A DNA stretch of 64,000 nt from an uncultured Planctomycetaceae bacterium (GTDB lineage Bacteria > Planctomycetota > Planctomycetia > Planctomycetales > Planctomycetaceae): the NCBI GenBank assembly GCA_963813715.1, contig CAWFAK010000016.1:320001-384000 (forward strand), read 5' to 3'. Position 1 is the stretch's first letter. Every line of letters begins with the position of its first letter. Of this stretch, positions 1 to 64,000 are shown one piece after another. Under the pieces are notes generated by a model. It was given only the letters and a program-made list of their open reading frames with translations. It was not told the origin of the DNA and made no database searches. The translations under genes and the position numbers were made by a program.

Positions 1-1642
1 AGATGGCTTTGCTGTACACGTCCAGCAGCGAGCGAATTTCGATCGTCCGCCCCAGCACGCCGATCACGTTGTCCGATTCGTCAAAAATGGGCACCGAGAC
101 GGCCACCAAATGCCGCTCGTTCAGCGCTTCGGTGAACCACTGCGAGGTGTGGGGCACGCGGATCGGCTTGAGGTTGGCCGGCTGCTTGCCCCGTTCGTAG
201 TCCACGCCCATCCCATGGAAGTAATCGCGAAACGAGTAGTTCTGACCGACCGTGTAGGGGTATTGCCAGCGCTGCTCCAAAAGCGGCGAGCGCCACTTCT
301 GCACTCCCTGGCGATCGATGACAAACCAGCTGAAGTCTTTTTGCAACCCGAGTTTTTCGAAGCGATCGTCGGACTCCTTGCGGGCCGTATTCAGCTCCGC
401 GAACGTCTTTTCGTTCTGCGCCTTGTCCTTGAGCGCGGGCTGGTTGATCGCGTCGCGCAGGGCCTTGAGCGATTTGTCCTGCGTGATGCGATCGGAGATC
501 TCAACCAGTTCCTGTTCACGCTCGCTCAGGTCGCGGCCGATGCTCTGTGCGGCGATCCGCGCGGACAAGATGTCGCTCTCGTTCGCGCGGAGGATCATGA
601 GCTTGTTGGCGTTTTTTTCGGCCGTGCCCAACAAGTTGAAGACCAGCCAGGCCATGCCCAACAGGAGGAGGCTGGGGCCTACGATCCCCAGGCTGATCAA
701 CGGACGCCGCGCTCGCGAGCGATCGCGCATCACCAGCATGTCGAGCACGGCCTGGGCGTTGGGGAAACGTCGGGGCGAATCGATTTGCAGACAGCGCTCG
801 ACGATTTCGGCCAGTCGCCGATCGACGCCGGGCACGTTGCGCAAGCCGGTCGGCTTTTGACTGGTGCGGATGCGATCGCGATAGACAGTCAGCTTGTCCT
901 CGAGCGTTGGAGCGGCGCGGATCTCTTCCTCGATCTCGGGCGTCCAGTACGGCGGCTTGCCGCAGAGCATGTGGTAGAGCAGGGCGCCCAGCGCGTAGAC
1001 GTCCCAGCGGGCATCGGGAATGGCCTGCAGATCGGCTTGCTCCGGCGCCATGTAGAACAGGCTGCCGAGCGCCGGGTTCTGCTCGTTCGACAAACGGGAC
1101 TGGCCGAAGTCGCAGAGCCGCGGCTCGAATTCGTTGTCCAAGAGCACGTTGGCCGGCTTCAGGTCGCAATGCAAAATGCCGCTGCCGTGCGCATGCACCA
1201 GGGCGCTCAGACACTCCCTCGGCGATTCGCACGGCCTCGTTCACCGGCAACGGCCCGGCCGCCAGGTGCGAGGCAAGCGATCCGCTGGCCAGGTACTCCA
1301 TCACGTAATAGGGGGGCTCACTGTTCCAGCCGACGTCGATCAGCCGCACGATGTGGCGGGACGTGTAGAGCACGGCCAGCTTTTCAACTTCGCGGTTGAG
1401 CAGCGACCAGTCGAGCCCGCGCTGATGCGTATAGAACTTGATCGCGACTTGCTTGCCCGTGTTGTCTTCGGACGCGAGCCAGACCGTGCCGAAGGCGCCG
1501 CCCCCCAACGATCGCAGCAGGGTGTAACCCGGCACTTGTCCGGGCGGGGTCTCCTGCCAACGGCTGAGGTCGGCCGCCTGGGCAGTCGGCGCTCATCCTG
1601 GACGAGCGTATCGTGGGTCTCGGTGGGGAGGGACGAGGACAC
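1..1642 (-). CDS. Membrane Ser/Thr protein kinase with C-terminal extracytoplasmic (Cache-like) sensor; frameshifted, runs off the window
   Basis: GGGAFGTVW and VAIK in ORF 516..1535. After a frameshift near 1215 the reverse frame reads HCDLKPANVLL, DFG, YMAPEQ, WDVYALG, then a TM (LISLGIVGPSLLLLGMAWLVF) and NYSFRDYF...VAVSVPIFD...GVLG. Confidence 0.85.
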
Positions 1643-2008
1643 GCGGTATTGGAGGGCTAGAGTGGTGTGATGAAATCGCGTCCGGCGCACGTCTGTCGAT
1701 CCTTCTATTTTCGCGTCCCGGCGCGAAAAAGCCCAGCCTTGGTCCCCGGAGCCCCAGTTATCTACGGGCCCCGCCTGCGGGATGTTTGGCGACGGCGGGC
1801 GGACGTGACGATCGGCCGCACTGGCGGGCGGCGAAATCGCTTCCCTCATCATACGTTGCCGCGCGATGGTTCACTGGCGAGGGTGTCCGGTTCGCCTAGT
1901 TGCCCCAATCCTTACATTTGCCGTCGGCCGCGCGAATTCGAGACCTGTCGCCCACGTTTGCAGCGGGCCATAATGGACACTCATTCCCCACGAGATCCCC
2001 GTTCCTCC

Positions 2009-3169
2009 ATGAGTGACTTCCCACTCTCGTCCTCGCTGCCGCTCGCCGGTGGACCCTTTCCGTCGCCGCAGACCCGAATCGGCATGACCAAACGACGGTT
2101 ACGCTGGCTCGCGCCGACGGCTTGCGTAGGGCTGATCTTTGTCGTGCTCCTGGGATCGGTCTGGAGGATCGCGCTCGATACGGTCCACGAAGTGCCAACG
2201 GCCGAGCGATTCTTCGATCCGCGACGCTCCCCTACGTTCGATGAAACGTGCGTCGTGGCGGCGATCGATTACGCCTTGTCGTCGAACGAAGCCAACGACG
2301 TCGTCTTTCTCGGCGACAGCGCCTGCCGCACGGGCGTCGATCCGATCGCGTTCGAGCGGCTAACCGGGCTCCGCGCGTACAACCTGGGCATCGTCGGCGA
2401 TCTCGGGCCCGGCGTGATGCTGAACATCGGCAAGGCTTACCTCTCGAAACACCCGGCGCCGCGGCTGATGGTCGTCTGCCTGTCGCCTGTCGGTCTCGAA
2501 CACGACGTCCCCTGGTACTGGATCAAGCTGCGGGACCACTTCGTGAATTGCTTCGGCTTCGACACGCAGAACGCCGGCTCGCTGCAAGCCCACCTGGGCT
2601 ACACGTTCCGCCAGGGAACGGTGCTGGCCTGGGACCGAGCCGAGTCGCGATTCAGCGAAAAATCGCAGGACGTTCGCGATCTGCCGTTGATCGGGATGGA
2701 GAAAGTTACCTATCGCCAGTACGAAACGTTGACGCGGCAGAAGCGCGGCCATTTCGAGCTTTCGGGACATGGGCCTCCCAAGAACTTGGACCGTCCCGGC
2801 GGATTGGTGCTGATTCACAAAGCCTGGGATGCCGGTCTGCGGCGGCTGGCCCAGGCGTGTGACAACGCGCGAATTCCCTTGATGGTGCGGTTCTGCCCGG
2901 TCTCGGCCGACGCGACCGAGAAACTAAGCTTCGAGCGGGTCGAGCACTGGCTCCGCGATTTGCAAACGGCGTCTCCCCATTTGCTCGTCGCCCCCGACCA
3001 AACCATTCTGCGATATGCTCCCGAGCTGTGCTGGGACTACTCGCACGCCAATCCGCAGGGGACGCAGAAATTCACCGAACAACTCGCGCCGAGGTCCGTG
3101 CTGCGCTCCCGGCGTCCGGCAAACCCCGGTGAACGTCACCTCCGCCCGACACGATTGGTCCGGCACTAA
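2009..3169 (+). CDS. Membrane-anchored SGNH-like protein (AlgJ/AlgX/DltD-like acyl-transfer partner)
   Basis: N-terminal TM, VFLGDS block I, YNLG, C-terminal DYSH (DxxH). Lies directly upstream of an MBOAT gene. Confidence 0.65.
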   Translation: MSDFPLSSSLPLAGGPFPSPQTRIGMTKRRLRWLAPTACVGLIFVVLLGSVWRIALDTVHEVPTAERFFDPRRSPTFDETCVVAAIDYALSSNEANDVVFLGDSACRTGVDPIAFERLTGLRAYNLGIVGDLGPGVMLNIGKAYLSKHPAPRLMVVCLSPVGLEHDVPWYWIKLRDHFVNCFGFDTQNAGSLQAHLGYTFRQGTVLAWDRAESRFSEKSQDVRDLPLIGMEKVTYRQYETLTRQKRGHFELSGHGPPKNLDRPGGLVLIHKAWDAGLRRLAQACDNARIPLMVRFCPVSADATEKLSFERVEHWLRDLQTASPHLLVAPDQTILRYAPELCWDYSHANPQGTQKFTEQLAPRSVLRSRRPANPGERHLRPTRLVRH

Positions 3170-3194
3170 GCTTGAATTCGGTTGAGACGCGGCG

Positions 3195-4674
3195 ATGGCG
3201 GTTTGTTCGCTCACCTTCCTGGCACTCTGCCTCGCCGTCGTGGTGGTCTTCCATCTCGCGCCGGGTCGAGTGACGCGACAGGTGATTCTCGCCGCCGCCA
3301 GCGGTTTGTTTTTGGAAACTCAAGTGCCCAACGACCGCAGCGCGATCTTCTTTGCTTGCGCGCTCCTGGGGACGTACGCCGCGCTCCGGCTCGTGCGGGC
3401 GACACATCATGGTGCGGTAGTCGCTGCCGCGATCGGACTGGTGCTGCTCGTCTTCTTGTACCTCAAACGGTACGACTTCTTTTCGAGCTGGGTGCCGGTG
3501 CCGATCGATTGGGATCTCGAAGTGCATCCGATCGAGCTAGTCGGCCTCTCTTACATGCTCTTCAAGCTGATTCACATGTTGGTCGACGAGTGGCAGGGAC
3601 AACTGGCTGCGTTCAATCTCTGGTCCTACTTGAACTACCAGTTGGCGTTCTTCACGCTCACGGCCGGGCCGATCCAGCGCTATAACGATTTCGCGGCGAG
3701 CTGGAACAAGATGGACGAGCAGCCCCGCGAACCGCGCGAAGGGGTGCTGCTGTGGACGCGCTTGCTGCTGGGGCTGCTCAAAATCAGCATTTTGGCGACG
3801 TGGGCCCACTCGATTTTCGTGAAGGCCTCCAACGTCGCGGAGCCGCACAGCCTCGCCCACGCCGTGACCTGCTTTTACGCCTACCCGGCCTACCTTTATT
3901 TCAACTTCGCCGGCTACACGGATGTGATGATCGGCATCGGCGGGTTGCTCGGCTTCAAGCTGCCGGAGAATTTCAATCGACCGTTTTTGGCCCGCAACGT
4001 GCTCGACTTCTGGGACCGCTGGCACATCAGCGTGACCCATTGGATCCGCGACTATATCTTCATGACCAGCTACAAATCGGCGGCCACACATTTCCCCCGC
4101 GCCGCCCGCTACTGGAGTTATTTGTTGCTGTTCGTGGCCCTGTTTCTTGCCGGCGTGTGGCATGGCACGACCAGCGGATTCGTGCTCTTTGGTGCCCTCA
4201 ACGGGCTGGGGGCCGCGGCGACGCGGGCTTACGGCGATCTGCTGCGAGCCAGGCTCGGCGGTCCCGGGCTCAAGGCTTACTTGCAAAATCGGACGATCCG
4301 CTGGATCGCCGTGCTCGCAACGCTGCACTACGTCTGCTTCTGCATGCTGTTCTTCGCCCTGACGCCGCACGAGGTGCAGGTGCTGCTCACCTCGGCGTGG
4401 CACGAACTGGTCGCGCTACCGGTAACGCTGGGCACCTCGACCTGGCGTGGCGCTCGACGCGGTCCCGTTCGTCGTGGCGGCGCTCGCGCTCGTCGCACTG
4501 TGGAAAGCCGAGACGATCGGGGCGGCGCTCGCACGGCTGGCGGCTGGCATCAGTGCGCGACCGGCGCTCCTCTATTCGATTCTGTGCACGCAGACGGCGA
4601 TCGTCGTGTTTGTGCTCTACGTCGACTGGGCGTTTCAGCAGGAACCGCCGCCCGTGCTCTACATGTCGTTTTGA
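3195..4674 (+). CDS. MBOAT family O-acyltransferase (AlgI/DltB-like); frameshift near 4445
   Basis: GLSY, AGPIQRY, YFNFAGYTD, LPENFNRP, FWDRWHIS, GVWHG motifs. The tail in ORF 4447..4674 ends VLYMSF. Confidence 0.9.
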
Positions 4675-4704
4675 CGACCGCGACTGGGCACGGCCTTCAA
4701 GCGC

Positions 4705-5399
4705 TCACTTCTTCGGCAGCTTCAGCGTGTCGAGGTACTTGTTGATGATCTCGGCGCGAATTTTGTAGCCGGCGGCGTTCGGGTGCAGGCGGTCCTTGAT
4801 GTGCAAATCGGACCGCGGCTGCCCATCCGGACCGAGGAGCGCATCCCAGATGTTGATATACGCGAGCCGATCGCCCGACTCGATGTAACGCTTAATCAAG
4901 CCGTTCGTCTCTTTCTGTTTTTCGGCCTGCGCCACCGCGCGGGCGTCGGATTGATCGAGATGAAGGCGATCGGCGTCTCGGGCATCGCCGCGTGCACTTT
5001 CTCGACGAACGCGCGAAAGTCGTCATAAACCTGTCGCGGCGTCTTTCCCGCCGCAATGTCGTTGCCGCCGGCATGCAGGATGATCTCGCTCGGCCGGTAG
5101 GGAATGACGATCCGATCCGCGTAATACGTGCTATCGGCAATCTGCGAACCGCCGAAACCGCGATTGATCACGTTGTATTGCGGAAAATCCTTCGCCAGCG
5201 ACTTCCAGAAGCGAATGCTCGAGGAGCCGATGAACAGCACGGCCCCCTGCGGCGGCGGCGATTCTTTATCGGCTGCCTCGAACGCGCGGATGTCCTTCTC
5301 CCACCGCTTGCTCGAAGGAGCGTCGGCCGCCGGCAACGACCGGACGACAAGGAGCGAAACAGCTGCCAAGAGCACCGCACACACAGAACGCCGCGTCAT
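4705..5399 (-). CDS. Secreted GDSL/SGNH hydrolase; frameshift near 4930
   Basis: Signal peptide, FIGSSS, NRGFGGS, AGGND, DRLHPNAAGY. Confidence 0.88.
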
Positions 5400-5438
5400 G
5401 GTGAAATCCCATCCCGTCAATTCAATGAGGAAATTCGC

Positions 5439-6247
5439 TCAATGAGGAAGTTTGCGACCGAGATACACATGCCGCGACAGCCGCCGCTCGGCACACAACC
5501 GATGAACCGTGCTCAGAAATCGCTGCAGCCCGGCAAAAGTCTCCGCACCCTCCAGGTGAGCCAGTTCGACTGCCCGCCGGGCGCGACCGTCGTGCCAGCG
5601 GCCGGAGACCGTCGCTTCTTGTTCGGTGGCGTCGTCGGTCGGCTCGAGCGTGAAGCCGGCGGCACGCAACAGTTGTTCGTTCACGCCGGGCGGACAGAAT
5701 TCGAAGTGCCCCGTCGAACTGCGGACGGCCAGCTCCTCTTTCGAGACCAGCCCTGTGACGACCACCGGATCGGTCACCAGCACGCGGCCGCCTGGCGCAG
5801 GACTCGATGCCACTCTTCGAAGACGCGGCCCCGATCGCGGAGGTGACAGAGGACGTCCAGGCAGACGATCGCGTCGAATTGGCCCGCGTCGAACGGGAGC
5901 CGCTCGCACACGTCGGCCTGCAAAAATGTCAGTTGCTGTCGCCGGTCCGACGCCCGCGCCTGATTTTCGGCCTCGCGGATGCCGGGCTCACTGATGTCGA
6001 TGCCCGTCACGTGGCAGCCCGTTTCCCGCGCGAGAAACAGAGCCGGGCCGCCCGAGCCGCAGCCGACATCCAACACACGCTCGTCCGCTCGCACCTTGAG
6101 CCGCGCCAAAAACCGGCGATATTCGTCCGCCGTGACCCAGCTGCTCTGGCCAAAATCTTCGCCATACGTCTCTTGGCGAACCTCGGCGACGGCCCGCGCC
6201 GCGAAGTTGCCGTAAGCTGTGCCGTAGAGATCGACGGACGAAGTCAT
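5439..6247 (-). CDS. Class I SAM-dependent methyltransferase; frameshift near 5795
   Basis: VLDVGCGSGG, VTGIDIS, FDAIV, then (L)xPGGRVLVTDP in the second frame. Confidence 0.88.
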
Positions 6248-6474
6248 CGCCTGCTCCCACCTCGCTTCGATCGTAGCGGTCGCCCTGCCGACTGTCATCG
6301 GATCGGCGGACCGCAAGGACGAAGCGGACGCGAGTTCGCAACAAAGTCGTCGGCAACAGAGATCGTAATCCGAATCGAAGCCCAGGCGGCGAAACATCGT
6401 AAGGCGCGAAAAGTCAGGCGCACCCGGCCGGGCCGCGCGGATGCGCCCGGACCGGATGACCTGAACCCCTCGCC

Positions 6475-8244
6475 TCAGGAAGAGGCATCGGCAGACAGTC
6501 CGTTGGCGGCCGCGCCATTAGGTTTGACCGGCAGCGTTTCGCCGCTGGCGTTTCGCCAAGGTGGCCACATCTTGCGAGGCAGCCAACTCGCCTTTTGTGC
6601 ACTGATCAAGAGGGCGACGAGGAGCGCGCCGAAGCTCCAGGCGAACGCAATCATTGCGTCGCGGCCGATGAGGTTGGCGGCTTTGTGAAAGCCGCTGACG
6701 GCACCCGCGTAGGCCGCCACTCCCAGCATTCCGCCGAATCCGTACAAGTACCAAAGATTCCGCCAGGCGCGGGCGACTACCAAGCAGACGATGGCCAGCA
6801 CGATGAGGTAGAGCGCGCGGACCCAAACGGGCATCGCCGTGCCCGACTCACTCGCCATCGCCGCCAGAGTCGACACGGGAAACATCGCCGCACCGACCAC
6901 GCGCAACGTCAGAGCCAGAGGATCGTGAAATGCGAATCCGATCGTCGCCCACGCGGCCCAGAGCAGGTCGGCACAGACTACGGTTCGCAGCTCGGCGAGC
7001 GGCGTGCGCGGAAGGAGGTACCAGAGACCGGCTGTCACGAGGAAGCTGGCCGCCGCACACGCCCGCGACGAACGAACTCGGATCCCGTGCGCTGAACAGC
7101 AGTGTGCCGATCGCTAGCAGGGGCCATGGTTGGGGCGCCGTCAATGTCTCCAGGTCAACCGTCTGGCGGCCGACGAGGGTCAGGAGGGCTACAGAGGCGA
7201 GTCCGCACTGCCCAGCCGTTGGAACGCCGCGGAGCCAGGCCCAGACCGTAGAAGGCGACCAGTCCCCAGATCGTCAGCCAGAGCGGCGAGCCGATCTTGT
7301 GCACCACGGCTTGCTGAAACGCGCGGGAAATGGGCTCATCAATCCAGGGCAACGCGAGCGCCAAAAGGATTGCCGTGGCGTTGACGACTCGTTGGGCCAA
7401 GCGCCGGTTGGCCGTCACCAGGGCGATCTCCAAGCAGCAAGATGGCGATCGCGAAGCCGAGCGGCACCAGGAAATAAGTTCCCCAAATAGTGTCGAACAC
7501 GATGGCGCGGCCCGACGGCAGCTTGCGCCAAATGTCGCCATCGAGCCCGAACGTCATCGTCAGCGCGTAGGACCGCAAGCTCACGGCCGCCGCGATCACG
7601 CCGAAAGCCGCCCCGGGGAACCAGGGCCAGGGCCACGGCGTGCCGTTGGCGGCCACAGAGCCCGCGCCGCCCCGCACGGCCGGCAGCAGACTCAAGAATA
7701 GGGCGGCCGCAGCGACGGGGAACAACAGCAGCAGCCAATCGAGCCAAAGTTCAAACTGCGGATGCAACCCGGGCGAATAAAGCCAGGGGGCGCCAAAGAA
7801 GAGTGCCAGCATCAGGTGGTAGGGGACGCGATAGCGCCACCCCAAGCGCACGCCGACCCCCCAGAGGACGCCCTCCGAAACCGTCGCCACGAAGAGAAAT
7901 CCGCAGACCAAGAGCGCGGTCGCGGTCGACGACGTCTCGGCCTTCACGAACAAGTCGTCGGCACTGATCGACACGGCCAAGAACAGCACCAACAGCATCA
8001 GGAGGATCGAGCGGGCGTCCTCCCACACTTTGCCCCACCGCACGATCCAGACGCCGATCACCGCCAGCACCAGGGTGTAACCGGCGAGCGCCCCGGTCAT
8101 CAGCCAGCAATTGCTCGCCTCGATTCCCAGCCGTTCGTAGGCGGTCCGGATTGCGTAGAGCATCAGCACCGCGCTGATCGCGTAAAACGGATTGTGGGTG
8201 TACAGATACTTGACGATTGAAGGGCGTACCGCAGGCGCAGCCAT
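6475..8244 (-). CDS. Polytopic membrane protein of unknown function; several frameshifts
   Basis: Many hydrophobic helices across ORFs 7339..8310, 7155..7541, 6848..7144 and 6475..7038. Begins YLYTHNPFYAISA. Confidence 0.65.
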
Positions 8245-8497
8245 TCTCCACCTCCTCGTCGAAAAGCAGGAAAGAACCGGGTAAAAGAAATGAGAAAAAA
8301 AGAATCGCAATCGCGAAAACGCGATGCGCGATCGACGAGCGGATGTGGGATTGGGTATCTCGGGAAGTGACCGGATTCACGCGAGCGCGCTCCGATGGGA
8401 TGTGCCTTCCTCTACCAGAAATGACGCGGGGCCGGCGGTCCTTTCGTCTGCAATTCCGGAAGACCCAGGGGGTTTTTGGAGGGACACGGGGGTTTCG

Positions 8498-9076
8498 ATG
8501 AGGCGGATCTGCTATGCGGTCGCCATGAGCCTGGACGGATATATCGCTGGTCCGGGCGGCGAATCGGACTGGATTGTGCCCGACCCGGAGGTTGATTTCG
8601 CCGCGCTTTTCGCCCGCTTCGACACGTGGCTCATGGGCCGCCGCACGTTTGAGCTGACCCAAGCCCCGGGAGCCCCCAAAATGCCGGGCGTTGCCGTGGT
8701 CGTGGTCTCGCGAACGCTGCGACCGGCAGACCATCCCGACGTCATGGTGATCGGCGGCGACCTGAATCGCGAGCTTGTGCAATTGCGATCCGAGCCGGGC
8801 AAAGACATTTGGCTGTTTGGCGGCGGAACGCTCTTTGGCCGCTTGCTGGCGCTGGGCCAGGTCGACACGGTCGAGGTCTCCGTCGTGCCCGTGCTGCTCG
8901 GGGACGGCCTGCCGCTCTTGCCGAGCCAGTCGGACCGGACGAAACTGCGACTCACGAGCAGCAAGGTCTACAAGAAGACGGGGACCGTGCGACTGGAATA
9001 TGCCGTCGAGCGATCAACCCGCATGAAGAGATCGCGGGCGCGGTCCGAGAGAACAAAATGCCCGAAACAGATGTGA
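8498..9076 (+). CDS. Dihydrofolate reductase/RibD C-terminal family protein
   Basis: AMSLDGYIA, LMGRRTF, DIWLFGGG, VPVLLGDG. Confidence 0.88.
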   Translation: MRRICYAVAMSLDGYIAGPGGESDWIVPDPEVDFAALFARFDTWLMGRRTFELTQAPGAPKMPGVAVVVVSRTLRPADHPDVMVIGGDLNRELVQLRSEPGKDIWLFGGGTLFGRLLALGQVDTVEVSVVPVLLGDGLPLLPSQSDRTKLRLTSSKVYKKTGTVRLEYAVERSTRMKRSRARSERTKCPKQM

Positions 9077-10188
9077 TCATCGTCGGCGCGGGGATCGTCG
9101 GGCTGGCGCACGCCTGGGCTGCCGTGCGGCGCGGCAAATCGGTCCGGGTCTTCGAGCGGTCGCGGCGGGCCGAGGGGGCGAGCATTCGCAACTTCGGCAT
9201 GATCTGGCCCATCGGTCAGCCGCCCGGAGCGTGCCACGCGACGGCCTTGCGGAGCAGCGAGTTGTGGCTTGAGGTCAAACGCGAAGCCGGGCTGTGGGTC
9301 AACGAGTGCGGCTCGATTCACCTCGCCCATCGCCCGGACGAATTGGCCGTACTCGCCGAGTTTGCCGAACGGGCTCCGGCACTCGGCTACAGCGCGCGGC
9401 TGATGACGGCCGACGAAGTGACGGCAGCCTCGCCGGCCGCCAATCCCGTCGGTCTTTTGGGCGGGCTGTGGAGTCCGACTGAATTGTGCGTCGATCCGCG
9501 GGAAGCGATCGCGACGATTGCGGATTGGTTGCGCGAGCGACACGGCGTCGAGTTCCATTTTGGTACGCTTGTCCGTACGGCCGACGGTCGCGGGATTGAA
9601 ACAGCGGACGGTCGCCGCTTTGCCGCCGGTCGCACACTCGTCTGCAGCGGAGCCGATTTTGAGACGTTGTTTCCCGACGTCCTCGCCCAATCGGGCCTGC
9701 GGCGGTGCAAGCTGCAGATGCTGCGGACGGTCGCACAGCCCGCCGGCTGGCGGATCGGGCCGCACCTGGCCAGCGGGCTGACGCTGCGGCACTATCACAA
9801 CTTCGACGTCTGCGAATCGCTGGCGGCCGTCAAGCAGCGGGTCGCCGCCGAATCGCCCGAACTCGACCGCTACGGAATTCACGTGATGGTGTCGCAGAAT
9901 CGCCTGGGCGAAGCCGTGCTCGGGGATTCACACGAATACAACGAGGCCATCTCGCCGTTTGACAAGGCCGCAATCGACGAGCTGATGCTCCGCGAGCTGC
10001 GCGGCGTCTTCCGGTTGCAAACCTGGACGATTGGCGAACATTGGTCGGGAATTTACGCGAAACACGCTGCCGAACCGCAATTTTTGGCCGAGCCGCTGCC
10101 CGGCGTGACAATCGTCACGGCAACCGGTGGCGCCGGGATGACGATGTCGTTCGGCCTGGCGGAAGAGAACTGGCGGCGCTGGGACTGA
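9058..10188 (+). CDS. FAD-dependent amine oxidoreductase, TIGR03364-like (phosphonate-cluster associated)
   Basis: GAGIVGLAHA, GASIRNFGMIW, RCKLQM, LGDSHEY, GGAGMTMSFG. Adjacent to phnX. Confidence 0.85.
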   Translation: MPETDVIIVGAGIVGLAHAWAAVRRGKSVRVFERSRRAEGASIRNFGMIWPIGQPPGACHATALRSSELWLEVKREAGLWVNECGSIHLAHRPDELAVLAEFAERAPALGYSARLMTADEVTAASPAANPVGLLGGLWSPTELCVDPREAIATIADWLRERHGVEFHFGTLVRTADGRGIETADGRRFAAGRTLVCSGADFETLFPDVLAQSGLRRCKLQMLRTVAQPAGWRIGPHLASGLTLRHYHNFDVCESLAAVKQRVAAESPELDRYGIHVMVSQNRLGEAVLGDSHEYNEAISPFDKAAIDELMLRELRGVFRLQTWTIGEHWSGIYAKHAAEPQFLAEPLPGVTIVTATGGAGMTMSFGLAEENWRRWD

Positions 10189-10195
10189 CAAAAGC

Positions 10196-11004
10196 TTACG
10201 GCAGCTCGCCGCGGCTGATGCGTGGGCCGAGCGCTTCGAGGAACGCCGGCAACTCGGCGACCGAGCCGATGACCGCGTGGGCGCCGGCGCGCCTAGTTTT
10301 TCGGCCGCGGATGCCGCGCGGCGCGTGCGTTCGGAGGGATCGAGCGCTCGGCTCTCGGCCAGCGGCATGCCGATTTCGTTGCCCGTGTCCGTCACGCCGA
10401 CGGTCCACACGCCCGCGTTGCGGCCCTCTTCGATATCGGGCACGGTGTCGCCGATTTTGACGACGGCTGCCGGCGGGTAAACGCCGGTCAGCTCCATCAG
10501 GCGAAAAATCATCCAGGGAGCCGGCCGACCGCCGCGGACGTCGTCGGGAAAGAGCGAGTGGTCGGCCCGCCAACCCTGAGCGGCGACGGCATCGGTAATT
10601 GGCTGGCCGATAGAGCGGGGATAGCCGGTGGTAGTGCCCGTCGCGATTTTGTGCTCGCGGACCGCCGCCAGGCAGGGCAACGCGCCGGGGATCAGCTCGA
10701 CCCGAGCCTGGGCCTCGGCCGCCTGCAGCGGCAGAAACCGCTCGTAGAGCGCGTCGACGTCGGCCGACGTCGGCTCGTGACCGAAGAGGGTCCGCCAGCG
10801 CGCCGCGATGTGCGGCAATCGCAACACCTGGTCGATGTGGTCGCGCTTGTGCAGCCCCATCGGCCCGCGGGCGTCGGCGTCCGAGAGCTCGATGCCCAAT
10901 TCGCGAAAGGCGATGACCAACGCGGCGACCGGCGCCATCGACCCATGATCGATGATCGTCCCCGCCATGTCGAAGACAATCAGGCGAATCGGCGAGGCGG
11001 GCAT
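10196..11004 (-). CDS. phnX: Phosphonoacetaldehyde hydrolase (phosphonatase); frameshift near 10295
   Basis: HAD motif FDMAGT, cap loop PMGLHKRDHI (Schiff-base Lys and His), TTGY, GRPAPWM, KIGDTVPDIEEG. Confidence 0.92.
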
Positions 11005-11051
11005 CGGGCGACTCACAGCGGCTGAACAATTGGAAAAAGAATCGTGTGACC

Positions 11052-11640
11052 TCAGGTCGACTGCGGCGATCCCGCGCGCCGCGTCAGCACGGTGCGGGCA
11101 CAATCGAGATAGTGCTCCAAGGGCGGCGTCGGTAACTGGGGGACTTTTGCTTGCTCGTCCCAGCGGCGGAGCTTGATCGCCGCGACGAAGGACGGATGTT
11201 CCTCGAACTTGCGCGTCTGCGCGGTGGTGAACGGACCGCCTTGCAGCGAGAGGCTGAGCCGCGACGCGTCGGAGAGTTGGGCGAAATACTGTTCGTCGAC
11301 GGCGCAGAGGTACCGCTTAGCCGCCACGTGCAGCCGCACCGGCTCGACGACGTCGGCGCCAAAATGCTGCGACAGCCACTCGGCTCCGAGCGCCTCGTGC
11401 TTGTCGTCGATGCCCTCTTCGGCGCAGTCCTCGTCCAGATCGTGCAGCAGGTGGCCCACGTCATGCAGGAAGGCGGCCGTGACCAGCGCGGCGTCGGCCC
11501 CGTTCTCTTCGGCGAGGAGCGCGGCCTGCAATGCGTGCTCGGTTTGCGTGATCGGCTCGCCGGCGTACATTTCCCGGCCGCGCCGCGAAGAGACCGGAAA
11601 TTTCGTGAAGGAGAACTTCCGTCGGCGTGTCGGCGGTCAT
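11052..11640 (-). CDS. phnZ: HD-domain di-iron phosphonate oxygenase; frameshift near 11575
   Basis: YxGEPITQTEHALQAA, LHDVGH, KHE, LHVAAKRYL, SLxLQGG, RRWDEQAK. Confidence 0.85.
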
Positions 11641-12986
11641 GGTGGCGACTCTCGGTCGGTGGCGGGGAAGTCGTCGGTGGTGGCCGGTGAACGTCCGCGC
11701 TCGCTGAGGATCAAGTATGTCACGGCGAAAATGAGGGTCAAGCCGCAGGCGACGGCCAGAGTACTGAAGACGCCGTACCATTCAAACTTCTTGGCGATCC
11801 GCGCCACGCCATAACCCGAGGCGATGCCGCCCAAGTAGCCGGCGCCATCGAGCAGGCCGGCGGCCGTCGAGCTGCCGCGCTTGCCGCCCAGATCGAGGGC
11901 CATCACGCCCGTCAGATAAGTGTAGGGCCCGATCAAGAAGAAGGCGTTGACGGCGATCAGGCCCATCGCGAGCCACGGTTTGCCGCCGACATCGATCACG
12001 CCCATCGCGTAAAGCGAACCGGTGGCCAACACAAGCGACGGCACGACAACGCGTCCGTGTCGTCCGTGCAGCCGATCCGACAGCAAGCCGGCGACGATCG
12101 ACGAAACGCCCCCCGCGAGCGGAAACACCAGGCTGGCAATTCCCGCTTGCCCCGCACCCAGGCCGGCCACGTTTTTCAAAAAGGTCGGGCTCCATGTAAG
12201 AAACGCCTCGCGGATCAGGGTCAGCCCGAAGTTAATCCCGCAAATCGTCCAGAACAGGGGGCTCTCGAGCAGCGGCAGGAGCAGGGCGGCCAGCGGAACG
12301 GGGCCTGCCGTCTGTCCCGCTTCGCCAAACACGTTGTTCGGATTGGCGGCCGGCTCCTCCAGGCCCAGATCGCGTGGGCTGTCTCGCAGCACGACCGCGG
12401 TCAGGACGGCGATGACGGTGAGCGTGCCGGCCGCGATCAAAAAGACGGCCCGCCAATCGTTGAGGTGGGCGAGCGCCGTGCCCGGCGAGTGTTCGCCCAG
12501 CCAGACGACGCCGCCCAAGTAGAGGCGAATGAGAGCGTCGCCGAAGAGGAAGCTGAGCGACAGGATGCCCATCACCGTCGCCTGGCCGTTGAGCGGATAC
12601 CAGCGCGACGCCGTTTTCACGAGGGCCGGCCAACCCATCGACTGAAAGAATCGGCTCACCCCCCAGATCAGGACCAACAGCGTAAAAATGCTGCTCAAGC
12701 CGAAGGCGAGCGTGCAGCCGATCGTCGCCACCATGCCGACGAGAAACATGCGGCGGCCGCCGAGGTAGTCGACGACCACGCCGTTGATCACTTTTCCCAG
12801 CGCGTAGGCGGCCACGCCGACGCTGCTGATGATGCCGATCTGTTCCAGCTCGAGGCCGTGCGACGCGTCGACCATCAACGGCGTGGCGATCGACAGGCAC
12901 GTGCGTCCGAGGTAATAGCCCGCGTAGCCGACAAACAGGCTGGCGGCCGTGATCTCCTGCCAGCGACGCAGCCGCAACTCGGACAT
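11637..12986 (-). CDS. MFS transporter, organophosphate:Pi antiporter (GlpT/UhpT)-like
   Basis: GYAGYYLGR, YALGKVING, FQSMGWP, about 12 TM helices. Its stop overlaps the phnZ start. Confidence 0.85.
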   Translation of the reverse strand: MSELRLRRWQEITAASLFVGYAGYYLGRTCLSIATPLMVDASHGLELEQIGIISSVGVAAYALGKVINGVVVDYLGGRRMFLVGMVATIGCTLAFGLSSIFTLLVLIWGVSRFFQSMGWPALVKTASRWYPLNGQATVMGILSLSFLFGDALIRLYLGGVVWLGEHSPGTALAHLNDWRAVFLIAAGTLTVIAVLTAVVLRDSPRDLGLEEPAANPNNVFGEAGQTAGPVPLAALLLPLLESPLFWTICGINFGLTLIREAFLTWSPTFLKNVAGLGAGQAGIASLVFPLAGGVSSIVAGLLSDRLHGRHGRVVVPSLVLATGSLYAMGVIDVGGKPWLAMGLIAVNAFFLIGPYTYLTGVMALDLGGKRGSSTAAGLLDGAGYLGGIASGYGVARIAKKFEWYGVFSTLAVACGLTLIFAVTYLILSERGRSPATTDDFPATDRESPP

Positions 12987-13042
12987 CGGCGGTGAATTCT
13001 TCGAACCAGGCGGACGACAGGAACGACCCGAGCGACGGAGCG

Positions 13043-13118
13043 ACTATAACACGGGCGTGCCGTGCACCGCTTCGAGGTCGTTCCTAATAGACGTTCGCCG
13101 TGTGAAGAATTCGTGAAC
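13043..13118 (-). promoter_or_regulatory. Candidate promoter of the MFS-phnZ-phnX operon: 11-bp-period direct repeat plus extended -10
   Basis: Minus strand reads GTTCACGAATT-CTTCACACGGC (13118..13097) and TGTTATAGT (13051..13043). Confidence 0.4.
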
Positions 13119-13169
13119 TGTCGCCGCGAATGCGAGGCCGCTGGCCTGAGACCCTAACGGCAACACCGT

Positions 13170-13212
13170 CCGGACTGGCTGCCGGGCGCACATGCCCGAC
13201 AGCCAAGTCCGG
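13170..13212. terminator. GC-rich stem-loop downstream of the DUF1559 gene
   Basis: ccggact-ggctg-ccgggc / gcccga-cagcc-a-agtccgg inverted repeat. No clear U-tract. Confidence 0.35.
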
Positions 13213-13254
13213 CGGCGGACAGTCGGCTTTGAAATCAGCAGACCGCTCGAGCGG

Positions 13255-15035
13255 TTAGTTGTCGGGCCAGATGATCGGCTCGCGGCCGTCGCGCGTCAGC
13301 ATCGCGCGGAGCAGGACCGACGTAAATTTGGGCCCGAAGACGTGCGCTGCTCCGTCGGCGGTCGCACACGCGAAGCCGTCTTTGCGGTCGCCAAACAGCA
13401 CCGCTTTGGCGTCGACATTGTCGACATTGAGGTCTTCCGGCTTGGTCCAGGGGACGGCGTTTTTCCTGTCGGCGTCGACAATGAAGATCGTCATCGACGT
13501 GCCGTCGGGAATGTCCTTGATCGCGACCCCCTCCTTCTCGCCGAAGATCGTCCCTTTGCCGACGGGGACGAGAATCGTCGTCTTCCCCTCGGCCCGCAGT
13601 TGGGCGCTTGCCGGCTGATACGGCTCGGGGATCCGTTCAATGAGCCGCTTGTTGTGCGGGCTGTCCCACGGTTCGTTCAAATGGAATTCGTGATAGAGCT
13701 TCTGCTGATCGATCAAGGGCAGGATCGCGACGCGCAACTCAACAGAGGACGGCCTTCCGCGTCACGAATGGCCTGCGCCGGAAAGTGACTGTTGACGTCG
13801 TGATAGTTGTGCATCGCCAGAGCCAGTTCCTTGAGGTGATTCTTGACGGCAACGGCTTCCGATCGGTTGGCGATGCTGACGGCCGCTTGCCCGAGCAGCG
13901 TTCCCGCCGTCGACGCCATGAGCTGCTTGAGGTCGACTTGCACCGTGAGCTGGCTCCCCTCGACCTTGGGCGCCAACAAGTGCGAAACCTGCTCGAGAAT
14001 GGCGGCCACCGTCTTCGCATTCGGCGTCTTGTCGGCCGTGACTTGTTCAATCAGCACTTGCCACGCGCCAGAGAGCCAAACTCCCAGTGCCTGTGCCGAC
14101 GCCGCATCCTTGGAACCGATGGTCACTTTCAATCCCAGTGGATCCTGCGTCACCAGTCCGGCAGCGATCCATTGCAGACCATCGCCCAACGCCAACCGGC
14201 CCAGGTCGCCGGGGTGACGCGCCAACTCGGGAGGGACACTGCCCGCGGGCAAATGCTCGATCACTTTGCGCTCGGCCGCGGGATCGCGGAGGAATTCGCT
14301 TAGCACCCGTCGCTGGTCGTCGGTCGGCAAGAGGAAGGCTTGAATCTCCCGCCCGGCAACCGCCTCGAATGCGGCCTGCGGAATCGTGCGCACGGGTCCG
14401 TGGAAATTGGTGAGCCGTTCGATCGTGCGTTTCGAGCCGAAGATCAAGCTGCCGTCGCACTCGAGCGAGGCATCGGCGACGAAAAGGAAATTAAACCCGG
14501 GTCGCCCCGCGAGCTTGTCCGCCACGAACAGCTTTTCCAGGACCTGGCGGTTCGCCCCTTCATGCAGCGGAACGACCACGAACGCGCTATTGGCGAGATC
14601 GTCGGCGAGCGACAAGACGACCCACAGGTCGCGTCCGCCCGCGCCGCGGAAATATTTCACCCATTCGACGATGTCCTTCTTGTGGACCGCCAGGTCCTCT
14701 CGGTCTCGCTCAGTCAACATTGGCAGCGCTGCGATTTGCGCGATCGCCCCCTCGAGGTCCACCCGGGTTGTGTCGACGGAGAGCAAACCGCAGGCCTGGT
14801 CGTCGAAGAGCGACATGACCGCGGCGGGCACGTTCGGCTCGGCTGCCTGAGCGTTCGCCGTCGCGAAGCCCGATACGCAGCAGCCGATGGCCAGCAGCGT
14901 CGTCCACGCGGCTCGCGTGTATATTCGGCGACCGACAACACGGGGGCGGCGGACGGGTGGCGCTGACATCGTGGGCATGCTCCGACTCCGAAAAGGCGTA
15001 CGGGCGTTCGTATGGTGGTTGATGCGTGCTGTCAT
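13255..15035 (-). CDS. Secreted DUF1559-domain protein; frameshift near 13738
   Basis: NHLKELALAMHNYHD, GRPLLS|WRVAILP-like, EPWDSPHNK, DIPDGTSMTI, WTKPED, ADG. N-terminal signal-like segment. Confidence 0.85.
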
Positions 15036-16579
15036 CGGCCGCTCCCTGCGCTCTTCGACTGACGATCGTGGGCGATACTGATCTCGAAGACGAAGTCGGT
15101 CTGCTGCAGCGGTTCGGGCGCTCGGCTGCCGCGGCGAACTTCCAGGACAGCCGTGTCGCCATGGACCGTGTAGAGGAAGGGCTTGGCGGTCCGCGGATCG
15201 TCGGGGACAGGCACAATCGTGATGTCGGTCAACGATTGCGGCAGTTTGCCGCCATTCTTGGCCGCCAGCATGCGAATGGCTTCGATCACGCGGTCGGCCG
15301 CAGTCGACGTCTCGCGACGGATCGTCGCCTCGCTGACCGAACGAATGGCCGGGAGCAGGATCGCAACCACCGGCAAGATTTCGCGGCCGCTGAACGCCGG
15401 GCCGAGGTAGCCGGCTTGGCGTAGAGCGTTTTCCGACGCCTGCTGCCACCGCGCGCCTGCCGGATACGGAATCAGCGTCACTTTCCGCGTTTCATCGCAG
15501 GCGTAGCGGCAAATGCGGGCCTCATCGATGGCGATGACCTGACCGACGGGCATCTCTTCGACCTCTGCGGCAGGGAAGCCCGCAGCGATCAACTCCCGCT
15601 TAGCCCGCGTGTAACCGCGCAGAGCCTGCCCAGTCGCGACGAGCCGGTCCCCCCAATTCCCGGACACGGGGAGTAGGTTGTCCGAGGCAAGGCGGGTGAG
15701 CGTGCCATAGGCCTCGGTCACCTGGTCGGCCCATTGGAGCGCGGAATGTTCGGCGTGCTCCGGATCCTTCAGGAACGGGAAAACTCGCGCCGGATAGGTC
15801 ATTTCGAATTCGACCGCCAGGCGCGTTTCGGTCAACGGCTGGGGCAACTCGGTCAGCGCCCAGTACAGGTTGGGCGAGTGCGGCGCCGAGATGAAGGCGT
15901 GCACCTGTTCGTCCATCGTGCTGTTGATGGCCATGCCGACCAGGCTGGTGATGAGGACCTGCGTTTTGCCGAAGTCGTGAGCCAGCTGGTAGCCCATTCT
16001 CAGCGTGTCGACGGCATCGTCGTAGCGGCCGTCGGCGATTTCGAGACGGGCCTTGACTGCCAACCAGCGTGCCAGGCCGCGCGAGCGCTGCACTTCGTCC
16101 AAGAGAAATTCAAAGCTCTTGACTCCCGAGACACCCTCGAGACGCCAGTCCCAATTGCACTCCTCGCGACTTGTCGCTTCACGCAATTCGTCGAAGGCGC
16201 GAAATCCGGCCAGTGCTTTGCGAACGGCGTCTCGCGGAAACGTTGCCAGCGGGGCGGACATCCACTCCTGAATTTTGTTATCCATTCCCCCCTGATTGGC
16301 GGCTTGAGAAGTCGCGTAGGCGAGGATGGCCCGATAATAAAACGGCACTGCGTTTCCCGGTTTGCGCTCGCTGGCCGGCACCAAGAGTGTGTACTTGAAC
16401 GCCGGCTGCGGCTCGGCCGCCGGATCGACGTTCAATTGCACCACGGTCGCCTTCCCATTGTGAGAGGCATCGCCGGGGGGCGCGGCATCGAGCGTGGCTC
16501 GCGGCGCGGACGCGGCACTCGCGACGACTGCAAGTGTCGCCAGCGAGCCGAGCAGGGCGGATCTAGGGCGTCGAAACAT
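15032..16579 (-). CDS. Secreted alpha-helical hypothetical protein
   Basis: Intact ORF with a signal peptide and AAGGA RBS. ATGA overlap with the DUF1559 gene. Ends with VPDDPRTAKPFLY. Confidence 0.75.
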   Translation of the reverse strand: MFRRPRSALLGSLATLAVVASAASAPRATLDAAPPGDASHNGKATVVQLNVDPAAEPQPAFKYTLLVPASERKPGNAVPFYYRAILAYATSQAANQGGMDNKIQEWMSAPLATFPRDAVRKALAGFRAFDELREATSREECNWDWRLEGVSGVKSFEFLLDEVQRSRGLARWLAVKARLEIADGRYDDAVDTLRMGYQLAHDFGKTQVLITSLVGMAINSTMDEQVHAFISAPHSPNLYWALTELPQPLTETRLAVEFEMTYPARVFPFLKDPEHAEHSALQWADQVTEAYGTLTRLASDNLLPVSGNWGDRLVATGQALRGYTRAKRELIAAGFPAAEVEEMPVGQVIAIDEARICRYACDETRKVTLIPYPAGARWQQASENALRQAGYLGPAFSGREILPVVAILLPAIRSVSEATIRRETSTAADRVIEAIRMLAAKNGGKLPQSLTDITIVPVPDDPRTAKPFLYTVHGDTAVLEVRRGSRAPEPLQQTDFVFEISIAHDRQSKSAGSGR

Positions 16580-16599
16580 GGATCGTCCTTTCGAGGAAA

Positions 16600-17236
16600 T
16601 CATCCAGCCGAGTGTGTTGAGGTTTTGACTGCGGTGCGGTCCTGCAAGAAGGCGCGAAGCAGCTCGCGCTGCGTGCGCGGCTCATCCCGGATCGAATCCA
16701 GTGATTGCGCCCGAATCGGAGCCGGCTCGGGCAATGCGTCGACCCCATACGCGAGCACGTACGAGCGCAAACGGGGATAATTGGTCCCCGACGCCAGCTC
16801 ACGCGCGGCTTCGTCTCGCGACGGCGGCGCCAGCGCCAGCTCTTGGTCCTGCGTGGCTGTGGAACTGGCTGGCTGAGTCTCGCCGGCCGACGAGGGCTCG
16901 GCAGTCGCAACGCTGACCCCCGGCGTCACTTGTGTGGCCTTCGCGGTTCGCATGTCGACCGGGGCAGCGGCCGGCTGAGGTCGCGTCACCAGAATCACTG
17001 ACAGCACGGCCGCGGCGACGCTGCTCAGGAGCGTGGCTGCCGGCCACATCCATTGCCGGAACTGGGCCCCCCGGCCGAACGGTTTCGACCGAAGCGCGCC
17101 CGGCCAGGAACAGGAAAGAATCGCGATCGATGCTGCTGGCCGACGGCTTGAGCAGCGCCAAGGCCCGCTCCAGCTCGCTGCGATCTTCGATCTCTTCGCC
17201 GCTTATCTCTTGGTGGCTGCTGTTTTCGTCAACCAT
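16600..17236 (-). CDS. Putative single-TM anti-sigma factor; frameshift near 17055
   Basis: Overlaps the ECF gene end. ELERALALLKP...DRDSFLFLAGRAS, then a TM (WPAATLLSSVAAAVLSVILV). Confidence 0.6.
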
Positions 17237-17712
17237 GTGACACCCAAACTCTTTCGCAGAACGGCGAGGGCCGCCTCGTAACGGCGGTGGGCTTCACTCG
17301 ATGAGATGTCCGCAAACTCCGCGATCTCCTCGAACGTCAAACCGCCCCAAATTCGCGCAACGACCACTTCTCGTTTTTCGTCCGGAAGCGCCTCCAGCGC
17401 CCGGGCGGCCAGCTCGGCGTCGAGCGGGTTCTCGCCGTCGGCTTCGAGCCGCAACCGCGACAGTCCGATCGCCGTTTGCTCGTTGTGCTGCCGGCGGGCA
17501 TCGCGTCGAGCCGCGGAGATCGCCCCGTTCCGCACGACCCGATAGAGCCAGGCCGCCGGTCGGTCGGGCACCCGCCCTTGCCGCACGAGCTTTAAGAACG
17601 CTTCTTGGACGACGTCGGCCGGCGCCGGGATCCATTGGGCCGCGAACAGTTCGAGGGCCGCCGCGTGGCGGTCGAACAGTCGCGCGATCAGTTCCGGCGA
17701 GATTCGGCTCAT
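17203..17712 (-). CDS. ECF RNA polymerase sigma factor
   Basis: DVVQEAFLKL, AWLYRVVRN, REVVVARIWGGLTFEEIA. Confidence 0.92.
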   Translation of the reverse strand: MSRISPELIARLFDRHAAALELFAAQWIPAPADVVQEAFLKLVRQGRVPDRPAAWLYRVVRNGAISAARRDARRQHNEQTAIGLSRLRLEADGENPLDAELAARALEALPDEKREVVVARIWGGLTFEEIAEFADISSSEAHRRYEAALAVLRKSLGVTWLTKTAATKR

Positions 17713-18114
17713 CCCACGGAGCGTTTCAAGGTGGTCATTCAGGGGATATGACGCCGCCGAGAGAGTTTCATCCCGGCAAAAGCGTCAAAAAAATGGCAAG
17801 AAGTATGAGGAGAAGACGGGACACCCGGCCCGATTCGTCCTGCAAACCGGCATCGAAAGCGAAACTGGCCGACGTAACGACGGCTGCCACCGCAACGGCA
17901 TCAGGCCGAATCGCGAAAGTGGACGCGCGTCCTGCGAACGGTCGAAAACGGTGGCCCGCACGCCGTTCCGAGCGTAAATCCAGGCCATTTCTGAATTTTA
18001 ATGAGCACAATTGACGACGACGCAAGGCCGATTGGCAGGCCGAATTAACCGGAAGTCTGAAGATTGGCCAAGCCGTCCCGAGACACTACACGGCCCAATC
18101 GCCGCGTCTTCTTA

Positions 18115-18144
18115 TTGACCCCTGTGGCGTTCCCGTCGTATAAA
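18115..18144 (+). promoter_or_regulatory. Candidate sigma70 promoter for the autotransporter-like gene
   Basis: TTGACC-N18-TATAAA about 115 bp upstream of ATG 18258. Confidence 0.45.
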
Positions 18145-18257
18145 CCGCCTCCCTCTCGCCAGTCCTCTCTCCACATCTCCGTTCAATCACTCCCTCCGTC
18201 CTCACCGCCGGTTCGCCTTCCTGATTCGGCGGCGCACTCCCCACGCAGGTCCAACCT

Positions 18258-21200
18258 ATGCTCGCACCAACTCCGCGAGAGTTCGACCGTTTCGTTCCGC
18301 GCGCCCTGGCCAAACGACGGAACGTCGGCCGGGCCGCGTTGGCGATCGCCCTGATTCTTGGACTGCTCGTCTGGATGTGCGGGGTCGTCCGCGCCGGCGA
18401 CGACGATGACGACGAAGTAGACGACGCTCCCGTCAAGAAGCCGCCGATTCGCAAGACGTCCGACGACGATGACGAGGGCGATTCGACTGGTAAGAAGCTG
18501 TCGAGCGTGTCGTCGCCTCTCAACACCGGGGCGCCGAACGACGGCCTGGGGGTCGACTTCATCGGCGGATTTTCCTACGGCCAGGGCGTCGTCCAGGACC
18601 GGCCCCTCGCGCCGATCGAGGCATTTCCTTCGTTCCTGCTCAACGACTCGCTCTATTTCGGCGACTTGCGGTTTTACCCGACGATCGACGGCACCTTCGG
18701 CGGCAGCGCCGGCGCCGGCTACCGATACTTCAGCCGCGGGCTCGACCGCATCTTCGGCGTCAGCGTGTGGTACGACGGCGATGGCACGCGCGACGAGTAC
18801 TTCCAGCAAGTCGGCCTGAGCCTGGAAACTTACGGCCTGATCGATTTTCGCACCAACTTGTATTTCCCCGTCGGCCAGACGACCCAGCAAAGCGGGACAT
18901 CGATCATCAACGGGTCGCAACGATTCGTCGGCCAGAACCTGGCCTTCGACACGCTGACCACGTACCTGGCAGCCATGCGGGGCCTCGATTTTGAAGCGGG
19001 CGTCGGCCTGCCCGGCCGCTTTTCCCAGGACCACGGCATTCGGGCCTATCTCGGCGGCTATTACTACGACGACGATGACGGCGACCACATCCTGGGCATC
19101 TCGGGCCGCGTGCAGGCCAACATCTGGTCGGGGCTCGACGCGTCGGTCCAAGTCACCAACGACAACTACTTCAACACGCGGGCCTTCGTGAACGTTTCGT
19201 GGACCTTCGGCCCGCTGCACCGCTCCGAGCTTTCGCAGGCGACGACGGAAGGCCGCCTGGGCGAACACATCACCCGTAACTACACGGTGCTGGCAACCTC
19301 GCACAGCGACATCGTCGACCCCATTGCCATCAATCCGACCACGCATACGCCCTACGTCATCGCCCACGTCGACAGCAACGCGGCTCCCGGCGGCGACGGT
19401 AGCGTGAATGCCCCCTATCAGACGATTGCCGCGGCCCAGGCCAGCGGCGCCGCGGTCGTCTTTGTCCACGCGGGCAGCGTCTTTAACGGCAGCAACACCG
19501 TCGCCATGAACTCCGGCGAGTTTCTCTTCGGCGACGGCACGGGCGAACGCAATCTCCTGCCTATCTCATCCTACGGACAAATCCTCTTGCCGCATGGCCC
19601 CACGACCGGCGCTCTGCCCGTGCTCAATGGGTCCAACGGCACGGCCATCACGTTGGCGAGCAACTCGGTCCTGTCGGGCTTCACGATCACCAATCCGACC
19701 GGCGCAGGCGTCGTCGCCAACGGCGTCGGGGGCATCACCATCAAGGACGTGACCGTCAACGGAGCCGGTTCGGACGGCATTCAAATCGTCAACGCCAGCG
19801 GCAACTCGCTGCTCACCAACGTCAACGTGATCGGGTCGGTCGGGAACGGTCTCATGATCAGCGGCGGCGACTCGAACGTGCAGTTCAGCGGCAGCCTGAT
19901 GGGCAACCAGCTCCACGATCTGGCCATCGAGAACATCGGCACCAACAGCGTGATGAACATGGCCAACGCGCAATTCCCCAGCTCCGGCAGCCAGGGCATC
20001 TTGCTGTTGAACAACGCCGGCACTGTCAACTTCAGCGGCCTTTCGGTCGGCAACACCACCTCCAACGCCATCGACATCGAAGGCGAAACGGGCACTGTCA
20101 ACTTCACCGGCCTGACCACCGTTTCGGGCGGCGGGGCGGCCTCGATCCTGATCAACGGCCTCGCCTCCACGGGCGTCGTCAACTTCGGCACCATCGACAT
20201 CAACAACCGGCATGACGAAGGCTTCGTCGTCAACAACTCGGCCGGCAATGTCTACGTCAACGGCCAGACGACGATCACCAACGAAGGCGGCACCGGCGCC
20301 TCGGCCATCGACGTCAAGAACTCGACGGGCTTCGTCGACTTCATCGGCAAGGTCAACGTCGTTAGCTCCACGGTCAATCCGGGCGTGACGCTGACCAACG
20401 ACACCGGCACCACCAGCTTCACGGTGCTCGACGTGTCGAGCATCAACGGCACCGCGCTCTACGCCAATAACGGCGGTACCCTTGTGATCAACGGTGCCCA
20501 GGTGGCGGCGGCCGGTGGCACGATCACCGCCACGAACGGCGCGGCCCTGGACATCGAAAACACCACCATGAACATCTCGCTCTTCAGCGTGTCCAGCAGC
20601 AACGCTGCCTTCGGTATCAAGTTGCTCAACGCGCCGGGCCAGATTGCCATCTACGGCGACAGCAATGAGACGGCGGGCGCGGGCGGCACAATCGTGGGAG
20701 ACACGATCGGCGTCCAGCTGCAGAACGCAGGCACCGTCGGCTTGCTCTCGATGAACCTGACCAACAACGGCACCGGCGTCCAGTCGCAGGACACGACCTA
20801 CCTCGCGCTGACCAACTGCAACGTCACCAACTCCTCGTCGTTCGGCCTCAACGCACTCGACACGAAAACCGTCGTGGTCCTGAGCTCGACCTTCTCCGGC
20901 AACGGCGGTCCGAACGTCGCCACCCAGGTCGATACCACCGGCTCCTACGCGTTTAGCTTCCTGGCCAACAAGTTCACCTCGACGACGTCCGACAACGTCC
21001 AGGTGACGACGCTCTCCGGCGGGCAAGGCGCCACGGTTAACCTGGTCGTCCAGGGCAACACCTTCGAGAACGAGTCGGTCGGCACGGCCGGCGTGAACGT
21101 CAACTGGAACGGCACGCTCTCGGCCACCGTCACCCAGAACTCGTTCCTGGCCACAGGCGGCACCAACACCGGCGTCAAGATCGCCAACGGGGCGACGACC

Positions 21201-21683
21201 GATCTCTCCACCATCGCCTATACAAACAACCTGTTCACCAGCGAAGGCGGCAGCGATACGGCCCTCAACCTGGTGCTGGCGGGAACCGGGCAGGTCAACG
21301 TGGCCACCAACGGCGTGCAGTTCGGCGCCGAGAGCGGCACGGCGTTCCACTTCTCGATCGGATCCGCCTCCACGGTCAACATCACCGGCAACACCATCGT
21401 CGACACGTCCGACGGCGCCACCGGCATTTTGTTCGACACGATCGCCGCGTCCAGCAACCTGGCCCTCTCGGGCAACACCATCCAGCTGTCGCAAAACGGT
21501 GCTGAGCTGACCAGCGGCGTGATCATCTCGAACGTGACCGGCACCTCCAACGGCAGCCAATCGTTCTTCCTCGACCTGTCCAGCGCGTCGAACAACACGA
21601 TCAGTGGAGCCAACACGACCTTCTTCGCCCCGACGGGCACGACCGCCGGCGAACTGCTGATCAACGGCAGCCCGATGCCGTAA
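18258..21683 (+). CDS. Inverse-autotransporter beta-barrel plus right-handed beta-helix surface protein (1141 aa)
   Basis: Signal peptide, then an acidic linker, then barrel-like strands (GGSAGAGYRY, IFGVSVWYD, QQVGLSLE, FRTNLYFP, MRGLDFEAG). VDSNAAPGGDGS..PYQTI precedes long G/N/T/S/I/V-rich repeats. Confidence 0.8.
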   Translation: MLAPTPREFDRFVPRALAKRRNVGRAALAIALILGLLVWMCGVVRAGDDDDDEVDDAPVKKPPIRKTSDDDDEGDSTGKKLSSVSSPLNTGAPNDGLGVDFIGGFSYGQGVVQDRPLAPIEAFPSFLLNDSLYFGDLRFYPTIDGTFGGSAGAGYRYFSRGLDRIFGVSVWYDGDGTRDEYFQQVGLSLETYGLIDFRTNLYFPVGQTTQQSGTSIINGSQRFVGQNLAFDTLTTYLAAMRGLDFEAGVGLPGRFSQDHGIRAYLGGYYYDDDDGDHILGISGRVQANIWSGLDASVQVTNDNYFNTRAFVNVSWTFGPLHRSELSQATTEGRLGEHITRNYTVLATSHSDIVDPIAINPTTHTPYVIAHVDSNAAPGGDGSVNAPYQTIAAAQASGAAVVFVHAGSVFNGSNTVAMNSGEFLFGDGTGERNLLPISSYGQILLPHGPTTGALPVLNGSNGTAITLASNSVLSGFTITNPTGAGVVANGVGGITIKDVTVNGAGSDGIQIVNASGNSLLTNVNVIGSVGNGLMISGGDSNVQFSGSLMGNQLHDLAIENIGTNSVMNMANAQFPSSGSQGILLLNNAGTVNFSGLSVGNTTSNAIDIEGETGTVNFTGLTTVSGGGAASILINGLASTGVVNFGTIDINNRHDEGFVVNNSAGNVYVNGQTTITNEGGTGASAIDVKNSTGFVDFIGKVNVVSSTVNPGVTLTNDTGTTSFTVLDVSSINGTALYANNGGTLVINGAQVAAAGGTITATNGAALDIENTTMNISLFSVSSSNAAFGIKLLNAPGQIAIYGDSNETAGAGGTIVGDTIGVQLQNAGTVGLLSMNLTNNGTGVQSQDTTYLALTNCNVTNSSSFGLNALDTKTVVVLSSTFSGNGGPNVATQVDTTGSYAFSFLANKFTSTTSDNVQVTTLSGGQGATVNLVVQGNTFENESVGTAGVNVNWNGTLSATVTQNSFLATGGTNTGVKIANGATTDLSTIAYTNNLFTSEGGSDTALNLVLAGTGQVNVATNGVQFGAESGTAFHFSIGSASTVNITGNTIVDTSDGATGILFDTIAASSNLALSGNTIQLSQNGAELTSGVIISNVTGTSNGSQSFFLDLSSASNNTISGANTTFFAPTGTTAGELLINGSPMP

Positions 21684-21812
21684 GCGGGCGGTCGGCGAAT
21701 GAGGGAACTGAGCGCGGGTGGACGGAGTCGCGGGGATGACGATCGCCCGGCCGCGACGAACGGCTCGAGCGCAATGATCCTGTCCGGCGGTTTGTCGTGT
21801 GATCCTGCACCA

Positions 21813-21870
21813 CCCTCGCTGACGCTTCGGGTAGTAGACGCAACTCACCAACCCGAAGCGTGAGCGAGGG
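21813..21870. repeat. REP-like inverted repeat pair (20-bp arms, 1 mismatch)
   Basis: ccctcgctgacgcttcgggt ... acccgaagcgtgagcgaggg between convergent genes. Confidence 0.8.
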
Positions 21871-22064
21871 CTCTTCGAATCGCAGCGAATTCTCGGACGG
21901 CTTCAGCGGAAAGTTGGCCGTCGACTGCCTGGCCACGGGGACCACTTCAAGCGGTGCCGACTCACGGCTCGCGCCTCGCCGTCACTGCGAAGTGAGCGCA
22001 GCAGGCGCCAGCAGAAGGCCGGTCACGCTGGGGCGGAACGGAACAGCGGGTGCCGGCCCTGGCT

Positions 22065-22622
22065 TCAGGCGGCGTCGAATTCCGAGATGCGGTTCGACGG
22101 CGAGAAGGGGAGCAGCCATTCTTCTTGGACGCCGGTGAGGCGGTACTGCATCACGTAGGCGTCTTCGTACGTGTCGTCGTAATGGCTGCGAAGCACGCAG
22201 ACCGCGCGGAAATTCTGGCTGCGGAAGAAGAACTGCGCGTCCAGGTTGGTCTCGCGGACCTCGATCATGATTTCGCTGCGGCGTTGCTGCGACAGCTTGT
22301 CGACCAGCCGGCGAATCATTTGCGAGCCGACGCCTTGACGCCGCATGTCGGGCGTGGTGGCGAAATTCAGAACGCGGAGCTTCGACTTGTGCAACTCGTA
22401 AATCATGAAGCCGATGATCCGGTGTTCGTACTCGGCCACCATGCCGATGCAGTTTCGCTGGCGGAGGCAGCAGAGAAAGTCTTCTTCGGTCCAGGGATGA
22501 TCGAAGGAGGCGCGCTCGATGGTCAGCACATCGTGCATGTCGCGCCGAATGAGCCAGCGGATCTGGATCTTGAGTTCTTGGGCGGAAACTTTTTTCTGGC
22601 TCACGGAAGGCCTCCTTGCCAT
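22065..22622 (-). CDS. rimI: Ribosomal-protein-alanine N-acetyltransferase (GNAT)
   Basis: IERASFDHPW, RRQGVG, LEVR-like IEVRETNLDAQFF, YDDTYEDAYVM. Confidence 0.85.
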   Translation of the reverse strand: MARRPSVSQKKVSAQELKIQIRWLIRRDMHDVLTIERASFDHPWTEEDFLCCLRQRNCIGMVAEYEHRIIGFMIYELHKSKLRVLNFATTPDMRRQGVGSQMIRRLVDKLSQQRRSEIMIEVRETNLDAQFFFRSQNFRAVCVLRSHYDDTYEDAYVMQYRLTGVQEEWLLPFSPSNRISEFDAA

Positions 22623-23025
22623 CTCGTTCCTGCGCTTCTCATCGTGAAAGCGGGCGATTCCCTGCCAATCAGGAAGACGCGCGGAGGATAACAAAGGCCG
22701 CAGCCGTCGGGAAGGGAACTCTCTTTCTTTATCGACCGCTCGACGCCAGTCGCCGCAAACCGCTTTCGTTCTGCGGTAAAACGTTGTGGGAGCCACCGGT
22801 CGTCGAACAATTTGCGCCGGTCGCGGGGAGATCATCGAGAAGGACGGCCGCGGCAAGAGTCGAGCCCCGAACCGCGATGGGTGGCAGCCGCGTTTGCGGC
22901 GCCAGCAGCCGACGCGGCGCGAGACCGGCTCCTCGATCGGCGCAATTGACGCATTCACTCAACCGCGAAAACGCCCGGGCCACGCAGCGATTCGGACGTC
23001 TTTTGCGAAATTCCAACCTTTGCAC

Positions 23026-23053
23026 TTGCCATCGAGTTAAACGTATGTATAGT
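23026..23053 (+). promoter_or_regulatory. Candidate sigma70 promoter upstream of csrA
   Basis: TTGCCA-N16-TATAGT within an AT-rich intergenic patch. Confidence 0.4.
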
Positions 23054-23266
23054 ACTGCTCGCGCGTTTATACCTCGCGTTTAAACCGCGACCCGAGGTCC
23101 CCGATTTTCACAGAATCTACCCCGTTTATTAGGCGATGACCGTCACCCTGAACCGCCAGGAAATTGGCAAAGGGAGTGACATCCACGGCACGGCGGCTCG
23201 GCATCGTTCATCGCAATTCGCGCAGCCCAAAATCAGACGCGAACGAATCGCAAAGGAGACTGTGGC

Positions 23267-23459
23267 ATGCTCGTCCTCACCCGCAAGATCGGCGAAGAAA
23301 TCATCATCAACGACGAGATTCTGCGTTTCTGTTGTCAGACTCCGTGGCAACCGCGTGCAGATCGGCATCAAGGCCCCGTCCGGCGTGCCCATCCGCCGCC
23401 GCGAGCTGATCGAGCCGAAGAGCGCCCGCGTCGAGCGCACGCCCGTCGTCTGCCAGTAG
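23267..23459 (+). CDS. csrA: Carbon storage regulator CsrA/RsmA; frameshift near 23322
   Basis: MLVLTRKIGEEIIIND, then VSVVRLRGNRVQIGIKAPSGVPIRRREL. AAGGAG RBS. Confidence 0.9.
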
Positions 23460-23464
23460 AGATC

Positions 23465-23558
23465 GGTCCAAGGCTCAAAGTCCAAGGTCCAAGGTCGTGC
23501 GGACCATTGGTCGCCCCACTGCTGGTGACTTTGGACTTTAGACCTTGGACTTTGGACC
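23465..23558. repeat. Two inverted arrays of a 7-bp tandem repeat (RGTCCAA / TTGGACY)
   Basis: ggtccaa ggctcaa agtccaa ggtccaa ... ttggact ttagacc ttggact ttggacc. Confidence 0.85.
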
Positions 23559-23723
23559 CGAATTCGGTCGCGGATCTCACGCGTTGTTCGCGCTTTTGCG
23601 CTCTGCTAAGATCAAAATTGTCCGTAGACGCGAATCAATTCGTCGCATCGGTGTAAGACATGTCGTCGCCGAACACGAATTTGAACTTCCGTCGGGAGAT
23701 CCGTCCGCAAGGAAGGTTCCGCA

Positions 23724-24471
23724 GTGTCCGCGATTTCACCCAGCCTACAACCGAATTGGCGCGATTCGCCGCAGTTGGACGTGCGGCTGCTGGGGACGGT
23801 CGACTTTGAGTCGGCCCAGTTTCTGCTCGAACGCAGCGTTTACGAAATCAGCGGGCGCAGCGATCGCTTCGGCAGCCTGTTTCTGTGCGAGCACCCGCCC
23901 CTGATCACGGTGGGCCGCGCGGGCAGCCGGGCCCACGTCCTCTTGGAACAAAAAGAGCTGTCCGCGCGGGGCTTGCAGGTCCGCTGGCTCAATCGGGGCG
24001 GCGGTTGCCTGGTTCACGCTCCGGGACAGCTGGCCGTCTATCCGGTCGTGCCGCTCCAGCGGCTCGGCTTGGGACTTGGCGACTATCGGACCGCGCTCGT
24101 GGGCAGCGTCCTCGATCTGTGTGGAGAGCTGGGGATCGCGGCCGCGCCGCTCGAGGGGAATCCCAGCGTCGTGGCGGGCCGCGGCGGCGCAGTTCGCCTT
24201 CGTCGGGGCGGCCGTCAAACGCTGGGTCGCCTACCAGGGACTGTTCGTCAACGTGCATCCGTTGCTGCACATGCAACGTCTCGTTTCCCTCGGTGGCGAC
24301 CTGCGACCGACGTCGCTGCAGGCTTTGCGAGGCCGGGCGATTTCCATGTCGGCCGTTCGCGAGAGCCTGATCCGCAACTTGGCCCACCGCCTGGGATATG
24401 CGGAATACCAGATTTTCACCGGACACCCGCTGCTCGTTCGCACGCGGAGGGTGACCAATGTCTACGCTTGA
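23724..24471 (+). CDS. lipB: LipB-like octanoyltransferase homolog with degenerate catalytic motifs; frameshift near 24190
   Basis: LCEHPPLITVGR, RGGG..HAPGQLAVYP, G..V..WVAYQG..VNV. Overlaps lipA. Confidence 0.75.
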
Positions 24472-25349
24472 AATCCTGCACGACGTGCCGCCGGCTCCCA
24501 GGCGCCGTCTGCCGCCCTGGCTGAAGCGGCCGCTCCCCGCGCCCGGCATGTACTTCACGAGCAACGTCATCGAGGATTTGCGGCTCGAGACCGTCTGCGA
24601 AAGCGCGAAGTGTCCGAACCGCACCGAGTGCTGGTCGCAGCGCACGGCCACGTTCATGATCCTGGGGAACGTCTGCACGCGTCCCTGCGGCTTTTGCTCG
24701 GTCCCCAAGGGCAAGACCGAAGTCGTGCAGATCGACGAGCCGAGCCGCGTGGCCGAGGCCGTCGTCCGGCTCGGTCTCAAGCACGTGGTGATCACGTCCG
24801 TCACGCGGGACGACCTGGCCGACGGCGGGGCCGACCACTTTTATCGCTGCGTGCTGGCCGTGCGGGAGCGCTGCGAAGCCGCGGTCGAAGTGCTGACTCC
24901 GGACTTTCTGGGCAACGTCGCCGCGATTGACCGCGTGATCGAGGCCCGGCCCGACGTGTTCAATCACAACACGGAGACGGTGCCCCGTCTCTATCACCGC
25001 GTCCGCCGCAACGCCGCCTACCAGCGGACGCTCGACCTGTTGGCTCGGGTGAAAGATCGAGCGCCCGAGATTCCTACCAAAAGCGGCCTGATGCTCGGCC
25101 TGGGGGAGACGATCGAAGAAATCCTGGCCGTTCTGCGCCGACCTCAAATCGGTCGGCTGCGGGATGATCACCATCGGCCAGTACCTGCAGCCAACGCCGC
25201 AGCATTTGCCCGTCGAACGTTACGTTCCGCCCGAGGAGTTCGACGCGATCGGCGACCAGGTGCGCAAGCTCGGTTTCAAGCTGGTCGCCAGCGGCCCCTT
25301 CGTCCGCTCGAGCTACCACGCCGGCGAAATGGCGACGGCGCTCGCTTGA
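24458..25349 (+). CDS. lipA: Lipoyl synthase; frameshift near 25135
   Basis: [49 protein letters not shown]. Confidence 0.95.
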
Positions 25350-25453
25350 TTGCGGCACGCGATTCACCGGATCGCGGCCAACGCTCGATCACTGCCGGGC
25401 CCCCGGCGAAATCTCGCTGCGGTACTCCCAGACTCCCCACCGGAGATGACCCG

Positions 25454-26984
25454 ATGAGACCCGGCCGACACACCCGTGCGCCCCTCCGCCTGAGTTTTTC
25501 GTTTCTCTTCTTCGTCCTCTTTCTTTTTGCGCCAGTGTGCGTGACCCGCGCCGCCGATTTCTCGGTCGACGAACTGGATGCCTTTATCAAGCAAGGTCTG
25601 AAGGAGTATGGCGTCCCCGGTTGCGCAGTGGCGCTCATCAAGGACGACAAAGTTGTACTCGTGCGCGGGTACGGCGTGCGGCGTTCCGGCCGGGATGAAC
25701 TCGTGGACGAAAACACGCTGTTCATGATCGCGTCCAACACCAAGCCGTTCACCGCGGCGGTTCTCGCCACACTGGTGGACGAGGGGAAGTTAGGCTGGGA
25801 CGACCATGTGATCGATCGCTTGCCCGAGTTCGTGCTGCCCGATCCTTACCCGACGCGCGAGGCCACGATTCGCGATCTCCTCGCGCACCGCACGGGACTG
25901 CCGCCCTTCGCGGGAGACAATCTCGAGCGGCTTGGCTTCGATCGGCCGGAAATCCTGCGGCGAATTCGTTACCTCAAGTCGACGCATAGTTTTCGGGAGA
26001 AAGCCGGCTACTCGAACCCGGGTTACTTGGCGGCGGGCCTCGTCGCGGCACGTGTGGGGAACGCGAGTTGGGAAGATCTAGTGAAAACGCGGCTCTTCCA
26101 GCCGCTGGGGATGACTCACTCGGGCGTTTCGGTCAAAGACCGGGATCAATCGAACAACGTGGCCGAGGCCCATTTTGCCAAGCCGGATGGCGAACTTTAT
26201 GTCGTCCCCTGGAACAATCACGATCCGATGGGGCCAGCGGGCAGCATCACCTCGACCTCGGCCGACATGGCTCAATGGGTCCGCATGCAGCTCGGCGACG
26301 GACGTCTCGACGGCAAGCAGGTGATTTCGGCGAAGTCGATTCGCGAAATGCACACACCGGCGATGGTGGAGACACCAACCTTTGCCGAGCTGGCGCCGAT
26401 CGATCAGCACTCCGGTTTCAGCTACGGCCTGGGCTGGGGCATTTTTTACTACCAGGGCAGCCAGATCGTGGAAAAGGGGGGCGCCAGGCGGGCATGCGAT
26501 CGGTCGTCACCTTGGTGCCCGGGAAGAAGGCCGGCATCGTGGTGCTGGCGAATATGAATTTGACCGTGCTCCCCGAAGCGATCCGCGCAAGTTCCTGGAA
26601 ATGGTCGTGGCACCCGCCGGTCGCGACTTGCAGGGCGAGATTCGGCAGGCTCAAGCCGCGATCAAGAAGTCATTCTCCACGTCTCCACCCGCTAAGGCGA
26701 AGGGCGGGCCGGCCAGCCTGCCCCTCGCCCGCTATGCCGGCGTCTACTCGAATGATCTGTGCGGTCCGATGACCATCCAACTGGTGAAAGACGGCCTCCG
26801 CTGGGAAGCGGGTCCCGAACACTTCGGCGGCCCGCTCGAGCACGTCGGTTACGACACGTTCTCCCTCCGCTACCCGTCCGGCCACCTCGCGCTGCCGGAT
26901 GACGTGACGTTCGTGATCGACGCCGGCGGCCGTCCCCACACGTTAATCACCGAAAGCTACGGGACGCTTCAGCGCGCACCCTGA
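25454..26984 (+). CDS. Serine hydrolase (beta-lactamase class C-like) with DUF3471-like C-terminus; frameshifts near 26485 and 26590
   Basis: Signal peptide, ASNTK (SxxK), [28 protein letters not shown]. Confidence 0.88.
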
Positions 26985-27002
26985 ACCGCCGCGACGAGGC
27001 TC

Positions 27003-27928
27003 TCACGAGGCGACTTGCAGCACGATTTTGCCGCGCGCGTGGCCTGCGATGATTTCCGTCCAGGCATCGCGGACCTTCGACAGCGGATAGGTCTTGGTGA
27101 CGCCGGTTTTCAGCTTGCCCGAGTCGAGTAGCTCGGCCAGCTGCTGCAAATTCGCGGTGTTGGCTTTCATTTGCATCATCGCGGCCTGCACCTTGTGCTT
27201 CGTTGCTTCCTCGGGGGAGGGCGGCTGTGCGGTGGCAATCAGGCGGCCGCCCGACTTGAGGACGCCGAACGAGCGACGTTGCGTGTCGCCGCCAATTAAG
27301 TCGAGCACCAGGTCGATGTTCTTGACGACCGACTCGAAGGGCGTGGCCTTGTAGTCGATCACCTGGTCGGCGCCGAGCGAGCGCAGATACTCGGTGCTCG
27401 ACGCCGAGCCGGTCGCCAGAACTTTCGCCCCCTTCAAATGGGCCAGTTGCACGGCAAACGAGCCGACGCCGCCCGCCGCTCCATGAATCAACACCGTCTC
27501 GCCGCGCGCCAGGTGACCATTATCGAACAGCCCCTGCCAGGCCGTCTGCGCGGCCAGCGGCACCGAGGCTGCCTCGACATCACTCAGCTTCTGTGGTTTG
27601 GCCGCCACCATGCCAACCGGAGCGGCGTAAAGTTCCGCGTAGGCTCCGCCGCCCGACGCGTCTCCGTAAACCGCGTCGCCTTTCTTCAAGCCGGTGACGC
27701 CGGGGCCCACTTCGGCGACGACGCCCGAAAAGTCTCCTCCCGGAATCCAGGGGAAATTGATCGGCATGATCTGACGCATGTTTCCGGAAGCCAGCTTGAA
27801 ATCGATCGGGTTGACCGATGCGGCATGAATTCGCACCAGCACCTTGCCGCTGTCGGCTTTCGGATCGGCGCCTCTTCCTCGCGCAACTGTTCGGGACCGC
27901 CATACGCGTGAACGCGAATCGCCTTCAT
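27003..27928 (-). CDS. NADP-dependent MDR/quinone oxidoreductase; frameshift near 27870
   Basis: MKAIRVHAYGGP, ASVNPID, VLIHGAAGGVG, ARGKIVL. Confidence 0.9.
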
Positions 27929-28164
27929 GATTGCTTCCTCCCTTTGCGCTGCCCGTAAGAATGAAACTTGGACGCACGGCTCAACGGATGGTCAGCAACA
28001 TCTCGTCTGACGGTGACATTCTACGTCGCGCGGCCCCTTGCCGAACATGGCCCGGGTGTCGACGCGGGGCGCAGACGCCTCGCGGTGCTTGTTCGCGGGT
28101 CCTGCGCGTCTAGAATCGCGCGGAGTCCCTCCCGCTTTGCACGCCTGATAAAGCACGCCCTCGC

Positions 28165-29565
28165 ATGTCGAATGTTGCGAACATCGGCCGCCTATCGCGC
28201 CGCGAATTGATTGAAGTCGGCTGTTCGACGGCGCTCGGCCTGGGACTCTCGACGCTGATCGGCGGGCGGGCTCGCGCGGCAAGTGTCACGCCGCCGCGGG
28301 CGAAGTCGGTGCTGTTTCTCTTCCTGTTCGGCGGTCCCAGTCATCTCGACACGTTCGACCCCAAGCCCGAAGCGCCGGACGAGTGCCGCGGCGAGTTTCG
28401 GCCGATCGACACCTCGGTCCCCGGCGTGCAGATCTGCGAGCACCTGCCGCAACTGGCCCAGCGAATGCACCACTGGGCGCTGGTCCGCTCGATGTCGTGC
28501 AGTTCGAGTTTTGGCGATCATCGGTTCGCTGTGCAGGGAATGCTGGGAGGCGTCGACGAGCTGCCGCCCGGCGCGGGGCTCGCCGCCTCGCGGCACGATT
28601 GGCCCTCGTGGTGCGCGAGCGTCGAGTATTTCCGCCGATCGGGTCACGGCATGCCCGCGAGCGTGGTGCTGCCGGGCGAAATTCTCGATCCGGGCACCGG
28701 GTTGTATCCCGCGCAAAATGCGGGACTCTTGGGGGCGAAGTTCGATCCGTTCCAGGTTCGCAGCAATCCGGCCGACCAGAACTATCGCGTCGACGAGAGC
28801 CTGCGGATGCCCGCGGGCCTCTCGATCGACCGCCTGGCCTCCAAACGCGACTTGTTAGTCGCGCTCGACCGGCAGCGTTTTCAACTCGACGCCTCCTTCA
28901 AAACGCGGAACTACGATCACGACCGCCAGGAAGCCTTCCACTTGCTGACCAACGGCCGCTTGGCGCGGGCGCTAGCCGTCGAGGATGAGCCGGCCGCCGT
29001 CCGCGAACGTTACGGCCGCAATGTGTATGGCCAGTCGATGCTCATGGCCCGGCGGTTAATCGCCGCCGGCATTCCCATCGTGCAGGCGAACATCACCAAT
29101 CATGCCTTTTGGGACACGCACTACAACAATTTCCCCAGCCTGCGGAACCAGCTCTTGCCGCAGTTCGACCGCGCGGTCGCCGCCTTGATGGATGATCTCG
29201 ATACGAGTGGCCTGCTCCAGGAAACGTTGGTGGTGATGATGGGCGAGTTCGGCCGGACGCCCAAGCTCGTCAAGCCAGACGGGTTGATCCCCCATTTCAA
29301 GAGTGCCGGACGCGACCACTGGATGGATTGTTTCTTCGGCCTCTTTGCCGGGGCCGGCGTCCGCGGCGGACAAGTCATCGGCCGCTCCGACGCGATCGGC
29401 GCCCATCCAATGACGCAGGCCTATCACCACTCCGACGTCGCGGCGACCGTCTACACGGCGCTTGGCATCGATCCCGCGTCGCAATTCGTCGACATTCAGG
29501 GGCGAACGCATCGGCTCAACAACGGCAACGTTATCGAACCGCTCTATACCGGTCGCGACGCTTGA
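28165..29565 (+). CDS. DUF1501 domain protein (Tat-like leader)
   Basis: SRRELI, GGPSHLDTFDPKP, RERYG, WDTH, GEFGRTP, GRDHW. Confidence 0.92.
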   Translation: MSNVANIGRLSRRELIEVGCSTALGLGLSTLIGGRARAASVTPPRAKSVLFLFLFGGPSHLDTFDPKPEAPDECRGEFRPIDTSVPGVQICEHLPQLAQRMHHWALVRSMSCSSSFGDHRFAVQGMLGGVDELPPGAGLAASRHDWPSWCASVEYFRRSGHGMPASVVLPGEILDPGTGLYPAQNAGLLGAKFDPFQVRSNPADQNYRVDESLRMPAGLSIDRLASKRDLLVALDRQRFQLDASFKTRNYDHDRQEAFHLLTNGRLARALAVEDEPAAVRERYGRNVYGQSMLMARRLIAAGIPIVQANITNHAFWDTHYNNFPSLRNQLLPQFDRAVAALMDDLDTSGLLQETLVVMMGEFGRTPKLVKPDGLIPHFKSAGRDHWMDCFFGLFAGAGVRGGQVIGRSDAIGAHPMTQAYHHSDVAATVYTALGIDPASQFVDIQGRTHRLNNGNVIEPLYTGRDA

Positions 29566-29635
29566 GTCGCTCACTCGAAGCTTGCACTCGCCCGATGCTC
29601 TGGGCGGGCGTCGCTTGGCCAAACGGTCGTCCCCC

Positions 29636-29887
29636 ATGCGAACTCCCCTCACTCTTCCCGATCTCGGCGTGGGCGACGAGGAGCTGCGCGTCAGTTGCTG
29701 GCTCGTCGACTTGGGTGATGCCGTCGACGAAGGGGACCGCGTGATCGAAATCTTGATGGACGGCATCACGTTCGACGTGCTGGCCGAGCGTTCCGGGACG
29801 TTGACCCGCATCGAGCGGCCGCTCGATGCCGTCGTCCGCACGGGGGACGTGCTCGGCTGGCTCGAGACCGCGGAGGAGTCGACGTGA
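29636..29887 (+). CDS. Stand-alone lipoyl/biotinyl-like domain protein lacking the acceptor Lys
   Basis: LPDLG...WLV..GD.V.EGD..IE(ILMDGI)...SGTL......GDVLG. GTGA overlap with holB. Confidence 0.75.
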   Translation: MRTPLTLPDLGVGDEELRVSCWLVDLGDAVDEGDRVIEILMDGITFDVLAERSGTLTRIERPLDAVVRTGDVLGWLETAEEST

Positions 29888-30915
29888 GCTGGGATGCCGT
29901 TCGCGGGCAATCGCGGGCCATCGAATACCTGCGGCAAAGCGCGGCCGCCGGTCGCCTGGCCCACGCGCTGCTCTTTGCCGGGCCGCCGGGCGTCGGCAAG
30001 AACCTGACGGCGCGGCTGTTGGCGACGGCTCTCTTGTGCGAGCGATCGGCAGAAGGCCAGCTCGAGGCGTGCGGCGAGTGTCGCGGGTGCCGGCTGATGG
30101 CCGCGGGCAATCATCCCGACTTTCTCTCGGTCGCCTGTCCGGAAGGCAAGAGCGAGCTGCCAATCGAACTCTTGGTGGGCAGTCTCGACAACCGGGGTCG
30201 CGAGGGGCTGTGCCACGACTTGTCGCTGCGGCCGATGCTCGGCCGGCGCCGCGTGGCCGTCATCGACGATGCCGACCGGATGAGCACGGAAAGCGCGAAC
30301 GCGATTCTCAAAACGCTCGAGGAGCCGCCGCCTTACGCGCTCATCATCCTGATTGCGGCCGACCTGGGACGAATCCTGCCGACGATCCGCTCGCGGTGTC
30401 AGACCATCCGCTTCAACCCACTGCCCGTCGACGACGTGGCCGAACTGGTCCTCACGCTGGGCTGGACCGAAAGTCCGGACGAGGCGCGGGCGGCCGCGGA
30501 GATTTCCGGCGGCAGCCTCACCGTCGCCCAGCAGGTGTTGGATCCGCAGCTGCAGGCGGTCCGCAAAGCGCTCTTCGTCGAGCTCGATAAGAGCCGGCTC
30601 GAACCGTTCACGATCGGCAAAACGCTGCTGGAGGCGCTCGACGGCCTCGGAGGCGACACTCAGCGCCAACGCACCAACGCCCGCTGGATCGTCCGCTTCG
30701 CCGTCGAGTTTCTGCAGACCAAGATCCGCGCGACCTGCGCGGCTTACCCCGCCGAGGTCGAGACGACGGAATCACTCGCGCGGGCCGTCGAGCGATGCGT
30801 TGACGCCGAGGAACAGATCGACGCGAACGCCTCGATTCCGCTCTGCCTCGAGACGCTGGCGGGCGACTTGGCACGGCTCTTAGCCTCGCCCGCGGCGGAG
30901 ACTCGCCGCACCTAG
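29884..30915 (+). CDS. holB: DNA polymerase III subunit delta'
   Basis: HALLFAGPPGVGK, C..CGECRGC, HPD, ANAILKTLEEPP, LPTIRSRCQ. Confidence 0.93.
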   Translation: MSWDAVRGQSRAIEYLRQSAAAGRLAHALLFAGPPGVGKNLTARLLATALLCERSAEGQLEACGECRGCRLMAAGNHPDFLSVACPEGKSELPIELLVGSLDNRGREGLCHDLSLRPMLGRRRVAVIDDADRMSTESANAILKTLEEPPPYALIILIAADLGRILPTIRSRCQTIRFNPLPVDDVAELVLTLGWTESPDEARAAAEISGGSLTVAQQVLDPQLQAVRKALFVELDKSRLEPFTIGKTLLEALDGLGGDTQRQRTNARWIVRFAVEFLQTKIRATCAAYPAEVETTESLARAVERCVDAEEQIDANASIPLCLETLAGDLARLLASPAAETRRT

Positions 30916-31819
30916 CGCAGCCGGCGGATGAAGCTCGAGGACAATCCGATCACGATGCCGACCGCCAAGCCGGCCCCGTGCACCACGTTCGCAATGTTGC
31001 CCAACCGACCCGTCATGCACAGGAAAAACCAGCCGATCATGATCACGACCGATTGCGACGAGATCATAAACCCGCTCGTGGGGTCGTACCGGCTCTTCAT
31101 CCAGATGTAGCCGAAGAGGCCGTACAAGACGCCCGACATGCCGCCGAACTGGCGGATGCTCTCGTTCAACAGATGCAGGTCCCAGAGGTATTCCGAGAAG
31201 TTTGAGGGAATCGCGATGGCCAGAACGAGCAATGCGTAACGCAACGATCCGATCGCCCGTTCGACCGGAATGCCCAACTGCCACAGCATGATCATATTGA
31301 ACAGAATGTGCATCATGCCGAAGTGCAGAAAAATCGGCGTCACCAGTCGCCAAGGCTCGCGCAGCCAAAGCAGGGCCGGCAGAATCCCCTGCGGCGTGGC
31401 CACGTAGAGATCGATTGTCAGCCGCGAGACGAACGCCTTGATCAGTGCCGAGGTTGGACAGAACGGCCACGACAACGCTCGCCGCCAACAGTAACGCCGT
31501 GACAGGAGTGCCCGAGACTCCCGGGCGGCGCCAGCGGCGGCCGACATCAACGAGATTTTTCTTCGCCGCGGACGCGCGGCGCTGTTCTTCGGCGCAACTG
31601 CTCGGCCGGGCGGGCCGCTTCGCGGTAGACGGTCGCGTTGGGGTCGGCCGTGAATGCGTTGAACTCGCGACGCGCGTCGTCGAGATGATCTTCGTTGCGG
31701 ACCCAAATGGCCCAGCCGCCGGGCGCAGGGTCGACCGACACGGAGATCCCTTTCGTGAGCAGGAAATCCCCGAATCGCTGTGCCGCGGTCTGGTCCGCCA
31801 CCGTTCCCAACTGCCGCAT
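30912..31819 (-). CDS. Rhomboid intramembrane serine protease with N-terminal domain (GlpG-like); frameshifts around 31450-31560
   Basis: WRLVTPIFLHF, HILFNM, GGMSGVLYG, ANVVHGAG. Confidence 0.88.
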
Positions 31820-31835
31820 CGCCCCTCCGCTCCTC

Positions 31836-32827
31836 TTACCAGTGCAGCTCGACCACGTCTTTATCGGCCAGCGCATGGTCGCGGCCGACGCTTTGGCCGT
31901 CGCGGGCGCTCGTTCCCCACACCTTGGCGAATTTGAGCTGCTCGGCCATCTCCCGATGCACGCGGAGGGCCAAGTCGTCCACCGTGCCGCCCAGCGGAAT
32001 CGTGAAAGGACTATCGAGCTCGGCAGGCCGGCCGGGCCGCTTGGTGTAAATGCGAATCACGCGAAGCGCGTCGTAAACGGCGCGTCGCAGGGCGTCCCGC
32101 GTTTCCGCGCGGTCGAACTCGACTTTGTCCACCGGGAAGTCGTGAGGCATGGCTTCTTGAAAATAGGCGAGCCGATCGTCGCAGCCCAGATTGTCGGCCC
32201 GCGTGACGACGAGCCGCGTTTGAATCCGCACGGTGGAAAAATCCTCGTCCGCAAAGCCCGACTGGGCGGCCAGCTCGGTCTTGCGACTGGCGAACTGTTT
32301 CAACACGTCGATCGTCTGGTCCGGCGCATCGTCCGACGAACCGTCGAACGCGAGCAGGGCCAGATCAGCCGAACGCACGATGCTAGTGAGATACGGTTCG
32401 AAATGCGAATCGGTGATGGGAGGCGTATCGATCAGCTGCACGGCCACGTCTTCCCAGGCCATCATGCCGGGGAGCGGCTCACGCGTGGTGAACGGGTACG
32501 GAGCGACTTCGGGCGTCGCGTGGGTCAGCTCGGCCAGAATGCGGCTCTTGCCGGCGTTCGGCCCGCCCAACAGCACCACCTGCCCGGCCCCCTGCCGCGG
32601 ATAGCGATAGCTCTTGCCGACCTTCTTGGGAGACTTCGCCTCAGTCTCGGCCGCGCCGCGGGCCTCTTTGAGCCGCGTTTTGAGATCGGCCTGGAGCTTC
32701 TCGGTCCCCTTGTGCTTGGGGATGAGCTTGAGCATTTCTTCGAGACAACGCACCTGTTCGTCCGGCGTCTGGCGCGGCGATATTCTTCCTCGGCCTTCTG
32801 ATACTGCGGCGTCAGGTTGGCAGGCAT
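31836..32827 (-). CDS. DRG-like OBG-superfamily GTPase with TGS domain; frameshift near 32780
   Basis: MPANLTPQY, IPKHKGTEKL, GGPNAGKS, YPFTT, DTPP, IRIYTK, VHRE, LADKDVVELH. Confidence 0.88.
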
Positions 32828-32839
32828 GGAAGTGAGTTC

Positions 32840-32925
32840 TGGGTGGCACTGGCGGCTTGTCCGCCAGTGTCTTCTTCGCCCCCGTGAAAAGAGAACACTG
32901 GCGGACAAGCCGCCAGTGCCACCCA
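32840..32925. repeat. REP doublet (REPIN-like): perfect 31-bp inverted repeats, each arm itself palindromic
   Basis: tgggtggcactggcggcttgtccgccagtgt ... acactggcggacaagccgccagtgccaccca with a 24-bp spacer. Confidence 0.9.
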
Positions 32926-32957
32926 CCACTTGGATTGGTTGCTCGATTACGTCCAGT

Positions 32958-35900
32958 CTATCGTCCCGCGGCCTGCGCAACAGGCGCGTTGAACTTGCTC
33001 GTCTCCAGGAAGGCGAACAGGTCGGCGACTTCGGCTAGCGTTAACTGATCGAGCAGACCGGCCGGCATCACCGAGATCTTCGAGGGGTTTTGCTCCTCGA
33101 TCCGGTTCTTGGGGATTTCGAGCTTGGTGGCGTCCGACATGAGGAGCACCAGCTTGTCGCTCTTCGCGGCGCCGGTGACGGGCATGCCGATGTAGACCTG
33201 CCCCTCGTGCGTGACGACCTGCACCATGCGGTACTGGTCGGAGATCACCTGCGACGGATAGACGATCGACTCGACGATCTCTTTGCGCTGGAAGCGCCGC
33301 CGGACCGAGCTGAGATCGGGTCCGAGAGATTCGCCCTCGTTCTGGAAGCGGTGACAACGGACGCAGCGGGCCTTGGTGAAGACGGCACGTCCTCGCGTCG
33401 CCGCACCGCGCGAGTCGTGATCGACCAGGTTGAGGATCTGATCGAACGAGTACTTCGGCTTGGCGGCTTCGTTCTTGGGCAGCTCCGGAGCCGGCGCGGT
33501 GGGGAATTTGTCGCGATACCACTTCTGGTAGAATGCGATCGACTTATCGAGATCGCGGCCGGCCTTCGAGTCGGCCTTGGTCCAATCGTGGAGCACGCTG
33601 ATCGCCCCGCGGCCGCCGTTGGCTCCCAGTTTGAGCGCCGTCTGAATCAGCGTGCGATACGCGTCGGCATTCTCCGGACGCTGATCGATTTCGCCCAGCG
33701 CTTCCAGGCAGAGCTGCATCGTCGTCGAATCGGCGAACTGCAGCGTCCGCACCAACAGGGGCAGATCGTCGGGCATCGGCTTGCCGGCCACCGCGCGGGC
33801 GATCATCTCGCGACGATCGGGGTAGTCGTCGTACAAGCGGCGGAGCATGGCCCGGCCGCCGGGCGACTGGCTCTTGCCGAGCGACTGGATGGCGGCCGCG
33901 ACCAGCTCTTCGCCGCCGCGGCCGTTCTTCGTCGACGTGTCCGACAAGCAGATCGCCCAGGATCTTCTGATAGTCGGCGATTTCCTCGGGTTTGCAGATC
34001 CGCACGAGCAGTGCGGCCGCGGCCGGAAATTGCGAGCCATGCTCGACGAAATATTTGCGGTCGGCCGGTGTGAAACGTTCGGTCGTGGCCCCGACGATGT
34101 TGGAGACGTAACCCGTCAGGCTGTTGCCGCCTTCCCAATCGCGCGTCCCTTCGTACCAGGCGAGCAGCCGCCGCTTGAGGTCGAACGTCCAACCCGAGTT
34201 GAGATAGCGCAACGTGAGCGCGTAGTGCAGCTGCACGCCGTGATTGGGCGACGTTTCCACCAGCCGCATGATCGGCTGGGCGGCCGGCGCCAGGTTGAGC
34301 ACCGCCAGGATCCGCGCCGTCTCGGCGTCGAATTCGGTCGAGCCGGTCGGGAATGCCGGCCAGCAGCGTGTGACCGATCTGGTCGGAGCCCGGATTGCGT
34401 GCCCCTTGCAAAAGGGCCAATTGCGTCAGCCGGATCGCGGCCATTTTGATGTTCCGGCGTGACCTTGCCGTTCGGCTGCGTGAGGATCTTGGCCGCTTCG
34501 GTCAGGATCATCGGACCAGAGCCGCGTCGATCGCGGCGATAGCTCGCCAAGAGTGCCTCGGTGACGACATGTAGATTCGACGAGGCGAGCGCCGTTCGCT
34601 GCCAGCGATCGACGGGCACGCGCTCGAGCGCAATTCGCGCGGAAAACCGCAGCCAGCGATCGTCGCTGGCCAAGAGCTTCAGCAAGCTCGGCACAGCGCG
34701 GCTCGGTGCCGCTGTGGATGAAGGCTTCGCAGGCGCGGCGGGCCACCGTGGGATCCGTGTCCTCGACCAGCCGCACCAGCGCGGCACGCACCTCGAGGCC
34801 CTGGTGGAAGCCGAGCAGATGCGTGGCGAAGGCGCGAACGCCCGCGTCGCGGGAATTCGACGCTTCCAGCAAGAGACGCAAATCGGGCTTGGGGCCCAGC
34901 TGGTTGAGCAACGTGAGCGCCCGCAGGGCAGCCGCCGGGTTTTTTCCCCGCACGGCCGCGGCCAGGCTCGATTCCCATTGTGGGCCGGCAGCAGTTTTCA
35001 CGCGGGCCGCAATTTCGCGAGCCCACGCCGCCTCGATCTGCGGCAGCTTGAGCAACTCGGCCACGCTGTTGGCCTCGGCCGGCTTCGCGCTGCCGCCCGG
35101 ATAGCGGAGGCGATAGACGCCGCCTTCCGACGCGCGGCCGCCCGTCGTGAAGACGATCGAGCCGTCGCGATCGACCTCGATGTCAGTGATGTTCAGCGGA
35201 TTGCCAGTGACCAGCGTCTCCCACGTCCCCGTGTACGTTGCTCCCGCCTTTTGCAGATGGGCCACGAGAATCCGCCCCATCGACCAGTCGCCCATAATCA
35301 GGCTGCCGGCGTATTTCTTCGGAAACTGGTTGTGCTCGTAGAAAACAATGCCCGTCGGCGAACCGCGACCGACGTCGACCGTGCCCGGCAGCGAGTCGAA
35401 ATAATAAGCGGGCCACTTGGCGTCGCCGCTTCGCCAGCCGAACTCGGCCCCGGCAATGCAGTGGTTTACGCGGATGGGACGATACCAGTACGCGCCGACG
35501 TCCCATTCCATGTCGGCGTCGAACGTGAACATGTCGCCGGCCGAGTTGAACGCGAAGTCGTACTCATTGCGGAAACCGCTGGTCTCCATCGACCAGTGCT
35601 TGCCGTCCGGCGTGAACCGCCAGATCGTGCCGCCGGGGGCCTTGATCCCGACGGCGTGGCCGCCCGCGTCCTCGAATTTCGGTACGAGCAGGTAGTCTTC
35701 GTCGTAATCGCGGCAGGGTGACGTGGCTTCCGGCTGCTCAAGGATGTGTGCGTGGTTGCCCATGTTGTGATAGAGCCAGCCGTCGGGCCCAAAGATCACG
35801 TCGTGCGGCCCGTGATCGCCCATGCCCCCTTGACTGCGGACGACTAAACGGACGTCGTCGGCCTTGTCGTCGTGATTTCTGTCGGGCAGGCAATAGACGC

Positions 35901-36717
35901 CGACGCCCTTCGGCCCCTGACCGACCGCGTACAAGTCGTCGCCGACTGTGCACAGTCCCTGGCAGTTCTTGACGTCGGTGGTGTACTCGACGACGCGGTC
36001 GTAGATGCCGTCGTGGTTGTCGTCGATCAGGCAGAGGATCGGCCCGCGCTCGCGCGAGACGATCATCCGCCCGCGATTGCCCCAGGTCATCGCCACCACC
36101 GATCCGACCATTTGCGGCTCGGCGATCCGCGTCAGCTCAAAGCCTTTCGGCACGTCATAGCGATCGAGATACGTTTCCTTGAGGACGATCTCCTTCCAAG
36201 GCGATTTTTCGTGCGGGCCGATGACTTTGACCGGCTTCCAATCGTGCGTGTCGAATTTCGGCTGCAGCCAAGCGGTTCCTTGCGGCGCGGTCGTCGTCGC
36301 TACCCAGGCGGCCCCCGAATCGAACGGCAGCTTGTGGCCCCCTTGGCTCCGCACCTCGCCGTCGACAAACAGTCCCGCCTTGCTCCCGCGGTTCTCCGCC
36401 TCGACGCAGATCACATTCGGGCCGCGGTCGACGATGTCATTCAGGTTGAAGCGGTAGAGTCGATTGGCGTCGCCTTCGCCGATCTTGATGCCGTTGACCC
36501 AGAGCACGAAATGGCTGCCGCACATCACGCGGGCAGCCCCGGTCGACGGGTCGTCGGCGCGGACTTCGCGGCGAAACCAAACCTTGCCGGCGGGAGCGCG
36601 TTGTTCCGGATGCCCCGTGTCGTACCAGATCCACTGGGCGTCGAAGTGGTCGTCCGCAAAGAGCGACCCACCGGCGAGAACCGCCAGGATAGTGCCGCAG
36701 ACACGCAAAGCGCTCAT
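32958..36717 (-). CDS. PVC-type membrane-bound dehydrogenase/beta-propeller + HEAT repeats + cytochrome c protein; several frameshifts
   Basis: Signal peptide, AQWIW...WFRR domain, DHGPHD, GFRNEYD, DADMEWD, EFGWRSG, GRGSPTG, HEAT-like helices, CVRCH...GPDLS...SVMPAGL. Confidence 0.85.
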
Positions 36718-37035
36718 CGATAACTCCGGGTAGCGGTGGCTGATTTCGTGTTTGATTTCGGAGGGGCCAGGGACTCAGGCGACGCGGGCGAAAATGCCCA
36801 CGATCGCGGCGTGATTTCGGCGGACGTCGCTGTCCCTGGGTCCTTGCTAGGCGGGGGAAAATCAGGAAGGAAGTTAGGCATGCAGTTGGGCTCGGTAATC
36901 GAGCCTCGATCCATCTTAATTTGTCGTCCGACGCCCTGCAAAGAAGTGCGACACAGCCGAAAACACGCTCTCCCGCGGGACTGGACGGGTTCTCCAGCAG
37001 CGACTATTGTCGAAAACACACCTGGAAAGGCCCCG

Positions 37036-37803
37036 ATGGAACCCGCCAAGCGATTGATCGACAAAGTCCGCCGACGTGAAGTGACGCTCGGCCTGTTGGT
37101 GACGCAGCATCTCTGGCTCGATTTGATCGAGATCGCCAAGCGCGCGGCGATCGATTACCTGATCCTGGACATCGAGCACGGCGTGGCCGACATCGAAACC
37201 GTCGCCGAGATGTGCGCCGTCGGGCGGATGATCAATTTCCCCGTCCTGATCCGGCCGCAGAACAACGAATACGCCACGCTGCGGTTGTCGATGGACCTGG
37301 GTTGCTGCGGCTTCTTGTTGGCGAGCGTCGAGTCGGCCGCCGCACTCGACTCCGTCCGCGACGCGATTCGCGTTCCCCCGCGAGGCCGCCGCCGACCGGG
37401 CGGACCGAGCAACCGCTGGCTCACCGAGCACACTCAGGCCGCCTGGAAGGCCGGGGTCGAAGACTCGTTCATCGTGCTGCCGCAGATCGAGACCAAGGTC
37501 GGGCTGTCCAACGTCGACGAAATCGCCGGCCACGAAGTGACGACCTGCATCGCCGTCGGCCCGTACGACTTGTCGGCCGAGCTGGGCGTTTGCAGCGAGC
37601 AGAATCATCCGAAAGTCCGCGAAGCCCTCGCCCAGATCAAAAAAGCGGGCGCCGCGAAGGGCAAGGAAATGTGGATGATCGGCGACGCCACGCAGCTCGT
37701 CCGCGACGGCTATCATTTCATCTGCATGGGCGAACCGAGCTGGCTGCTGGAAGGAGCCCTGAGGCAGAAGGCGTCCGAAGCGCGGAGTGAACCACTCGCA
37801 TGA
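37036..37803 (+). CDS. HpcH/HpaI aldolase family protein
   Basis: LDIEHG, PPRGRR, PQIET, VGPYDLS. Confidence 0.88.
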   Translation: MEPAKRLIDKVRRREVTLGLLVTQHLWLDLIEIAKRAAIDYLILDIEHGVADIETVAEMCAVGRMINFPVLIRPQNNEYATLRLSMDLGCCGFLLASVESAAALDSVRDAIRVPPRGRRRPGGPSNRWLTEHTQAAWKAGVEDSFIVLPQIETKVGLSNVDEIAGHEVTTCIAVGPYDLSAELGVCSEQNHPKVREALAQIKKAGAAKGKEMWMIGDATQLVRDGYHFICMGEPSWLLEGALRQKASEARSEPLA

Positions 37804-37836
37804 ATCTCATCGGCTTGCGGCGGGTCGGTGCACCTT

Positions 37837-40800
37837 CTAGGACTGCGAAGGAATACTTCGAATCAAAGAAGAGATCCAACCGTAAACAACTTCACCGCCG
37901 GGGAGGCGTGAAGCAAGTGCGAGTACCAGCGGAAGGATGAGCACAAGAAACGTCGTTACCGAGTCGGTACTCAGCGCGAACCAGTGGGGTGCCGTCCCAT
38001 TCACGCGGCTCAAGAATTCGTCGCGGTTCAGCCCGGAGTAGATCGTCCCGAGCACGATCAGACAGAGCAAGGCCGAAAGCGCCGTGAAATCCATGAGCAT
38101 TCCCTGCGGCATGAACGAATACGAGGCCGTGGCGAAGAGCAGAGCGATCGGGGCGCCCATCAGGAAGATGGCGAGCGCCTTGAGCTGCAACCGATATTGG
38201 CTGTAGTTGACCACGAAGCTCATGGCCAGCAAGTCTTCCTCCTGCTGCGCAGCCGTCTTTGGATCGCATCATCCCGGGATTGAGCGACTTCGGCACCTGT
38301 CACTTGCTCGACCTGCGCGGTCGCCGATTGGGGAGCCACTTCATTGAGAGTCGTCTCGCGCTCGCGGTCGGTCGTGGGGGATGGATAGACGTAAGATTCC
38401 TTCGCCAGTCGCTCTCCCCACAATGCGAATACTCCCGGACGGGCCGCCCGGTTGTACTGGCGGATCCAACTTCCCGGTCCACGGCGCTCATGGGGATCGC
38501 GCCCTTTGTCGCTGATCATCTCCGAGAGCTTGAATGGCTGATTCATCCCAAGTCGCATTCTCTCTCGCAGCAGCCAGTTCAGCTGCTGATCCAATGCAGG
38601 AGAGTTCGAATTGCGAAACCGTTCGACGAACAACATGTCGCCGTAACTGCGAACGAAATACTCGGGTAAATTGGCAAACGCTCGCTGCATGGGAAGCCGA
38701 GCGGCGCCGCGGTGGACATTCTCCAACTGCCTCCAGATCTCCCAGATGCGCCCGACTTCCAATGCGATCAAAAACCAGCAAATGACGATTCCGATGCCGA
38801 TTATTCGCACCACTTGGCCGTCGGGTCCCTCGGCCCAATGGGGCTGGATGGCGAAAAACCCGAAAATGGCACACGCAAGTCCGACCATCATGTACCAGTT
38901 CGCGCGCATTCTGCGGGATCGAGCCAAGGCGCGAGCCCAGATTTTGGGCGGCGCAGAGTTGTCCACGCATCGTGAGCCGCCGCTCCGAGCTTTTGGAGCC
39001 GACCTTCCGGTCGCAATTCGCGTGACAGAGGCCAGCAGATCCACTGCGAGAGTGTTTCAAGCAATCGCTCATCTTCGCGCTTGAGACTCTGCCACAAGTG
39101 GTCCATCCACTCGTATTGGTCCGGAACCTTTGACTGTGGGTTGAAAATGCGGGCCGCGGCGTAGTGCACGCCGATGGGATCCCACTGGTTCTCCACGTCC
39201 ACGACTCGCCGGACACGGACGCCTTGCAGCCAGCACCAGCAGAGAATGACGGCAAGGACCAACAACAATGGGACGAGGGGCGAATTCCAGCCGACGACGT
39301 GAACGACTTTGGCATGGAGCCACGGATTGTCGGCGGCGGGCGCGAGGAACCAGAACCAGAAGGCAACTCCCAACGAGCAAGCAATAAAACAGACGATGTG
39401 CAGGAGTTTACACGAACACACCCAAAGCCAGGCCGAGCGCAATCGACGGAACCGTCCGTCCGTGACTGGGGCATTCTTTGCTGTCGACCCATAGAACCAG
39501 CAAAAGGAGTCCAACGAGACTAACAAGACCCACAGAATGACGCCCACACCGGCCGCAATACAGGTAATCCACGGTTCCGAGTCCCGCATAAGGACGACGC
39601 CGGCGATGTAACCGACCGCAGCACTGACCGTGAAAACCGCGAGCACATGAGCGACGATCAGAATGCGATTCAGTCGCGCGCGACGAGCTTGATCGCGGTC
39701 GCTGGGGTCGGTTGAAGTCGACTTCGGCTGCTCCTTCGACATGCGAAGATACTCCTTCCCGAGACCCCACGCCAAAAAGCAAACGACGCTCTCGACAACC
39801 ACAGTTCCCCACAGCCAAATCGGCCACCAAATTGTGGGTTCCGGAAAGAGCAGATAATGCGGCCCGCCTAGGGCCTCTGTGGGTTGTGCGGGCGTTTGAG
39901 GATTGAGAACGGCCGTTGCGGGAGGAGACCAAATGTGCTCGAGCGCGTGCGGATCGGGAAAAGTCGGCATCTCTAAGCTGATGACGTCAGCGCGTTCTGG
40001 TCCAATCTGCGAGATCCAAACTCCCGGTCCGGTCGCGGCCCCCTCACTTTGATCTTGCTGCCAATCATCGGCGATCCGTCGGTCGTAAAAGAGAAGGATC
40101 CCCGGTTTGTTGAGATGCGCGGCGACCGCGTTGTAATAAGAGAACATCAGATTTTCGCCGTGCGACGTCAATTCGAATGACCGGCTGAAATCGCCGTGAG
40201 CAAATCCCGGATCGCGCTCGGTGGCAATCGGAGAGAGCGGGTAGCTGCTGACGACGAAGGCGCCCGCCAGGTAGCGCACATAATCGGTGTGAGTGAACAG
40301 CTGGTCGCCCACCGTGATCAGCAGCCGCGTATCGGGACAGTGCCGGGCAACGACGCTCGCGAGAAAAATCTTGTCCCGCGGATCCATGGCGCTCACGAGG
40401 ATGTAATGAGCTTGCTGCTTCGCCAGCGTCTGCAATGCCGCTGAGAGTGCCACGTCCTGATAAAGGGCGGTCATCACCTGATCCTGTTGCGGGATCGATT
40501 CGGCACCCTCGACTTCGTCCGCCGGGATTTTCAGGCCACGATCGAACGCGCTGAACTGCGGGACATTGGCCTCATCGCGTCTCATCGCCTCTTCTTGCCT
40601 GGCATGGACCCTGGAAATGTGCATCGGAAACGGCACGTCGATGATTTCGAGATTCGGATGTTGGTGTCCCATAAATGGCGACGCGTCGACTGCGTTCGTC
40701 TCCGCGCCGTAACCGGTATTGCACTCGCGCAGGTGAGCGACTCGAATTTTGCCCGACGTGGTGTGTTTCTCAACGTAGGACAACAGGTGGTGAACCAAAA

Positions 40801-42032
40801 CGTGATTGGGAATGCACGTCGTCTTTAGGGACACACGGTCGGGAGCCGGATCCAAGAACGGTTCCCCGTTGGACAAGCGGCACCCGGGCTGGAACTGCTC
40901 CGGCTGCAGCGCTGTCGCCGTGCCGATCACTTCAATCGTCCACATGTTCTTGCGTGCCGGTAGCTGCTTGCACAGCGCGAAGCACGCGTGCAATCCGATT
41001 CGCAGCCAGTGCGTCGCAGGATCGACGACGGACTTCCAGTTCAAGCCTCGCGCAAGTGGCGTCCCGAACCAGGACTCAATCCCCTCGCCGATCCGCTTTA
41101 ATTGCCAGGGACTTACGGCTCCGAGCAGTTTTCGGCGCTGCGTCCACCACGTTTGCAATCCGGTCTGCAGTGAGTGCTGCGATCCGGAAAATGCGGGGCC
41201 GACGATCTGTACGCACGAAGCATGCGGCGTGGAACCGGGTGGCCGATGCGTCTCAAACCAGGAGACGATGTCAAGCGCCGTCCCGAAGGCGCGCTTGTGG
41301 ATACCTCCCGTCGGCGCGTCCCCGACGAGGAACACCACCAGAGTCCGTGGGGACTGCTCCGTTGCTCCAGGGCCCGCGGCTTGGGGATCATGCCGTGGTA
41401 GTGAGCGAAAGAGCGCCACGCCGGGGAATTTCTTCGCGGCGGCCGGGTCGTACGGACGATCCTCACCGGGACTCTTCCAGGGCAGATAGTATTGGTCGAG
41501 CACATAGGTGGCTTCCGGGTTGCCCGGGTCTCTCGCGCTGGCCTTGCGCCTGGATGGCCTCAATCGCGAGGTCAAAACGATAGCCACTTCGCGACCGCTC
41601 AGGATCAGCCAAAAAGACAATCAAGAAGTGCGGACGGTAAGCTGCGAATGAAGGCCCCCAACGTGTCACCCAACGGCAAGCCTCGCTGGCTTCGGCCCAG
41701 GCCTTCTCGGCACGCGCACCCTCCAAATTGGCAGCCGTCTTCTTCGCACAAAGCTCTTCGGGCGTCTTTTGGATGAATTCCGCGATCGGAGCGAGATACG
41801 GCGGCGGCGCATCCTTCGCGAGACTGACGTTGAGCGTCAACGACAACCCGGGATTTGCCGACCCGACGGGACCGCTAGGGCTGCCGGCTGTTCGTGCTTC
41901 GGGAGCGTATGACGATAGTCTTGTGTTAGGCTGAGGTTGGGCTGCACGATGCACCAAAAAGCCTAAGATCAGGGCTGCTGAGGTGCCCCAACCGAGACCC
42001 GACACTACGGACGTAGCTCGTTGACTTGCCAT
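37837..42032 (-). CDS. Very large (~1400 aa) hypothetical membrane protein: N-terminal anchor, extracytoplasmic alpha/beta domain, multi-TM C-terminal half; frameshifts near 41550, 39040 and 38230
   Basis: Consecutive minus-strand ORFs 41463..42140, 38888..41620, 38220..39044 and 37837..38232 join into one plausible product. Confidence 0.7.
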
Positions 42033-42318
42033 GGCAGGGATTGTGGAGTGGGGGCGCGGCGAGCCGAGCCATGCGGTGCGACGACCGACTGGGTCTGAGA
42101 TGGAGGGGACCGCGATCGGAAGTCGGCGAGTAGAACCCAATCATTGCACGACCGGGTCGCCAACGCAAAAGAAATCGAGGATTATTCTATTCGTGGACTG
42201 TGCCGTGGCGTCTCGCAAGCACTTCGTCAAGCCGCGGATTCTGGCCCGGCCGTCTCGGCTGCCTCACAATCGCGACAAAAGAGCTGACCAACCGCGCGCG
42301 TTGGGAAGGAGAACGAAC

Positions 42319-43492
42319 ATGAACATACTCGAAGAAGCCAAGGGCATCGCGGAGTGGATCGTCGGCTTGCGGCGGGCCATTCATCGGCATCCGGAGCTGA
42401 TGTACGAAGAAGTGCAGACGAGCCGGCTCGTCCGCGACACGCTCGACCAGCTGCACATTCCCTACAAGTATCCGGTCGCCAAGACGGGCGTGGTGGCGAC
42501 GATCGGCAAGGGCGGTGGGCCGTGCCTCGCGCTGCGCGCCGACATGGATGCGCTGCCCATCCACGAAGAGACCGACGTCCCGTTTCGCAGCGAAGTCGAT
42601 CACAAGATGCACGCCTGCGGCCACGACTGCCACACGGCCATGCTGTTGGGCGCAGCGCGGCTGCTCAAGAGTCACGAGTCGGAGCTGCGCGGCACGGTGA
42701 AGCTGCTCTTCCAACCGGCCGAGGAAGGGGGAGCCGGCGCCGACCTGATGTGCCGGGAAGGGGCCCTCGACGAACCCAAGGTCGAACGGATCTTCGGCAT
42801 GCACGTCTACCCGGCGCTGACGACGGGGACGCTCGCCGGTAACCCGGGCATCATTCTGGCCGCGACGGGCGCGTTTCGAAGCCACCATTCAAGGGCGGGG
42901 CGGCCATGGCGCGATGCCGCACACCACGATCGATCCCGTCACTTGCGTGGCCAAAATCATCGTCGAGCTGCAAACGATCGTCTCGCGCGAAATGAACCCG
43001 TTTTCGCCCACGGTCGTCACCGTTGGCTCGATTCACGGCGGCGTGGCATCAAACGTCATCCCCGAGACGGTGAAGATCAGCGGCACCTACCGCAGCCTCT
43101 CGAACACGGGGCTTAATGTCGTCAAGCAGCGGATCGCGGACATCATCCACGGCGTGGCGGCCGTCAACCGCTGTACGGCGACGATCACCCACCCCTACGA
43201 CGACTATCCGCCAACCGTCAACGACGAAGAATCGTGGGTTCTGATGCGGAGGGCGGCCGAGGCGCTTGTCGGCGCGGACAACATCCGGCCAATGGACCCG
43301 CTCTTGGGGGGCGAAGATTTCGCCTTCTTTCAGCAACGGATTCCCGGCTGCTTCTCGTTCCTGGGCGTGAGCGCGGCCGATTGGGAAACGCGGCACAACG
43401 TGCACCATCCGAAATTCAAAGCCGACGAATCGGCCCTGCCGCTGGGCGCCGCCTGGCACACGCAAATCATCCTCGATTCGCTTGCCAGGTAA
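42319..43492 (+). CDS. M20D amidohydrolase (IAA-amino acid hydrolase/hippurase-like); frameshift near 42880
   Basis: [46 protein letters not shown]. Confidence 0.93.
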
Positions 43493-43515
43493 TTCGACTG
43501 GGTGACGCGCTCAAC

Positions 43516-46426
43516 TCACGGGCCGCCCGGCTTCGGCTGATTCGAGTCCGGAACCGGTGTTTTGTCCTTCGCCTCCTGTTGAGGAGGCGGAACTTGGACC
43601 TTCATCTCGCGCAGTAACTGGCAGGCGAGCAGATTTTCGAACTGGTTCCAGTCGGTCGATTGGGCAGAGCGGATGAGATACTTCTTCGCATTCTCCAGGT
43701 CGCCTCGGTTCTTCAGAAAAACTCCGACAAAATACCGCAGGACCGATCCCGGCAAACCAGACTTGCTCTGGATCGCGTCGACTTTCGCGAGATCGAGAGG
43801 CTTCGCGCCCTTCGCTGCGAGCGCCTCGCGGAAGAGGACGGCAAGCGGGGTATAGACTTCGATTCCGCGTGATTCGACAAAATTCTCCGGGACCTTCGTC
43901 TCGATGACTTGCTTGAGCAGCGCATTGCGCTCGTCCGACTTGCCAAGCGTGTCGGCGACGATCACCCCGTGCATGCCGGCATAGCATTCGTGGAGGTATC
44001 CGTAGGCCTTTTGCAGCAGGATCAAGGCTTTGTCCGGCTCGCCGGTCGCCAGGTAGTAGCACGCAATTCTGCGATGTTGCTCGGCGAAGAGGGTCGTTCC
44101 CCAGCTTTCGCACTCTTTACGAGCCAATTCCTCCGCCTGGCGCACGTCACCGCGCCCGGTCCGATGGCACCAATACATCCAGTCAAATCGGCTGCCCTCA
44201 TAATTTTCCGAGACGGTTCGCACCAGCTGTTCGGACTTCTTCCACTCACCCAGCATTTCGTGACAGCGCGCCGCCGTCAGCATAGCCCAGGCGGCGCCCG
44301 TTTCGGCGGCGGCATCGGCGTAAGTCGTCGCCTCCTGAAAATCGAACCGATCGAGCGAGTCCAAAGCAATGTCGTTTTGCACTCGTGCGCGTTCGAGCCC
44401 CGACGTCGGCAGCTCGATGGCTTTGTCCAACGTCTCCTTCCACCGCGCGTGATCTTTCGTGGCTCGATAGACCGACGCCAACACTCGATACGAGGGATAG
44501 TCGGGATCGGCTTTTACGAGCAGTTTTGCGCACCGCTCCGCGTCGCCGTAGCGCTTCAATTTGCAGTAGCGATCCGTCAACGCCTTCGTCACCAATGGAT
44601 CGTCCGCGTAGGTCCTTTCGTAGCTCTCCATCTCCTTGGCCGCGTGCTGCCAATCGCGAGTGATGCGCGTGGCGATCGCGATCGGCAGCTTACTGCAGAT
44701 CGACCAGCACCATGCCATGTTGCCGGGGTTGACGCCGGTATCGTCGGGCTTGCCGAACCAGCCGTCTTTGATCGACAGCATCTGATCGGCCAGGAGGGCG
44801 TCACAGTGATAGCCGGGGACCTGGTGCCAGCCGTGAAGCTGCGGAGTGGGCTCCATGGCATACAGCCACTGTAAAACGGGCGCGTCGTTGAAAGTGACTT
44901 GTGTCAGATCGATCTTTGCTTTGAGCGCTTTCGCCGCGGGTTCCGCCGCCGCCTTGTTGAACGTGAAGGCGCCGAGACAAGCCGCGTAGGGATGGGCGGC
45001 ACAAAGCGAGGCCGAGTCGACATTGTCCCCCTCGAACCGCACGCGGCGCAGGGCTTGGCGAAATTGATGTCATCAATCATGTGCCCGAGAGCTGACAGAG
45101 ACGGCTCATCGCGGTCCGTTTGGGGCGCTCCCTCTCGTTTCAAAGCGGCCACCAGATCCTTGCGAAAGTCGATTTCCGACCGTTCGGGCAAACGTTCGCC
45201 GGCACCGCGGATCAGTTTTCGCGCGGACTCCGGCAGGCCGGTCGATGTCCGGCAGCCGTTTTCGCAGCAACGTGCCCGCGACCTCAAACGCGCTGTACGC
45301 TCCCTGCCTCATCGGGCCCAACGAACTCGATATCGCCAGGATGTTGTAAACGCGGGGGCATTCGGGGCAGTCTTTCTGCAATTCCAGTGCGGCCTTGATG
45401 GTGAGATCCTCCACATCCCCGAAGCGGACAGCCTGCAGGTTGAGGTAGCGCGCCAAGTCTGCGCTCCCGCGCAGAGCCGACGGACTTCATCATGCCGCGC
45501 AAGTCTCCGTGGGAGAATTTGTCGATCACGTCAGCGAACCAAGGCCACGGCCGGTCGGTGTCCGTCATCTTTTTCTTGGCTTGATCGATCCAGATGCTCG
45601 CGGCGTCGGGCATGCCGATCTGCGCCGCAACGTAGGCACTGGTGAACAGCGACCAGGGCGTGTCGTTCGTCTGCTTGGACAGTCGCTCCTGATAGAGCAT
45701 GGCCCGCGCATAGTAAACCTTGTGGGCCGCGCTGTTGTGGAAGTCCACCAGCGAACCGAGATTGGCATAACCAATTGCCAACGCGGACAACAGATCGCGA
45801 GACTCGCCTTTCTCGCGGATTTCGGCATGGAGCTGACGCACGCCGGCCATCACCGAAATCTCGTTCCAGGTCCAGATCAGTTCGTACGCCTTGCGCGGAA
45901 CTTCCGTCGTCGTCCGAGCCGGCGGGACGTGGCCTTTGAAACCCGCCTGGAGCAGGACGTCTTTAAACTCCTTCCGCGACCAAACCTCGGCCTTCACGTT
46001 GATGGAGACGAGGGGCGGAAAGTCATCGACCGTGAATTTCAATTGCCAAAGTGGTTTCTCGGGCGCTCCCTGGCGAGTCAGCACATATTCGAGCTTGCGG
46101 TCGTCGTTCGGATCGCGGGTGCGGCAAAAAAGCTCGAACGGCACCGACTGCTCGTCCGGCTTCTCCGGAAACTCCTCGCGGAGCATCGAATCGCGAGTGG
46201 TCAGCCCCAATTCGTCGCGGGCTGCGATCAGGAACGCTTGCCGCACGATTTCGCGCATTCCCATCGGCGGAATTCCGCCCGCAGGCCCGACAGCTTGCGG
46301 CTCGCGCACCGTGAGGAACACGGTTGATGGGACGTCGCGAGACTCGTCAGCATGGGCGGCGGTCGCGACAACCGTGCCCGCGCAGGCAAACAGGCAAAGA
46401 AGCCAAGTGGGCAACAAACGTAACAT
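43516..46426 (-). CDS. Secreted TPR-like hypothetical protein (~970 aa); frameshifts near 45460, 45230 and 45050
   Basis: Signal peptide, then helical Ala/Tyr-rich TPR-like segments across ORFs 45284..46426, 45106..45456, 44904..45287 and 43516..45042. Confidence 0.6.
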
Positions 46427-46481
46427 GGAATCCCTCAGACGAGTTGAACTGTGTCTGCGTGTATGCGCTGCGCTCGCCGCC

Positions 46482-47790
46482 CTACTTCGGCTGCTTGTAG
46501 AGCGTGCCGCCCTTCATCACCAGGCGGACTTTCCGCAGTGCGGAGATGTCGCGGGTCGGATCGCCCTCGACGGCGATCAGGTCGGCGAGCAGTCCCGGTT
46601 TGACCGTACCCAAGCGATCGTCGAGGTGCAGCACGCGGGCGTCGATCGACGTGGCCGACTTGAGGGCTTGCACGGGCGTCATGCCGTAGTCGACCATCAG
46701 CTCCAGCTCGCGGGCGTTGTCGCCGTGGGCGAAAACGCCGACGTCGCTGCCGCTGGCGATGGTCACGCCCGCGTCGAGGGCGGCCTTGAAGCTGGCTCGC
46801 TTGGCCTTAATGCGAGCCGGCTCTGGCTGCGAACCTTTGCGCCAGCCGCGGTATTGCGCGATCGCGTCGCCGGCGGCCAACGTGGGGCAGAGGGCCACAT
46901 GGCTCTCGGCCATCATCTTGAAGAGTTCCGGAGTTCCTTCGTCGCCGTGTTCGATCGTTTCTACGCCAGCCAGCGTCGCCCGCCGCGCCCCTTCGGCGGT
47001 TGTCGCGTGAGCCGAGACGGGACAGCCTGCTGAGCGGGCGGTGGCCACGATCAGCTTCAGCTCGTCGATGGAAAAGGTCGGCTGCGCCTGGTTGCCCGGC
47101 CCCCAACGATAGTCGGCATACACCTTCACCCAGTCGGCCCCGGCCCCGATCTGGCTCCGCACGACACGCACGAGATTCGACGCGTCGGCCTCTTCGGCTC
47201 CCTGAGGCACGGGCAGGTGGCTATCGGTGCGCCGTGGACCGTAACTACCCGTCGCCACGATGGCCCGCGTCACCACCAGCATCCGCGGACCGGGAATGAT
47301 GCCCTTCTCGATCGATTGCTTAAGTCCCACGTCCGCATCAGCCGCCCCCTCCGTCCCCAGGTCGCGCACGGTGGTGAAGCCGGCTAACAGCGTGGCCCGC
47401 GCGTGTTGCGTCGCGCGGCAAACACGTTCGGCCAGCGACTCCTTCAGCACCTGGTCATCCCACGACGTTTCGTTGTAGGGATGCAGAAACATGTGCGAAT
47501 GGGCCTCGATCAGTCCCGGCAAGAGCGTCATCCCCGGCAGCTCGATCGTCCGCGCCCCCGCCGGGACTTTGACTTCCTGCGCCGGTCCCGCTTGATCGAT
47601 TCGCTCGCCTTCCACGACGACGATCCAGCCTTCGTGCGTGGTCTCGCTCTCGCCGTCAAAGACGCGCAGCGGGTTTCAACACCAGCGGTGTTTTCGGATT
47701 GGCCGCAGAGCCATCGCCGCCTGCCAGTTGAGCGGCCGACACCGGCCACGCGGCCAATAAGCTGACTGCGGCCAGAATGAGTGAGGGCAT
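46482..47790 (-). CDS. Secreted metal-dependent amidohydrolase (Xaa-Pro dipeptidase-like subgroup); frameshift near 47665
   Basis: [48 protein letters not shown]. Confidence 0.9.
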
Positions 47791-47847
47791 GATCGTTCGC
47801 CTGCGGTGACGCGGGGAGGAAAGCAAATGTGTCATCAATAGCCGAGA

Positions 47848-48462
47848 TTATCGCCGTCGCCGCCGCGTTGCGAGGAATTGTTCGTCGAAAGAGCGGCGAG
47901 CCGTCGGACGGTGTCGAGCGGACCAGCGTTTGGTGGACGGCGAACAGCGCGACGACCAGAAACGGCCAACTGAACCAGGGCCAGAAGCTGACCCAGCGCG
48001 GCAACCGGTCGCCCGCCGTGACGTCGAACGACGTCCGCGCGGTCCCTGCCGGTCCTTCGACGTCAATCGAGACCGTCCACTCGCCCGCCCGTCGGCAGTT
48101 GGAACGTGGCCGAGTGAAACAGTTTGTTGGTCGTGGCCCCACTGTGCGCTGACATAAAGTCGGGCCTCGTCGGGTTCGTCGCGCGGCGCGAGCGACAGAC
48201 GGACATTGGCGTCGGGCAGGGCGTCGCCCGTCGTCGCATCCTGCGACCAGCACGTTGATCTCGACTGGGCCGGAACGGAACGGATTGGGCGAGGTGAGGG
48301 CCGTGATGCGATAGGGTCCCTGCGTCTGTGACAGCCGCACGGTGCCGCCGTCGGCGAAGGTCGCGAGCGTCTGCACCCAGCGAGGATCACACCAATCGAG
48401 AGCGCGAGGGCTGCCCATCGACACGGAACCCGCCAGCCGCACTTCGCCCGAAATTGGCTCAT
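47848..48462 (-). CDS. Exported Ig-like (YtkA/FixH-like) protein with C-terminal TM; frameshifted, 3' end uncertain
   Basis: Signal, ADGGTVRL, ITALTSPNPFRSGPVEINVLVQD, ATNKLFH, GEWTVSIDVEG, C-terminal WPWFSWPFLVVALF. Confidence 0.55.
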   Translation of the reverse strand: MSQFRAKCGWRVPCRWAALALSIGVILAGCRRSRPSPTAAPCGCHRRRDPIASRPSPRPIRSVPAQSRSTCWSQDATTGDALPDANVRLSLAPRDEPDEARLYVSAQWGHDQQTVSLGHVPTADGRASGRSRLTSKDRQGPRGRRSTSRRATGCRAGSASGPGSVGRFWSSRCSPSTKRWSARHRPTARRSFDEQFLATRRRRR

Positions 48463-48464
48463 GC

Positions 48465-50799
48465 TTAGCCGCCTCCCGGCAACGTGCCGCGCATTTGCAT
48501 CGGCTGGAACACGATCCAGACCGCGGCCGCAAACAACAAGAGGATCAACACGCCCCACGGGGCAAATCCCGCGAGCGCCTCGCGACGGTCGCGAGGCGTC
48601 CCGCTGTGCGATGCGATAACCGGTGTAAAGCGACAGCAAGAATCCGGCGTCAGCGAACACGAGCTCCAACCTCACGAGCCAGTCGCCCACCGGCCGACAG
48701 CAGGCGCATTGGTACCGCGGCTCGCCGCCGAAGGTGTAGCCGAGATCCTGCAGTGCCCGCTGCGTGGCGGGCAGCGCCGTCTCCCAACTCGTCAAAAAGT
48801 GAAAGCTGTAGTGCGAGAGCCAAACGCCAAAACCGATCGGCACGAGCGCGTACGCAAACCGGGTGGCCACGTCGAGCACGCTTCCGCGAAAACTGTCCCC
48901 AGCGGCGGCTGAACGCGGCGGCGAGTCCGACCGTCGTCGCCGGCAGCACGACCAGGCCCAGAAGCGTGAACAGCGTGGTCGTCACCCACGCCGGCGGATC
49001 GCCCAGCCAGGTCCGCAGTTGATCCAACTCGTCGACGACCGGTCCGACCATTCCCGCCGCGTTGGTGAGCGCCCCGAACGTGAGCACGACGACGAGCGCG
49101 GCCAGGTCCGTCCGCGTTCCGAAGCGACCTATCCCTGAGCGAAACGGATCGCGCCAGAGTTCCGCTCCCGGCAGGCCGGCAATCAGGCCGACGTTGTCGT
49201 GCGGGCAGGAGTGGACGCAGTCGAGACAAAACGTGCAGTCCATGTTGCTCGACTTGTGCGGCTGAAAGAGCCGCGTCGGGCAGCCGGGAACGACTGCGCT
49301 CCCGCGGATGCACTCGTGCGTGCGGCACGAGGCGCAGCGATCGGGCGCGCGGACTTTGACCTGCAGCGGCGACACCAGCGACTGCACGAAATTGAACTGG
49401 CCGATCGGACAGACGTACTTGCAGAACGTGCCGGCCCGGAAGAATCCGTCGACGGCAAACGCCGCCACGAAATAGCTGACGACAATCCAGGCCGTCCACC
49501 GCGGACTGTCCCAGAGCGCGAACGTCTCGTAGCCCCAGAGAAACAGGGCCACGAACACCAGCGACAGCCATTTCGTCCGCAGCCAGTGCGGCCAGACGCG
49601 GCCGAAGCCCAGCCAACGGCCGGCCAGTCGCCGCGGCAGCGTGAAGGGACAGGCCATGCAGGAGAAGTTGCCCGCGACGAGCAGGGCCAGGATCAGCAAG
49701 CCGCGCCAATGAATCCAGGGCAGCACCCCGGCCAGATTCAAGGGGGCCAGCTGCCGCCCGTGAAGACCATCGACAATCACTGCTCCCGCCAAAACAGCGA
49801 GCGGCAACTGCAACGCGACGCGCGCATGTCGCCATTTGAGAAACCGCCCAATCAGCGGAACATGCAGCAGATCAAAACCCCCGGCCGGCGCAGACTGGAG
49901 CACAGGGAGCTGGAATGTTGAAAGCGCGGGTGCGGTGCGAGCCCGTGGCGCTCGCGGCGGTCCGCGCGGTGACAACGCGCGCTCCCGAGGAGAACAGCAG
50001 CCGCACGCCGATCGCGAAGAGCGGCACCAGAAAAGCCACCGACCCCGGCACCCACATGATGACGCCGGCCGCCGCCTGGTCCGCGAGCGGCGACACCCCT
50101 GCCAGCGGCGGGATCTCCGTGTAATAAGGATAGAGGGGGCGACTCGCGAAGGTCGAGGAGCGCCGAGAGCAGCGTGTTCTGCACGTCGGCCAAATCAGGT
50201 AGGGCACAAGGAGCCAGAGCGACCAGCGTCGGCCGGCTCGGATAGGGTCGGATGACCGGGTACCAGAAGAGAAGCCCCGCGGCCAGAAAGCACGCGTGCT
50301 CGAGGTAGTGGCTGGCATCGGAACGGAGAGCCCAGACGTACGGCCCCGGTGCGTGCCAAATCCAGATCGCCGCAATGAAGACGGGCAGCGCCACGAACGG
50401 ATGCGTCAACCCGCCGAAAAATCGCCGCACCACGCGGGCCCGCAGCACGGGTCCGATCCAATGCGTGCGAATCGTCGCCGGCACGCCGCGAAGTAGCGGA
50501 AAGAACGGTGCCCCCAGCCAGATCAACGCGGGTGCGACCATCAACAAGAGCAGGTGCTGCACCATGTGCAGCGACAACAGGAGCGAGGCAAACGGCTCGA
50601 TCGGTGAGCCGAGCGCGAGAAAGATCGCCGCCAGCCCGCCGACAAACGCCAAGAGGCGTGCGCCAGTCCAGCGGGCGGGCGCCCGACGACGCAACTCGAC
50701 CCAGCCGCGTAAATAAACAGCCGCGCTCAAGAGGAGCGTTACGATCAGCGCCGGATTGGACGGCCACGATCGCAAGAACGCGTCGAACGCGGGATTCAT
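48465..50799 (-). CDS. CtaG-like cytochrome c oxidase assembly domain fused to a membrane 4Fe-4S (NosR/NapH/CcoG-like) domain; frameshifted
   Basis: SPIE, HMVQHLLL, WHAP, HYLEH, DQAAAGVIMWVPG, then CMACP, CKYVCP, CASCxxxxC, CTFCLDCVHSCP, HYSFHF, CACC. Confidence 0.78.
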
Positions 50800-50829
50800 G
50801 GCAACGTGCGATTCAAGGCAATATTGAAT

Positions 50830-52327
50830 TCAAGGCTGTGGATCAGCGTGTGGCTGCGCGGCCGGTATGGCCGGCGGCTGGCCCGCCGGTCGCAGGCTCG
50901 CCAAAAACGCGGCCAGCGCCGTCATCTGGGGAGCATCGATCTGCTTGCCGTAAGCCGGCATCTCGCCGCCTCCCGGCGCGCCCTTGGCGCCCGGCGTTCC
51001 GTTACTGACCTGGTCGATGAGCTGGTCTCGCGTGAGTCGCACGCCCACCGTCGTCAGGTCGGGGCCGCGTTGTCCGCCGATGCCGTCGATCGCGTGGCAG
51101 TTGCGACAATTCTTGTTCTGAAAGACGACCGCGCCCTGCAATTCCAGGGGCGAGCTGTGCTCGACGAGGCGGACGGGAATCGGGTCGCCGCTCCATGCGG
51201 TCATCGTCGGGCGACCAAGGGGCCGTTTGCCCTTCATACGTCAATATGCCCAGCACCGTATAAATGACAATCACCGAAAGCACGGCCACCGGCCGCCGGC
51301 TCGGCGCCCGCTCGCCCCGGTTGCTGACGAAGGGAACCAGGAACAAGGCGACGATCAACACCACGGGAAAGACGAGCATGACGAACGTCTCGATCGACGG
51401 CGGACTGAGCGCGAGCAGTGCGAACAGCCACAGGAAGGGCCATTCGGGACGCGGATTGGCTCCGGGCAGCGTCGGGTCGGGCGGGCCGGTCGGCCCCTTG
51501 GGACCCAGGATGGCCGCGATCGCCACCACCACGATCACCGCGACGGCCGAGGCGAACAGGTCCTTGAGCAAAGCATCGCCCAGGAACGGCACGCCCGACT
51601 TCGTCACCGATTCGTGATATTCCGCGTCGTACGTCCGCGGGTCGACGAGCACGCCGGGCCGCGGCACATCGCTGATGCCGCAGCTCAACACCAGCCACAA
51701 ATGAACCCCGAGCGCCGCCAGCAGCGTGCCGGGAATGACAAAGACGTGCAGTGCGAAGAAGCGGCTGAGCGAATCGGCACCGATCACCGGGCCGCCGAGC
51801 AACACCTCCACTATCCACGGCCCGAGAACGGGAACGCGGCCGGCCATCGACGCGCCGACCCCCAGTCCCCAATACGCATCGGGGTCCCACCGCAAAATCT
51901 GCCCAGTGAAGAACATGCCCAACGTGCACAACAGCAGGCAGACGCCCACGACCCAGGTCATCTCGCGCGGATATTTGTAGGCCCCCTGCAGAAAGACCTG
52001 CGTCATGTGGGCCAGCACCATCACGACCATGCCCGAGCCGGCGTAATAATGCAGCGACCGCAGGAACCAGCCCAGGGGCTCAACCTCGTTGAGATAGAGC
52101 AGGCTCGCGTAGGCTTTGTCGGCCGAGGGGACGTAAACGAGCGCCAGGCCAATGCCCGTGACAATCTGCACCGCCAACAGCGTCATCGACGCGCTGCCGA
52201 AGATGTACCACCAGCCCATCGGACCGTCGACCGCACGGGGGATCGGATGGCGGAGCACGGGCAACAGCGTGCTGCTGATTCCCAGCCGCCGATCGAACCA
52301 ATCCCCAACCTGGCGCACCCAGCGCAT
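50830..52327 (-). CDS. qcrB: Cytochrome b (Rieske/cytb complex) with fused C-terminal c-type cytochrome; frameshift near 51205
   Basis: RSLHYYAGS...LAHM, FFALH...GVHL, PEWP, then CRNCH...GPDLT...MPAY. Confidence 0.88.
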
Positions 52328-52351
52328 CGCGATCTCTTTCAGGTGATTTCT

Positions 52352-52959
52352 TTAGGCGATCTTGGAGGAGGCGGCCCGGGCCGAGCAGTCCCCCACCTCG
52401 GTCGATTTCGTCAGCGTGTTTTGCAGTGTCGGGTAGTGCGGAGCTTGAATCTCCAGGCGATCGCTTTCCACCCGCCACACACAGGAATAAAGGCCGCGCG
52501 GCGGAGGGCCCGAAGCGCGGCTGCCGTCGGAGTAATAAGCGCCGCCGTGACACGGGCACATGAACAGGGCCGACTCGGGAAACCAGGTGACCGGGCAGCC
52601 CAAATGCGCGCAGTTCACATCGAGCACGAGAAACTGATCTTTGCCGGCCGAGTCCTTGCCTTCGTAACGGACGAAGACGGTGGCCCGCGCGACCATGCCG
52701 TCCCAAGGCTGACGCAACGGATTATCAAACGTGACGCGGCGTGTCTCGTTGAGCGGAAATTCGCCCACCGCCCCCAGGCCGACCCAATCGACGGGCGTCT
52801 GGCGGGGCCGCAATACGTAGGCAATCAGCGGTGCGCCGGCGAGCACTCCCGCCGCGACGGAGACCGCCCCCGTGAGGACACGAAAGAACCAACGCCGTGG
52901 CGGATCGGGCGCCCGCTCGGCGCGGGGGACGAGCCTGTCTGGGCTTCGGTCGCTGCCAT
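52352..52959 (-). CDS. qcrA: Rieske 2Fe-2S subunit with Tat anchor; frameshift near 52920
   Basis: RRWFF plus TM, CAHLGC, CPCHGG, GPPPRGL. Confidence 0.9.
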
Positions 52960-53790
52960 CACGGAGTCCTGTCGCTGCGAGTTGTTTCCACGGATTGCGA
53001 ACCCAAGCCGGCCGATGCGACAGCCGCCGGCTGCTTCTCCAGCGATCGCAGGTAGGCCACGAGGTCGTTAATTTCGTCGGAGGACAGCGGGCGGAAGTCG
53101 TCGTCCCGGCCATCGGTCTGGGCGTAGTCGGGCATCTTGAGATCGGATCGGCCCGTAATGATCAGGCGGCGGAGCACCTGGTCGCTCAAGAGCGCCAAAA
53201 AGGCCGGGTCGCCGATCGCGCCGGCGGAGTCGCCTTTTCCTCTGTCGCCGTGGCAGCCAGAGCAGGCTCGCTCGTAGGCTTGCGCGCCCCGCTGGACGGC
53301 GGCTGTCGAGTGGTCGATTTTTTCCTTCGGCAGCGCGTAGGCGGGAACTGCGTGATCATCCTTTGGACTCGGCTTCCAGTGCGTCTTAAGTTCCGTCGTC
53401 AGCACCTGCATTTGCCTCGCCGTCAGCGTGCCCCCTTTGTCCTGCGAGAAGGCGGGCATCAAGCGTGCCAGGACGGCCGTCGCGAATCACGTCCCGCACG
53501 ACCGCATCGGGGACGATTTTGAGAAATAGCGGATCATTGAGCGGCGGAGCCGGACCGAGCCGTCCGTCCGGACCGTGACAGCCGGCACAATTCGTCGCAT
53601 AAAGTGCGTCGAAACCCAGCACTTCGTCGGCGGGCACGGTACGAATCTGGGCATTGCGCTGTCCGGGGAAGTCGCAACCGACGAGGACGAGCGCCAAGCA
53701 GGCCAGCCCCGCGACCGGCGCACCCCGGCGGGCACGGCCCGGATTGGGTCGCGTTGAAGTCTGCGTCATTGGCACGGGGTGAGTCTTCAT
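52959..53790 (-). CDS. Diheme cytochrome c lipoprotein; frameshift near 53465
   Basis: Lipobox LVGC, CAGCH...MPAF, CSGCH...MPDY. Confidence 0.85.
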
Positions 53791-55064
53791 GTCGGCCCCG
53801 GGGCTGCTCCTGCCGGCGGCACGAGGATCTGTTCCGAACGGACGATCACAATGGCCGCCACAATGCCGAACACAAATTGCGACACCACAAACCAGGGCCA
53901 GTTCACCCGTACCTGCAACAGCGGGTTGACCACGCCCATCAGGCTGTAGCTGGCCGCGGTCCAGAGAATGGGCATCAGCACGCCGCCCCAAACAAACGGG
54001 CCGGGAATCGGCCGCAGTCGCGGCAGCAGAATTCCATACAAGAGCCCCAGCCCGAGCGACATCACGATGTGGATGACAATTGCCGTCGTCAGCCAGTCGC
54101 CGTTGAACTGCATCAACTGCTCGGTCGACAAGTGGTCCAAGCCGCGGCGGACCATTCCCGTCAGCAAATTCGCGGGATACCAGAGGCCGTAACCGCTTGC
54201 CAGGCTCCAGAGCACGGCGGGGATCGGCATCAACAGCCCGCCCACCAGCCCGGCGCACACGCCGACGACCGGTGCCGGCAACCGATGTTGCAGCTGAATA
54301 AAGACGAACGCCGCCACAACGCCGAAAACAAATTGCGACGCAATGAACCAGGGCCAGTTGACCCCATTGTTGAGCGCCGGATTTACTACCGCCATAAAGC
54401 TGAAGGTCACGGCCGTCCAGAACACGGGCATCAGTGCTCCGCCCCAGGCGAGCGGTTTGCGAATCTCCGGCAACGTCGGCAGGAGCACGCCGTACAAGAG
54501 TCCCAGCGTGGCCGACATCGTCACGTGCACGAGGGCACCGACCACGAACAGCGACAGATGGAATTGCCCCAGCTCCTCGCGCCCGAGGCCGCCGACGCCC
54601 GGCATGGCAATTCCGGCCAGCAGATTGAGCGGATACCAGAGGCCGTGCCCGCTCAAGAGAGCATAGACGAGGGCGGGAATCGGCATGATGAGCCCGCCCA
54701 GCAGGCCCCCTTTCACGCCGGCTGAAATCGGATGGACTTTTTCGGGCAGCCGGATGCGATAGCCGGGCATCCCCAGTTCCAGCCGCTCGACGGCTCCCAT
54801 TTGGGCGGCGATCGCTGGGCCTGCAGCGGTGATTGCCTCGTGCATGTGACCGCGACCGGGCAACAGCGACGCCACCCACGCGACGATCCCGTAGATGAGA
54901 ATCACCGCGCCGACCAGGCCGAGCACCGGCCCCAGCGCAAAGCCGCTGAGCAACAACGTCGTCCCCAAGCCGACGATCAGCGGTGCGATGGTGGGCCGCG
55001 GCATCTCGACGGAGGTCTCCCGCGAGATGGCTTCGCTTCCGGTTGTTTGCGGTTCGCCGGTCAC
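53787..55064 (-). CDS. Membrane protein: N-terminal 2-TM (oxidase subunit IV-like) plus two tandem 152-aa 4-TM repeats
   Basis: MPRPTIAP...2 TM, then a duplicated G..GGL.MPIPA...GLWYP.NLL...H..MS...GLLYG.LLP...MP..WTA...VVNP.L...VNWPWF..SQFVFG unit. Confidence 0.75.
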   Translation of the reverse strand: MTGEPQTTGSEAISRETSVEMPRPTIAPLIVGLGTTLLLSGFALGPVLGLVGAVILIYGIVAWVASLLPGRGHMHEAITAAGPAIAAQMGAVERLELGMPGYRIRLPEKVHPISAGVKGGLLGGLIMPIPALVYALLSGHGLWYPLNLLAGIAMPGVGGLGREELGQFHLSLFVVGALVHVTMSATLGLLYGVLLPTLPEIRKPLAWGGALMPVFWTAVTFSFMAVVNPALNNGVNWPWFIASQFVFGVVAAFVFIQLQHRLPAPVVGVCAGLVGGLLMPIPAVLWSLASGYGLWYPANLLTGMVRRGLDHLSTEQLMQFNGDWLTTAIVIHIVMSLGLGLLYGILLPRLRPIPGPFVWGGVLMPILWTAASYSLMGVVNPLLQVRVNWPWFVVSQFVFGIVAAIVIVRSEQILVPPAGAAPGPT

Positions 55065-55074
55065 GGACTGAGCC

Positions 55075-55710
55075 CTAGCGGCCAAACAAATAAACGATGC
55101 TGAACACGAACACCCACACCACGTCCACAAAATGCCAATACCACGAGACCAGCTCGACGCCGATCTGGTTGGCGTGCGTCACCCGCCGCCCGAGCGCCAG
55201 ACCCAGCACGATCAGCATCGTGATCACGCCGATGGTAACGTGCAGCCCGTGAAAACCGACGAGCGTATAGTACGTGGTGCCGAACAGATTCCGGCCGATC
55301 GTCAGCCCGTGGACTTCGATCAAGTCGTGCCATTCGTAGATCGTGCCTGCCAGAAAGGCGACGCCCAGCGCGATGGTGAGCGCCCACCAGCAACAAAAGA
55401 GCCGTTGCCGTTGCCGCTCAAGCGCCATTCCCGCCAGGTGGATCGCCACGCTGCTGGAGAGCAGGCAGATCGTCGTGCCGATGACGAGCGGCAGCGAGAG
55501 GGCCTCGCGCGGCGTGGGCCCGACGCGGTCGCGATGCAGGTAGCTGATGTAGACCACGATCAGTGTCGTGAAGAAGGCGACTTCCGAGAGCAGAAAGGCG
55601 AGCATGCCCCACTGTGATGCCGTCAAAGGCTTCGCGCCCGCGGCGGCGTGCGCGGAATGTCCGCCGGGGATGGCGGTCGCACTGCTGAGGGCCGGTTGGG
55701 ACGCGCTCAT
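55075..55710 (-). CDS. ctaE: Cytochrome c oxidase subunit III
   Basis: GMLAFLLSE, LLSSS, YEW, GFHGLHV, WYWHFVDVVW. Confidence 0.93.
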   Translation of the reverse strand: MSASQPALSSATAIPGGHSAHAAAGAKPLTASQWGMLAFLLSEVAFFTTLIVVYISYLHRDRVGPTPREALSLPLVIGTTICLLSSSVAIHLAGMALERQRQRLFCCWWALTIALGVAFLAGTIYEWHDLIEVHGLTIGRNLFGTTYYTLVGFHGLHVTIGVITMLIVLGLALGRRVTHANQIGVELVSWYWHFVDVVWVFVFSIVYLFGR

Positions 55711-57376
55711 TCGTATTTCCAATCCGGATCGTCGGGATGTTTGAGATCCCAGAGGGGACGGCGGCTGCGGACCGTGGGGATCGACGCGAAGTTGTACGAC
55801 GGCGGCGGCGACGACGTGCCCCACTCGAGCGTCCAAGCGTCCCAGGGGTCGTCACCGGCGGGCCGCCCCTTGAAATAAGACCAAACGACATTCCAGACGA
55901 AGATCGCAAAGCTCGGCGCCTGGATCAGCGCGCCGATCGTCGTCAGTTGATTCAAGAACTCCCAGCCTCGGCTCGGCTCATACGTGTAGATCCGCCGCGG
56001 CATGCCCAGGAAGCCGGAAATATGCATCGGCCCGAACGTGGCGAAGAACCCGATATACAACAGCCAGAACTGCCAGCGGGCCAGCCGCTCGGAGAGCATC
56101 CGGCCAGTGACTTTGGGATACCAGTAGTGGATGCCGGCGAATGTGCCAAACAGCGTGCCGCCGATCAGCACCCAGTGAAAGTGACCGACGACGAAATAGC
56201 TGTCGGAGAGCTGAAAGTCGAACGGGGCCGCGGCCAGCATGATGCCCGTCAGCCCGCCGATGAGGAACATCGACAGAAATCCGCAGGCAAATAGCATGGG
56301 CGACGCCATCCGAATGCGCCCGCCATACATCGTCGCCAGCCAGTTGAAAAACTTGATGCCCGTGGGAATCGACACGAGCAAGCTGGCGACGGCGAACCAA
56401 ACATCCTGCATGCGGCTCATGCCGACGCAGAACATGTGGTGGGCCCACACCCCCAGGCTGATGAATGCGATCGCCATGGTCGCCGCGGCCATGAACTCGT
56501 AGCCGAAGAGCACCTTCCGCGAAAACACGGGGATCACCTCGGTGATCATGCCGAACACCGGCAGGATCAGGATGTAGACCTCCGGGTGGCCGAAGAACCA
56601 GAACAGGTGCTGCCAGAGCAGGGCCGAGCCGCCGTTCTGCACATCGAAGAAGTGGGCCCCGAAATCTCGATCTAACATCACCATCACGAGCGCCGCCGTC
56701 AGCGGCGGAATGGCGATCAAAATTTGCACGGAGGTCCACAGCATCGTCCACGCAAAGAAGGGGATCTTGGTTATCGTCATGCCAGGGGCGCGCATGCCGA
56801 TGATCGTGGCGACAAAATTCACCGCGGCGGTGATCGTGCCGATGCCGCTGACGATCAGTCCCAGACACCAGAACTCCGTCCCCAGTCCTCGGGCGAAGGC
56901 CGGCTCCGTGAGGGGAGCGTAGGCGAACCAGCCGATCGCCGGCGCCCCGCCGACCGCGAAGCTGAAATACGCGAGCAACCCGCCGAACAGCGTCACCCAG
57001 AATCCGAGCGCATTGAGCCGCGGAAAGGCCATGTCCCGTGCGCCGATCATCAGCGGGACCAGGTAATTGCCGATGCCGATCAGGATGGGCATGCCCATGA
57101 AGAAGACCATGGTCGTGCCGTGCATCGTGAAGAGCTGATTGAACGTGTCGGGCGCAAAAAATTGTTGTGCGCGTAGAAGAGCTGCCAGCGGATCAGCATC
57201 GCTTCGCAGCCGCCCACCACCAGGTAGAAGATGGCCATGCCGATATACATCAGGCCGATCTTCTTGTGGTCGACGGTCGTCACCCAATCGTGGAGGGTGG
57301 CCGGCCAGGAGCGCACGGGCTCCGCCTTCGCCGCGGCGATCTCAGAGTCGACTTTGGGTTCTACGGCCAGGCTCAT
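55707..57376 (-). CDS. ctaD: Heme-copper oxidase subunit I, type A1; frameshift near 57160
   Basis: TVDHKKIG, TMHG, GARDMAFPRLN, WFFGHPEVY, WAHHM, PTGIK, HFH, GMPRR. Confidence 0.96.
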
Positions 57377-57389
57377 GAGTGCAGTTTCG

Positions 57390-58410
57390 TCAGTGCAGCG
57401 TAGTCAGATAGCGAACGATGTCTTTCCGCCGCGCTTCGCTAAAGCTGAAGGCGGGCATCAGGCAGCCGTACTTCATCTGCTGGGGGTCGGCCACCCAGCG
57501 TTCGAGATTCTTCGCATCATTCGGGAAACAAGCCGGACGCCAGCGTTTCGCGACTCATCAAGTGCGTCAGGTCGGGGGCGTACGTACCGGCCGCCGACGT
57601 CCCGCGAACGCGATGGCAATTGACGCACGCCTCGCTCAAAAAGGCCTTTTTGCCGGCCAGCGCGTCCGGATCGTCGTGTGCCGGTGCGAGCTGGCTCTTC
57701 AGCCACAGCTCAAATTCTTCCGGCGTGTCGACGACCACCCGCAACAGCATGCCGGCGTGCTGCGTGCCGCAATACTCGGCACACTGCCCCAGGAACAGGC
57801 CATGCTCGCGCGTCTCGAACCACATGTGATTCGACTGGCCGGGGATTAAATCGGTTTTGCCCGCCAGCCGCGGCACCCAAAAACTGTGACACACGTCGGC
57901 CGATTGCAGGTTGAGGAATACGGGCCGATGTGCGGAGTCGGTCGTCGCCGGAATGTGCAACTCGTTCGCCGTGATGAATCCGAGCGGACGGCCGTTGTAA
58001 GTGTCGTAGCGATACTCCCACCACCACTGCCGGCCGACGACGGTGACAAACAGCGCGTGGTCGCCCGGCTTGGGCTGCGACGCAGTGACGTCGACCTCCC
58101 AGAGCGTCCGCGTCATCACCAGCACCAAAATGCAGACGACCAGCGTGGGCGCGACTGTCCAGGCGACTTCGATCGGCTGTCCGCCGTAGACCTGGGGCGG
58201 CTCGCTCTCGGTGCCGGCCGACGTCTTGCGGAACCGCACCAGGTTGTAGATCAGGATTCCCTCGACGAGGAGGAAGATCAGCCCGGTGATCGCAAACAGC
58301 AGCACCGACAGCGTGCGGATCGACTGCGACGGAGGCGCGGCCGGGTCGAAAATCGACAGGTTTTCCGCCTGCGATTCGGCCAGGGCCAACAGCACAGTTG
58401 TCGCCATCAT
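57390..58410 (-). CDS. ctaC: Cytochrome c oxidase subunit II with CuA and fused cytochrome c (caa3-type); frameshifts near the C-terminus
   Basis: IEVAWT, QWWW, DVCHSFWVP, CAEYCGTQHAGM, CVNCH...PDLTH. Confidence 0.93.
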
Positions 58411-58456
58411 GAGGAGGTACCCAGCCCGTCCGAGAACCTGGTAGGCACCAAGCTAC

Positions 58457-58470
58457 TCGATTCGAATCAA
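58457..58470. promoter_or_regulatory. Candidate FNR/CRP-family box upstream of the respiratory operon
   Basis: Minus strand TTGAT-TCGA-ATCGA, 9/10 match to TTGAT-N4-ATCAA. Confidence 0.35.
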
Positions 58471-58890
58471 AATGGACATGGCCTGACCACCCGGACAGAG
58501 CGGTGGCGTGGCCTTCGCCCGAAATGCCCTAAGTCCACCGCCCCGAGACGCTGCAAAGGACTCGAAAACTCGCACCGTTCACGACCTGCCTCGAAGGGCC
58601 GAGTCGCGGCTGTAGCCGCCGCCGCGGACACTCCGATTGTCCAAGGCGGCCAGGCAAAAATTGGCGGGTGGAGTCGCAGCACCGTTCATCAGCGGCCACG
58701 CATCACGCAAACACCAGGCCAAACGCGCCCCGACGAATTTCGCCCTTCAGGGCACCGTGCGGAGACTGATGAGGCGTGGGGATGCGGTCCAAACGATCTG
58801 CCGAGAACTCGACAATTGCCGAAATGTCGTCACCGTCGCCGTGCTTGCGGCAACCCACCTCAGCGTCACGTTGCGACGGCATGTCGTCGC

Positions 58891-59274
58891 TTACAGTTCG
58901 TAGGTCGTGATCTCGAGTTCGTGTCCGTCCGGGTCGTGGAAATAGATCGATTCCGCGATGCGGTGGTGTTCGGAGTGGAAGGGGATGCCGCGGTCGCGGA
59001 GTGTTTTTTGGGCGGCGGCAAAATTCGCTCGATTGGCGCGAAACGCGAAGTGGCGCATCGCCAGCACGTCCGCCCCGGGTGATGGCTGAGGCTGTGCGCC
59101 TTCGACCGGGAACAAAGCGATCGCCGTCGTGCCGACGCCGACGAACGCCGGGCAGTTCCCCCACACTTCTTCGTACCGCCGGTCCAGGCCGAGCACGTCG
59201 CAGTACCAGGCCACCGAGCGCTCGACATCCTTCACAGCTAATGCGATGTGATCGATCCCCTCGAGCGAAAACAT
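58891..59274 (-). CDS. VOC/glyoxalase family protein
   Basis: IDHIALAV, WYCDVLGL, HFAF, YFHDPDGHELE. Confidence 0.9.
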   Translation of the reverse strand: MFSLEGIDHIALAVKDVERSVAWYCDVLGLDRRYEEVWGNCPAFVGVGTTAIALFPVEGAQPQPSPGADVLAMRHFAFRANRANFAAAQKTLRDRGIPFHSEHHRIAESIYFHDPDGHELEITTYEL

Positions 59275-59544
59275 GCTCTGTCCCCCCTTGCCGACAAAAC
59301 GGTCGCGGTCTGAATTATCGCAGACACGTCATCGCAACGAACCTGTATTTTTGGTCGGACGACGCAGGAAGCGGCGCTACCGATCAGCGCGATTTCGGCT
59401 CGAGATCCAAGGCCACCTCATGAGCCCCGATCATAAGACCGTCCGACGCCGCGACCGGGGATCGTCGACGAAGGAAGCGAGCACAAGTCGGGTGGCGCGC
59501 AATTTCTAACCGAGATTCCTGTTTCGCGAGGAATCGGGCGGCAT

Positions 59545-61369
59545 TCAGCTGCGGCTCGTCCTCGTAAAGCCGTCGGCGCTCCAGTTCTCGCTGCCCACTC
59601 CGTGATGCACGAAGAACAGTCCGTTAGGATCGTACCTCTGCTTCGCGGCGGCCAGTCGCGGATAGTTGGGGCCCCAGAACGCGTGCCGCCAGTCCCGCTC
59701 GAAGTAATCGCTTTCCGACAAATACGCTCCGGGCTCGGGCGCGACCTTTAGAAGTGCGTCCATCGCCCGATTGATGGCGGCGGCGTCGCGGCGGGCGGCG
59801 GACACGCTCGGCTCGTGCCCGGCAATTCCCGGGAAGGCCGGCCCGCTTTCGCCGGCAATGATCGCGAGTGCAAAGGCGTCCAGCGCCGCCGGGTTCGTCG
59901 CCGTCTCTTTGGCGGCCGCCAAATCGTCGGCCCGCGCTCCGGCCAAGCCCTTATTGCAGTGCAGCTCGACAGTCCAGTGCCGGCTCGCCGCAAACAGCGC
60001 GTCGACCAGGTGCGTTTTGCCGATCTTTGGCCAACAGCGACGCCGGCAGCCACGCCGACCGGTAGCCGTGAATCACCTGCCCCGCCTCGCCGCGGTTTCC
60101 GGTCCAGAAGAAGTTTTCTTTGGGGGCATGCGGACGATCGTCGTGCACGACGACTTTGGCCGGGATCTGATCCCAGAACTTCGCATCCCAGAACCGCCGC
60201 GCCGGCAACGCCACGATCCTCACCGGCTTGGCGACGACAAAATCGGCCGTCCGGCGCGCCACCCAATCCAAGAACGGCTGCCACGTCTCGGCCACCTGCG
60301 TGCGGTCGAGGCCCGCGGAGAGCATTTGGAGGTCGAGCGTGTTCTTGTGCACCAAGCGGATTTGCTCGCCCCAATGTGGATTGAACAGCCGCTCGTGGTA
60401 GAACTCGATCACACGCGCGATCAAGTCGCGAAAGGCGCCGTCCGTGCGGGCTTTGATCGTCCCCGAAGCGACGCCAAACGATTCCGGCAGCTCGCGGGTC
60501 CGCAGCGTCAGCCGCGTCACGACGCCCAGGCTGCCCCCTCCGCCCCCTTTGAGGGCCCAGAACAGCTCCGGATCCGAACAGGCGTTCGCAATCCGCACCG
60601 AGCCGTCCGCCAGCACGACCTCAGCTTCCAGCAGGCCCGCCGCGGCCAGTCCGAAAGTCTTCGAGAAGCTGCCGAAGCCGCCGCTTTGAATCAGTCCCGC
60701 CACGCCGACGGTCGCGCAGCCGCCTCCTTGCACGTAGCGCCCCGCCTTCGTCGTGACGGCATTGTAAACGTGCGACCAGATCGCGCCCGACCCGACGGTG
60801 ACGGCCGGCTGCGGCGCGACCTTTCCCTCGCAACCGCGCGGCACAAAGGCGTCGACAAGCGCGATGCCATTCATCGCCCGCGTCCAGATCAATAGGGAAT
60901 CGGGCGCGTTCGACGTCCCCTGGTAACTGTGCCCGCCCCCTTTGACCACCACCCGCAGATTGTGCTCGCGGGCGAAATTGACTGCCGCCACGACGTCGGA
61001 CGTCTCCGCCGCGGCGACGGCGTACGCGCTCGGGGCCGACGTCCAGGCGTCAACCCAGCCGGACGTTTGAGTGAGCGCCGGGTTGTCGCCGATGAAGTAA
61101 GGATTCTTGAGCTCCTTGAACAGCTCGCTGCAGGCCGCGCTCTCGGGCGCGGTGCGACAGGCATCCAGCGGTGACGTCAGCGCGACCAACCGACCCCCAA
61201 CCGCCTGCTTCAACTTCTCCCAGGTCGCGGGCGCCGGCCACCCGGGATCGCCCGGACGAACTCGGCGAGCCGCCGCCCCAACCTGCCCCGCAGTAAGGCC
61301 AGTGGCGGAGCCGCCGGCCCAGACAACGGGAATTGCGGCAGCCGTTTTGAGGAACTGTCTTCGTCTCAT
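59545..61369 (-). CDS. Tat-exported FAD-binding oxidoreductase with berberine-bridge (BBE) C-terminus; frameshifts around 59950-60020
   Basis: MRRRQFLK, KGGGHSYQG, GGGCATVG, LFWALKGGG, FWGPNYPRL...YDPNGLF. Confidence 0.9.
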
Positions 61370-61536
61370 CGCATTGGCTCACAAGAAATAGACTGCTCGA
61401 TGCCCAGCGCTGGCAAACGCCATCGATCAAACAATCGCCCCGCCTGGGCAAAGTCAACCAACTTGCCAATCACCCATGTTCGGCCCATGATTCGAGACGT
61501 CTGTCGCACCCGTTTGTCTGACGGCGAAAGGATGGA

Positions 61537-63054
61537 ATGATGATCTCACGCCGCGCCTTGTGGCGCGATTCCCGATTCCAGCCGGCGCTCCTGGCCGTTG
61601 TCTTCATTTGGATGATTCGCTCGGCGGACCCGATTCTTGCCGACCCCCAGCGAAATTGGACCGCCGAGTGGGCCCGCATGAAGCCCATCACGCCGCGGGG
61701 CTACGTCTGCTATCGCGCCGCTCAAGCCGCCGAAGATCGATGGGCGACTCGACGATGCGGCCTGGCAGGCAGTTCCGTGGACCGAAGATTTTCGCGACAT
61801 CGAAGGCGACCGCCGGCCGAAGCCGCGGTTCCGCACGCGGGCCAAGATGCTCTGGGACGACAAATATTTCTACATCGGGGCCGAGCTGGAAGAGCCGCAC
61901 GTTTGGGGCACGCTCACCCAGCACGACGCGGTCATCTTCAACGACAACGACTTCGAGGTCTTCATCGATCCCAACGGCGACAATCTCGAGTACTACGAAT
62001 TCGAGATGAACGCCCTCAACACGAGCTGGGATCTGTTCCTGCCCAAGCCGTACAAAGACGACGGCCGGGCCGACAACAGTTGGGACATCGCCGGCCTCAA
62101 GACGGCCGTCCACGTCGACGGCACGCTCAACAATCCCACCGATCGCGACACCGGCTGGTCGGTCGAAATCGCCATCCCCTGGGAGGCCCTCCGCGAATTC
62201 GCCCACCGCCCGGCCCCGCCGCACGACGGCGACCAATGGCGCGTCGATTTCTCCCGCGTCGAATGGCAGCACCAAATCGTCGGCGGCAAATACCAACGCG
62301 TGCCCAACACGCACGAAGACAATTGGATCTGGTCGCCCCCCGGCATCGTCGACATGCACCGCCCGGAACGCTGGGGCTACGTCCAATTCTCCACGGCCGC
62401 GCCGGGCACCGCTCGGTTCCATCCCGATCCGACGCTGCCCGCCCGCGACGCCTTGATGGAGATTTACTACCACCAGCGCGCGTTCCAGGAAAAGCACGGC
62501 CACTGGGCGACGAAGCTCGACGAGCTTGCCCTCACTCCCGAGACTCTCGCTCTCCAGCCGCGCCTCAAAATGACCGGCGACCACTTCTCGCGCGAGCGTC
62601 GACGTTCCGATTCTCGGCGGCAGCAAAGACCATGATGCTCACGATCCGCCAAGACTCACGGCTCGGCCCGATCCACCCGAACGACGACCTGCTCGACGCC
62701 CTCGAAGACATCCTGCAAACGCAAGCCGCCGCCTGGAACCGCGGCGACATCGACGCCTTCATGGAGCACTACTGGAAATCCGAAGATCTCACCTTCAGCT
62801 CCGGCGGCAAGACCACCCGTGGCTGGCAAACAACCAAGGACAACTACAAGCGCCGCTACCCCACCCGCGACCAAATGGGCCACCTCACCTTCGACCAACT
62901 CGAAGTCTTTCCCCTCGGCGACACCGCCGCCCTCCTACTGGGCCACTGGCACCTCGACCGCACCAACCCCGTGGGCGGCAACTTTTCGCTCGTCTTCCGC
63001 AAGATCGACGGAGCTTGGGTGATCGTGCATGACCATACGTCGCGGTTGCCCTAG
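61537..63054 (+). CDS. CBM9-like (DOMON-like) protein fused to a C-terminal NTF2/DUF4440-like domain; frameshifts near 61730 and 62590, start uncertain
   Basis: IDGRLDD..W, F.DIEG, MLWDD, DNDFEVFIDP, YYEFEMNA, WSVEIAIPW, NWIWSP, MHRPERWG, IRQDSR, then AAAWNRGDIDAFM...WVIVHDHTS. Confidence 0.8.
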   Translation: MMISRRALWRDSRFQPALLAVVFIWMIRSADPILADPQRNWTAEWARMKPITPRGYVCYRAAQAAEDRWATRRCGLAGSSVDRRFSRHRRRPPAEAAVPHAGQDALGRQIFLHRGRAGRAARLGHAHPARRGHLQRQRLRGLHRSQRRQSRVLRIRDERPQHELGSVPAQAVQRRRPGRQQLGHRRPQDGRPRRRHAQQSHRSRHRLVGRNRHPLGGPPRIRPPPGPAARRRPMARRFLPRRMAAPNRRRQIPTRAQHARRQLDLVAPRHRRHAPPGTLGLRPILHGRAGHRSVPSRSDAARPRRLDGDLLPPARVPGKARPLGDEARRACPHSRDSRSPAAPQNDRRPLLARASTFRFSAAAKTMMLTIRQDSRLGPIHPNDDLLDALEDILQTQAAAWNRGDIDAFMEHYWKSEDLTFSSGGKTTRGWQTTKDNYKRRYPTRDQMGHLTFDQLEVFPLGDTAALLLGHWHLDRTNPVGGNFSLVFRKIDGAWVIVHDHTSRLP

Positions 63055-63152
63055 AACGGGCCGCCGCGCTGATCCAGCGTCGTCATCGTCGCAGCTTGCA
63101 CGAGATAGCGCTGAGAACAGGGCCCTCGTGTCACGAGGCGCCCGTCGGGTGG

Positions 63153-64000
63153 TTAGACGTACTGCGGATCAACGAAGTAGTCGATCCGCACGTTGAGGGG
63201 CGAACCCCAATTCACGGTCAGCCAGACCGTGACCGAGCCATTGGTCGGCGCGACATTGCCAATCGACATCTGTGCCGAGCCGATGAAGCGGTTGAGCCTC
63301 GGGTCGGTCGCGTATTCGCACGGCGCGGCGACCACGCGGGAATCGGCCGTGATGTTCGCGTCGTTGATCGTCAACTTCACTTGGCCGTTTCCGTTCCACG
63401 TGGCAAATCCCGTGTAGCTGACTCCACTCATGTGAGCGGCGGCGCCGTTCCTTTGGCCCGGCACGGTTACCACTTGGGCCGGCAAATTGCTGCCGACGGC
63501 GGAACCGGTCTTGGCACTCGGCGCTCCATTGTGGCCGGTCCCCTCTTGCTCGAAGATGGACGCCATCGCGGTCCCGATCGGCACTCCCAAACCGGTGCAC
63601 GGGTCGGGACCCACCAGCGGCGCTGAAGCCGCCGTTCGAGCCGGTCACGATGTCCGTAAACGCCGACGGGTTTTCCCACAGCGTCTGGCCGACGAAGCCG
63701 AGGCCTTTGCCGAACGAGGCAAACAAGCCCGAGTAGAAGGGCGCCACGGCGCTCGTGCCGCCGATCGGTTGCTCCTGGCCGTTAATGACGATCAGGTAGC
63801 CCGTCTGCGGATTGGCGTCGGCAGCGACGTCCGGAACCATCCGACCCCCGTTGGTGCCCGGCGGCGCATGATTGTTGGTTTGCCAATCGGGCATGGGAAA
63901 GATATTGGAATAGCCGCCGCCCGTGCCTTGCCCATCGGGATTATTATCACCCCAGACGATCTCTTCGGCGCCGCGGAATTTCGTGGTCCCGCCGCAGCCG
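63153..64000 (-). CDS. S53 (kumamolisin/sedolisin) peptidase, 3' part, with an extra C-terminal domain; frameshift near 63615
   Basis: CGGT, GTGGGYS, RMVPDVAADA, GGTSAVAP, DIVTGSN, DPCTGLG. Confidence 0.9.

Follow-up and report, generated by a model that had tools for sequence, protein, structure and literature searches.

The closest described relatives of the locus considered here are the bc-caa3 supercomplex of B. subtilis and the bc-aa3 supercomplex of C. glutamicum (both in the available part of PMC9145763). The actinobacterial bcc-aa3 (C. glutamicum, M. smegmatis), an obligate supercomplex of composition CIII2CIV2, shares with it linked cta and qcr genes, a short CtaE with a putative CtaF-like hairpin, a diheme cytochrome c serving as a wire, a Rieske protein of low-potential type and, as an assembly factor, a CtaG-domain fusion, named CtiP in the accessible part of PMC9145763. 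The QcrABC-caa3 system of B. subtilis shares heme c on subunit II, Caa3_CtaG and a b6-like cytochrome b. A long cytochrome b with a C-terminal class I cytochrome c has been published from Planctomycetes, Acidobacteria and Verrucomicrobia, often as one of several copies and thought to have spread horizontally; the part of that paper at hand describes no linkage to an oxidase operon. Yet another relative is the ccoGHIS (fixGHIS) cluster of cbb3 oxidases, where, likewise downstream of the oxidase, an Ig-like protein follows a membrane protein that has two predicted 4Fe-4S clusters together with additional CxxCP/CxxxCP motifs; the cupric reductase CcoG carries two 4Fe-4S clusters and ends in an Ig-like domain (PMC7558416, seen in part).

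The window, i.e., the whole stretch of 64,000 nucleotides that was analysed, comes from a soil planctomycete, as the first-pass annotation had supposed, the closest named relatives being Planctomycetaceae. Pfam, a tblastn map and the DNA itself place the nine genes on the minus strand in the order originally given, and the last one ends at 47835, 13 bases past the boundary drawn earlier at 47848. In contig L029, whose identity is 96.4% over 18.3 kb and in which none of the nine frames is interrupted, the eight junctions measure 13, -4, 13, -4, -4, 24, 30 and -1 bases, in agreement with the description of the genes as mostly overlapping or abutting, and the overlaps at the short junctions are ATGA/GTGA. 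The four heme c motifs listed earlier were all read directly in the DNA of the minus strand: CVNCH (57627-57613), CAGCH (53589-53575), CSGCH (53264-53250) and CRNCH (51108-51094). That all four hemes are membrane-tethered agrees with a predicted anchor for each: two sit in domains fused to membrane proteins, and the two of the diheme in a protein with a lipobox-like motif. Scans detected two promoter-like sites (1.4 expected) and 18 terminator-like sites (10.8 expected, sd 3.5), none of them at the operon ends. Contigs of one metatranscriptome extend over 28 of 30 bins, a coverage that is not taken as a sign of expression.

The first three genes encode the oxidase. ctaC (57390..58410, minus strand; one artefactual frameshift near 57526) specifies a subunit II with both a CuA site and a C-terminal cytochrome c (CVNCH), the combination that characterises caa3 oxidases. 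It matches Pfam COX2_TM, COX2 and Cytochrom_C, its intact L029 copy exceeds the TIGR02866 cut-off, and the CuA residues His, Cys, Cys, His and Met are invariant in 10/10 aligned ctaC. The subunit I gene ctaD (55707..57376, minus strand; artefactual frameshift at 57149), above the cut-off of TIGR02891, is by its residues an A1-type heme-copper oxidase (GHPEVY), with XGHPEVY, the His-Tyr cross-link and the channel residues all present; the six His ligands, cross-link Tyr, K-channel Lys and D-channel Asn are found in 91/91 locus rows, and the D-channel Asp and Glu286 in 90/91. ctaE (55075..55710, minus strand) encodes a short subunit III without the two N-terminal helices, matching positions 76-257 of the 258 of Pfam COX3. 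The host genome (G000) has three heme-copper oxidase loci, the cassette among them; it is an accessory route rather than, as in the actinobacterial system, the sole one.

Membrane protein X (53787..55064, minus strand) appears to combine an N-terminal CtaF/COX3-like helical hairpin with a tandem pair of membrane repeats resembling DUF1440(YagU), of which many relatives have a single one in the alignment. Pfam matches within the family are weak (E<=0.1), with DUF1440 in 25 and Cyt_c_ox_IV in nine of 47 members. The X profile matches residues 5-66 of mitochondrial COX3 with an E value of 5e-4, and in the predicted model (pLDDT 83.9) the hairpin aligns with 6adq_H at a middling score (Z 6.6, rmsd 3.3, 53 aligned); a stand-alone counterpart in L026 is annotated as 'cytochrome c oxidase subunit 4'. 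These sequence, profile and fold matches, weak but concordant, suggest that the hairpin is a CtaF equivalent. The prediction is that it supplies what the short subunit III lacks, the part played by CtaF in Actinobacteria; the repeats would be membrane-embedded and serve as spacer or scaffold. For the whole model, a Foldseek search gave no match at E<=0.001, fold comparison gave at best Z 7.7 (ECF S-components), in the range usual for helical bundles, and all matches against the Atlas were below 0.9; X had no plasmid match either. Predicted jointly, cytochrome b (1-373) and the X repeats (100-415) scored 0.00, which counts neither way. X was also considered as a heme protein, an idea that was dropped: each repeat has a single His that does not vary among 47 close homologues, but this is not so across the wider family.

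The diheme cytochrome c (52959..53790, minus strand; artefactual frameshift near 53462-53470) belongs to class I and is a predicted lipoprotein (LVG-C); a lipobox-like motif, by a loose pattern and with duplicates among the rows, occurs in 72 of the 75 locus rows with both hemes. The next gene (52352..52962, minus strand; artefactual indel at 52918) encodes a Pfam Rieske protein with a twin-arginine motif and both cluster-binding boxes, CxHxGC (CAHLGC) and CxCH (CPCHGGAY), and precedes the cytochrome b gene. Its G-Y signature is present in 81/86 rows and in 38/40 genome loci; Rieske proteins of this kind have a 'Mid-' potential of about 200 mV and accompany menaquinol in PDWY clades (PMC4122944, available part). 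The cytochrome b gene (50830..52327, minus strand; artefactual frameshift at 51206) encodes a long chain uniting b6-like and subunit IV parts with a C-terminal cytochrome c (CRNCH). The four heme b His are kept in 322/322 aligned rows and the fused domain has one CxxCH in 120/120 homologues, a fusion that the protein shares with the published long-cytochrome-b-c type. It is neither of the b6f nor of the Bacillus b6c kind, being unsplit and having WYIFGS/WYVFGS without the cysteine of the heme ci motif CxGG. Across the alignments, the catalytic ligands of the oxidase, heme b and Rieske are conserved throughout.

The marker subunit was found in 44/401 Planctomycetia and 3/251 Verrucomicrobiota genomes, including the closed, 99%-complete genomes G693 and G802; the cassette is not specific to planctomycetes. 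A gene-neighbourhood survey, proposed as a check in the first-pass annotation, revealed a conserved order in metagenome and genome loci alike. Among 80 metagenome loci, the adjacencies observed all follow it, barring one locus without a cox1 match, and X-diheme-Rieske occurs in 40/40 genome loci with cytochrome b next in 37/40. L175, L189 and L196 have X-diheme-Rieske without a cytochrome b match, two of the three also without oxidase matches; the X repeats are always accompanied by the diheme. A smaller, seven-gene core, ctaCDE-ctaG-ctaF-Rieske-cytb(c), in which CtaF and CtaG are separate genes and the block has no separate cytochrome c gene, travels as a unit on Deinococcus and Bacteroidota plasmids, including those of Fulvitalea. 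As judged from the genes, the nine-gene block is an expansion of this core, with the CtaF-like hairpin fused to the DUF1440-like repeats, the diheme c lipoprotein, and the CtaG-polyferredoxin fusion with the Ig-like protein as its additions. In two 0.92-Mb single-contig genomes (G493 and G517) the block is retained with eight genes; the last of the nine was not detected. Each has one COX1, one cytochrome b and no bd oxidase match. The module very likely works, because in these reduced genomes the block supplies the only oxidase and cytochrome b detected.

The Qo motif sets the family apart from the published long-cytochrome-b-c type, where it is PEWY or PDWY. PEWP stands in the window and in 120/120 nearest homologues; by alignment column, the 71 nine-gene loci have PEWP (48), PDWP (11), PDWY (7), PDAP (2), PEWY (1), PDFL (1) and PDFY (1), i.e., PDWY or PEWY in 8/71, versus PDWY in 10/11 of the seven-gene core loci. 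The Tyr is replaced by Pro and the acidic residue is always kept; in the PDAP of the reduced genomes the Trp is missing as well. On the alignment, the change is one Tyr-to-Pro lineage plus separate variants. A general erosion of the motif was rejected: the readings PDQA, PDLA and PDNA are mismatches of the search pattern, and the alignment column shows PEWP in the four loci concerned and PDWY in L018. In print neither PEWP nor PDWP was found, the long-cytochrome-b-c paper having been searched in its main text and its supplementary file 2.

The eighth gene (48465..50799, minus strand; several artefactual indels) joins Caa3_CtaG (PF09678 above cut-off) to a NapH/NosR/CcoG-like membrane polyferredoxin domain. 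Twelve Cys as well as HxxxH and MxM do not vary across 57 rows, and the protein has two predicted 4Fe-4S clusters along with additional CxxCP/CxxxCP motifs. The Fe-S domain matches TIGR02163 (NapH) in 53/54 and TIGR02745 (CcoG) in 8/54 members, the L029 copy being below cut-off. The fusion has no sequence relative in PDB, and it was not detected adjoining the operon in L007, nor within L183 and L200. In contrast to ccoGHIS, the Fe-S domain would act on an A1 oxidase and is joined to Caa3_CtaG; its score falls far short of the CcoG cut-off, and the block contains neither CcoI nor CcoS. The last gene (47835..48462, minus strand; several artefactual indels) encodes an exported Ig-like protein with a C-terminal membrane anchor and no convincing PDB sequence relative. 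Its earlier label, YtkA-like, agrees with weak family matches (E<=0.05; YtkA 27/48, FixH 8/48 members), but the near-identical L029 protein remains below the Pfam cut-off. CtaK (YtkA), a CuA chaperone, has conserved His and Met copper ligands (PMC9145763, in its available part); here no His, Met or Cys is conserved at 85% in 50 rows, a further difference from B. subtilis. The last two genes would serve copper loading, CtaG for CuB and the CcoG-like domain by reducing Cu(II), the role of Caa3_CtaG in CuB insertion being itself still tentative (PMC9145763, same part).

The operon had been called self-contained, which is wrong, and credited with its own assembly module, which is not supported. 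The heme A and heme O synthases (ctaA, ctaB), SCO and CtaM are on contig C3, CtaA being represented by a partial tblastn match there and by none in Pfam; the cytochrome c maturation genes are on C5 and C17; and the operon itself has only CtaG, the NapH/CcoG-like domain and the Ig-like protein. Maturation of heme A, heme c and CuA would be supplied by genes outside it. The claim that the architecture differs from the actinobacterial one is upheld: here subunit II and cytochrome b each bear their own heme c, the diheme protein is predicted to be a lipoprotein, the CtaF-like hairpin continues into DUF1440-like repeats, CtaG is fused to a polyferredoxin, and the NCBIfam models of the actinobacterial QcrA, QcrB, QcrC, CtaC, CtaD and CtaE families (NF050116, 117, 119, 120, 121 and 122) are all below cut-off. 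C. glutamicum is reported to have no other cytochrome c in the cell, whereas G000 has 26 PF00034 matches and encodes a small monoheme c whose N-terminus resembles a signal peptide, and each reduced genome has one extra monoheme c; beside these, the first-pass view that no soluble cytochrome c is needed is a hypothesis. In contrast to B. subtilis, cytochrome b and subunit IV-c form one chain without the heme ci cysteine, the qcr and cta genes share one operon, and a diheme lipoprotein stands in place of CccA/CccB. In B. subtilis, as here, the subunit IV part is followed by a fused heme c (QcrC), in line with the annotation of plasmid match H6. The first-pass annotation was aware of no biochemical description of the present arrangement, and none was found in the literature; Dibrova et al. 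2013 may describe these operons.

The Rieske/cytochrome b complex and the A1-type caa3 oxidase encoded here likely operate together as a single membrane-bound menaquinol:O2 supercomplex, with four anchored c hemes as its wiring (probability roughly 0.6), a reading in which we infer the quinone type, the heme order and the physical association. Menaquinol would be oxidised at Qo, with a Q-cycle through hemes bL and bH, and electrons would pass from the Rieske cluster to the cytochrome b-fused heme c, on to the diheme lipoprotein, the heme c of subunit II and CuA, and finally to heme a and a3-CuB; protons would be pumped by the oxidase through the D and K channels. The diheme, present wherever the X repeats are, would bridge the distance that they add. 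Genes, order, ligands and distribution are observed; the roles of X and the Fe-S domain are predictions.

In the window seven of the nine genes carry frameshifts, which the first-pass annotation did not mention. Together with a cox1 break also present in L001, they might indicate a degenerating cluster. They are assembly or sequence errors, because L029 differs by small indels at these very places and has nine open frames; short-read contigs from four runs carry some of the frame-restoring indels, as judged on 12 of the 33 indel rows (that at 57149 in 4/4 runs), and the flanking genes carry indels of the same sort. Decay is thus contradicted and scarcely credible. It is improbable, if less so, that the altered Qo works without a normal Q-cycle and that the NapH-like domain is a structural electron-transfer or quinol-dehydrogenase subunit. 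The variation of Qo positions 3-4 among the nine-gene loci, set against PDWY in nearly all core loci, and NapH as best family match fit such a non-standard input, but the acidic Qo residue, the four heme b His and the Rieske ligands are retained without exception, seven nine-gene loci have the canonical PDWY, the fusion gene went undetected at the three loci named above, and its CtaG part points to copper handling.

A stronger rival, though still rather unlikely, is that the operon merely co-regulates a bc complex and a caa3 oxidase in at most loose contact, linked only by a laterally mobile diheme lipoprotein or another periplasmic cytochrome c. The diheme is anchored by lipid only, the extra monoheme cytochromes of G000 and the reduced genomes could shuttle electrons, a few loci are rearranged, and B. 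subtilis employs small separate membrane cytochromes c (available part of PMC9145763). Against this, the genes for complexes III and IV are intermixed with those for X and the diheme, in an order that holds across two phyla, and the absence of a separate cytochrome c gene from the core favours direct c-to-c contact. The supercomplex reading is preferred; sharing an operon is in itself no proof of it. Its fullest version is tentative: an undescribed, obligate III-IV supercomplex of diderm PVC bacteria, in which X would join the complexes, the lipoprotein diheme would complete the four-heme wire, a Tyr-less Qo (P[DE]WP, down to PDAP) would oxidise menaquinol, and the CtaG-polyferredoxin would reduce copper and insert CuB, the whole being a portable block that would suffice as the only terminal respiratory chain of 0.9-Mb genomes.

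While the bc–(c)aa3 supercomplex as such is known, the CtaF-DUF1440 fusion, the diheme lipoprotein and the CtaG-polyferredoxin appear to be additions of this family, and the core is present on plasmids of named cultured strains. The seven-gene core without the diheme and the nine-gene forms with one or two X repeats make up a natural series that bears on how III-IV supercomplexes are built. PDWY, PDWP, PEWP and PDAP within one family bear on what the Qo tyrosine does, and the Fe-S fusion of Caa3_CtaG suggests a link to copper reduction.

Nine consecutive minus-strand genes occupy positions 58410 to 47835 of the window, as read from the window DNA, Pfam matches and a tblastn map, which bears out the co-oriented order proposed in the first-pass annotation: cox2 with a heme c, cox1, a short subunit III, membrane protein X (55064-53787, minus strand), a diheme cytochrome c, Rieske, cytochrome b with a heme c, a CtaG fusion and a small exported protein. 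In L029, a near-identical metagenome contig, the gene junctions measure -4 to 30 bases; the GC content of the operon is 64.6% versus 63.2% for the genome. An amidohydrolase gene (46482-47838, minus strand) overlaps the stop of the ninth gene in the window species and in L029; a different neighbour is found there in locus L003, so the amidohydrolase probably lies outside the cassette. Elsewhere in the window, a 699-residue frame (24458-26557, plus strand) combines radical SAM and beta-lactamase-family domains; it could be a genuine fusion, or an indel error may have merged two genes. A gene split by frameshifts (32958-36717, minus strand) encodes a large protein of planctomycete type in which DUF7133, HEAT repeats and a cytochrome c domain occur together.

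Protein X has a hairpin at its N-terminus and, behind it, two internal repeats; many of its relatives have a single repeat. The hairpin profile matches mitochondrial COX3 over the two N-terminal helices (E 5e-4), and the hairpin resembles, at Z 6.6, chain H of the M. smegmatis supercomplex and, weakly, Pfam Cyt_c_ox_IV. Since subunit III of the block lacks, by Pfam, these two helices, the hairpin of X probably completes it. The repeats weakly resemble DUF1440 in 25 of 47 members, and fold searches with structure models matched them to no clear solved fold.

The conserved gene order implied by the earlier interpretation was likewise found in 80 metagenome loci, many of them short, picked by similarity to X: every adjacency follows the window order, save in one locus without a cox1 hit, and the diheme gene comes next after X in 67, the remaining 13 ending about 210 bases or less from X. 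At E<=1e-20 X occurs in 44/401 Planctomycetia genomes and 33/203 genera, the window organism's own genome counted. The survey covered two phyla: a narrower X profile gave strong matches in 2/400 other genomes of the window organism's phylum, and strong matches were found in 3/251 genomes, centre genome counted, of the phylum of L007, a Chthoniobacterales record. From the 43 other Planctomycetia carriers, 40 loci of 39 genomes, some ending with the contig, were taken for a gene-order check; X-diheme-Rieske is present in all 40, cytochrome b in 37, the CtaG fusion in 31 and the last gene in 25. Rearranged or partial copies are L175 (X-diheme-Rieske without a neighbouring cytochrome b hit), L189 and L196 (the same trio without oxidase or cytochrome b hits) and L202 (no cox2 or cox1 hits within the fetched stretch); one genome, G1019, has two X loci. 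A shorter core form, comprising ctaC-c, ctaD, ctaE, ctaG, a small ctaF-like gene, Rieske and cytb-c, is found in other planctomycetes and in verrucomicrobia, and is plasmid-borne in Fulvitalea axinellae and two Deinococcus strains.

Subunit I scores above the TIGR02891 cut-off, and in 90-91 of 91 rows it retains all its metal ligands together with the signatures of both proton channels; it is therefore of type A1; in the alignment, subunit II retains the CuA ligands and one heme c. Two reduced genomes, G493 and G517, have the CuA motif CAQYC (L129:5667-6656 and L130:6057-7046), with Gln replacing the usual Glu, as does L135 at this position. In cytochrome b a b6-like part, a subunit IV part and a class I cytochrome c are joined in a single chain, which has the four heme b histidines in 322/322 rows and lacks the heme ci cysteine. 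The Rieske signature is G-Y, the 'Mid-' class of about 200 mV in the part of Kao and Hunte consulted (PMC4122944); of 75 rows of the diheme cytochrome c, 72 show a lipobox-like motif.

The Qo motif is PEWP in the window protein, in its 120 nearest homologues and in 15/15 two-repeat genome loci with a readable motif. Among 71 loci of the nine-gene type it reads PEWP in 48, PDWP in 11, PDWY in 7, PDAP in 2, and PEWY, PDFL and PDFY in one each; among 11 core loci, PDWY in 10 and PDFY in one; and among 120 homologues of the Verrucomicrobiota protein, irrespective of gene context, PDFF in 70, PDFY in 34, PDFW in 12 and singletons in 4. A FastTree phylogeny (82 rows thinned to about 50) unites all PEWP and most PDWP sequences on one branch (support 0.998), two PDWP rows falling among PDWY rows. 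In the sections consulted of Kao and Hunte (PMC4122944), position four is Tyr in 84% and position three Trp in 96% of representatives, and none of the six main patterns ends in proline; PEWP was not found in the main text or supplementary file 2, and a whole-word literature search for PEWP with cytochrome matched no paper. The equivalent of yeast Gly143 in helix cd1 is Gly in 311/311 nine-gene-type or nearest-homologue rows and Ser in 11/11 core rows (P0271-P0510, the cytochrome b homologue set, plus loci), so that the two architectures differ at a second place in the Qo pocket.

The eighth gene fuses Caa3_CtaG, a tentative CuB factor (PMC9145763, in part), to a membrane domain that has HxxxH and MxM motifs and twelve cysteines conserved without exception. 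The profile matches of this domain are NapH (53/54 members), NosR (14/54) and CcoG (8/54); the part consulted of PMC7558416 describes CcoG as a cupric reductase that carries two 4Fe-4S clusters and ends in an Ig-like domain. The ninth gene matches YtkA in 27/48 members and FixH in 8/48, and a conservation scan found no conserved His, Met or Cys in it; His and Met are conserved in CtaK (PMC9145763, in part). These two genes would form a copper-loading pair. The description of the operon as self-contained did not hold: contig C3 of the same genome carries ctaA (a partial match), ctaB, SCO and CtaM, while the genes for cytochrome c assembly are on C5 and C17. C3:7200-25600 (L022, L023) is a second linked bc-oxidase cluster; it comprises a split cytochrome b, a long subunit IV bearing PEWF, a frame of 1,532 residues that contains eight CxxCH motifs, a diheme protein, and cox2, cox1, ctaA, ctaB, cox3, SCO and CtaM. 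C17:624000-644000 (L025) has the genes of an alternative complex III, with an NrfD match and a pentaheme c, and then a caa3-type oxidase. C9:116000-118100 (L024:6100-8041) holds the third cytochrome b, whose motif is PEWY, and after it a frame containing two CxxCH motifs.

As read in the window, seven of the nine genes are frameshifted, as a decaying cluster would be; however, L029, 96.4% identical over 18.3 kb, has small indels at these sites and all nine frames open, and short-read contigs from four runs carry the same corrections at the displayed places, so the frameshifts are assembly errors and decay is highly improbable. L029 and L003 served as intact references. The single-contig genomes G493 and G517, of 0.92 Mb, each keep eight of the nine genes in order, with one COX1, one cytochrome b and a ctaA-ctaB-SCO-DUF420 cluster apart from the block; a search for bd oxidase found none. 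That genomes this small retain the block argues for a functioning terminal chain, even with PDAP at their Qo site. Each also has one further monoheme c near the ctaA cluster, whose N-terminal hydrophobic stretch could be an anchor or a signal peptide, so that a mobile cytochrome c may still take part. In the window organism the block is accessory: the genome has COX1 at three loci, one of them adjacent to an alternative complex III and another to a different bc complex, as well as cytochrome b at three loci and a bd oxidase. It also has an open frame of 157 codons for a monoheme c whose start resembles a signal peptide. Separate complexes connected by a diffusing cytochrome are a less probable reading of the block, and electron input of a non-standard kind is unlikely.

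The block is best read, with a probability of about 0.6, as a putative menaquinol:O2 supercomplex. Electrons would enter from menaquinol at the Qo site and pass through Rieske to the heme c fused to cytochrome b, then by the diheme cytochrome to the heme c of subunit II, CuA, heme a and a3-CuB. The X repeats and the diheme cytochrome are both absent from the core and both present in the long form; this pattern suggests that the repeats open a gap which the diheme spans. Within the parts of the sources consulted, quinol:O2 supercomplexes have been established for Actinobacteria and B. subtilis (PMC9145763) and for Sulfolobales (PMC4122944, PMC3509893), and the cytb-c fusion is already published for Planctomycetes, Acidobacteria and Verrucomicrobia (PMC4122944); the parts consulted of PMC4013037, PMC8239418, PMC9162462 and PMC5600118 do not describe the nine-gene operon. 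Searches of the openly accessible literature turned up no account of the block, X, the CtaG fusion or PEWP, although subscription papers may show the neighbourhood. The earlier interpretation is partly supported: the block would work like the bc-(c)aa3 supercomplexes but is no member of the actinobacterial family, and is a variant with three unusual parts.
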